Source of the DNA: Octopus vulgaris
Lineage: Eukaryota
NCBI GenBank assembly: GCA_951406725.2
Contig: OX597817.1
Location: 102,548,001 to 102,612,000, forward strand
Direction of reading: 5' to 3'
Length of the DNA stretch: 64,000 nt
Part shown: piece after piece, positions 1 through 64,000 of the stretch
How the letters are laid out: every line of letters begins with the position of its first letter
Position numbering within the stretch: position 1 is the stretch's first letter
Notes under the pieces: model-generated
Databases searched by the model: none
What the model was told of the DNA's origin: nothing
Seen by the model: the letters and a program-made list of their open reading frames with translations, nothing else
Program-made: the position numbers and the translations under genes

Positions 1-479
1 AGTAGCAAACACGATCCTTCCGAGTTCCACTTCCAAAAGATGCCCCTCAACTATTCCAACGCTAACCAATACGTACTGATAAGGCGAGAGGGTACAGCCT
101 TGTTAGACCGAGAGTGGTGGTTGTCTTGCTCTGTTTACTGTATGTAATCTTTCTGAAGGACGGAAAGAAGAAACAAGGAATCTCTTGCAGGGCTCAGACA
201 AGCTTTCTTCCTCATTCCTTGCAAGAAGTAAACCTACAAAATGTCCAATATGAATCCTTTTTAAAATAAGATCCCAAACTGTTTTCTTCGATTTCATGGA
301 AAATGATTATACTTGTCAGGGTGATCGAAAGCGTGTGGAAACTCGAACAGATCCATGCACAACCTTCACCACAGCGATACACAGAGAGGTTTGATAATAA
401 TGCTGACATCGGTGAAAACTCAGATCGATTTGGATTGTTTATACATGCTGACTCACAAGCCGCTGTTACAGAAAATAGA

Positions 480-660
480 AACGTTGATCTTGGACCTGAA
501 ATGGCCGTGTTGAAATATGTGAACGATGTCAGCATCGTAGAAATGGATGACATAATGCGAGTCGATGGCCGGGACTAATATCAACCTGGATAAGTTGATG
601 GGCTTGCAGTTTAGCATCGAAAGAAACAATTCTACAGACTGTGTCGTGATGTGCCATCCC
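480..660 (+). mobile_element. Weak decayed L1/Tx1-like RT fragment
   Basis: Translates to AVLKYVNDVSIV then INLDKLMGLQ, resembling the YADDV..KINxxKS region and the fragment at 33.8-34.0 kb. Confidence 0.35.
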
Positions 661-892
661 CACTCAGGCATTCCCGTACTACATCCCCCTTCTTCATCAC
701 CTCCTGTTGTGTCCCCAAGCTAGGCTGATACTAAGTCTTTCCTTCTAAGAACGTCGGCTCTCTGGACCCTCTATCACCTTGCTTATGGCTTTCCTGCAGA
801 TGTAGACTTACAAATTTTGAAGCAGTAATGGTACCAATCTTACTTGTATAGGAGTCTCTTCAAAGGACATGAATATGCTACTTCCTCCAGAC

Positions 893-1144
893 CAGTGGTT
901 CTTAACTGGGAGCCATATGACCCTTAGGGGTCCATATAAGATTTTGTGGCCAAAGTTTATGCGCAATAAATTTATTATACTTCTACGATGCACAAAATAT
1001 TTCAACAATTTTTTGTACTATTTCCTAATATTTAATTATAAAAATATAATGGGGTTTTTTACGCATAAAATGGCTGGGGTGGTACAGTTGAGTAAAATAG
1101 GAATAAAATGGGTCCATAGGTAAAAAAATAGTTAAGAAACGCTG
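893..1144. mobile_element. hAT/Charlie-type MITE
   Basis: TIRs CAGTGGTTCTTAAC / GTTAAGAAACGCTG; imperfect 8-bp TSD ctccagac/ctgcagat; related copy at 19692-20012. Confidence 0.7.
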
Positions 1145-1233
1145 CTGCAGATTCAACAATTAAAAACAAAAGAATGAATGGCAATCTGGTTAACACTATT
1201 TTTCACATGTTCGGCAATAGTTTCCTTTCCTTA

Positions 1234-1450
1234 CGAGGAGGTGCTGAAAAGTTCTTGGCTTTAAGGGTATCGCAAATGGCCCGGCTGGGTGCCCAACCTT
1301 CCGAGTTCTTTTACAGGACTTAGAAAAACTGAAGGATCGCTGCAATAAGTGTGTGAATCTGAGTGGGGAATATGTTGAATAAAATCATGATTAACTGATC
1401 CGCCTGTATTTTCTTTTACCCAAAACCAGGAACCTTTGAGCACCCCCTCG
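1234..1450 (+). mobile_element. Mariner-derived internally deleted element (MITE)
   Basis: TIRs CGAGGAGGTGCTGAAAAGTTCTTGG / CCAGGAACCTTTGAGCACCCCCTCG, TA on both sides; residual transposase C-terminus (KCVNLSGEYVE*). Confidence 0.85.
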
Positions 1451-1881
1451 TATACATCTCTCATGCCATGCGCATTGACTAAAGCCATAGGATTGAAGAA
1501 AACCGACTGATTTAGTTTTACGCCTCAATTTTCAACATGGCGAATTTCATGATTCACAGTATCTCTCACTTCATTGTTATTTTGGTGGGATATCCATGTT
1601 TGTTGCGTCTGTCCAAATCCAACTTGTTTGTTCTGTACAGCATCGATCATCTCATTTCCACCTTTGCCTCTGCTACCCAACAGTTATTTTAACTTTATAT
1701 ATATATATAGATGAGTGTATTTTTTACCTTGTTAACAATTAACACGGAAAAAATAAATAAATAGTTACCAGGGTAGCAAAAATCTCACAAGTAAAGATGT
1801 TGTAACTCCTTGTTTATAAAGGTAGAAACTTCGTGTTTACGTTGAATATTTTGAATAATATATGAATAAATAAATGAAAAC

Positions 1882-1944
<63 letters not shown>

Positions 1945-2173
1945 TTCATTCCTGTCAACTTTACTGGTTGAGCCTCACAAAATATGATCCGAAAAATCCT
2001 GGAGTATAATGTAACTGGGGAATTTTTCTCTTTATGAACTCCTCCTTTAATAATGTTAAAGCAAGCTGGAATTTTGCAAATAATACCTCACTTATTGTAT
2101 GCGCGTGTGCACATACATATGGGTATATGTGTGCTTGTGTGTGGATACATACATACATAAATACATACATACA

Positions 2174-2239
<66 letters not shown>

Positions 2240-2371
2240 TAAACACACACAAAACACACATTCACACGCATACTTGCGAGAGAAAGAGAGAGATACAAAC
2301 ATGCATACACACATATACATATTTTTGTATATATATTATAAAGTAATATGTAAGCATATATGAGCAAGTGT

Positions 2372-2589
2372 ATATTCTTTTATTTGTTTCAGTCATGTAA
2401 CTGCGGCCATGCTGGAGCGCCGCCTTTAGTCGAACAAATCGACCGCAGGACTTATTCCTTGTAATCCTAGCCTAGTACTTAATCTATCGGTTACTTTTGC
2501 TGAACCGCTATGTTACGGGGACGTAAACACACCAACATCGATTGTCAAGCGATGGCAGGGAGACAAACACAAACACACAAATAATATAC

Positions 2590-2653
<64 letters not shown>

Positions 2654-2820
2654 GACGAGCTATTTTCAGTTTTCGTCTACCAAATCCACTCACAGGGCTT
2701 TGGTCGGCCCGAGGCTATAGTAGAAGACACTTACTTGCCCAAGATGCCACGCAGTAGGACTGAACCTAGAACTATGAGGCTGGTAAGCAAGCTACTTAAC
2801 ATACACCCATTCCTGCGCCT
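2372..2820 (-). mobile_element. tRNA-derived SINE, family A (CORE-like, internal microsatellite)
   Basis: Minus-strand tRNA-like head with B-box-like GGTTCAGTCC; homologous copies near 15628, 20390, 35570, 53780, 57840. Confidence 0.8.
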
Positions 2821-2851
2821 GCAGTTACTTACTATACAGCCACTCCTGCGC

Positions 2852-3078
2852 ATGGTGAGTTGGCAGAATCGCTAGTACGCCGGGCGAAATGCTTAGCGGT
2901 ATTTCGTCTGCCGTTACGTTCTGAGTTCAAATTCCGCCGAGGTCGACTTTGCCTTTCATCCTTTCGGGGTCGATTAAATAAGTACCAGTTATGCACCGCG
3001 GTCGATGTAATCGACTTAAACCCTTTGTCTGTCCTTGTTTGCCCTCTCTATATTTAGCCCCTGTGGGCAATAAAGAAA
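2852..3078 (+). mobile_element. tRNA-derived SINE, family B (Meta-domain-like)
   Basis: A-box-like TGGCAGAATCG, B-box GAGTTCAAATTCC, central GGTCGACTTTGCCTTTCATCCTTTCGGGGTCGA; more than ten copies in the window. Confidence 0.85.
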
Positions 3079-3105
3079 TATATATTATATATGTATATGA
3101 ATATG

Positions 3106-3181
<76 letters not shown>

Positions 3182-3847
3182 GACACGCACATACATACAT
3201 ACATACATACACATCAAGGGAAAGGAGAGACTAATCAGACAAAATTGGAAACCATATGAGATGAAATGAGCAAGGGACATATGTTACTAGTAAACTACAT
3301 CAGTAGTGTATAGCTTACCCGTTCCCACTCTAGCCCTAAAAAAAAATACAAAAAGTATAAAACAAAAAAAAATTAGAATGTAGCTGTTTAGCACGGGGTG
3401 GGGGTAGGGGAAGGGGAAACCCTTGAGAGATTTCATACTAAATTGATTTATTACTACTACTAGCTAGCTAGCTATTAGTTTATTTACTTTATTGTTTATT
3501 TATCTGCTTATCTATTTATTTTGCTTAATTATTGCTGTACATAACCCAGCTTCATTCATGTGTTTATGGGTGTGATTATGTTTATCCGTTCATTTCACTT
3601 GCTTTTACCTCTTCCCAATGTTTCACTCTCATGTCCCTTTTCCCAGTTTATTTATATTTATTTAGTTAATTTGGTATGTTTTGCTTGGTTTGGGTTTTTT
3701 TTTCTCTCTCTTTTCATAAATTTATTTCCCGGAAACTGTGCGGTAACCCATCGAGTGTGTGTATGTGCGTGGGGATGTGTGCGTATATGCACACACACAC
3801 ACATGTGTATGTATATATGCTTATACATATATATCATATATGTGTAT

Positions 3848-3951
<104 letters not shown>

Positions 3952-3998
3952 AATGCGTACAGACAAACAGGCATGCAAACACACACACATACACACGC

Positions 3999-4032
<34 letters not shown>

Positions 4033-4113
4033 ATAAAAAATATATATAAAAATACAAAATGGGACAAGAACGCAAAACATTCAAATAGATGACACAAAAA
4101 ACGGACGGGTCAT

Positions 4114-4221
4114 TCGAAGCCTCTAATCTTCAGTCAAGAACCGGATCATCCTCACAATTTCGGCTGATTAATCTTGAGATCGCTCCGATCCGGCCAGCCC
4201 CAAGGAAAAACTAAGCTACGA
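4114..4221 (-). ncRNA. Candidate hammerhead ribozyme with non-canonical (pseudoknotted) strand order, inside a ~180-bp insert (about 4050-4227)
   Basis: Minus strand: GGCUGG-CCGGAUCG-GA-GCGAU-C-UCAAGA-UUAA-UCAGCC-GAA-AUUGU-GAGGA-UGAUCCGG-U-UCUUGA-CUGAAGA; NUH, GAAA and CUGANGA present and stems I, II and III all pair. Confidence 0.55.
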
Positions 4222-4316
4222 GCATTACACATACACACACACACGTATATATACATATATATAACAACTTGTATATAGTATATGAGTATGTGTATTTAGT
4301 GTTTACGTACATAGGT

Positions 4317-4352
<36 letters not shown>

Positions 4353-5189
4353 ACCTACAACCTACACTTTCTTTGTCAATCATAATATTTATGTCGAATG
4401 TAACATTTGAGTCCGCCAACGATTTTGCAAAGAAGCCCGTAGATGTTGCATGTATGAGGATTACAGTTCAGTGTAGGTGGTATATTTGCAGTCACTTTTC
4501 ACCTATGCCTTGCACCCCTAAGCCTGTTAATACTTGTTGAAACAAAGTGTTTTATACCATTTTTAAACGACGATCTCCATTTTGTTTGTTCCAAGGGTGT
4601 TTGCTAAAAGGTTTTGCAAGCTATAGTTACTGCAGAGAGATTACTTTTCAACGACAATATTCAGTTCGACATTCAATTATTCCTCCTTGCATGAAAATGT
4701 TAACTTTAATACAACTTAAAGTCACGAGTTGCTTCTTTGAGAGAGCGCAATTGAATGATAGCAAGATTATGCAGCACCGTCACTTATTACAACATAGGCT
4801 GTAGCTGTTATACTTGATACAGTTGGATGGTGAACCTGCGACAAGCAGCTCTAGGAAATTGACACGGTTTAACACATGTGGAGCTATATAAAGCACAGTC
4901 ATCGTCCTTCGCATACCTGTGACTTTATTTAGTATAATTACTGATATATAATAGCAAACGTATCTTCCTATGATACCCCACCAGCAGTGGATCAGGTATT
5001 TATTAATATGTTCTAGAGACGTGATCTAAGACGGAGGATCATGTGAATCACGACATTGCAATATTCTGAGCGTTAGAAAGTTTATATTCCCTACAGAGGC
5101 TCATATTTTTACCAAGGTACACACACATATATGCCCACAGACACACGCATGCACACGCATGCACACGCATGCACACGTATGCATGTTAT

Positions 5190-5991
<802 letters not shown>

Positions 5992-6043
5992 ACATATATA
6001 TATATATATATGCATATATAAATACATAGATGTACATACTTAC

Positions 6044-6077
<34 letters not shown>

Positions 6078-6081
6078 ATGT

Positions 6082-6131
<50 letters not shown>

Positions 6132-6227
6132 GGTCCCGGGTTGATTCGGGGTTAACCACAGTAAGTAAGGTACTCAATACATAGCAGAGTAAAATTAATT
6201 TATTTATTTTATATAATATATAAATAT

Positions 6228-6266
<39 letters not shown>

Positions 6267-6267
<1 letters not shown>

Positions 6268-6475
6268 CGGGAAACTTTATGAAAATAAACAAAAGACGAA
6301 GGCAGGTGCAATACAAACAAACAATTGTATTAGTATGGCGCTCAGGAATATAAATAAAACAAGTCTTTTACGTTTCGAGCCTACGCTCTTCAACAGAAAG
6401 ATACACAGAAAAGAAACACGGAAAGAAACAAGGAGAGAAAAAAAGATGCGTGCAGAAGCTAGCGAATCAACATGA
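6267..6475 (-). mobile_element. 3' fragment of Neptune-type Penelope-like element in (TA)n
   Basis: Clearly homologous to 61713-61910, the 3' end of the GIY-YIG-encoding element. Confidence 0.75.
6364..6401 (-). ncRNA. Minimal type I hammerhead variant (core CUGUUGA)
   Basis: UCUUU-CUGUUGA-A-GAGC(GUAG)GCUC-GAAACGUA-AAAGA; palindromic ACGU stem III. Confidence 0.7.
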
Positions 6476-6530
6476 TATATATATATATATATGTACATAC
6501 TTACATATACATATATATATATGTATATGT

Positions 6531-6566
<36 letters not shown>

Positions 6567-6711
6567 TATATAGGTACAGGACATCACAAAACGTAAACAG
6601 CATGAATTACGAAATACGTAAACAGCATGAATTACATGTAATACGAAGGCAAACTTGGGTACGCGAACTACGAGACAAACAAAAGGAAAACAAGACAAGT
6701 AACATAAAGAA

Positions 6712-6832
6712 TGACCCTTCATCGGTTGTCGGCTGTTCATCTACTCCACATTTCGAGCAATTAACAATATGAGGCTTCGAAAAACAGTTGCTCCCGCGAA
6801 CCAAAATAAAATTTGGGATTTATGGAGGCTCA
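6712..6832 (-). ncRNA. Second candidate non-canonical-order hammerhead, inside a ~330-bp insert (about 6572-6904)
   Basis: Minus strand: UGAGCCU...GAGCAA-CUGUUU-UUCGAAG-CCUCAU-A-UUGUU-AA-UUGCUC-GAA-AUGUGG-AGUAGAU-GAACAG-CC-GACAA-CCGAUGA-AGGGUCA; same helix connectivity as 4114-4221 with different sequence. Confidence 0.5.
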
Positions 6833-6999
6833 AATTTGGTAACAAAAACAGGACAGTAGAGGCATACAACAAACCAAACGAAAGCAAACATGGAGTGCCG
6901 TTAGATATACATACATACAAACACACACACACACACATTCATTCTTTTACTTTTTCTTTTATGCGTTTCAGTTATGCGGTTCCGGTCACGTTGGAGTAC

Positions 7000-7800
7000 C
7001 ATCGTTACTTTGTATCCTTTTCACAGGCTTCTTAAATTAGGCCAATCGCTATTATTCAGCCTTCTACTCAACCGATTTAAGACTCTTGCTCTGCGTCTCA
7101 TAAAAAGACCTGTCTCTGGAGGTTTTATTTTTAGGTATGCTGGTCTCTATTTCTGGAACATACTTAGTGCATATAGCTTGCACCGATTAAGTTGAAGTTG
7201 TCATACGAAAATTGTCGGACCAATTTTGTTTTTGAATCTCTTTGCAGATTGATTTCCAGTTTGCTTTATGGAAATTCAAGTTGTATATGGCTTGAGCATT
7301 TCTTATAGAGTAGATATCAGCAATTCACCTTGGAGCAAACATTGTTAGTTCTACAATGCAGTGGTACGAGAAGGCTGTTGGAGTTATCTTCATGTTATGG
7401 ATAACGTTCATATTGTTTGTGAAGCAGAGATACAAGATGTCACACCCGACTGGCTGGAGTACCGCTTGCTTCTTGAACAATGTATTAGAAAGTTCTAGCA
7501 ATAATTCTGTTTGCCTTTGTTTATGCAGTGACACCCCAGAGAGGATGTGTTCTTCAGGCTATATAACATTTGGGAGGTGGAAGCTGCCAAGGAGGAGTAT
7601 ATTGATGAGTTGGTCCACACTGAGCAATACCTCTTCTATGTCTCTGCGGCTATTCTCACATTTACCACCATGTTTGAAGCATTTGATGGACGACATAATG
7701 TGCGTATTACCACACTAAGTTGATTTAAATGCCCCATAAATGTCTCACAGATCAGGTTCGAATGTGACAACAGGGTTCATGATGCGACATATTCACGAAT
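7000..7800 (-). mobile_element. Decayed CR1/L2/Jockey-type LINE, APE endonuclease region
   Basis: Minus-strand peptides LLGSFHLPNV (GDFN-like) and ILYLCFTNNMNVIHNMKITPTAFSYH (LDL..SDH-like). Confidence 0.65.
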
Positions 7801-8402
7801 GTACGTCACAACTCCACAATGGCTTCGTTCTCTTTTGTCAACTCCGCATCATTTATGTCTGCGAAGAGCTGTAAAGAGATGTTTTTCTGTAAGTGCAATG
7901 TTTCTCTGTACACATACACACATACATGTATATGCATGCAGTGGCGGATCTACTATAAAATTAATAAAGCTTTCTGTCAATATTTTTGTTTTTGTATTTT
8001 GCCATGCAGACAGGACCGATAAAACGGAATAGACTGAGAAAAAAGTTTTGTCTCTACACCAGTCCCCTAAAAAAGGATGGTGCCAGTGAAACGACAAAGA
8101 AAGATAAAAGAAAAACATGTATGTATGTGCATTTGTGTACTTGTGTGTATGAATATATATATAGCGATAAAAAGAAATAAACAAAACAGTTTTATTCTCT
8201 CTAGTTTAACTTCCGTCTCCAAGAGCAGTATGGTGCTAGAGAAGTAACAAAGAAAAGTAAAAAACATGTATGTAGATGTGTGTGTGTATGTATGTATGTA
8301 TGTATGTATGTATGTATGTATGTATGTATGTATGTATGTATGTATGTGTGTATGTGTGTATGTGTGCATGTGTGTATGTATGTATGTATGTATGTATGTA
8401 TG

Positions 8403-8431
<29 letters not shown>

Positions 8432-8433
<2 letters not shown>

Positions 8434-11400
8434 GTCCTAATGGTAACATGGAATCCAGTATAACCTGTCGCGTGGTCGGGTTGTCGGCGACTAAACTGAC
8501 ACCCCACCAGGCTATCCTGGTGAGGAGGGTTGCTAGAAAACCACCAGCAGGATTAAAAACAAGACCTGTTGAAAGGTCGGATGAACCTAGTGCATGTTCA
8601 ACAGCTATCTAGCAATAGCACGGGTACGCAGAAATTCCGGGATGGTGTCCGGCTTGCTGAAAGACCACTGGGAGTGAGGCACCCCTCAGCTTCTTTTGAA
8701 GCATGTCTCTAGGAGAAGGTCACTCTGATATAAAACCAGACATGTAGAAAATGGCATTGGACATTTTGGGGATCTTTGGTTTGTGCTAGAGATCATGGCG
8801 CTCCCACATCCCTGAGCCTGCGATCAGGCACCAGACATGTTGCTCCGGCTTGTCTCTGGATAATGTCAATAAAGTGGAGAGGGTCTATGGGGTGTCATGC
8901 AAGCCTTATTGGACCTAAAACTCCGCACAGGCATTGCTGACCTCTGCTCGATATGTGCTTCCCCCACCCTATATATATTTATTTTATTTATAGCATATAT
9001 GTATCTTTATTTTTAGTATATATTTATATATTTTTAGTATATTTTTATTTTATTCTTTATTCAGAAGTCCTGCGGCGCTTTCAGAGTATCCTATAGAAGG
9101 TGATGGTCAGCTTGAGGAAGTAGAAGGTGGATACACCTTTTTTTGGAAGGGGAGGCAGAAGGGAGAGCGCAGAGAGGCTGGCGTTGGCTTTGCAGTTCGA
9201 TCTGGTATACTTAAGAAGTTGGAGGAGCTTCCTGTTCCTACAAATGAACGTCTAATGACTCTACAATTGCACCTGAATGGTGGGCGGTTTGCTACTCTAA
9301 TAAGTGCCTATGCACCTACTTTGACTAGCTGTGATGAAGATAAAACTATTTTAAACCCAGCTGAGAGCCATACTTAGGAAAATCCCCAATTCTGATTAAG
9401 TCATTCTACGGGTAGATTTCAATGGAACTCTCTAGGACGTTTTGGAGTAGGGAAAATGAATAGCAATGGCCTCATGCTGCTGGAGCTTTGCGATGAACAT
9501 GGACTTTACATCGCAAGCACTCATTTTATATACAAAGGTGATTACACAACAAAGTGGTTGCATCCGAGGTCTAAAGTTTGGCACTTGCTGGATTATGTTA
9601 TCATCCGCAAGCGTGACATCTATGACAATTGTAATGTCAAGTCCTTTCATGGATCGGAATGCTGGACAGACCACAGTCTGGTGTGAGTAAAGTTCCGAAT
9701 GATGATTAGAGTGAAAGAGAGAAGAAGGCCAGTCAGCATTCTCGACGTCTGAATGTTCACAAGATATATGATGCTGTGTTGAGGAAAAAGCTTCAGACTC
9801 GCTTGTCCAGCATTGAAAATACTGCAGCATGGGAAGATTTTCGAGACTAGGTTCTTCAATGTGCTGCTGAAACACTGGGATATGCTACTGCCAGACACAG
9901 AGACTGGTTTGAGGAAAATGATGCAGAAGTTCAGTGACTATTGGCTGTAAAGCGCCATGCCCTCAATATATTACTACATAGAGGACTTTCTGCTGTGCAG
10001 CGAAATCTAGCACTTGCCCACTATAGCAGTGTAAAATCACTACTGCAGCGATCATTCAGGAAGATGCAGAACACTTGGTGGGAGGATCTTGCTTGTGATA
10101 TTCAGGCTGCTACTGATGCAAATGACAGCAAGAAGCTTTACTATCTTATGAAGCAAGTTTATGGGCCTAAGAGCTCCACACCAGCTCCTTTTCTTTCCAA
10201 GGTGCCTTCCACTCTATTTACTAAATCAACAGAAATCAGAGGTCGCTGGATCGAACACTTCTTTGAACTCCTAAACCATGAGTCAGTTGGGAATGAAACA
10301 GTGATTGATACTATGCAACAAAGACCTATCATTGGCTCTTTAAATTCCACGCCCTCAGTAGATGAAGTAATGGCATCAATAAGTAAATTGAATCTTGGTA
10401 GGGCACCTGGAAAGGATGGAATTTGTGCTGAGGTCTTGTGATTACATCATACAGTCCCTTCATGAACTTATTAGTGTAGTCTGGAGGGATGGTGCAATGA
10501 CTAAGGACTGAAAGGATGCAATTATTCTTCCTCTCTATAAAGGAAAAGGAGCCAGAACAATGTGTGGTAACTACAGAAATATTGCTCTACTATCAGCTGC
10601 TGGCAAGGTTCTGGCAAATATTCTTCTTTCTCGCCTGAATGGCTGTCTCGTAAATGATGTCCTATCTGAATCTCAATGTGGCTTCCGATCTGATAGAGGG
10701 ACAATGGATATGATTTTCACAGCAAGGCAGATGCAGGAGAAGTGCTATGAGCAGAATATGGATCTTGTCCAGGTATTCATTGATTTAACGAAGGCCTTTG
10801 ATATTGTGAATAGGGCCTTGCTATGGAAAATACATGGCAAAATTGGGTGTCCGGATCACTTTGTATCTAAAATTAATTCATTTCATTATGGGATGGAAGC
10901 TTGGGTCAATGTTGGTAGCATGGTGGGACCCATTCCTGTAGAGAATGGTGTCAAGCAGGGTGACATCCTTGCCCCAACTCTCTTTTCTTTGTACTTTGTT
11001 ACTGCTTTTACTCATGCTTTTGCTAAGGTTAGCTCCCTATGATTATGTGTCAGATATCGATCTTCTAGCTGCCTCCTTAATCTGCACCGATTTGCTGCCA
11101 ATTCGAAAGTTTTCCAGTCTCTTATTCGTGACCTCCTTCATGTAGATGACTGTGACTTAGTGGATAACACAGTGGATAACATGCAAATACTTATGAATCG
11201 TATCTCTGCTTTTTGCCAGGCATTTGGACTCGGCTCAGCATTAGCCTGGACAAGACTGTTGTAATGTTCCAGCCTGTACCAACTATCTTGTTTGAAGGAA
11301 CAATTCTGAAAATGGTAGACAAGTTTGTCTACCTCGGTAGCACGCTCAGCCGTTCTTGCTCCCTGGATGATGAAATATCTTTCAGGCTGCAGAGAGCAAC

Positions 11401-12078
11401 TGATTCCTTCCGGCCTCTTCAGTCTCGTGTCTGGTCCCAGCATGGCATCACAAAGTAAACAAAAATTACCATGTACCGTGCATGTGTACTGACATAGCTC
11501 CTTTCCTCATGTGAGACATGGACTTTTTACAAACGTCATGTAAGGGTCCTTGAACGTTTTCATCAGAGATGTCTCAGATACATTCTGAATGTTGGTGGAC
11601 CTTAAAAACTCCAGACACACAGGTCCTGATATCTTGTGTAGTGAGGCGATGGTGCTCAAGCACCGGTTACGTTGGACTGGACACCTTATTAGAATGAAGG
11701 ACAGCAGGATCCCTAAGCAGATGCTATGTGGGGAACTTGTGACTGGAAAGAGACCCCGGCAGAAACCAAGGCTGAGATTTAAGGACTGTGTCAAGTCATC
11801 ATTAAAGGCCTGTGATATGCAGGAGACTGACTAGGAGAACAAAGCCTGTCATCGCCGCAGATGGAAGAAACAGGTTAAGGACTTTTGAGAGAGCACGTAT
11901 TCAGCATGAAGAGTGGGGAAAGCTTGGTTTGCAATGTTTGCAGTCGTGTATGCTTGTCAAGAGCAGGGCTCATTAGCCACCAACGGAGCCGCAAAGGCAA
12001 AATATAAGTTAGTCCTAGAGCACACAATGTTCCTGAAGGTCAGCAATGGTCTTCCTCGGTCACGAGTGGGCGGCCATC
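8432..12078 (+). mobile_element. Near-full-length decayed RTE (BovB-like) LINE
   Basis: APE motifs (GYTFFWKG, GVGFAV, WHLLDYVI, TDH), RT motifs (NYRNIALLS, QCGFR, FIDLTKAFD, GVKQGD, HVDD, YLGS), RLRWTGHLIRM; many stops and frameshifts; inserted in (TATG)n. Confidence 0.95.
8442..8520 (+). ncRNA. Possible degenerate HDV-like ribozyme at the RTE 5' end
   Basis: P1 GGUAAC/GUUGUC, P2 CCAG/CUGG, P3 ACC/GGU, GGCGAC after P1, GCUA before the P2 3' strand. Confidence 0.3.
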
Positions 12079-12231
12079 AGGTATGCGTGTATGTATGTGT
12101 GCATGTGTGTATATGAATGTATATAGAGAAATAGGCTAAAAAATAAGTTTTATTGCCTAGTTGAATTCCTGTTTCCCATGCGACTAACCAATGATGACCT
12201 CAAACTGACTGTTTCAAGACAAAGGAGCGCA

Positions 12232-12288
<57 letters not shown>

Positions 12289-12934
12289 TAGCACTGCTGA
12301 GCTATATTATTTCAGTAAGTCTTCAAACTCTTCCGAACAGGTATATGCAAAATATGTTCCAAAGTTTAGATTTTCATTTTTGCTTTAATTATTAAATTAC
12401 ATCTCTCAACAGCTAAATGCACTTTTTTTTTGGCTTTAAAATTATTGTATTTATGTTCAACTGTTATTTTTGTAGATCTAACCATTTTCTTCGGGCAAAA
12501 TGAGTAATTTCTGATTTCGCGTCATTTTTTTCCTTACTAGTTTGAAAACATGTTATTGCATTTTACATTCTGAAATATTTTCAACTCTTATTTTTAAAAA
12601 AAATCTCTTTTCTTTCCTTTATTGTATTTTTACTATGAAGTAAAAGCCAAACAGCACAAGTGCATGAGTGAAAAACGAAATTAGAATTTTGAAAAGATAG
12701 ACATTTTCAGTCGTTTAAAATGTATAAAAGGAATATTATTTTTTGAAGAAATTTATAATTGGACAAAACAAATATCACTTGTTTTCCCTTTTGTGTACCA
12801 TATAACAATAGTTTGTCACAGAAGTACCTTGTTTCAAGAAAAATTAAATTTGAGGGTAATTATATCAGGTAAAGTAGAAATGAATATATTATATCATGCA
12901 TTCCTCGTCACTGGAATAAAGTTTGCCTCTCAAA

Positions 12935-13233
12935 CCCTCTTTCACGGGGCCGAAGGGATGATAGTCTGAAGGCGCTAAATTATTCCAGTGATGAGGAAGT
13001 GAAAACTGTAGTGAAGAAGTGGCTCAAAGCACAGTCAACAGAATTTTACGGGGCAGGGATACATGCTCTCATTCGGAGGAGGAACATTGCTACTGAGAGA
13101 AACGGTGACTGTGTTGAGAAGTAGCGATGTGATCCATAGAGGACCAGCTTCATTTTGATGTATGATACTTGTTCCTGCGTTGGTAATTATACCTGTCCTA
13201 AACAAAATGGCATTACTTTTTAACTCACCCTCG
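12935..13233 (+). mobile_element. Mariner 3' fragment
   Basis: YSSDEEVKTVVKKWLKAQSTEFYGAGIHALIRR..NGDCVEK* followed by a TIR ending CACCCTCG and TA. Confidence 0.85.
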
Positions 13234-13241
13234 TATGTATA

Positions 13242-14569
13242 TTTACTACATATGTGAAAAATCGGTGTGTGTTTCTTTGTGGCGTTGTTATCTAACTCTT
13301 CCTACATCGTTTTATTGGTTTTTATGAAACTTGACATGTGAGTAGAACTCATGTCTGGAAACCTCGTGACATACTTACATTATTGAAAAAAATCGTTAAT
13401 ACGGCCTCTAGAAGGGACCTTTATGTCTACCTCATATAACTATTTTTTAATATCCAAGGGAAATAACCCATACCACCTGCACAATATTTTTTAAAACAAT
13501 CAAAGGAAATAACCCATTTCATTGTTTATGTTCGATTAATTTGAATATTGATTTTTTGCGTAACCAATTTCTAATTTTTGCAGACAACATCACTTTTTTA
13601 CTTTATTTGATACGTGAGTAGAACTCATGTCTGGAAGCCTTGTGACATACTTAGATTGTTTTAAAAAATCGATAATAGAGCCCATCCAATGGATCATCCT
13701 ATCTACTACATATTACTAATATTTTATTTAAACAACCCAAGTGAAATAACCTATAGCACCTGCAGTTTTTAGCGAAGCGATCAATATTTGATTCTCACGA
13801 TCAGCCGACTTAATTATGCATTTCACTACTCACAGTTTTGAACTGCTAAACATTATTATTGCACTTCCTTAATTTGAATCTTAAACATTAAAACCTTCAC
13901 TCATACATTTCTATACATACATACTTTTTTGAATACTCATTACTCCGATAATTCTGCATTTTTACATTTACACTTTTTCCATAACAGTTTATAATTTTTT
14001 TATTCTACAACGTATTTGTAGTGACTTCATGCAGATATCGCGTGGATTTGATCCTCGATGGCCAAATTTCATTTAACACTTCAGCAGCACTTTTCTTACG
14101 GTAAAACAATAGTTTTTCTGTGAATGACATCAGTTATACATTTCCTAGACGCCTTCGCTAAGCAAAATAATGTCTTTTCCACTTGACCCTTCTAACCTTT
14201 TCTAGGCCACCAGGGGTTGGAACGGAGATAACAGACCTACAGCGAAAGCATTTGTTCTCAATAATATGTCTATCCTTCTGGCTGGTTTTGGATAGTTATA
14301 AAAACAAGAACTCCGCAAGCTAAAGGCAGTTACAGAGACCGACCATCAGTGAGTGTGAACGTTATTATTGCACTTTCTTCAAGCACTTCATTCATATATT
14401 TATATACATGCAATCTCTCCCTCCTCCAGCTGACAGTTTTTTGTACTTTTTCGTGACGGAAAATACACATTTTGTGGCAGTTATAACGAAATTGCTTTCT
14501 TATATCAGAGTAATAAGGTGTTTCAATAGAACATCTCTACCCCCGGGAATTACCGGGTACACCAGCTAG
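13242..14569 (+). mobile_element. Non-autonomous Helitron
   Basis: 3' hairpin CCCGG-GAATTA-CCGGG then CTAG|T; 5' region resembles Helitron-N starts although it begins TT rather than TC; internal duplication with a 276-bp offset. Confidence 0.65.
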
Positions 14570-14585
14570 TATATATATAAATGTG

Positions 14586-14650
<65 letters not shown>

Positions 14651-14844
14651 GTATATATATACGTATATATGTATATATATGTATATATGTATATATGTAA
14701 ATATGTATATATATGTATATATATATATATATGTATATGTATATATATACGTATATATGTATATATATGTATATATGTATATATGTAAATATGTATATAT
14801 ATGTATATTTGTACATATATATATATATATATATATGTATGTAT

Positions 14845-15470
14845 ATAAAAACACCATCCGAAGACCCGGCAAGACTAGTCAGGCCATAACCCATGGCCCC
14901 TACCTGGGACGTAGTCAGTCCACCTGTGCATACCTTCCTTCTTGTGACACTTGTGAAGACCTGTTGAGGCAAGTGAAAATCAAATCAAAACAAATCAAAA
15001 TAGATGAACATCAATGGAATTTGTATCCTTGTGGTAGCAGTGCCGGTGGCACGTGGCACACAAGAAAACCATCCGAACGTGGCCGTAGCCAGTACCGCAT
15101 CGACTGGCCTCCGTGCTGTGGGCACGTAACAAGCACCATCCGATCGTGGCCGTTTTGCCAGCCTCATCTGGCACCTGTGTCGGTGGCACATAAAAACACC
15201 ATCCGAGCGTGGCCGTCTGCCAGCCTCGTCTGGCACCTGTGTCGGTGGCACATAAAAAACACCATCCGAGCGTGGCCGTTTGCCAGCCTCGTCTGGCACC
15301 TGTGTCGGTGGCACATAAAATCACCCACTACACTCTCGGAGTGGTTGGCGTTAGGAAGGGCATCCAGCTGTAGAAACACTGCCAGATCTGACTGGACTGG
15401 TGCAGCTTTCGGGCTCCCCAGACCCCAGTTGAACCGTCCAACCCATGCTAGCATGGAAGGCGGACGTTAA

Positions 15471-15503
<33 letters not shown>
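14845..15503 (+). mobile_element. RTE-associated non-autonomous retroposon with internal 63-bp tandem repeats and (GAT)n tail
   Basis: GGCGTTAGGAAGGGCATCCAGCTGTAGAAAC motif, 3' CCCATGCTAGCATGGAAGGCGGACGTTAAA(TGA)n; three units starting 15134, 15197, 15260. Confidence 0.7.
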
Positions 15504-15505
<2 letters not shown>

Positions 15506-15627
15506 ATGTATATTATATGTATTTATATATATATATATGTATCTATATATATGTGTATATATATGTGTGCATTTATACATGTATATATATACATATATAT
15601 ATATGTATATATATATGTATATATATA

Positions 15628-15952
15628 CAGCCTTGTGAGTGGATTTCGTACGCGGGAACTGAAAGAATTGTTATATATGTGTGTATGTGTGTGTGACTGT
15701 GTGTGTGTGTGTGTGTGTGTATGTGTGTGTGTGCATGTGCTGTGTGTGTGTGTGTGTGTGTGTATTTGTACCCCCACCATCGCTTGACAACCGATGCTGG
15801 TGCGTTTACGTCTCCACAATCTAGCGGTTCGGCCAAAGACATTGCTAGAATAAGTACTGGGCTAACAAAGAATAAATCCTGAGGTCGATTTGTTTGACTA
15901 AAAGCGGTGCTCTAGCATCACCGCAGTCACATGACTGAAACAAGTGAAAAAT
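15628..15952 (+). mobile_element. SINE family A, 5'-truncated
   Basis: Reverse-complement homology to 2372-2700. Confidence 0.7.
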
Positions 15953-16039
15953 AAACTAGCAAAAAATTATTGGATAATTCCAAATCCCGGATTTCTGGCT
16001 TTGTATAACAAATACTTTGCCTCATCAAATATATACATA

Positions 16040-16132
16040 TATACAACATACGGTATTTCGATTCAGAACATAAGACAGACGAAATGCCGCTAAGCATGCC
16101 CAGCGTGCTAAAGATTCCGACAGCTTGCTATC

Positions 16133-16183
<51 letters not shown>

Positions 16184-16595
16184 TAATAGTAATAGTAATA
16201 ATAATGGTTTCAAATTTTGCCGCATGGGCAGCCATTTTGGGGGTGGGAATAAATCGATTACATCGACCCCAGTGTTCTATTGGTACACATTTTATCGACC
16301 TCGAAAAGAAAAGTCTACCACGGCGGAATTTGAACTCAGAACGTAAAGACAGACGAAAAACCTATTTCTTTACTACCCACAAGGGGCTAAACACAGAGAG
16401 GACAATTAAGGACAGACAAACGGATTAAGTCGATTATATCACCCCAGTGTGTAACTGGTATTTATTTAATCGACCCCGAAAGGATGAAAGGCAAAGTCGA
16501 CCTCGGCGGAATTTTGAACTCAGAATATAACGGCAGACGAAATACCGCTAAGCATTTCGCCCGGCGTGCAAACGTTTCAGCCAGCTCATCGCCTT

Positions 16596-16682
<87 letters not shown>

Positions 16683-16870
16683 TTCTACTATAGGCACAAG
16701 GCTTGAAATTTGGTTTCAAATTTTTCCACAAGAGCAGAAACTTTGGGGGATGGGATGACTCGATTATATCGACTCCAATGTTCAACTAGTACTTATTTTA
16801 TCGACACCGAAACGATGAAAGGCAAAGTCGACCTCAGAACGTGAAGACGGACGAAATACCGCTAAGCATT
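16040..16870 (-). mobile_element. Cluster of SINE family B copies interleaved with (AAT)n/(AAC)n
   Basis: Repeated CGGCGGAATTTGAACTCAGAACG and AAAGGATGAAAGGCAAAGTCGAC blocks. Confidence 0.85.
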
Positions 16871-17089
16871 TCCACGTTTTATAAATGCTCGCATCTTTTT
16901 TTTATTTACTGCTTAAATTTATAGAAAGCCCTAATATTGTTAGGGCTAAATTTGGGGATTTTTTTGTCTGATTTTTTCATGAACAGTTTTATGTATTGAT
17001 GAACAGTCATTGATGTTGGAGTGCATAAAGATTAAAGTTGCAGCTGAAGAAAAGTTAAATGGTATGGAGAACTGGAAGCCATCCGAATA

Positions 17090-17535
17090 TTAGAAAAGAG
17101 TTACCTGTAGCATACCGATTTGCGCCGGGTATCAAAACGCCGACATCATGACGACATCAAAACGCCGACATCATGACATCTACGCACATTGTAAAGGCTG
17201 GAGAGGTGTTGCCCCTGAAGGCCATATGTGTGACAGCAGCATTCGGTCGTTGCCATACCTACAAAAAGAGTCAGAAAGAGAAATGGTTGTTAGAGAATTT
17301 TTACTTCTCCCGCCCCTATTTCTGGCCTCCTAATTCTCTCGATTGTAGCCTCATCGATTACATGGATGTGTGGGGTGCGGTTGACAAAGACTAGCTACTC
17401 TTGCAACACAAAGGCCGAGCTGGTGGCCAAGATGAAGGAGGTGTTCGACGATTTTCCCAGGGACACAGTGAAAAACGCATGCACCAGGTTCCAGAGCCAT
17501 CTTGACACTATGGTGGAAGCTGAGGGTGAGAGTGA
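17090..17535 (+). mobile_element. Tc1/maT-like transposase C-terminal fragment
   Basis: FWPPNSLDCSLIDYMDVWGAV (WPPxSPDLNPxD-like) and NACTRFQSHLDTMVEAEG. Confidence 0.8.
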
Positions 17536-17554
17536 GTAATCGTCGTCTTGTCGT

Positions 17555-17579
17555 TGTCATCACTACCATTACCACCACC

Positions 17580-17667
<88 letters not shown>

Positions 17668-17805
17668 ACTTGAATGTAATGATAATGGCCACCCTCGTTC
17701 AAACACTTGTTCTTCTTTACCATAATGCTTCCTCATTTTTCGCCACTCCACTCACCTTCTCATTCGTTTCTACCACAACTCACTTAATCTCGTTTCCTTT
17801 TCCTT

Positions 17806-17898
<93 letters not shown>

Positions 17899-18055
17899 CA
17901 TTATTATCATTATCATTATTATTATCATCATCATCATCATTAGTATTAATATTTGTTATTCTTGTTCCTCCTCCCCCTCTTCATACTCATCATCATAATC
18001 ACCATCATCACCATCCCAAACCTCCACCACCACCACCACCACCACCATCACTACC
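17555..18055. repeat. Compound trinucleotide microsatellites (CAC/CAT/TTC/TTA)
   Basis: Directly visible. Confidence 0.95.
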
Positions 18056-19039
18056 ATTGCATTCTAAGCTGTTTAGTCGGTGCTGTTTGTTTTGACGTCT
18101 TCAATGTCGGGTGTAACTGCCCATCTCGTGTTTATTTTTACTTCTGGGACTTGCTACTCCGTTAGCACGGATTATGTCTTTAATTCCAACACATTGAAGT
18201 TGTTGATTTTGTTTTCATATTTGTTTGTTTGTCTATTTATTTATTTTCCTTTCCTTTTTCTCTCCACTGAACTTCTCCACCCCTCTCCCTCGCTACCTGT
18301 ATAAACCTTACACCGGGTCTCTAATTCCCAACTCTTTCCATTGAAATTATTGTACAACTTCTGTTCTTCTATCGATATAGAAAAGTTGTCGTCGTTGGTA
18401 TTATTTTTGTTGCAGCGATGATGATTGAGATGTTTTTATTTGTTATGTTGCTGTCGTCGTTGAAATTGTGGTCCTTGTGGAAATATTTGTTCGGTGTCGC
18501 TGTTGTTACTGCCGTTGTTGTTGTTGATGATGATGATGATGATGATGATGTGTAATTACAGTAAAAATAGATGCTCTTTTTTCCCTCTTAGTTACCAGCT
18601 TCACTTGGGTGGTGGGAATATTTCATTTCTTTGTCTTTTATTTTTTAAAATGTATTTTTCACTCGTTTTATTTTTTTGTTTTACATGTTTATTTTGTTTC
18701 TTATTTCGTTAACTGCTAAATTTGATTTCTCGTTGTCATAGAATTGTCATGAATCCTCGAATAATGTCGGAATAGGATCGCCTTTCATATGTGTCGAGTG
18801 AGAAGATGAACGAAAAATATGAGATCTGTCGTCGATTAAGTGGAAAACAGCATTTTACTGTAGTAAAATTTCAAAGCAACATAAATACCGCCGGCTTTTA
18901 AGATATGTCAGCGAAGTTTCGTCGGCAAATAAATAAATAAATAAACATATAAGGACAAACAGCGTGTATAGAAGTTCGATTCCAGTATAACGTCTAAATT
19001 AATAACAGATTAATAACTGGATTAAATTTTATTTTTCAG

Positions 19040-19274
19040 TTAAGCGATATCCTTTATTATATGATGTTTCATTGCTGGTAACACTTTAAGTAAGGTTCTC
19101 AGATCAAAAGCTGGACACCGATAGAGTTTTATCTTTTTTCGTTGACAGAAATATACCAGAACTTTGGAATTTTCATGTTTTACGGCTGTGATATTCTGGT
19201 GACGTCGTTTTGATAAGTATAAAAATATCATCTTACATAAAATATTACCAGTCTGGCTAAAGACTTGGCGATAA
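19040..19274 (-). CDS. Putative terminal exon of an uncharacterised multi-exon gene
   Basis: Acceptor tgttgttttattag; 1 nt plus 78 codons YRQVFSQ...KDIA*; phase matches exon 20851-21002. Confidence 0.55.
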
Positions 19275-19691
19275 CTAATAAAACAACAGCAGGGTGTCTA
19301 ACCAGCACAGTAAGAGAGAGGGGGAGAGGCAGGAATGAGTGAGTGAGAGAGAGAGCGAGGAAGAGAGAATATGAATGACAGCTGGATTGCAAACATTACT
19401 GTGACTGGTGCTACTTGTGATAATGTAAAGTTAGGTGAACTCTCGTAGGATTTCTATTTATATTGTTTAAGTTAAACTTGGCAGCCAGCCGCGCTCAATG
19501 CCACCATATAGAAGAGCGCAAAGTAGTGGGGAGGTCTTCTTTCATTTAAAAGAAGCCTCTGAATAGGTTTCGATCACCGATTTGGACCTTTTTACTTCAT
19601 TTATGTTATAAATGGCATTTTTGTTGTTGTTTAGCTCCAAGTCAAAGAGACAAGTAATCAAAGGCGTGTCAGTCGTAGTATCTACCTCAAC

Positions 19692-20012
19692 CAGTGGTTC
19701 TCAACCATTTTTTGTCTATGACCTCTTTGATGACTGTGGTGGACCCCCATAACTATTTGATGTTTAAAAACTAGTTTTATAGAAACTTCTTTCAGGATTC
19801 CTATTTTGTTTTTCATTCATTAACTTTTTCAGATTAAACTATGTAAAACGTAAGAGAAAAAAAAACTGCTGTTTCTAGAAATAAATAAATCTAAAACAAA
19901 ATTTTTTCATGGACCCTTAATATACTACTATTTACTATTCTACTTGCATAGACCCCAAAAAAATCTTGTATGGATCCCCAAGGGTCATATGGACCCCGGC
20001 TGAGAACAACTG
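19692..20012. mobile_element. hAT/Charlie-type MITE (opposite orientation to 893-1144)
   Basis: TIRs CAGTGGTTCTCAAC / GCTGAGAACAACTG; internal homology to 893-1144. Confidence 0.7.
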
Positions 20013-20389
20013 ATCTAAACGTTAGTGGTGGATTTTGTGTCCATTTCGACAAAAGCATCTAATAGTTCGACCAACTGAATTTATACTCGTGAAAGTACGC
20101 TGTAAGTGATTAAGAATTCCGCTGGCATATGTCCACTTCAAATAACTCTGTGGCCGAATCAGTGTCACATTATATACCAAGGCTGGACATTTTCATTACA
20201 TAAAAATCCAGGGAGAAAGAAAAAAATAATTAACCCGAGTACTAGACTGGCACTTTATTTTATCGATTTCAAAATGATGAAAGACAAAATTTAACAGAGA
20301 GCCAAATCGAATACCGCACGACATTTTATCCGATGCACTAACGATTGTGCCTGTCCGCTACCTTTAAAAGTATCTTTTGTGCTTTTATA

Positions 20390-20848
20390 TTTTACTTGTT
20401 CCAGTCACTGGGCTGCGACCATACAGGGTCACCGTCTTAAAGGGATTAGACGAAAACAACGACCATAGTACTTATTCTATCAGTCTCTTTGGTCAATCCG
20501 CGAAGTTACAAGGAGATAGACAAACCAACACCAGTTATCAAGCGGTGGTGGGTACAGACACAAAAACCGCCATACACAAGCATACGCACACACACTTCGG
20601 TAATGTGGTTAAATAAACATGCAGTCCACATAGGAGTTGATTACAACGAGGACTGTTAGCCGAGTCTGTAAGAGAAGCTTTATACTACATGTATATGACG
20701 AATTTTCACATAGTTTCCGTCTAGCAAATTACAACACCCAGGGCAATAGTAGAAGACACTCGTCGATGGTGCTGCTTGTTGGAACGGAACCCGAAACCAC
20801 TTGACATGAAAGCAAACGTTTTAACCGCAGAGCCGTGCTTGCGCCCAT
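20390..20848 (-). mobile_element. SINE family A, diverged
   Basis: Homology to 2372-2820. Confidence 0.65.
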
Positions 20849-20850
20849 AC

Positions 20851-21002
20851 GGGACTAAATTATCGAATATCTCATTATTTAAGAGAAGATACATAATCTT
20901 AGTAATATTTTGATTGTTATTTCTAGCAGGTAGACGACTCCGGAAAAATTCACTCGTACTGTCATAAATTACTTTTAATTCCATTTCTTCTTCGTTATAA
21001 TT
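20851..21002 (-). CDS. Putative internal exon (NYNEEEMELK...FDNLV)
   Basis: Acceptor tttcag, donor gtatgg, 152 nt, phase 0 to 2, open frame; caveat: the donor abuts a SINE head. Confidence 0.55.
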
Positions 21003-21992
21003 CTGAAACTAGGTGTAGAGTCAAGTAAGCACGAAGCAGTAAGATTGTTGGACAGTACTGTAAAGACAAGTAGCTGAAATTCAAGTTGGATTTTGAGCTT
21101 TTATTTTGTTAGTGTCAGAACTGCCACTTCATTTTGTAGAATGGAAACATCTTTAGTTATTTATGATTTCACCCACTCTTCCGAACCTGACCTCGTTATC
21201 CATACAAGCTCAATCATTATAAAATAATAATGCCATACTCGATGACGTTATATTTTCACACCCAACAGGATCTCAATGTTTTTGCAGTATAATTGTCGTT
21301 TCCCCCACCGTCACCATCATCACCAATGCCTCCTCATCCTCCTCCCCTTCATCCGCCTCCAAATCTTCTTCTTCTTCTTCTTCTTCTTCTTCTTCTTCTT
21401 CTTCTTCTTCTTCTTCTTCTTCTTCTTCTTCTTTCATGATTCCATTTACACATAAGACTTATTTATATTGATAAATCTCTCGCTCTGAAGTTTACTGTTA
21501 CTTTATAATACTAAAATCCTCGAAAACGAAAAATAAAGTTACCTTGGATCGATTTACAGACAGAACAGAATTATAAAATGGATGTTATTCGACGCTGTCA
21601 CGCTTCTGCTTTTCCACAGCCTTCTTCCGGTCAATCGGATAAGATATGAATCAATCCAAGATAAGGTGCTAAGCTATAGAAGGCGAGGTCGACTTTGCCT
21701 TTCATCCTTTCAGAGTCGATTAAATAAGTTCCAGTTATGCACTGATGTAATCGAATTTATCCCATTGTCTGTCCTTCTTTGTCCCCTTTCTGTTTAGCCC
21801 CCTATGGGTAATAAAGAAATAAATATTTCCAAGAATCTATAATAGCTAGCTAAATACATTCATATAAAAATATATACATCGATATGTATGTGTGTGTGTG
21901 TATGTGTGTATGTGTGTGTGTGTGTATGTGTGTATGTGTGTGTGTGTATGTGTGTATGTGTGTGTGTGTGTATTTCACTATTATTATGTTAA

Positions 21993-22205
21993 GGCAGCGA
22001 GCTGGTGGATTCATTAGCATGCCGGGTAAAATGCTTAGGGGCATCTCGTACGTCTTAACGTTTGAAGTTCAAATTCCGCTGGGGTCGACTTTCCCTGTGA
22101 TCCTTCCGAGGTCGATAAAGTACGTACCAGTTAAGCACTGGGGTCGATTTAATTGACTTACCTCTTTCACTGAAATCGCTGGCGTTTTGCCAAAATTTGA
22201 AACCA
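21993..22205 (+). mobile_element. SINE family B
   Basis: Homology to 2852-3078. Confidence 0.75.
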
Positions 22206-22714
22206 ATGTCTCGCTTATATATGTGAGTGTGCGTGTGTGCTTTCATATATGCTACTCATATAAGTACATAGCTATATATATGCATATAAAAATAAGGTGC
22301 AGGCTGTAGAGATAGATAGACGGGTGGTTGAAATGGAGAAGAAAAAATACAAATTATGCACACATCAGTCTTTCAAGACGAAACTATTACGTTTGGAAGA
22401 CATTCTACTCGGTGTTTGCTCCATCACATTAAATCTGGGTACAAACGGAAAGGAGGGAATTTGTACGCGGTAAGCAACTACCGGGCCTCTGAACAGTCGT
22501 CTGGATTGTCAGAAAGAGTAGCCCCAAATCTCTCTTAAAGTCTTAAAACAAAGAACACAATAGATGATGTACTTCATGATAAGGATCAGTATATAAGGCT
22601 TGAAAGTTTTTTTTTTATAATAGATTCGCTCGATCAGAAGTAAGTCCAAACTTTCAGTTATTTCTCCCTATTCTACAGTATTACCGTATACAATAAACCA
22701 ATATCAGTGCTAAA

Positions 22715-22925
22715 TAGACGGAGAACAGTTAGAATCGTTAGCACGTCGGGCAAAATGCTAGCGGCATTTCGCCCGTCCTTACGTTCCGAGTTCAAATTCC
22801 GCCGGGGTCGACTTTGCCTTTCATCTTTTCCAGGTCGATTAAATAAGTACCTGTTGCACACTAGAGTCAATATAATCGACTTAACCCGCACCCCCAAATT
22901 GTTAGCCTTGTCTCAAATTTTGAAA
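22715..22925 (+). mobile_element. SINE family B
   Basis: Homology to 2852-3078. Confidence 0.8.
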
Positions 22926-23318
22926 CGAATATCATTGGTATGTACGTTATCATGGTGGTAATGTGTTCGTTCTAGTACACGCGCGCGCGCACATATACAC
23001 ACACACACACACTCATGCACACAAACAAACAAATATGCGCATATATTTCGGTATTTGTCTCGAGAAAGCATCTCAAATAGACGTATAGTGTTAAGAAATA
23101 CCGAAATATATCAGTTGCAGACAAAAAGTGTCTAGCAGTGATATAATTGCTAAATACGTATTTCTTTTTCTTTGAGCGTCATCAGGAGCAAACAGCCAAT
23201 AGCAATTGTATACTAAAACAAACTTAGCCTCAGTTCTTTATTTAAGAGATGAGGAATTACGTACATTATTTACATTATTTATATTTGACGGATATTAGTC
23301 CTCATCTTGTTTGTTGTT

Positions 23319-23364
23319 AACACAACGTTTCGGCTGATATACCCTCCAGTCTTCATCAGGTGTC
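23319..23364 (-). ncRNA. Minimal type I hammerhead ribozyme (left arm)
   Basis: GACAC-CUGAUGA-A-GACUGG(AGGGUAUA)UCAGCC-GAAACGUU-GUGUU. Confidence 0.8.
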
Positions 23365-23417
23365 CTGGGGAAATTTCGAACTTTTGGAATGAGAACCCAG
23401 GTTCGAAATTTCCCCAA

Positions 23418-23463
23418 GACACCTGATGAAGACTGGAGGGTGTATCAGCCGAAACGTTGTGTT
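23418..23463 (+). ncRNA. Minimal type I hammerhead ribozyme (right arm)
   Basis: GACAC-CUGAUGA-A-GACUGG(AGGGUGUA)UCAGCC-GAAACGUU-GUGUU; intact core, palindromic ACGU stem III, GUU triplet. Confidence 0.8.
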
Positions 23464-23566
23464 AACAACAAACAAGATGAGGACAAATATCCGTCAAATA
23501 TAAATAATGTAAACTTAGCCTCTACTGCTATAGAAAAATAGTGATTAACAAATCGCTGGGAACACA

Positions 23567-23655
<89 letters not shown>

Positions 23656-24015
23656 CGTGTTGTAAAGAGAGAGGAGAACAAGGAGGAAGATGAAAATAGA
23701 AAGACATACATGGACATAGATATTGAGACAGATATAGAGTTAAAAAGAAGCAAGAAGGAGGAAATAAGTTCTTATGGAGATGCGAATATGGAAAGAAAAA
23801 TATACCGGAAGAAACCTTTAAACTTTAAACTTACAGAAAAATAAAATATATTTCAAAGTGTTAATATTGGGGAAAACTTAAAACGTGCAATAATTATCGG
23901 AAGCTACCCATCCATATTATGTGTGTGCTCATGTACATAACTGGAAAAATGAGAGGGAAGAAGAGAATTAAGGAGGAAGAAGATACACACAGAGAAAGAG
24001 AAAAGAAAAGTGGGA

Positions 24016-24082
<67 letters not shown>

Positions 24083-24788
24083 AATTTTAAAGTTCTTTTA
24101 GATCAGAGAAGTTTTGCAGAAAAGCAATTTTAATAAAATATCTTTAATTTCACAGTTGACCTCCATTTAGAAAGGGGTAACTGAAAAAATAGCTGGTTCG
24201 AGGTTTTGAAGCAACTATAAAACCGTTTATTAGTTTATTAAAAGAGAACAAATTCAAAGTACGGCACTAACTGCTTGGAATATCTTCGGTCTTTACCAAT
24301 GTGCCACATAAACCTAAAAACTTCTGAAAGTCAACTACGTGTAAAGTGACTTATATACATGCCGACACGTAGATAAAGAGTTTAGTTTATGTACACATCA
24401 GACATATATCCCAGTTACATACATCTACGCACAAACAAAGCGTTAGGTAGTTTACTTTATCCGTATATCAAAGAAAACCACATTCGTAAACATAAATGCA
24501 CACACATACACTTATATACAAACACATGTGCTTATGTATTATAAATACGTCTGCGTATGAATTTATGTACGGATATGTGTGTGTGTGGTGTGGGGGGATA
24601 TATTATATGCATGTATGTATATATAAATATAAATGCCCGCGCGTGTGTGCGTATTAAGTATATATTTGTTTTGCGTGATATTGTTTGAGCTCTCAAAATC
24701 TGTCCCATAAGTTATCATGTAGACATCGCAGGCCTGAAGTTTAACTTAATGTAGTATACATACATACATACATACATACATACATACA

Positions 24789-24821
<33 letters not shown>

Positions 24822-24949
24822 GTTTATGTTTATGTGTGTGTGTGTATTGAACATTTTACTGATAATTATGCCTCCTATTTAGACGAATTAAGATGTTTTA
24901 TGTGTGTGTATGTGTGTGTGAGAGTATATGTAGCGTATACATACACGTA

Positions 24950-25332
24950 TATCGTGGCACTCCGTCGGTTACAACGATGTGGGTCCCAGTTGATGCGATC
25001 AACGGAACAGCCTGCTCGTGAAATTAACGTGCAAGTGGCTGAGTATTCCACAGACACGCGTACCCTTAAAGTAGTTCTCGGGGAGATTCAGCATGACACA
25101 GTGTTTGACAAGGCTGGCCCTTTGAAATACAGGTACAACAGAGACAGGAAGAAAGAATGAGAGAAAGTTGTGGTAAAAGTACAGCAGGGTTCGTCACCAT
25201 CCCGTGCCAGAGTCTCGTGGAGCTTTAGGTGTTTTCGCTCAATAAAAACTCACAACGCCCGATCTGGGAATCGAAACCCCAGTCCTACGACCATGAGTCC
25301 GCTGTCCTACCCACTGAACCAATGCGCCTCCA
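24950..25332 (-). mobile_element. SINE family C (tail type 2)
   Basis: Head and body homologous to 5228-5435, different 3' half. Confidence 0.8.
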
Positions 25333-25349
25333 CACACGTATGTACATTC

Positions 25350-25380
<31 letters not shown>

Positions 25381-25804
25381 TGTATGTATGTATGTATGTA
25401 TGTACATCTATGTGTGTGTGTGTGTGCGAGCGCGCGTATGTGCGTGTGTGTGTTTGTGTGTGTATTTGGACATGTCGTTGAGTGGTTATGAATTTCGTTT
25501 GGTTAATCTAAAGTTCCGGGTTCGATGTCTCTGCATGTGTGTTTATTTTAACCTGGGCTCTATCAAGTATGATGAGTAAAATTGGGTTGAAGCAAATTGT
25601 TTAGAATCCCATCGGTTGGACTGTACATGTGTTACAAATGACCAGGCTTGGCATACGTTAATTACTCTTCAGAATTACGTGGCTGAATATTCCTCATACA
25701 GTGTGAAAATCATCATTTTACGCAAGTCAAACAAGTTGACTGCTTCAAAATGCAGCTCCAGAAACCCAGATATTTGCCCACTTGACTAGGTAAGCATAGT
25801 TAGC

Positions 25805-26170
25805 TCAGATACTAACTACGTCTTCTTTCAGGTACGCAGAGAAAAAGAAAAGCACGAAGCTAGCAAGTCATATCTGGAACCTGAAGGACAGAAATATACC
25901 ACACACTATCAAGCGGTGCATCTTAGAAAGAGCTAGACTATGCATTATTGGGTAGGCTTTGTATTATTAGATTGAAGAACAACACCGACCAACAAAACTC
26001 GAGATCAGATATTTTTACTAGATGTATGCATCTCGACAAGATTCCGTTATCGAACTGGAAAGACAACCCCCACCTCATTGGCTTTGACACAGTTTAACGC
26101 ACTTTAGCCTTAACTGGAAAGATATCCTCCACTCCAATGGATTTGACACAGTTTAACGCTCTTTAGACTC
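25805..26170 (+). mobile_element. Naiad/Nematis-like Penelope GIY-YIG C-terminal fragment plus 59-bp tandem duplication
   Basis: TSSFRYAEKKKSTKLASHIWNLKDRNIPHTIKRCILERAR; duplicated units start at 26053 and 26112. Confidence 0.65.
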
Positions 26171-26904
26171 CCCCTCCTTTTGACCGCCCCATTGAGCAAA
26201 GCTTTTTTAAAAATCTGTAAATGCTTAACATTTACAGTTATTCTTTTAGTGAGTTAAAGACGGACGAAATGCTGTTAAGCATTTTGCCTAGTATGCTAGC
26301 GATTCTGCCAACTCGCCGCCTTATCTCTAATGAAATATTAAAGTATTCAACTCGCTTTTGGTTATGTATTGGTGAGACTGGGTTGCAATAAGGTTTTCAG
26401 CAAACCAACAAATACATAAATAGCACCTAGATTTTCCCAATTTCTATTCTTTTTTTTTTTTCGGGGAGGAAAGAATGGTAGCAATGCCCACATTATGACA
26501 AATTACTATGGGAATTTCAGTCGATAAAAATACAACTTTTTCGCTATTTTATTAAAATCAAAACCCGCAGAATGTGTTTTTATTTCGTAAATAGAAGCCA
26601 CTTTTAGCTGTCATTAAATGAATTGAGCCCTGACGAAAACTTTTATTTTTTAATAAATAATATTATTACTTCACCTCATGCAGTGCTACAACTGAGACAA
26701 TCAAGAGAAATCAGCTTCGGACAAAATATTGTAAGGCAAAACAAAATTTTCTGTTAATTTCATTTTAATTTAATTTTAATAAATAAAATAATAATTTAAT
26801 TTTCATTTATTTGTATATTGATTCTTGACATTTTTTGTATAAATATTAAAATTTTTATTAAAATAAGTTTTCTGTTTTGATATTGCATGCACACTCTCAC
26901 TTAC

Positions 26905-26963
26905 CTTTATATATAAAGGTCTCTCATCCACCACCACCCCAGGTGCAAAGAAATCTGAAGCTT
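26905..26963 (-). CDS. Putative internal exon (ASDFFAPGVVVDERPLYIK)
   Basis: Acceptor ttcactcttttggcag, consensus donor AAG|gtaagt, 59 nt, phase 1 to 0. Confidence 0.6.
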
Positions 26964-27889
26964 CTGCCAAAAGAGTGAAATACAATGAACACGCTACAAG
27001 GTTGTGGGGTACAGCGTAAACAATGTTATATATAAAATATAATTTTAGGCTTCGACCTTTGAACTTCGAAGACCAACAAACTACATGGTACGATCAGACC
27101 TAAACTGAAATATCATCACAGTTATTTTAGTCGTGTTTCTGTTGACATTACAGTCCTATGACATTAACATGTGATGCCATGATATTAAACTCTTACATCA
27201 TCATCCACAGCAGCAGTTCTGTAACAGCTGGGATATCACTGACAACTACCGCTCTAACAGCTTTACCCTTCTGTTTTAAGAGTCACAGCTGGTTGAATTG
27301 GTAGGGTGTTGCACTACTTCTTGATGGGGTGATAGCTCCTACTCAGTCATCGATGCAAACATGTGGCCAGCTATATAATACACTTGTGTTTTATTGGCTG
27401 TAAAGCACATAATCTATTGACGCTATTTTGTTTTGTTTGAGAGGAGAGCGACAAATATTTAACTGACATTTATTTCAGTAAGAGCGGAAAAACGAATAGT
27501 AGTTGAGCATGGCAGGATTTGACCGCAAAATACAAAGTGATGAAAGCAAATACTGAAAGGCATTTTGTCCCGCAGTTTATGAATTCTGCTACAAAACATT
27601 TCTATGATAATAATATTAACATATTCGAGCATAAAAACAAAGCGAGAAATTTAGCAGAGAAGCAATCATATATCGACCGTTGCAATTGAGAGGTTCATTG
27701 TTGTATTCCCTCAATTGTTTCTATTTTCTGTTGCAGTTTACTGCTATCATTATTTTTTAAGCAGCGAGCAAGTAGAATCATTTCCGTGCCGTACAAGCTA
27801 CTTAGCAACATTTCTTCAGGTTTTAAGTTTACATTTGAAATACCGCCAACTTTGCCTTTCATCCTTTCGGGGTCGATAAAATAAGTATC

Positions 27890-28490
27890 CGTTGAGCTCT
27901 GGAATAAGGCATTAGAGATAGAAGGAAATACAATAGAGGGAAACTTAGTTAGAAACTTAGATGAGGCGCTTAGGAAAGGCATCTCATCGGTAATTTCCAG
28001 AAATTCCCGGTAGCATGATCAGGGAACATTGCCAGTTCGAATAAACTCTACAGGCATGGAAATGCCATTAGCCGGTCATGTCTGAGATGCGTACAGAGCG
28101 ACAAAACTACTCTGCACGCTCTCATCCAATGCCTGAGCATTGCTGACTTGTGGGTTTATGTCGAACACCTGCTGTCAAGTGTAGGACGGATCCGACTATC
28201 GACTGAGTCTATTGTGGAGATTGTACCTTCCTTTGGCCGGAGAGAGCAGGCAGTGTTTTATTTCTGGTAGCCTCAGCGAAAGAGGCTGTGTGGTGAACTA
28301 GATAGAAAGGACTGAAGACAGATACCGCAACAACGTTTTCAAGTTTCACTTGAAAAGGAAGGTGTGGGTAGAGAGGGAAGTGTTGCTCCCAATAATTTTA
28401 TTGAAAGGTAGATGAATGTGGCAAAAATGGTCCGAGTGAATGGGGCCTGCTCTAAGCATGCGCCTGTAGATTAAATTAACACTAGGAAGT
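27890..28490 (+). mobile_element. L1/Tx1-like LINE 3' fragment
   Basis: LPVR.KLYRHGNA and RCVQSDKTTLHALIQC (CCHC knuckle region). Confidence 0.75.
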
Positions 28491-28536
28491 ACCCCTATTT
28501 TGGGGAATTTTTCGTTGCTAGAATTTATATTATTAC

Positions 28537-28613
28537 CGATTTCACTGTTTACATATTTCTGTGTAGCACCACATTGTATTGTACCGTATCGCCTCCAGTG
28601 TTTTTTGTGAATC
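28537..28613 (-). CDS. Putative internal exon (IHKKHWRRYGTIQCGATQKYVNSEI)
   Basis: Acceptor ttttctatatttaccactaag, donor G|gtaata, 77 nt, phase 2 to 1, bridging both neighbours in frame. Confidence 0.5.
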
Positions 28614-28637
28614 CTTAGTGGTAAATATAGAAAACAC

Positions 28638-28730
<93 letters not shown>

Positions 28731-28919
28731 TGGCTTTATAACATTTTTCTTCTTTTTTTTTTCTGAGAACTGTCATGAATCTATTTGGGAATACTGGAGG
28801 CAGTTGAAATAAAATATGAAGCGATGAAACAAATTACCAGTAGGGAAAGTACCAGGAGAGTGAGAAATATTACACTCAAAGCGGAAATATTTTTTTTAAA
28901 TGTTATTAAAACTCTTAAT

Positions 28920-29526
<607 letters not shown>

Positions 29527-29559
29527 GTAATAACAACAGCAACAACAACAACTACAATA

Positions 29560-30092
29560 ATACCAGAAATTGGTTCTCGCTGCTTCTTATCTTAACTGAT
29601 TGGAAGTGTTATCATGTACATTGTTTCATCTTAATGTAAAAGATGGGCTACAGAAAATATTCTGCTCAATATCACAGATTTGCTTGTTAGTTGTTTGATT
29701 TTAACCAGTTGAGCATGTCCCTTCGTGGCTAATGATATGAGCATCTCTGATCGCGAGCAGAAGTTGTGGGGGAGTATCATAGCCAGGAATTCTTTGGGGC
29801 TTAGATCATTCACCTTTGGAAACGTAGATGTTTCGTTCAACATCCCTAAACAAACCTTATTCAGGGACCATTTGAGCGGCATGGACCACTCGACCTGAAG
29901 AAAATTCTAACTGGGCCCCACCTGCAAGGACATGCGCTGTTTATTTTGATATGATATCCCCATGTTGCACACATATGGTTGTGATGCATGTGCCTGGTGT
30001 ACCCTTATCAGACGGGTAGTCATGATGGGTATACTGGGCTTCACATATTTTACTCCAGTGTCACTTCCATGGCATGCGCTTCTCTCTCACTC
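29560..30092. mobile_element. Unclassified ~530-bp interspersed repeat in trinucleotide tracts
   Basis: Colinear homology with 43021-43565. Confidence 0.8.
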
Positions 30093-30133
<41 letters not shown>

Positions 30134-30379
30134 TGATGATGATGATTAAAATAATAATAATGATAATAATAACTTTAACCGAGTCCGTCGAACAGCTTTC
30201 GTTTCATATATGAGTGCAGGAAATTTACATCGAACATCCGGTTGCGAGTCCTTCATAATCGTTTCTTCTAATCTGCTAACTTTCCCAATAATCTACAGTT
30301 TTCTACCGCAAATTCCTTCTAAATTTATTCTAAATGTTCTCTTTAGAAAAAACTTCTCACAACGGTTAACAATACTCAC

Positions 30380-30608
30380 TTAACTATCTTACTAATCCGA
30401 TTGCTGTAAGTTTTTGTCCTGGGAACGACGATTACGGTTTCTTTTATCAGAGCCCCATATATCTCTGTTAACTTTGCAGATCCAAACTTGAGGTCTAAAT
30501 AGCTAACCGTCCATAACTGTGGACGTCCTTCATTGGTCATATGCACAATTACTCTATTTGTAGTTTTAACGTCCTTGTGTGATTTGTCTAAGTTCACAAT
30601 TGCACATT
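30380..30608 (-). CDS. Putative internal exon (CAIVNLDKSH...RISKIV)
   Basis: Acceptor cttctag, donor AA|gtgagt, 229 nt open frame, phase 1 to 2. Confidence 0.6.
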
Positions 30609-30972
30609 CTAGAAGTCCAGTCAGTACCTACCAAACAACTGGAACTACCTGCAGGTTCGTAAGACTTTTTACTCCCCTGTCGGCAACTCTCATACAATCC
30701 CATTGTGCGTCTCAGATACTAATCCAGTCACACATCACACACTAATACTCATAGTGAGTTGCCCCCAATAATGCTTCAAAAGACCTGAAGAATTCCGAAG
30801 TCGGGACATAAACGAATATTAGCCTGAGAACACCAATTTCGATACTAACCTTTAACGTTCAGGACCACTGGCTTACCATTCCGTTCCCATAAAGATTGTC
30901 TTTATGCGAAATCTAGATCTTTCTGCAATAACACTACCACCTGACCCAGGTCGGCGGAAATAAGTGTATACC

Positions 30973-31022
30973 TCGAGAAGATACAAGCATCGAGAAGATA
31001 CAAGCATCGAGAAGATACAAGC
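30973..31022. repeat. 17-bp tandem repeat x3 (TCGAGAAGATACAAGCA)
   Basis: Directly visible. Confidence 0.95.
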
Positions 31023-31175
31023 TGTGACTGCATGCTGAAAACCCTGGCCCTGGTTGGCTACCACCTCTATATCTGCTCACCTTCAAGACTTATTCCAGGT
31101 CACATACATTTATACAATCTACTCTCAGAAAGGCCATGGAGTGAAAAATGAGGGTGGTTACTTTTTGTCTCATAC

Positions 31176-31304
31176 TCATGAAGACTTCTGACATTAATTG
31201 CATCAGAAATCTTTCAAGCAGTTTCATTAAAATTACTTCAAAGCCTTCTCCGTTTGCATATATTTTTGTTGTTCTTCTTATATACTCCATGAACCAACTG
31301 TTGT
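31176..31304 (-). CDS. Putative internal exon (NSWFMEYIRR...MSEVFM)
   Basis: Pyrimidine tract plus aag acceptor, donor A|gtatga, 129 nt, phase 1 to 1. Confidence 0.5.
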
Positions 31305-31592
31305 CTTTTCAAACAATAACAAAAATAAGAGAGACTGTGGTGTGTTTAGCTGCTGATGTTATTCTTGTTATTGTTGTTGCGAGTATAGTTGTTATTGTGG
31401 TTGCTATTATAATAGCTAATTGACGGGTTGTTTGATGTCTCATCGAAATATCTGCTTTAAGAAATTGGATTGCCATCTTTGGTTTGACTTCACTCTATAC
31501 AACGTGCAAGGCTTGATGCGGTTGTCGTAGTTCTTGATATTAATTTTGTTGGTGCTGTTATCTTGTTGATAGCAGCGGACTTTTGTTGCGTA

Positions 31593-32114
31593 CTTGTTTT
31601 ACTAGGGGGCAAAAGCTCTCAAGTAATCAGTGCCTGTTCAAGATTCTTTTTCTTAAATTCATAAATTTTTGAGTGCAATCAAGATTAGAATTTTCAATCA
31701 AGTTCTTCAAACATTTCCACCAAAACCCATTGAGTAAACGTTAGTGGTACATTATGAATCATTGCTTTCATAGAGGAACGACTCATATAAATAGGAATAA
31801 CAATAAATGCCACTGATACACTGAGGTCAAGGGAGTACTTCAGGCGTTTTTGAAATAAATTTCATCGACCTATACTGTTTCTCTTTTCTGAAGTACGAGA
31901 TGGCACCCTACACAGTTTTTCAGGCACTTTTTGCTTGTGTAAAAGTATTTTCACATCCTTTTGTTTACACAGGCCTGTATGTGATTGTTATTGTCAGGAA
32001 ACCATTTAATTCGTTCACTGGAGACATATTATCCCAAGACTCTTGATACAAACTTGAGCAGTCTTACTTGTTTATACTTACACTGAAATGAATGCTCAGC
32101 CTAGAAGCTTCTAA
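31593..32114 (-). pseudogene. Possible decayed coding exon of the same gene
   Basis: Non-repetitive, protein-like frames (about 90 codons with one stop, then a frameshift) ending A|gtacgc in phase with the next exon. Confidence 0.25.
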
Positions 32115-32610
32115 TCTGGCAAACAAGCAACTTTCATGGTGTTATTTTTGCTTTGTTTGTTTGTTTTATTCTATTGTTGTTGCTGCTGCTTATCACGAGT
32201 TTCATTCGACTTGTTGACATTTTTATCTTTGTTGCTAGTGTTGATAATATTGTTCTTGTTTCTATCATTGCTGTAGTCATCCAATATATTTCTTTTTTGA
32301 TTTTATCATTGTTTCTATTGTAATTATTACTGCTGCTAGTGTTGTTGTCTTGCTTTTGTAGATGTTTAATCAGTTTGTCCTAATTAAAAAGGTTCATGAA
32401 GAAAGTAATTCCAGTTATGGCTAATGCATCTTATTGTCTAAGGTAACTTTCAAGGATATGCTCTTTCCTTTTTAAAAAGAAGAATATTTCAGGAAGATTA
32501 GATTTTAACAAGTCGAGCTTACTGTATTTGACCTTTTTATTGTTGTTGCTGTTGTTGTTGTTGATGATGATGATGACGACGACGGCGGCGACGACGACGA
32601 CGACGACGAC

Positions 32611-32664
<54 letters not shown>

Positions 32665-32899
32665 GATGCTACTGCTGCTGTTGATGATGATGATGTCGTT
32701 TATGACCTTACTGTGCATTATATAATTGTATCACTCATTTTTTTTCTATACGTTTTTTCCTAATATTTTCTCAAAAAAATCATTGTTTCCAAAAGCAGAT
32801 TTATTGAGGCATGTAACATATAGAGCGTCGCTACTAGCACGACTATTATGACTATTTCCCACAGTACTTTCCAATTGTCAACAAAACTGACAGGACTAA

Positions 32900-34140
32900 A
32901 ACTTCCTTTCCAGCCCAGGCGCCGGGAAAATTCTCACAATGGACTCAACTGATAGTCGGATCCGTCCCACACGCGAAAACAGCTGTTTGGCATAACTTCA
33001 CTGATCAAGAGTGTCCTGACAGTGAGCGACTGCACGCAGAACAGCTTCATCGCTTTGCTCACACCTTGGACTGGCGTGTCTGTGGACATTTCCGTGCTAG
33101 TAGAGTTTAACACGAACCGGTAGTACCCATTGATAACGCTGTGAAGTCAAGAAATTTTGTTCTGCGTCTACAGTTATATTCGAATCGAAAGTCTTCCGGA
33201 ACAGGCTAGCCTTTTCCTTTTCCTTGACACCCACAGACTCTCCGAGAACACCCTTACTATTCTCTGAAATCATCGACTTTTCCCGTCAATAATTCTTTAT
33301 TGTTAGCTAGAGTAGAACTTCCAGCTATCTCAGATGCATGCCAAGCGACCAGTCTTAGATTTTGCTTGACCGTGGACTGTAGCACCCCCAAGGAAAGTAG
33401 CTGGGAGAGACTTGCCGCGACCGTACCTGCTCGACGTCTAGAAATCGCGTATCTGCGCATCATTAGTCGCTGCAAGTTCAGCCCATCACGCCGAGTGTTA
33501 ATAGTAAGTGAAATGCTGGATCTGTAAGCAAACATTTAAATCTAATCAGACAAAAACTAGGATAAGACAGGATGGTCAGACGGGAAATGATACCGGAAGC
33601 AACGTAGATGTTCTTCTCCACTTCTCAAACTTTCAAGAATAGCTTCCTTTCGGCCCATATCTAGGAAATAATGGCTATTCTACTTGCTATCTGTTACCGG
33701 TTCCGTTGCATTTGGAAATCGGAATCGAATAAGAAGTGAAGTTTAACTGATCGGTTAGTTTGGCGTTCTACGATGCTGTCAGATGGACATGCCACGCCAG
33801 ATGCCGAAGTATAAGCTCAGCGACTAGACCAGATTGATTTTTGCCTTGCCACTGTTTCGTATTCCTTTAGAATGATGCAGAATGCCTCCACTTCTCTGGC
33901 ACCCGGCACCATGATGGTAACATTGTCCACATATACCGATTCGGTCCCCCACGTCCCAATTCGAAGAGGAAGGGGAATGCTCCTCAACAGTTCTAGCTTC
34001 CGCAGCAGTGGCCCACGAGTCAGCATCTTTAAAAGATCTGAGAGGGAACACTTTGACTGATCGAGAGCACAATGCGAAACGGTTCTGAGAGATGGCTATT
34101 TACTTTGACTACCGAACAGATGCCGAGATATTACTCTGCG
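32900..34140 (-). mobile_element. Decayed L1/Tx1-like LINE (RT and C-terminal region)
   Basis: PLLRKLE...VYVDNVTIMV...KEYETVA/AKINL and LPVRVKLY.HGN; same family as 27890-28490. Confidence 0.8.
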
Positions 34141-34964
34141 TTGCAGCAATCTAATGTTTGAAAATGAGCTCAAAACCGGCCGCTTTTCGAAAGGATTGTT
34201 ATTCATTCATATCTATTCATTTAATAATGATAATTTCATTATTTCTCTTGAAAGCAAACAGAAGAAAAAAGAACATGATATAATGCGGTGGTACATTACT
34301 GAAGAATATAAGGCGTGTGCATTAGTGTATTTATAAAGATGTGTACATATATGTGTGTGAGTGTGGGCGTACGTAAGTGAGCGTGTGTATGTGTGTATAT
34401 GTTTATGAACGTATATGTACGAGGTGAAATTTCACACACATACGCGTGCTCACCCCATTCACTCTCACACACATTCACATACACACACACGCACATACAC
34501 ATACGCATGCAATGAAATCGTAATCTATATACGTCTGTATTTAAAAAGAAAACAGCTTAAAATAGAGGGTGTGGAGAAATATAGAAGTATTGAGGAAAGA
34601 GAAAGAAGATGAAAGGGTCGATTAAAGTAGGAAATATATCAGTATGTGATCCACTCCCTAAATAATATGTTTCTGTCTAATTAATGTATACTTATATAAG
34701 GTGTGTCTTCCTCAACTTGTGATTATCACTGCTGGTAGAAAGAATAGGAGAGGGTGTTGCCGACAGCATTACGAATGGGAACTATTAAACTGGCAATTTG
34801 GCAGGCTGGAATATTGTGACAATGTATATTATATATGAATCTATAGTAAATAAGCTGTATGTAGGAACGAGAGAAGAAAAAGAGTGAGCGAAAGAGAGAG
34901 ATAGAGAGATGGAGAGGGAGACATAAGTAGAGAGAAAGTGACGGAAGTGCGTGCGTGCGTGTGT

Positions 34965-35012
<48 letters not shown>

Positions 35013-35279
35013 ATTTGTGTGCGTGCGCGCGTGGGGTTTTCCGTATAGGCTTCAATAAAGTGAGGGGAAAATTGTATTCTTTTATTGGTTTATGGTTTTA
35101 TTAGTATCGGACTGCGCCCATGTTGGGGCTCCGCATGCAAGAGGTTTTAATCATATGGACCCCCGTATATATTTCAAGCTGGTAATTATTTTATAGATTG
35201 CTATCTGTCGAACAAAAAGTTACGAATCTGAAACAGTAACACAGTTTTATATTAACTAGTGAAAATGTAATTTGAGACA

Positions 35280-35314
<35 letters not shown>

Positions 35315-35569
35315 TTCTCTCTCACCCCCTCTTTTTCTTTTTCTGTCTCTCTCCCCTCTCTCTTCCCCCTCTCTCCTCTTTCTCCACACACATAGACGCA
35401 GTACACTACAAATTTTACTCACAAGACATTCATCCAATCTATGGTACAGTGGAATCAAATCCACAATAATATGGTAGCGATGTGAACATATTTACCACAC
35501 ATCCATGCCTGCGCTTCAATGATTAGGAGCTTGAAAAACATTGTGTGCTTGTGTGTATAAAAGTGAGTG

Positions 35570-35880
35570 GATGCGTGTGTGATAGGTAGCTTGCTCTCTA
35601 ACCACATGGTTCTATGTTCGGTCCCACTGCGTGGCACCTTAGGCAACTGTTTTCCACTATAGTCCCAGGCCGACCGAAGTCTTGTGGGTGGATTTGATGG
35701 ACGGAAACTGGATGAAAACTGCTGCGCGCGCGTGCGTGTGTGCGTTCGTATGTGTGTGTGTGTGTGTGTGTGCATGTATATGTGTGTGAGAGTGTGTGCG
35801 TGTGTGTGTGTGTCTTTGTATCTGTATTTATCCCACAGTACAACCTGACAACCGGTGTTGGTGTGGTTACTATCTTTAGC
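35570..35880 (+). mobile_element. SINE family A
   Basis: Head AACCACATGGTTCTATGTTCGGTCCCACTGCGTGGCACCTT and internal (TG)n. Confidence 0.75.
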
Positions 35881-36224
35881 ACGTCTACCTGCTTCATTGT
35901 GGTTCCTTTGTTTATCACCACATCAACATACTCATAGGTGTGATTTGAAGGATGCTTGGATAATTAAGTTAACTGCAGTATGTCGCTGAAACTTATTATG
36001 TACACTCTTGGATGACGAAAATTAAAGTTGATCCACGTAAGATTTAAACTCCGAGCTTTTGGAAATGAACAAAAATATTGATTTCTAAGGTTAACGGAAA
36101 GGCTATATATTTGGCTTCATTCTAGTATGTGACTATTGTTTATCATATCGACTATTGCTGAATAGATAAAACCTAAATATTATCAGACCTACAGTTTTAA
36201 AACCACTCTGTTCCTGTATCGAAT

Positions 36225-36497
36225 AGACTATCAGATGTTGCTATAACACCGTTGGTCACATTGCGCTTCCTTGCACTGTTGTATCTTTCGAATGATGCCA
36301 CTCTGCCGGTAAGGCGGGCAGATCAAAGTCCCCTCTGCCAGTCAGTCACAGAGTTGCGCATATACAGCTGAGTGGACTGGTGCAACGTGAAATGAAGTGT
36401 TTTGTTCAAAAGCAAAACGCACTACCGGTCTGGGAAACGAAACCACGATCTTGCAATCGTGGGTGCAACATCCTAACAAGGTCACGTACCTTCACAG
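36225..36497 (-). mobile_element. tRNA-derived SINE with tail type 1 and a different body
   Basis: B-box-like GGTTTCGTTTCCC; tail homologous to 5470-5540. Confidence 0.65.
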
Positions 36498-36499
36498 GG

Positions 36500-38025
36500 T
36501 CAAAACACTTCTTATAAAATAGAACTGATCTCTAATAAATTAACAAAGTTCTCTCAGTGGAATTTAAATAAAAACGGCAATTAAGAGCGAAATGTTAAAT
36601 TTTAGAAAATTCTTGTATATTTTCAATGTTCCACATACAGAGGAATTTTCAGAGCATGTGTTCGATTGTTCTCTTTCTTTGCTTGAAAATCTCACTTTTT
36701 CCAGATTACTACTTAGAAACTAAGTAACATAAGTATGTCAATGATTTATGAGCATTATTCTGATTTAATGTTTTGAATAAAGAAACTATAAGTTCTGAAG
36801 AAATATTAATGTTCACTTTCTCGTTGATTTGTATCTGACCTTCTATTTGTGTATTAACTCCAATAATCAACATGACTATAATCTGGATATCGTGTTCTCT
36901 AATGTGTATGCCAGAAGCCATCTTTATACAATCACAAACATCGTTTTAAATATCAAGTAATTCTTAACCCGTCTGAATGACCCCGTTCACCAACACCTAA
37001 AACTGATGAAGTTGTTTCCAAACCTCCAAACAAAGATAAGATATTCTTTTAAGTATATGAACTTCTAAAATTAATTCTTAACTTCTCGAAGTCACCTTTT
37101 TGGAAGTCGTTAACGATTACCGCCAGCTTTCCTTTTCTTTCTCCAACTAAATGAGAAATTTTGATTTGTCGAGAATTTTTTGCATTCGTTATTTAGCTCA
37201 ACGCCAATTAACTGACCAAAATTCATGGTTGGCACATATAGTTTGCTTCCCTTAGCTCATTTTATCTTGTAATTATACAAATTACATCGGCCAAAAACCC
37301 TTATACCTCTTTCTGTATGTAAAAATTTGTCAACTACTCAAAGCAAGCTTAACTTGACTATGCTGTATTGATCTGGTTCAATAACACCTAAACATGTTTG
37401 TGCCTTCTTTTCCATGAGAAAAATATCAAGTTTTCCCCCTAAGGTCTAACATAAATTGTGAAATTAATTTTTTATCGTTTTTAGCTCTTAGGCACCTCTT
37501 CCATTTGGTCATATTAGAAGCAAGTCATTAGACTAGATTCCTAAGCGTAACCAACTGAGACTATGGATATTATACCACCATTTCGTTCTTGGTCTTCACC
37601 TAGATGTTCTACCGGCTGAAGAGTCTGTCTTGCGACTTTTTCCTGCGACATTCTAAACATGTGTCCATAGCATCGGAATTGGGACCACTCAGTGCGAAAA
37701 AGCAGCGGCTCAACCTAAAGAGAATCCTTGATCTCCGAACTATGTCGAGTAACGTTACTCCAGGGCTGCTTCGGAGGAACCCCATTTTGGTACTTGTATT
37801 CACAATCGTACTCTTTCGGTCATTACCCAACATTCATGAACATAGTTGAGGACGAAATGTCTGAAAACTCTGCCCTCGCGACCCTTCCATGAATAGTGGG
37901 CGGAGAAGATAGACGAATAGAATTCTTAATTTCTCGAAATTCTCTCACCATTTCTTTAAATCCAATGAAGAGGAAATTTTCAGTTAAGATGTATTTTTCA
38001 TACATTATTTTGTACGTCACTCCTT
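36500..38025 (-). pseudogene. Possible large decayed exon interrupted by an RTE fragment
   Basis: Two ORFs over 60 aa (36709-36921, 37823-38020) with intervening protein-like frames containing stops and frameshifts; no family recognised. Confidence 0.25.
37490..37830 (-). mobile_element. RTE-type LINE C-terminal fragment
   Basis: FLRSSPGVTLLD.VR, SQFRCYGHMFRM, RPRTKW..I..LSWLRLGI. Confidence 0.75.
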
Positions 38026-38122
38026 GACTTTAGCATTTATTTTATTTTTTAATTAGTTATATTAGTATTGAATAAGTGTTACGTTACTGAGGAATAAGAA
38101 ACACCCGTCCTACTCTTGTCTA

Positions 38123-38244
<122 letters not shown>

Positions 38245-38507
38245 ATAATAATAATAATAATACTATCACGGTAACTATCACTAACATCGTCACCATCATA
38301 TCAAAATCACCTATACTACAACTAATTATAGTTTCCCTTCTACATTAACGTTATCCTTACCACTATCATCTCTTACGGCACCCCTACAATTGCTGCTGTC
38401 TATGCTCTCATCTTTACCTATACTTCTACTATTATTATCACAACCCTACCACAAAAATTACTACTACTACTACTACTACTAATAATAATAATAATAATAA
38501 TAATAAT

Positions 38508-38563
<56 letters not shown>

Positions 38564-38601
38564 CAACAACAACAACAACAATAATAATAATAATAATAAT
38601 A

Positions 38602-38930
38602 ATTGCGTGCGTATCGAACTCGAGAGCTTAATGAGATACCTAGCACAAAGTAAGGAAGCCTTGGTAGTGAGAGTTGAGAACAAGGGAGTATTGACAGCAG
38701 AGAAAAAAAGGGAAAACAAAGGAAGAAGTACAAAAAAGGACATGAAAAAGAATTACAAAAGAAGCGACTACATAATCAATTCTACAAGAGAAGTTGCTGG
38801 AAAAACATGTGGGATTGGCTGATGAAAGGAACCCTAAAAAAGAGACCGAGAGCACTATACTGGCAGCGTAGGACCAAGCTCGAGAGGGTCAACCTGAGGA
38901 ATGAGCAAGTGTCTCCGCTGTGATAAAAAG
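38602..38930 (+). mobile_element. Decayed R4/Dong-like fragment in (TAA)n
   Basis: CVRIELESLMRYLAQSKE..., W.WLMKGTLKKETESTILAA.DQA. Confidence 0.65.
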
Positions 38931-38977
38931 AAAATAAATAAATGAATGAATGAATGAATGAATGAATTAATTAATTA

Positions 38978-39027
<50 letters not shown>

Positions 39028-39047
39028 TAATAATAATAATAATAATG

Positions 39048-41040
<1,993 letters not shown>

Positions 41041-41078
41041 AATAATAAAACTAATAATAATAATAATAATAATAATAA

Positions 41079-41743
41079 TGACCGTTTTCAGTCTTTAAGG
41101 AAGCTGACAAATACAAAAACGAATAACAGTACCTAACAACTATGAAGAAAAAGAAGAAACAACAAAAGCTGTAAAACGACTGAAATTCAAACTAAAACTG
41201 GAACAACAACGGATCTTCATAAAACGATGGCAAGAAAAGCCATAGAAAAAGAAACAGAAAAAGCAAAAAAACAACAATGGCTGAGAAACTCAGGACTCAA
41301 AGCAGTGACTGAAGGATTTTTAATTGCAGCACAGAAATTCTCAAAAACATATAATGAAAATGAATACAAGTAACTGCAGAATATGTGGAGACACAGAAGA
41401 AACAATAAATGACATTGTCTTTGGCTGCCCGGCCCTGGGTAAGAAGGAATATATTCACGGACACAACAGATTTGGAACGTATACACCCTAGAAGCTATGC
41501 CTATCATAGTATGTGCTTTAGATATGATAAAAAAATATTCATACAAATACATAACAAAAACACCAGGACTAACAAGTATAGATAACATACAGAAAATAGC
41601 ACTAGTAGGCACCGCACACATTCTATGTAAAACACATTTAGTACAGTAGAAATAAGAGCATCACAAGAAACCACAGCACATACTCGAGGCACACAGAGCT
41701 CCACTCGCTAGTGCAGTGAAAGCACGTGATAAAAACAAGACTA

Positions 41744-41747
<4 letters not shown>
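41079..41747 (+). mobile_element. Older, internally deleted copy of the same Dong-like LINE
   Basis: Direct homology to 40035-41040; flanked by (TAA)n. Confidence 0.9.
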
Positions 41748-41819
<72 letters not shown>

Positions 41820-41824
41820 GTCAT

Positions 41825-42785
41825 CTCTACTATAGGCACAAAGCCTGAAAATTCGGGGTGTGAAATAGTCGATTATATCGACCCCAATGTTTCACTGCTA
41901 CTTATTTTATCGACCCCGAAAGGATAAAAGGCAAATTCGACCTCGGCGGAATTTGAACTCAAAACGTAGCGGCAGACAAAATACCGCAAGGTGTTTCGCC
42001 CGGCGTGCTAACGATTCTGTCGGATCATCCTTTCTGCTAAAGGCACAAGGCCTGAAACTTTTAATTTTTTTGTGGTGGGGGGTTAATTCATCGACCCCGA
42101 AAGGATGAAAAGCAAAGTCGACCTTGGCAGAATTTGAACTCAGAACATAAAGACAGACGAAATACCTCTAAGCATTTCGTACGGCGTGCTAACGTTTCTT
42201 ATTTCTTTATTGCCCACAAGGGGCTAAACATAGAGGGGACAAACAGGGACAGACAAAGGGATTAAGTCGATTACATTGACTCCAGTGCGTAACTGGTACT
42301 TAATTTATCGACCCCGAAAGAATGAAAGGTAAAGTCGACGTCGGCGGAATTTGAACTCAGAACGTAAAGACAGACGAAATACCTATTTCTTTACTACCCA
42401 CATGGGGCTAAGCACAGAGAGGGCAAACAAGGACAGACAAACGGATTAAGTCGATTATATCGACTCCAGTTCGTAATTAGTACTTATTTAATCGACCCCG
42501 AAAGGATGAAAGGCAAAGTCGACCTCGGCGGAATTTGAACTCAGAACGTCGCGGCAGACGAAATACCTATTTCTTTACTACCCACAATGGGCTAAACACA
42601 GAGAGGACAAACAAGGACAAACAAACGGATCGACCCCAGTGCGTAACTGGTACTTAATTTATCGATCCCGAAAGGATGAAAGGCAAAGTCAACCTCGGCG
42701 GAATTTGAACTCAGAACGTAAGGGCAGACGAAATGCGGTTGCGCATTTCGCCCGGCGTGCTAATGTTTCTGCCAGCTCACCGCCT
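41825..42785 (-). mobile_element. Head-to-tail concatemer of SINE family B (about 5 units)
   Basis: Five GAATTTGAACTC blocks; 184-bp period between the junctions at 42381 and 42565. Confidence 0.9.
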
Positions 42786-42786
42786 A

Positions 42787-42863
<77 letters not shown>

Positions 42864-43020
42864 TAATAATAATAATAATGAGAAGAAGAAGAAGAAGAAG
42901 AAGAAGAAGAAGAAGAAGAAGAAGAAGAAGAAGAAGAAGAAGAAGAAGAAGAAGAAGAAGAAGAAGAAGAAGAAGAAGAAGAAGAAGAAGAAGAAGAAGA
43001 AGAAGAAGAAGAAGAAGAAG

Positions 43021-43565
43021 AATGCAGTACCAGACATTGGTTCCCATGGCTTTTGATCTTAGCTGATCGGAGGTGTTATCATGGATATGTTTTGTCTTGG
43101 TATAAAAGATCGGCTACAGCAAATTTCTGCTCAATACCACAAATTTGCTTGTCATTTGTTTGACCTTAATCATTTGAGCATGTCCCTTGGTGGCTGACAA
43201 TATGTATCTCTCTGATCACGAGCAGTAGTGGGGGAGCATCATAGCCATTTGTTGAGAGGAATTTTTTGGAGTTTGAATAATTCACCTCTAGAAACATGGA
43301 TGTTTCATTCAACATCCTTAAGCAACCCTTATTCGGGACCTTTTGAGCAGGATGGGCTTCTCGACCTGAAGAAAATTTTAACTAGGCCCTACCTGCAAGG
43401 TCATGTGCTGTTTATCTTGATATGAAATCCCCATGTAGTACAAATATGGTTATGATGCATTTGCCTGGTGTGCCCTTAACAGACGAGTAGTTATGATGGG
43501 TATACTTGGCTTCGTATATTTTACCCCAGTGTCACTTTGAAGGCATGCATTGCTCTCTAACTCAA
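43021..43565. mobile_element. Second copy of the unclassified ~530-bp repeat
   Basis: Colinear homology with 29560-30092. Confidence 0.8.
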
Positions 43566-43579
43566 TAGTAATAACTTTA

Positions 43580-44430
43580 TTTGGCCACAGGGACCAAAAA
43601 ACAACGGGGGGGAACACAGAGGAAGATACACAAAGACAAGGACAGTGGTGATTTACAATGAAATCTAGTAAAAAAATACATAACATATGACAATTAGCAA
43701 CAAATATTAACAATAGAAATATCCTAATTGTGGGGAGCACTATCCAGAAGTAACCAAAGAACTTCACCCGTCCTGGACACACGGATCACCAGGGTTTCTA
43801 GGGCAAATGCTTTTCTTCTCTTTGTTTCCTAGGGCTTGCGGGCGTATATTCAGAGTAGGTCCATTCACACGGGCCATCCTCGCCATATTTGCCTACCTAT
43901 TGCAGAGGAGCAGCATTCCCCTCTCAGCTCTTATTTCCATTCCCAGTGGAACTTGGAAAAGTCGATGAAGGCTTGGACGAAGTGGAAAGTATCTGTCTTC
44001 AGACCTTTCAACCTCGACCGACCACCACACTACCTCGACCAAAATAGCCACCAGGTAGTGGAAAACTTAGTGCCCTTCCTGGACACTAGACGAGTGCATG
44101 CTGAACTTTTCCATTGCTCTTCGAGCATCTCGGACAGGCACGTCTGACAGCATTTCCATGCCTGTTGAGTTTATTTCAAACCGGAAGTGTCTCCCGATAG
44201 CACTACTAGGTCAGGGATTTCTGAAGATTATCGATAGCTCCGGTCTGAAAGTTCTCCGGAAAAGACCAGCAAATTGATCTCCCCCGACGTTCAGTTTCTC
44301 CGAGAACGTCAACGCTCTTGCCCGTCACTACTATCACATAGAACACCAACGTAGAACTCCAGATGACAAGTGCCCTGTCTCGGTCTACGCTTGATCTAGG
44401 ACTGCAGCTCCATCAAAGAGACGAGTTGCA
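43580..44430 (-). mobile_element. Decayed L1/Tx1-like 3' fragment
   Basis: Contains the KLNRHGNA motif shared with the fragments near 28040 and 33090. Confidence 0.65.
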
Positions 44431-44853
44431 GAAAATGATATGCAATAGTATCACTACTATTGCCAACAACAACACCACGAATATCGAGCCAGAGGAAGCC
44501 TCTGCATCATAGCTTGACTTGTTAGAAATGACAGTCATCTCTTCCTCATATTGTACGCTAATGTCTTAAAAGAAGTCAGACACATTGGATAAGGAAATCC
44601 TAGATACACATTACTTGATAAAAGGGGGATGGATGGTCACGATTGGAGCACCTTTCATCAATTAAAGCTAACCTGGCACAAAAACTGTAATGATCGTTGC
44701 TACCAACATCACCACAACTATCTATCATTGAAAACCATCGTCAACATTGCCCTTCTCGCTTTTGGATGCGATAAAGTACTGGAATCGATTTCTCTGCACT
44801 CCCCCCTCTCTCTTCCTCTCTCTCCTTCTCTCTATCGCACTCTGTCTCTCTCA

Positions 44854-44897
<44 letters not shown>

Positions 44898-47800
44898 CTG
44901 CCTGTCTCTCCCTCTCTCATTATTTCTCTTTGCCACGTGGAGAGGCCAAGAGAATTGTGTTCACATCACAACCCCATCAATCGTAAGACGATGTAGAAGA
45001 GGAAGAACAACAACAACAACGTCAACAACAACAATTTCAGCAGCTCAATTCACCTACACCCGTCAACCATTATCATCATGACGACTGTCACCACCGTCGA
45101 CACCATACGCAACACAATCACTACAATAACTAAAACCATCAGGAGAACTGCTTCTACAACTGCTGTCATCACAAACTCCACCATCGCCATCACTAAAGCT
45201 CACCATTATCACTACTGCTACGCAAAAACAATAATAACAATAACAAAGAAAGAAAGCAGCGTGACGATAATCTGAAATCCCAAATCAACAACTTTCGAGG
45301 CAACTTATGTATATATTATCAGTTCTCCTCAGCGGGTGTTCTGTTTTCCTGTTGAATCAACGTGGTATCTACTTACTTGTCAAACGAAATATACTGAAGA
45401 TACTTCAACCCTTTCCCTCATGCCCCGCCGTTTAACGTCGAATTTTATCGTTCACAGGAACATACTTGCTGGTCAAATGTAAAACTTCGTATTTTGAAAC
45501 CTTCAACAATACAGTTAAATGAGGATTCTTTGTTTAAATATGAACTCAGTGACTTTGTGCTCTTTTCTCAGGGCCCCTGAGATGGATATTAATGCCAATC
45601 CAATCCAATCGAGTGGCTTTCCCAGACCAATGTAACTCTTCCACGTCGAGCGACGAGGTATAAATGTCAGGCCTGCATTTCCGTCGCATTGGTCTTTCGC
45701 TAGCTGAAATATCTCATCTGTGCACTCCACTACTACAGATGATAGCAGCAGTTAGCTAACTGAACTGATTGATCCTGGCTGTCGACAGTTTTGTTCATTC
45801 ATACACACCATTGATTCAATAATGTGGCATGGTAGGCGAATACAAGAAGTTTATCAGCCAAAATAGTTCACATCCACTGTGCTGCATCCCATGATTTCAA
45901 AGCATTCTGACTTGGATAGTGCAAGCTATTTAACCTATAGCTAGGATTCTGACAGGTGGCACTACTCCGAGTCAAAATAGATCCGGGAACAATAGTAGAT
46001 AAGAAGTTTCATACTTTTCAAAGCCCTTGAACTCCCAAACCAGTGTCCCATGACCAGATGCAGTTTAAAGCCATACCCAGGAATTTAATTACACACAATC
46101 TCATTTCTGTCATTGTATTGTCTTCTCTTACGTATAAAATGAGCTGAGTCGATTTTTCTACAATATAACTATCTTACTTACCACCCGCCTTTGCTAAAGT
46201 AAAACTTTATCTAAAATAGATAAATAAATAAATTGAAAAATATACTATTTATTAATTAGGACTGAAACTTATGAACATGACAGCTGCTGGACTTCTGCTT
46301 CAGGATGTTTAAATCAAGAAGCTTCTCTGTTTCGTGTTGAAATTATCCCAAGAATCGACTTTACTTTAATCTTTTTCAGTTGTAGATAAACGATGCACGT
46401 TTACCTTAGCTGAAGCAGAAACCTAACGTTTATTTGTTTCTATCTTTTAAACACAATCATTGATGAACCAGTTCAGTTAAAACCAATAAATTTTTCACCC
46501 AGTTAGGTAGGTGGAAGAATAGATAAAGGGTGTTTCTTGGAGTAGAATAGGAAAAAACTTTGAATAGTCAATGGGTATGTAAGAGAGAGAGAGAGGGGTG
46601 AGAGGAAGAAAGAAAGAATGTTGTGGGACGGGGATGAGGGTATTATAAAGAGACAATCGCGAAAGCAAGACTATTTATTATAAGCTTTTCAAACAAGCGT
46701 AGTAATGGGACAATGAACGAAAGAATCGTTCGTCATGAGACCTCCGGAGTAGTGAAAGAAATATCACATTAGCTGTTGAAAGGAACACTCCTACAATGTA
46801 ATTAGATAACGTCCCAGATGCAAGTAAACTGTTTACCACACACACTTTTTCTTCAAATAATCTTGTACCAAATGGGTCTTCCAGAAATATATTCTGGTGG
46901 ATAATTTTTAATTATTTTTCCTTTTAGCTATTTATATATATATATATATATAACATACATATATATTCATATAAATACATGCAAATATTTATATAAATAC
47001 ATGCAAATATTTACATATATACATATACATATATTTATACACAAACACACACACATGTCTATTTGGATGTATGTCAATAAAAAAATCTTATTGCTCGCAC
47101 ATTTTTTGCTTTTGTGAACCTAAAATAAGTTCATAATACAAAATAAAATATGAAAATCATTTTTAAAAATGGGTTTCGAATTTTATTAAAGTCTATTGAA
47201 TACTCTAAATTACTTTTCCAGACAAATTAGCTTTTCTCCTAGGAATGTTTCATCAAACGATTTAATATATTGTATATAAGAGAGAATGTTAATTCGAAAA
47301 TATAGGAAGTTATGGTGGTAAACTCGTAATGTATTCCATCTTGCGCAGCAGACGATAAAAACATCAAATCTAATAAATTTTCTGTTCTTTAATTAAAATG
47401 CTTGCTACTGTATAAAGGAGAATGACAGAAAAGAAATGGAAAGCTTAAAAAAAAAAACTACATTAGTCGGTAAGAATGAACTACAAGATTTGATTGTTTC
47501 TGAATTCCTTGGCAAGAAGATGGAGAGAACTATATAATTTCTTGTAGTTTGGAGATCCAAATCCACAGGTGTTTTCACGCATATTGCACGCTTCCTGTTG
47601 CACGCATACACATGCGAATTAACATTTTAACTTCTCTTTCGGATGTATAATGAAATCGAATAAAATCTTTTAATTTCTAACGTGTTTGCTTTTTAATTAT
47701 TTACAAAAGCTTTATCATTCGAGGCAAATGAATGAGCAGTGTGACTATAAGTTTTACTGGGGCATTAGTGAAATGATTTCAACCAGCTATTGTGGAGCTT

Positions 47801-49022
47801 GTTTCAATACCCGTTTGAAACCTTGAAACCTCTTCGCAGCCGCCGCTCGCCAGGAAAGTACCATTTTTGCTTTCGGCATTCACCAAAATACAAAAATTCT
47901 GATTCTTTCCAAATTCTTGACACCTCACTCTTATTAGTATTTTAAAAATTACTCATCAAAAGCAATTTTGATCTCATATTTGCATAAGTATGAGTTTCGC
48001 TCTCCTCGTGGATATGCATATATACGTGCAAACCTGCAGTTTGGTATATCTAGCTATATGCGAGACTGATATATATATAGAAGTGCATGTGCATACAGGT
48101 GGAGTCTTATGCCTATGGATGCGTGCGCACACCCTCGGGCACTTAGACATATTTATTTATATACTTACTTACAAGGGAAAGTACACGTGCTGTAGACGCA
48201 CGCTCGGCTATGGCGTATAAACATTTGTTTGCATGTGTATGTGTGTGCGCATTTATACCTATGTTGATAAAACGGATGTGAATTGTGTGTACGTGTGCAT
48301 GCATGGGTGCGCGAATGCGTATGTTTACTGTGATGTTGTCAGGCGGCCAACAGTACCAGTATCAATTATCCACTACTATCTTTACCCATCCCAGCTTAAT
48401 ATCTATAACAACTATCTACTCCTATCACCCCTGTGTTTCTTCCCCTTCTCCTGTTCTTCATTCCCAACAACCTCATACGAGTCCCACTCCCAAATATTTG
48501 ACCTCATCCTTTCTTTGTCTTACTTCTTGACCGTTTTATTTCTTCAAGCATTTGTTTCTTTTTATTCTCATCTTCCGGTTTCACCACTCATTTCAACTCA
48601 CATCTGCGGTGAGTTAGCTTGAGAATCCCAAATGACAGTGTAACCGTCATGTAATTAAGGTATTCTTGACTTGACAATTAGCTAAGTTGAGTACCTCTTG
48701 TTGAGTAATTATTACATCAGTGGATCAGCTAGCTAAGAAACATATGTAGCCTGGATTTTATCCGTTCCACTCCCTCAATTTGGATTTTTATTTGCATTTG
48801 TAGGAACTCTAGTTGCTAACCGTAAGCTATGCAGAGATTTTCAGCTGATCGAATTTCCTCGTAACTTCGATATGGAAAAAGTGTGTAACCTTCGATGCCA
48901 ATAAATTGTTATTGTTCCTAATCATACACTATCCACTTTTTGTTTTCTGTACCTGCCACAGACTGCTTAAAACTTACAAACTTCTTATACTTGGATTCCT
49001 GGATCTTAGCCTTTAAATCCAT

Positions 49023-49081
<59 letters not shown>

Positions 49082-49785
49082 GAGAGAAAAGGAGGGAGGG
49101 AGAGAGAGAGGGAAGAAAAAATTGACAGAGAATGGAGTCGCAACTGTAAAATAGCATAAAATTCGCTATCAGTGACAGAAATGGTATTAGTTCAAAATAG
49201 CAATCTGTATATCATTTCCTAAATATGTACATCGTAGAAAGCCTGACAAACTACGATAATCGTCTCAAGATAGCATCTCTTTCACATGTATAGAGTAAAA
49301 AAAAAAAAAAAACAGAAATATATCAGTAGCGATCGAAAATTGTGCGGCAGATGTGGTAGCATTGCTAAAGGCATATTTCTGCCCAAAGAGGGAGTGTTTG
49401 TAACACTATCCGTCTTTAAGAAATGCTATTTCGAGGCGAATACATCAGTTTATCAGGCTTTCCTTAGTGGAAAGTCTGTGTATCATACTCTAAGTATGAT
49501 ACACAGACTGTTATATAAGAATATATTTCTAGTCTTGATCTAAAACAACTTTTAGTTAATAACCTCTACCACAAACATGCATGTATAACAACTGAAAAAT
49601 AAGTATTTAGGTCTAATTTTAAGTTTCATTCAGTTTTAGTACAGACATAAACAGATAAGCTGACTTAGAGCAGATTGTTTAGGTATCACCGGAAATGGAG
49701 ACTAAACTATCCAAAGCGGGATCCTTTCGTTGTCAAATATTCTCTATTCCAAGATAATTTTCGAGCGAGATGAGATATACGTTAC

Positions 49786-49931
49786 ATAAAGATAATTAAT
49801 GCACATGTTTTAATGGTGCATTGTTTTATTTTCATAAATAATCGCTTTTTTCTCGTCTGGTCAATGCCTGGAAATGCCGTCCTTATACATAGGGATATTA
49901 ATGATAGGTCATTCTGACTGAGCCCATTCCA
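49786..49931 (-). CDS. Putative exon (WNGLSQNDLS...TCALIIF)
   Basis: Strong acceptor cttttattttgcag, donor gtaacg, 146 nt, phase 0 to 2. Confidence 0.45.
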
Positions 49932-50852
49932 CTGCAAAATAAAAGGTACTGTGTTGCTGCCACCCACATTGAGCTATCATTTCCGCTACGGAAAGAATTT
50001 TAAACTACATATACAATGAGTATACTTAGGCGTTTTTTTACGCACAATTTTTAATAATATTTAATCTTATATTGTAGCAAATTTTAAAAATAACCTCCCA
50101 CTTCATAAGTTTTCTTTATATAACCAATGTAGGACGAACCCATCAGATGAGATATCATCGGAAGAAGGCTCTTTTTCCGAAATCTGATTAAATGCGTTCG
50201 TCCTACGCATCCATGAAACTTTACACATCATATAGAGCTGAGTCAAACTGTTATGTATGTATGCATGTGCATATGTATACACACACACACACCCACACAC
50301 ACGCACACCCGCACGCACACATATATATGTATGTATGCATATATATATATATGGTGCACCTGAGCACTGTATACAATAAATTCATTATGTCATAAAAGAT
50401 GCTGGCGATATTCGTTCGCAATTTTCAACTGTTAATTTTACGCATACTTTTAATTTTTTACTTTCATTGTCGGTCTTTTTCTTCTTAAAACAATAACCAT
50501 TTTTGCTTTATACTTTTGCAGAATAATTGACTATGGAAAACTTTGAACCCCTCAATTTGTGGAAGAAGCAAGGAGTCCTTCTTGGAATCTGTTTAGGAAG
50601 GACAAACAAGGATATACTTTCATGGTGCTACCCTTCGGACTGAAGCCATGCTGCGACGCAGTCGTTGATGATGCTTTTGTCGAATACATGGACCTCAGTA
50701 TTTTGTCTGATAGTTATTGCAGCGATCTTGCAAAACCGGTGCAATCAATTCCAGATTTCCCGGTCCAACATAGCATAAAAGAAAATAACTAAATACAACT
50801 CATTTTTTGTTCAATGCGACAGCTTGGTTCCCTCTATGTACACACACACGCA

Positions 50853-50884
<32 letters not shown>

Positions 50885-51052
50885 TCCACACACACACACA
50901 CACACACCACACACACACTCGTGTTCACGTAGAAAGTCATGTATCCTATGGACCGCTAACGTCATTGGTTGTCTTAAAATGTGTCTTCATACACATTGCC
51001 TAGAAAAAGATTCTTTACTTCCGAAACAAATTCTGCAGCAAAGCTCTTTCTA

Positions 51053-52341
51053 CGAGGGACGTTCAATAAGTAATGCCTCTGACCCACTTGCAGCTGTTTG
51101 ATTTAGTTGAAATTTTGCATGTGCAATTATTTATATCTCTATAGATTAAGTGGCAAATTACAGCTCTGAACTAATTGTGGTTTCTGATTTACAGGTGTTT
51201 GAACTGAGTCAAGTGTGAAATGGAGCCTGTTGAGTGTCGAGCAGTGATCCGGTTTTTGTATTTGAATGGACGCACACCACGGGAGACTTTTGATGAAATG
51301 AAAGTAACTTATGGTGATGATGTCCCATCATATGACCTTGTAAAACGCTGGCATCGTGAATTCAAACATGGTCGAAACTCTGTGGAAACAGCTCCCAGAT
51401 CTGGCCGCCCCCTTCTGCCATTGATGAGGCATCTGTCCGTCAAGTTGGGGCTGCCATTTTGGAAGATCGACGCATAACTATTCGCCAAATAGCCCATGAG
51501 GTCAAGATTAGTACCGGGTCTGTGGAAACTATCATTCATGACCATTTGCATATGCCAGATGTCTGCCAGATGGATTCTCAGGCTGCTCACACCTTTCCAG
51601 AAGCAAGAACGCATTGAGTGCTTTAGGATGAATTTGGAGATGTGCCAAGTAAAAGAGTCAACATTTTTCAAAACACTGATTACACAGGATGAAACCTAGG
51701 TCCATCACTATGATCCAGAGACCAAAGCCCAGTCAATGCAGTGGAAGCACCGTGATTCACCTCCTCCAAAGAAGGCAAGGGTGCAGCTCTCCGCTGGCAA
51801 GGTCATGCTCACAGTCTTCTGGGACCAGGACGGAGTAGTGATGACAGATTTCCTGGCAAAGGGTACCACAATTACAGGAGCCTATTATGCTTCACTTTTG
51901 AGGAAATTAAGAGAAGCTATCAAAATCAAGAGGCGGGGCAAGATCAGCAAAGGCATCCTCCTCCTGCAGGACAATGCTCTGGTCCACAAATCGCGTCTCG
52001 CCAGATCAGAAGCACAGGTGTGCGGCTATGAACTCCTCCCCCATCCCCCTACTCTACTGACCTTGCACCCTCTGATTTTCACCTTTTCCCAGCCATGAAG
52101 TTGTTTTTGAAAGGAAAGCGTTTCCCGGATGATGTAGCCTTGATTTCTGAAGTCACGTCGTGGTTGTAGGACCAAGCTGGAGTCTTCTACAAAAACGGTC
52201 TTCAAAGCTGTATCAAACGATGGGAGAAATGCGTAACTCTGGGTGGTTCCTATGTAGAAAAAGACCAATAACTGTGCCAAGTTTCGTTGCTCTACTGCTA
52301 TGGGAAGTGGGTCAGGGGCATTACTTATTGAACGCCCCTCG
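51053..52341 (+). mobile_element. Full-length inactive mariner (DD34D) transposon
   Basis: ~36-bp TIRs, TA TSD, 1289 bp; transposase about 51220-52270 with WILRLL, TQDET, LQDNA, DLAPSDF, broken by stops and frameshifts. Confidence 0.97.
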
Positions 52342-52662
52342 TATGTTCGAACGTACACGTACATGTTAATTATAACTGTACACACATCTATAGTTCAAAC
52401 AACGCTACTATGTGCATTTCTAGTTAATTAATTTCAGCATGACTAAGCTCTGCATATATGAACAAATGTCCGTAGTTGATGAAATGTAACGATGCAGATA
52501 CACATGCGTCCCACAGTCGTGTGACGTCATCCACAGCTCAGTGCCGTATTTTCACACGTATTGTGTATAACAATAATTTTTACCTCAAGACAATTTGTGC
52601 TGCAAAGGTCTTTCCACGTCCGGGCGTACACGAACATGTTAAATATAATTGTACACACTTGT

Positions 52663-52710
<48 letters not shown>

Positions 52711-52736
52711 AATATATATATATATATATATGTATG

Positions 52737-52773
<37 letters not shown>

Positions 52774-53116
52774 AGAACATATATAAGCATATATATATGT
52801 ATATGTCTATGTGTGTGTGTGTTGTGTTACTCTGAGAAACAGTGCACAGTACCAGAATTTTCGACTTGAGTCAAATGTAACAAACTACTCCAAATTGTTT
52901 TTATAGTCACTTATGCAGAGTGGAGTCAAGACCAGCTAGTTTGTACTGGCGTCGAGTCGTATAAATTGTAGTAAACCAAATAGTAATATTTTGAAATCAT
53001 TTAATTTGTACGTTTCACGTCTGCGTAATATATAATAGAAAATGCAACCATTACGAAGACCTACATTCAAAATATTTCTAATTATTTTGAAATGTTTTCA
53101 CCGAGGAAGGTCTTAC

Positions 53117-53261
53117 GCATTTCCTGTTATATATTAACAGTAGAGGAGTAGGGGCCGAAACTGGGCGTGGTTCCTCCTGAGGATGTCTTTCGCCACTGGA
53201 TCCTATAAAGGAGCTGTTGAGGTAGCAAACCACGATACGTGGTTGGAATTCCTCCGCAGAC
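53117..53261 (-). CDS. Putative exon (SAEEFQPRIV...IYNRKC)
   Basis: Acceptor tttaag, donor gtaaga, 145 nt, phase 2 to 0. Confidence 0.4.
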
Positions 53262-53600
53262 CTTAAACGTACGTAAAATGATTTCAAAATATTACTATTT
53301 GGTTTGACTTCATTAATACAACTACATATGCACACTTCTCCTAACCGCCAGTACATGGAACAACGTTGTCTACAGTATCTTCAATTATACTTTGATTGGA
53401 ATGGTTACCTAGATTGAGTGGCTACCTAGTGGAAAAGATGGTTTTGCAACTTTGTGAACTTTGGTTCAATCTCACTGCACAATTCTTCTATCATAGCCTC
53501 GGATTGACCAAGCATTTTGACAGAAATTTCTTCGACGAAATCTGTGCAGAAACACGCCCTTCTCTCTCCCTTCCTTCCTTCCTCTCTCTTTGTCTATCTA

Positions 53601-53679
<79 letters not shown>

Positions 53680-53779
53680 GTCTATCATATGTTTAAATAT
53701 GCACACATCTGTATGCTTTTGCATGTTTATATAAATATATAGACACATACTCACACACATATACATATATATACTCTTT

Positions 53780-54110
53780 TTACTTTTTTACTTGTTTCAG
53801 TCATTTGACTACGGCCATGCTGAAGCACCACCTTTAGTCGAACAAATCGACTCCAGGACTTATTCTTTGTAAGTCTAGTACTGTCAAGCGATGATGGTGG
53901 TGGGGGGACAAACACAGACGCACAAATATATACATATAAATATATACGGCGGGCTTCTTTCAGTTTCCGTCTACCAAATCCACTCGCAAGGCTTTGGTCG
54001 GCCCTAGGTTTTAGTAGAAGACACCTGTCCAAGGCGCCACGCAGTGAGGCTGAACACGGAACCATGTAGTTGGGAAGCAAGCTTATTACCACACAACCAC
54101 ACCTGCGCCT
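53780..54110 (-). mobile_element. SINE family A
   Basis: Homology to 2372-2820. Confidence 0.8.
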
Positions 54111-54112
54111 AT

Positions 54113-54209
<97 letters not shown>

Positions 54210-54211
<2 letters not shown>

Positions 54212-54320
54212 CCTGCTCGCTTAGCCAGCGAGGTGGCGTCATTTGAAGGCTAAAATAATGCGAACGCATTGTGACCAGCGATGTGTAACTACATCTGATG
54301 GACTGGTCGGTCACGTGATA
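54210..54320 (+). mobile_element. Isolated SINE/LINE tail type 1 in (TA)n
   Basis: Close match to 5437-5548. Confidence 0.8.
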
Positions 54321-54362
54321 TATATATATATATAAATATTATCATAGGTATACACCCCCCCC

Positions 54363-54404
<42 letters not shown>

Positions 54405-54816
54405 CACACATATAAAAATAGATAGATAGACACATACCTACATTTGTATGTATTTATGTATATATGCATACATATGCCTACACGTACACACTAACGATTT
54501 AAACAATCGAATTCTGGCAAAGTACCAACCCTTCCTATACGCATCCAATTTATTCTCACCCTTCAAGTAGTCTTATATCAACCTAGGAGGTCCTAGTTGA
54601 AGAGTAGTCATGTTTGTGAACGATTTTCCCTAAAAATAAAAGAAAATACGGATTAGTCACTCATGAATCTTTGTCTATTGCCTGAGAGCAAATATGCATG
54701 TATATATGTTTATATATGCATGTGTGAAAAAGAAAGAGATGCGCGTTTGTATGTATGCGTATCTGTGTGTATGCCTTTGTGTGTGTGTGTGTATGTGTGT
54801 GTGTGTGTGTGTGTGT

Positions 54817-54869
<53 letters not shown>

Positions 54870-56174
54870 CGTGTGTGTGTGTGCTTGCGTCTGTGCACAT
54901 ATATGTATATATATAATGTATTGGCGCGAACCCTTAACCCCTGGGACCTGATGAGTAATCTTGGTAGGTGGTAAAACTTAACCAAGCGTCAAGCTTTGTA
55001 TCAAGTCATTTGAAAATTTAAAATATATGTGATTTTGACAAGAAAAGGGGTCTTAAGATGCGATTCACGCGCTATACAGTTTATTTTACAAATGGCTGCT
55101 TCTAAGTATCTGTAAAAATAACTAAACAATTGAAAGTATAGAAAACTACGCGAACCATAATAGTGAAGGGAAAAAAGAAAAAAACACATATTGTGATGCA
55201 CTCACACATGCGCAGAGGTGCCTGAACACAGCTTTGTGCATACTTACACACGTAAGGTACCCATGCATATAGAACCATAGCTAATCATATACAATTAAGT
55301 GTACCTACGTAGTGGTAAGTAGCTGTATACGCCTAGATGGGTTTGAAACGCGCTGACTCTCACACAGACAAGTATAAACGCGCGCGCACACACACACACA
55401 CGCACGCACACGCACGCACACACTCGCACATACATATATACATACATACATTCTCTCTCTTTCTGTCTCTCTCTTCTCATTTCCCTCTCTCTCTCTTTCT
55501 TGCTCACTCGTTTTCGTACGCAGAGAAATGCACACATACAAACATGTAAATAAGTATAGCTACTTTCTCTTATTTTCTTTCTTTCTTTCTCTCCCTTTCT
55601 TTCTTTCTTTCTTTCTTTCTCTCCCTCTTTCTCTATATATCTATCTGTCTCTCTCCTCCTCACCTTTTCTCCCTTTCACCCCTCTATTTCTCTTTCTGGC
55701 GCGTCACTTTGGAGATTTCTTGAGATTATCACCCCTTCTCATTTTAAGCTATTTCCAGTCTCCACCAGACGATTATTTTACCTTCTTTAAAAGGGGAGTT
55801 AATTACAGGAAATCAATAAGTTACCTTATATGGAATTTGGTATACTTTCATTTGTCTTATTCAAATAATTACCACCGGGTCGACGCAAGCCTTATCAGTA
55901 AAACTGAGGTGGAATTTGATGAGGAATATCTCTTTGGCTGGCTGGCTGGATGGCTGGATGGATGGAGATAGCAATTTAAATATCCAACCTTTTCCTACTA
56001 TGACCCAGGTTCACACGCTGGTTCTGCTTGAGAATAACGCTAAGGATACACATGACTGGCGAACACTCAGCCACAGACACAATAATTGAATGAAGACGTG
56101 GTTCAGATGATCGAGCAACTGAATATTCGTCTTCCAAATGAAAGATTCTATTTACTTTTATATATGATGATTAC

Positions 56175-56272
56175 CTCATTTTGTCTGATGATAGTCGTCT
56201 CACATAGTAAGACATCTGCGCGTCAATGGATTTAAGTAACAAAAGCTGCACTTTTGCCACTCTGTCGGTCAC
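56175..56272 (-). CDS. Putative exon (VTDRVAKVQL...LSSDKM)
   Basis: Acceptor ctttctaag, donor AG|gtaatc, 98 nt, phase 0 to 2. Confidence 0.4.
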
Positions 56273-56368
56273 CTTAGAAAGTTCCAGTAAAAATAATTGC
56301 AAGATGACTGGTACTATTTTGACTGCAAGTTTTATGTCAGAGTACCTTATATTATTATTATTATTGTT

Positions 56369-56399
<31 letters not shown>

Positions 56400-56427
56400 C
56401 TGCTGCTGCTGCCGCTGCTGCTGCTGC

Positions 56428-56458
<31 letters not shown>

Positions 56459-56721
56459 ATTATTATTATTATTATGTCTGGGGAGAGTCATTCTCTTTTA
56501 GTGCCTTATTATTTAACACACTCTCCAGATCGATTTCCACTCATTTACTTTTCCGTTGCGTGTTGCAACCTTTTCAGTAGTCGTCAACGATGAGTGGAAA
56601 TCGAACCGGTGTTAAATAATTAGACACTAAAAGAGAATGACTCCCCTCCACCCGACACAATAAAATATGCTTCAGCACACGAATTCACATAAAGAATCTT
56701 GCAAACCAAATACAAAAAACG

Positions 56722-56790
<69 letters not shown>

Positions 56791-56849
56791 TGTGTGTGTG
56801 TGTGAATGAAGATGTGGTTCAGATGATCGAGCAACTGAATATTCAGAAG

Positions 56850-57670
56850 TCTTCATGTTCATTTGCAATGAGCTCATCCATTAGCCGGTCACAATTCCCA
56901 CATAAAAAAAAAGAACGAGCCATGAAGATGCTTCTTGGAGATGGCGCAGAAAACATACACTTTTGGTGAGTGACTCTTATGCTCAACTGTGGCATGGGGA
57001 TTTTCTTTGCCCCGAATGCAAACATTATGCTTATTGACTTTGCCATTCATATGAAATGTGGCCTCATCACTGAAAACAAGACGTTCCTTGAACTCAGCTT
57101 CAAGTTTCTCTTGCATATCAACACAGAGTTGTTTGCGCTTTCGCTTGTCATCTGCCGTTATGGCCTGAAGGAGCTGCAGCTTGTAGAGTTTCATTAGCAA
57201 GCGTTTCCTCTGGACGCGCCAAGATATGGTTGGAGGAATCTGGTTTTCTAGACTCGTTCTTATTATGGACTTCTTGGGGCTTCGCATGAGTTTTTGGCGA
57301 ACCTGCTCGATCGTCTCTTCCGATGTTAATGGTCGTTCAGATCCTTTAGTCCTGCACAGACAGCCTTCCTCTTTGAATTTTTTGTGTCATGTCCAAATCT
57401 GCATTGCCATTGGTGATATTTTAGAGAATTGTCTCACAAATGCACGCTGCACAGTCTTGTTCGACTGTATTTGAGCATACTCCAACACACAAATCGCCTT
57501 CTCTCTTCTAGTGAATGCCATTTCTATACCTGAAAAGATAAACATATCAAACATTAAACATAAAATTTTAACCCGTTTCTACACATGCTGTTAAAATTTG
57601 AAGTCATTTGAACAAGAACTGGCAAAGTTATTAGACTGCGAAATGATATAAAATTTTTTGAAACACCCTG
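56850..57670 (-). mobile_element. Tc1-like (rosa/DD41D-type) transposon, 3'-truncated
   Basis: TIR starting CAGGGTGTTTCAAAA after TA; ORF from 57521 MAFTRREKAICVLEYA..., FSDEATFH.NGKVNKHN. Confidence 0.9.
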
Positions 57671-57839
57671 TATTTCGCTAAGCACTTGACCAAATTTTTA
57701 CTGAGAAAATATGTCATATCGTGTCACTAAAGACAGCACCTTTGATTTCACTAATGCTATTTTCATAAACTTCACGTCTCTCTTTCTCTCTCTCTCTCTC
57801 CCTCTCTCTCTCTCTCTCTGTATATCTTTTATCTTTATC

Positions 57840-58340
57840 GTTTACTTATTTCAGTCGTTAGACTGCGGCCATGCTGGGGCACCGCCTTGAAGAATTTTTA
57901 GTCAAATGTACTGATCCCAGTACTTTTGTTTTAAGCCCGGTACTTATTCTATCGGTGTCTTTTGCCGAACCGCTAAGTTACAGAGACATAAACACACCAC
58001 CACCGATTGTCAAGCGGTGGTGGGTGACAAACTCAGACACAAACACATAGATATATGTTTAGGATGACAGGAAAGTTAATATTGGCATGAGTGAAACTTA
58101 ATGTTGAAAATGCACAACTATAGATACATACACACAGATCAATAATCGTTTAAAATTTTTAGCACAAGGTCAGCATTTTCATGGGAGGCTCTAAGTCGAT
58201 TACATCTATCCCAGTATTCAACTGGTACTGATTTCATTAACACCGATAAGATGAAAGGCAAAATTGATCTCGGCAGAACTTGAACTCAGAACGTAACGGC
58301 GGACGAAATGCCGCTAAACATCTTGCCCGGCGTGCTAGCG
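57840..58340 (-). mobile_element. SINE family A 3' part (57840-58050) and SINE family B (58145-58340)
   Basis: Homology to other copies in the window. Confidence 0.75.
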
Positions 58341-60401
58341 ATTCTGTCAGCTCGCCGCTTTACACACACTTCAATAATAACAGGCTGATAGGTTCGTTGC
58401 AGGGATATAGAATTGAGCTACTTTGATAAACTTGAAAGTTTATACCACATGAGATTGAATTCGAATTCATGCTGACCAGGTTAATTATCCTGGGCCCTAC
58501 TCGTTCATTCAGGTATTTTTCTCTTAAAATCGAGTGACTTTTAAAAAATCAGTTCTTCCCTTAATTTTTTTTTTTTTTGTGTCATGAAATGTATGGTTAT
58601 ATCTTTCCCTGGATAGGACACCTGTTTATTGCAAATAGCATCGCCAGATAACGTGACAGAGGTTTATAGAATTAAATATATTGCTTAGATACACAACAAA
58701 GTGTCTGGAATGAAACTGAGTGGAACAGCTTGCTTTGTAATTCCATGTCCACTCAGCTAGTTTACATTAAGCCTCAACATATAACCCAACATGAAAATGT
58801 TTACATATAAAATCGAGGAAATACAGTTTGGGAAAGTAAATATACGCACACACACATACACATAAACAGCTACAAACATACTCATTCGCATATATTTAAT
58901 TCTAAAATCTCAGCAATAATTCTTTTACAAACTCTGCCGACTATTGCTATATTCCTCCCACATCCGAATTGCTATTATTAAATGCGAAGACTTTTCGAAA
59001 GTGGAGGATTAAGTAAGTAAGATGTAAATATTTGCCAGTTCACTTTCTTTGGAACTGAAATGAATTCAAAACTCTATTTTCTTTGTTGTCTTCTTAAACA
59101 AACAATATCATTATATAAATATGAGACATTTCAACATTAAACATCTGCATCTGGATTTCGTTTTTATTGAACGATGGTGCATTCAGTAATGAATGTGTAT
59201 ATAAAATGTATATAAAGCCATAAGTCTAATTTCTTGTTTGCATGTACGTATGTTTATGTTTATATATATATATATTCATTTATTTATTTATTTATTTATC
59301 AATATGTGTATATATGTACGTACATACGCGCGCTCACGTGTGTGTAGCATGTACTGCGGCTTTCTAACATTTGTTACATGCCTTCTTCTCTGTCAGTAAT
59401 GTTGACGGTACCGATACAGGTACAAAGAAAATTTTTATAAGACCTTCAAGCCATTTCAATGGCTTTAGTGACATGCGTGTATGAAGTTGGAATAAATACT
59501 TAAAATATAAGTTTAAATGTAGTCATTGACTCAAAACTGGTGGTGGCTTACCCACAACTCTATGCGCGGTAAGTTTTTCTTACATTGACACAAAGCCATA
59601 CATTTTGGGAAGATAGGTGCAGTGGATTTAATGGCTACTAGTATTTGACTGGCACTTTATTTTTATCTCCAAACGACAGATTATCTGTTTACAGAGAAAC
59701 TACTCCTTCTGCTAACATCTTTTGCCTAGTTGTTAGTAAGAAAAATTTCCAGTTACTCTTTGCTCCAACTTGCTGTCTCTTCTACTCGCCGAACCCCTCC
59801 AACCACAAGTAGTTACTTATCTCCCGCTCAAGGACCTCTATCTCAAACTGTTACTGAAATCATTATCCTTGATGATTGAAAGGCTTACGACTCAACTTAA
59901 CTTTCCTCCATCCCCTGCGGTGACACCACTCCCCCACATGTCGAACCGTTTAGAAAGATAGATATTAGGAAATAGCAGCCAAAACTCTCTCATATCACAT
60001 TGATCATCTGAGAAAAGAACACAGTGGATAATGTTTACCTAGATGGACTAATGTCTTAGCAAAGTACAAATTGATAGCGGATAGAATACCTTTGATATTA
60101 AAACTGCTCACTGAGGGCCGAGCTGGAGCTAAATAACAACACCTGTAGCAAGTAAAACAACAATACCAATTACAAAAGCATCATTAAGTAAAAAAAAAAA
60201 AAATGAAATGACAAAAGATTAAACGATTATCTTATGAACTTCATTAGCTTACAGTTGTTTCTGCTATAGGATGCAATGGACTAACAGTTGAGTGTCTGAG
60301 TAACACCTTATAGCTTCATCGGAGCCTAAAATATTCAATTTATTTGGAAATGAATTACATTTATGCGTGTACATAGACAAAAGCATTACGCGCACGCACG
60401 T

Positions 60402-60455
<54 letters not shown>

Positions 60456-61002
60456 GGGCATAATACATTATGTCTTCGATTTCCTTCCATAGTTATAGCA
60501 CTGGAAATAAAGATAGTAACAGAATATTATAGATTTCTTACATAGACATACAGTAACTGATATCGTTTCAAGACAAAGGTTTTCTAATAATTTCACCCTC
60601 TTTTCCATTCTTTCTTCGTCGGCATGTTAAACGCTTTAAAAAGAAATAAACAAAGAACAAATAAGGCAGAGAGTTAAGAACAAGAATAAGAAAAAGGAAA
60701 CGAAAAAGTTTTGTACGAAGACAAAACGACAAACTGAGAGGTCAAAGGTCGAAGAATTTAGTTTAGTCGATATTTTCTTGCAATAATGTAATCTTTCTTT
60801 GCGTGTCATTTTATTTGAAGGAAAAAATTATTCAAATTCCACAGATGAATTATCAGAACATTCTATTCTTTGGTGAAAGTGTCAGTCGACTATAATTAAG
60901 TATGGTATGTATATATGTGTGTGTTTACATAAATATATACATACATTTATATATATCTAAGTATGCATATGTATATATACGTATGTGTGTGTTTGTGCGT
61001 GC

Positions 61003-61087
<85 letters not shown>

Positions 61088-61105
61088 TATATGTATGTAT
61101 GTACT

Positions 61106-61219
61106 GCGAAAATTTGGTACAAATTACCGGGTCATACTCTCTTACGAGTGACGGAATATATACATATATTCCGTCACTCGCAAGCGAGTATGAACCGGTA
61201 ATTTGTACCAAATTTTCGC
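61106..61219. repeat. 114-bp foldback palindrome (56-bp arms, 3 mismatches, 2-nt loop)
   Basis: GCGAAAATTTGGTACAAATTACCGG...CCGGTAATTTGTACCAAATTTTCGC. Confidence 0.95.
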
Positions 61220-61612
61220 TAATTGTTTAAGTGATTATGTAGTTGCGAGCAGATATAGACACGCTCTCACCGCTACCACATTTGGCTCTACGGAACATGG
61301 AAGATAAAACAGCGGAAGGGAGAGAGTCCTGCACCAGTTGCCACTTGGTCAACGAAATGTTGTGCCTTCCTCAAGGATTCAAGTCGATGCTCATCCAGGA
61401 AATCAAACCCAAGACCCTATGACAATGATTCTAACACCTTAACTACTAAACCACGCACCTTCATACACACGCACATGCACATACACCGCACACACACACA
61501 CACACACACACACACATGCATCCTTAAATAGAATCTGTCTAAAGGTTCTGTAAACAAGAGTTCAGGGTGTCATGATTGTTTCAGACAGAAACCGAACACG
61601 TACAAGTGAAGG

Positions 61613-61684
<72 letters not shown>

Positions 61685-61802
61685 CGCACACACACACATA
61701 TATATATATATAGGGAGAGTTTACGAAAAAATCAAAAGACGAAGACAGGTGGTGTACAAAACAAACAGATGTATTAGTATAACGCTCAGGAACAGAAAAA
61801 AG

Positions 61803-61840
61803 TCTTTTACGTTTCGAGCCATCGCTCTTCTACAGAAAGG
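61803..61840 (-). ncRNA. Minimal type I hammerhead variant (core CUGUAGA)
   Basis: CUUU-CUGUAGA-A-GAGC(GAUG)GCUC-GAAACGUA-AAAG. Confidence 0.7.
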
Positions 61841-62867
61841 GACATACAAAAAACAAGGAGAGAAACAAGGAGAGAGAATAATGTGTGTAGTGGCTAACGA
61901 TCTATCATGGCGACTGCCAGACAGAAGGGTCACACACGAGAGGGAAGAAGTAGGGGAGATAACAAAGTAAAGATGACCCCCAACACGAAGGTGTGTGTGT
62001 GTATAAGAGAGTATGTATGTGCGTGTGAATGAGGGCTGGTGGTCTGGACGTGTGTATGTATGTGTAGGTGTGAAAATGTGGGGATGGTGTGTGGGTTGTG
62101 TGTTGTGATATAATGTGTAATGTTGTATGGTGTAGTGTGGTGTGGTGTGATGTTGAGAGGTGGGGGAGGCAGAGTGGGGAAAGCACGGGTGGGCTGTGGG
62201 TTCGGCTGAGGGCTGGGGTTTATGGGTAGGCAGAGGGTGGGGATAGAGGTGGGGTATGTGGAAGAGGGTGTGTGGTGTGGGATGGGAAGTTTAGGGAAGG
62301 TGGAGTAGGAATGTGCAGGGGTGGGGTGGGCTTATGGGGAGGGGAAGGTGGGTATGTGAAGAGAGAGAGGAGGAGAGAAGCGAGAAAGAGAGTAAGAGAG
62401 AAGAAAGAAAGAGAGGGGGAATGAGTAAGAGAGAAGAGAGAAAGAGAATAAGAGAGAAGGGAGAAAGAGGGAAGAGAGAAAGAGAGTAAGAAAGAAGAGG
62501 GAAAGAGGGGAGAGAAAGAGAGAAAGAGCGAAGGAGAGTGAGAAGAGAGAAAGAGAAAAGAGAGAAAGAGAGTAAGAGAGAAGAGGGAAAGAGAGTAGGG
62601 GTGAAGAGAAATAGGAGTGAAGAAAAGGAGGAGTCGGAGCAAGAGAGGAAAGTTGGGTGGCAGGAAGTAGGAGGGAGGGAGAGAGAGAGGAGAGAAAGAG
62701 CGTAAGAGAGAAGAGAGAAAAAGAGAAGAGAGAAAGAGAGTAAGAGAGAAGAGGGAAAGAGAATAGGGGTGAAGAGAAGTAGGAGTGAAGAGAAGTAGGA
62801 GTTGGGGCAATAGAGGAGAGTTGGGTGGGAGGAAGTGGGGGAGGAGGAGAGAGGCAAGGGGAGGAGG

Positions 62868-63323
62868 TTAGAGGAAGAGGGAAGGAGAGTTGAGCCCAAA
62901 TGACGTAAAGGAGCGAAGAGAGAAGATTAATCCCTGTTCAGGGCGCAAACGGGAGTCAGGATGGTCTCTGTGCAAGGATAATCCGAACACTGACAGGTGT
63001 TGCAAAGAGTGACCGGTAGAGCGGAAATGGCGTGAGATCGGGGTGTCATTGCCGAGGCGGATGTCTCGGAGGTGTTCCACGAACCGGTCAGCCAAGCGGC
63101 GTCCCGTTTGTCCGATGTACAGAAAATGGCAGAGAGAGCAGGAGATGCAACAGATGATATTGCTGGAGGTGCAGGTGAAGGAGTCGGTGATGCGATAGGG
63201 TCGATGATGGGTGCCGATAAGGAGAGTGGTGTTGGAGAGGTAAGGGCAAGTGCGGCAGCGTGGGCGGGAGCAGGGGAACAAGCCAGGTTGGGAGGTAGGG
63301 TTGGGGAAGAAGCTGTGGACCAA
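62868..63323 (-). CDS. Penelope-type GIY-YIG endonuclease (partial ORF of the element)
   Basis: FTCTSSNIICCISC..C..LYIGQTGRRLADRFVEH..DI......ISRHF...GH...EQ.LI..L....GLN. Confidence 0.9.
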   Translation of the reverse strand: MVHSFFPNPTSQPGLFPCSRPRCRTCPYLSNTTLLIGTHHRPYRITDSFTCTSSNIICCISCSLCHFLYIGQTGRRLADRFVEHLRDIRLGNDTPISRHFRSTGHSLQHLSVFGLSLHRDHPDSRLRPEQGLIFSLRSFTSFGLNSPSLFL

Positions 63324-64000
63324 GAGGTCTTGTAGGTTGTGGGCTCGTTTGAAGGCGGGAAGAGGTCGGTTAGGGAAGATGTGTGATTTGGACGGGTCGG
63401 ACTATGATGCTGGAAAGCTCGGAGAATGGTGCGTTGGAGAGGTAGGGTGGTGGGATGGTAGGTGAGGGGAAAAGGGAGGCGAACTAGGAACCCTTACCAC
63501 ATCATTCCCAGAACCATTCACTTCTAAATCTTCCGTAAACAACTGCCACATACAAAACGGAACCCAAAACTGCCATTATTCCTTCCGTGAGAGGATGTGT
63601 TTGTGAGAAGACTGTCTTTTCACTCACCTCCCACGTACTAGACGTATCAACTATGGAACATCCATGAACAGACAACCACATCACACTCCTCTTACACAAG
63701 CAAAACGGAATCCTAATATCTGCTGCTACTCTCTTCATGAGAGAATATGTTTGCAACAAAGCTGCCCTTTTACCTACCTACCGGAAACTAGACAGTCCAT
63801 TAGTAAATATAGTGACACTAAGAAAAGTGGTAATACTGTGAGTGCTCCACCCAACAGATGCAACCACGCCAAACCTGCTCCTTATCCCAACTCCAAACAG
63901 TCCAATCACCACAATAACTGTATCGCTTACTACGGCAAAAATGGTTCCTTTCCTCCACATAAACCGAGGAACAGAAAACCAAGCCGAAAAAGCAAATGCA

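Follow-up and report, generated by a model that had tools for sequence, protein, structure and literature searches.

The minus strand at positions 6712–6832 of the window (the whole 64 000-nucleotide stretch of octopus DNA analysed here) carries the remains of a hammerhead-like fold with a split core. With a probability of about three in four, we read it as a decayed copy of a non-coding repeat, likely mobilized by a Penelope/Naiad-type element, that specifies a predicted hammerhead of S-G-C block order opened between A9 and G10.1, where a four-way junction would likely hold the opened core together. The split-core fold itself is very likely real. Its parts, and the two further copies of the layout in the window, are as follows.

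6565–6905, minus strand: 5'-truncated copy of repeat family B ending in (TA)n, delimited by blastn of the long copy L030.
6826–6832, minus strand: 5' arm of the closing helix P0, UGAGCCU (UGACCCU in the family).
6794–6825, minus strand: hairpin (CCGC/GCGG in the family), flush between P0 and stem II, the fourth arm of the predicted junction.
6788–6793, minus strand: 5' strand of stem II, GAGCAA (the G10.1 strand), displaced to the 5' end.
6782–6787, minus strand: y strand, CUGUUU, of the helix holding stems I and II together (helix 'I' of type SGC, PMC10085705).
6763–6774, minus strand: block S, with the 3' strand of stem III (CCUCAU, 6774–6769), the triplet AUA, A17, the predicted cut (6768/6767) and the 5' strand of stem I (UUGUU, 6767–6763).
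6746–6760, minus strand: block G, with the 3' strand of stem II (UUGCUC, 6760–6755), GAAA and the 5' strand of stem III (AUGUGG, 6751–6746, one U-U against CCUCAU).
6733–6738, minus strand: y' strand, GAACAG.
6719–6730, minus strand: 3' strand of stem I (GACAA, 6730–6726) and core CCGAUGA (6725–6719).
6712–6718, minus strand: 3' arm of P0, AGGGUCA (six of seven pairs), directly after A9.
4040–4227, minus strand: 5'-truncated family A copy with the same fold and an intact core (4199–4127), the 5' arm of P0 lost.
53136–53256, plus strand: 5'-truncated family C copy with blocks S and G and the core; predicted cut 53142/53143.

The helices that the first-pass annotation had claimed for 6712–6832 are all present on the minus strand at these positions, including the closing helix straight after the core, where AGGGUCA abuts CCGAUGA. 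The hairpin at 6825–6794 had been overlooked. The short linker and short stem I described there (2 nt and 5 bp) are also present, but they are due to a 3 nt deletion in the stem I/linker region that occurs in three of the 30 fetched family B copies, the window copy included; the family norm is a 6 bp stem I (UUGUCG/CGACAA) with a 4 nt linker between stems I and II. The expectation that the family would restore the regular letters was borne out at all three places: CUGANGA stands in 26 of the 30 copies and UGACCCU in 17, with CCGAUGA and UGAGCCU seen in the window copy only, and stem III position 15.4 is A, as in AUGAGG, in 70 of 100 copies (hand count; T 24, C 5, G 1), these being the first listed among 187 exact matches to a pattern that leaves the position free. 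Most of the 30 fetched copies, among which the window copy is counted, are of the UGUGG (U-U) type because they were picked for likeness to the window copy. The latter is off the family B majority at 19 of 288 positions (median copy 6.5%). The family majority repairs all of its lesions, so we regard the family form as intact and the window copy as decayed. Its core departs from CUGANGA through U4C and, with the U-U in stem III, the 3 nt deletion and the P0 mismatch added, this copy is probably weak or dead. The earlier judgement that U4C made it probably inactive therefore stands as to the likely inactivity but not as to its cause, which lies in the combined lesions rather than in U4C alone; by itself, U4C reduces hammerhead activity without necessarily abolishing it (PMC3088659).

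The layout was described for searching in the order IIa-y-IIIb-H-Ia-IIb-GAAA-IIIa-y'-Ib-CUGANGA. This descriptor finds three sites in the window (128 kb over both strands), namely 4133(−) and 53177(+) with an exact core and 6725(−) with one core mismatch. As for comparable hits in shuffled sequence, whose frequency the first-pass annotation had treated as decisive, 461 block-wise dinucleotide shuffles of the window (59 Mb) yielded no exact-core site and four sites with one mismatch; these four scored 21–23 and the window copy at 6712–6832 scored 22. Were the helices chance pairing in an AT-rich SINE-like repeat, one would look for unremarkable nested folding and no Rfam match, and both were found: the nested fold of the element has a z of −0.46, no hammerhead model matched positions 6600–6900 at E ≤ 10, and there was no hammerhead among the 150 listed of 236 (microsatellite-driven) Rfam matches over the whole window. 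Ordinary nested folding is, however, expected of this layout, as most of its helices cross. The stem II/y arms first found at 53177(+) were indeed chance and were rejected, since they lie outside the family C repeat; against chance pairing, the true arms are supplied by the family C majority sequence, exact-core sites are absent from the 59 Mb of shuffles and the layout recurs in several phyla (in Naiad records, below). Chance pairing is close to refuted by the shuffles, the B/B2 pairing and the five-family comparison given below, and we hold it to be highly improbable. In the nested minimum-energy fold of family B, the 3' strand of stem II pairs with GAGUAG in a competing local hairpin. A canonical reading with P0 as stem II was also tried and rejected, because GAAA does not follow the P0 arm in family B and no stem III or stem I fits (by eye).

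The annotation had argued from two elements that the fold was kept while its helix sequences were replaced, and five families in the genome (A, B, B2, C and N), each with different sequences, extend this. In all five majorities CUGANGA, GAAA and UH with A15.1-U16.1 are present, the core varies at N7 and H17 only, stems I, II and III flank the core with covariation as in hammerheads, the linker between stems I and II is 2–5 nt long and the y/y' helix joins the distal sides of these two stems. Junction-proximal pairs hold in 73 of 75 cases, with two to four pair types at most positions. Since the descriptor selects for pairing, the weight is carried by the constancy of the core and by G10.1-C11.1, which is invariant in the five majorities although the descriptor did not require it. 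In an unfitted alignment of B with its homologous subfamily B2 (16 of 30 loci each, y left out), 87% of cells are paired, against 40–47% for slid partners, and both sides have changed in stem III (AU 14 / GC 14) and stem I (CG 15 / GC 13); the tally of pairs with two-sided change is not above shuffles (231 of 500). Stem II of B2 was misregistered by MAFFT, so its covariation was taken from the majority parse. P0 is 77% paired and shows no compensatory change between B and B2. By eye, the place between stem III and y/y' is taken by a standard kink-turn in A and N, by a non-standard loop in B and B2 and by no more than a 5 nt bulge in C.

This behaviour of P0 bears on an alternative in which the cutting unit consists of stems I–III and y/y' only, P0 and the hairpin being incidental and the 5' strand of stem II being supplied from upstream. 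Such a unit would fit the lack of compensatory changes in B/B2, the weakness of P0 in A and N and the loss of the P0 arm from the family A copy in the window, but P0 and the hairpin abut without an unpaired base in B, B2 and C and, by eye and with other sequences, in the 3' ends of the Acropora and Pomphorhynchus laevis Naiads. Junctions as good were found in 62 (B), 71 (B2) and 0 (C) of 2000 shuffles; for the other two families the counts, 315 of 2000 in A and 466 of 1000 in N, make the test a weak one. We consider an incidental P0 quite unlikely and retain the four-way junction as part of the predicted fold.

The nearest known relatives are the type-SGC hammerheads (HRIMA-1 and variants), which cleave in vitro at 0.007–0.19 per min and were reported from metatranscriptomes and from no known organism's genome (Eckert et al., 2023, PMC10085705). 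On that description, type SGC and the predicted split-core form have in common the order S-G-(y')-stem I-CUGANGA, a short linker between stems I and II, the tying helix and an invariant core. They differ in that the CUGANGA of type SGC is joined directly to the stem II strand and y, whereas in the split-core form the stem II strand and y stand at the 5' end, and P0 and the hairpin occupy the A9/G10.1 step. The S-G-C order with crossing helices sets the form apart from the nested C-G-S junction of types I, II and III; it also lacks type SGC's uninterrupted block C, CUGANGA being followed by P0 with the stem II strand about 70 nt upstream. The form would work like type SGC while lacking this one defining feature. 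Eckert et al. (2023) assume that block C tolerates no interruption beyond 1–2 nt; opened between A9 and G10.1, the present form falls outside their six permutations. Type CSG, a tested layout from the same paper that is reported from only a few soil metagenome sequences, is another opening of the S-G-C circle, between stem III and y'; it has the tying helix too but, unlike the split-core form, an intact block C.

Canonical Penelope hammerheads often carry one extra base between positions 9 and 10.1 (PMC4209133), and the hammerheads of canonical Penelope elements and non-LTR retrozymes are of type I, with a tiny stem III, and act as dimers (PMC4209133 and bioRxiv 10.64898/2026.07.22.740005). 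Like these minimal hammerheads as they are described there, the split-core form belongs to the terminal repeat that a Penelope element, or a non-autonomous derivative of one, carries; unlike them, it has a full stem III and pseudoknots and should act as a monomer. As regards non-LTR retrozymes, tandems are present (L030) and the hammerhead is not of type I. No report of the layout, or of permuted hammerheads in Naiads, was found in the literature searched, which did not extend to subscription papers and preprint supplements, and the layout is not described in the parts covered of PMC13725137, PMC6765202, PMC10162972, PMC3088659 and two preprints.

Family B is a dispersed repeat with 4500 candidates in the 2.8 Gb genome (the best 40 at 84–89% identity). 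Its full unit is about 840 nt long, without a recognisable open reading frame, and its copies, while differing in where they begin at the 5' end, all stop alike at a (TA)n tract on the 3' side. Partial tandems in direct orientation occur in three of 30 loci (L003, L022 and L030), adjacent inverted copies in four of 30 (L005, L018, L023 and L024) and a 40–50 nt tail equal to the start of the unit in six of 30 copies. The 5' truncation, the partial tandems, the inversions, the tail and the (TA)n targets together characterize family B as a non-autonomous Penelope-like element; PMC8557442 gives the same marks for Naiads and Penelope-like elements, with a tail of 30–40 bp. The common fold and the insertion pattern likely tie family B to Naiad. 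It differs from Naiad in having no open reading frame, and the DNA of families A, B and N shows no mutual match. The Naiad reading frame (N-terminal GIY-YIG, C-terminal reverse transcriptase) was not found in the family B unit, nor was an autonomous partner found for family A or B. Among 30 fetched Penelope loci with a C-terminal GIY-YIG there was no credible descriptor match (one weak, with a mismatched core), so that no partner was found there either. One young family of such elements (L067 and relatives) has intact 781-codon frames and, by eye, a type I minimal hammerhead at its 3' end with U at core position 3. Full A, B and B2 units have in common, in their 5' parts (L035, L048, L030 and L104), a donor-like GTAAG site together with a CACGTGA box and a long tract of pyrimidines. 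Family A has an open frame ending in FFVCRKALFSKY, which loosely resembles the C-termini of Naiad reverse transcriptases.

The description of the element at 6712–6832 as an independent instance in an unrelated insert holds for the DNA, there being no blastn match between families A and B, but not for independent invention: the two families share the Penelope-type architecture, which points to divergence or module exchange.

Subfamily B2 lies in the flank of L064 and in, for example, L091–L120, and is 69–71% identical to B. Its GAAA is intact in 31 of 100 listed copies; the first A is T in 25, deleted in 21, G in 12, accompanied by an extra A in nine and C in two. With GAAA broken in 69 of the 100, B2 copies have spread without an intact core. 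This hypervariable position contrasts with about 91% identity elsewhere in B2, and its variation has no clear linkage to other variable sites (30 copies). The pattern is like that expected when a reverse transcriptase misreads a modified base (the m1A signature, UUCGA context) or when uncleavable templates are enriched.

Host elements are recognizable for two of the families, N and C, both of which have, upstream and in the same orientation, the gene for a reverse transcriptase. Family N corresponds to an Octopus Naiad's 3' end, a motif of which has 494 matches in the genome; a decayed reverse transcriptase lies about 1 kb upstream (E of 1e-5, below the Pfam cut-off), in a reading that stopped short of the GIY-YIG end of the element. 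Family C belongs to an R2-like non-LTR element (L263–L265), of which it forms the 3' end; this end is sharp and lacks (TA)n. The family C layout lies about 600 nt downstream of a decayed open reading frame with a reverse transcriptase (Pfam E of 2e-7) whose best solved relatives, by a weak match, are R2 proteins. CCHC and nuclease-like motifs were seen in this frame by eye; the presumed nuclease region has no Pfam or PDB match, and we take the element to be of the RLE type, HERO-like. A layout placed after an R2-like reverse transcriptase means that the module is not confined to Naiads. By eye, family C and the Pomphorhynchus Naiad have almost the same S-G block, hinting at module exchange.

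For Naiads, Craig et al. (2021, PMC8557442) report no canonical hammerhead, with some elements flagged HHR_half_core. We viewed by eye the last 330–450 nt of 48 consensus records from the supplement of that paper and, in these portions, found the split-core layout in eight (three from Acropora, Morbakka Naiad-2, Pomphorhynchus, two from Octopus and Euprymna). Again by eye, the 3' ends of six nematode Naiads can be read as type CSG, and those of four or five Naiads from spiders and ostracods as a related S-G-C arrangement in which stem II is local; the remaining records have other motifs, or nothing in the part viewed. On the type-CSG reading, the Ascaris Naiad has an extra U between A9 and G10.1. 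Among the other motifs, CGGGUG...CACCUG is conserved in the 3' ends of oyster, hemichordate and Clytia Naiads. Those of Movir-1, Chem-4 and mussels carry twister-like motifs.

Elsewhere in the window, 9060–10000 is by eye a decayed LINE with an endonuclease-like region and 51060–52340 a mariner-like transposase remnant. A 120 nt near-perfect inverted repeat at 23331–23450 (Rfam MIR9486 below threshold) is probably a MITE.

If RNA of these families was cut at the predicted site, the start points of truncated copies may record it. Of 433 family A copies whose truncation falls near the site, 100 were listed; in a hand count of these, 91 start at or after the predicted cut and six before it, and three are internal variants. 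This step is confounded in that the starts at +3 and +8 are (AT)n microhomology joins and the phase of the filter excludes one upstream join. Without positions +3, +8 and +9 the counts, each taken over six positions, are 31 and 6, the highest single value being nine at +1. In family C the starts number eight and six among 14 usable of 31 matches, the other 17 being internal indel variants. Pieces of family A also occur in four presumed-RNA contig sets, the contigs giving no ends, strand or circles.

Cutting may alternatively be absent or dependent on a helper, with a hammerhead-derived fold kept for the binding of a retroelement protein or for RNA stability. This would explain why most listed B2 copies have a broken GAAA, why a B subfamily with U-U in stem III has spread (24 of 100 listed) and why the covalent A9–G10.1 link could be dispensed with; moreover, in one tested Penelope element, the hammerhead was dispensable for insertion in vitro (PMC11167929). 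A fold that does not cut leaves unexplained, however, the constancy of the core letters, UH and G10.1-C11.1 in five families while the helices turn over, and the step that the start sites of family A show where the cut is predicted. We find it unlikely, though the least so of the alternatives, and predict that family B RNA quite probably did cleave itself.

In the self-cleaving form that we prefer, stems I, II and III would build the usual core around CUGANGA/GAAA/UH, y/y' would substitute for the loop I–loop II contact as in type SGC, and P0 and the hairpin would stack, keeping A9 beside G10.1 without a covalent link. Self-cutting of the RNA would take place some 200 nt short of the element's 3' end, so that read-through or tandem transcripts would be trimmed to units with the cut site as 5' end. 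The reverse transcriptase/endonuclease of the element or a helper would then copy the trimmed units into (TA)n tracts, giving rise to 5'-truncated, tandem and inverted insertions.

Taken jointly, these observations lead us, with somewhat less assurance than for the window copy, to favour a wider reading: a seventh natural hammerhead wiring outside the six-block scheme, with the core split at A9/G10.1 and rebuilt by a four-way junction, which may be the missing ribozyme of many Naiads (cnidarians, acanthocephalans and cephalopods), may have been taken up by an R2-like LINE and may have left, where truncated genomic copies begin, a fossil footprint of cleavage in vivo. If the form cleaves, the CUGANGA block need not run into stem II, contrary to what had been assumed, and hammerhead engineering gains a new opening point. 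Standard descriptors and Rfam miss the layout, so genome-wide counts of invertebrate ribozymes would then be too low. If the reading is true, non-circularly permuted hammerheads would shift from anonymous environmental RNA to animal genomes, where they would occupy thousands of sites and their host element is known, the claim that Naiads thrive without hammerheads would be overturned and the role of ribozymes in Penelope transposition would become testable.
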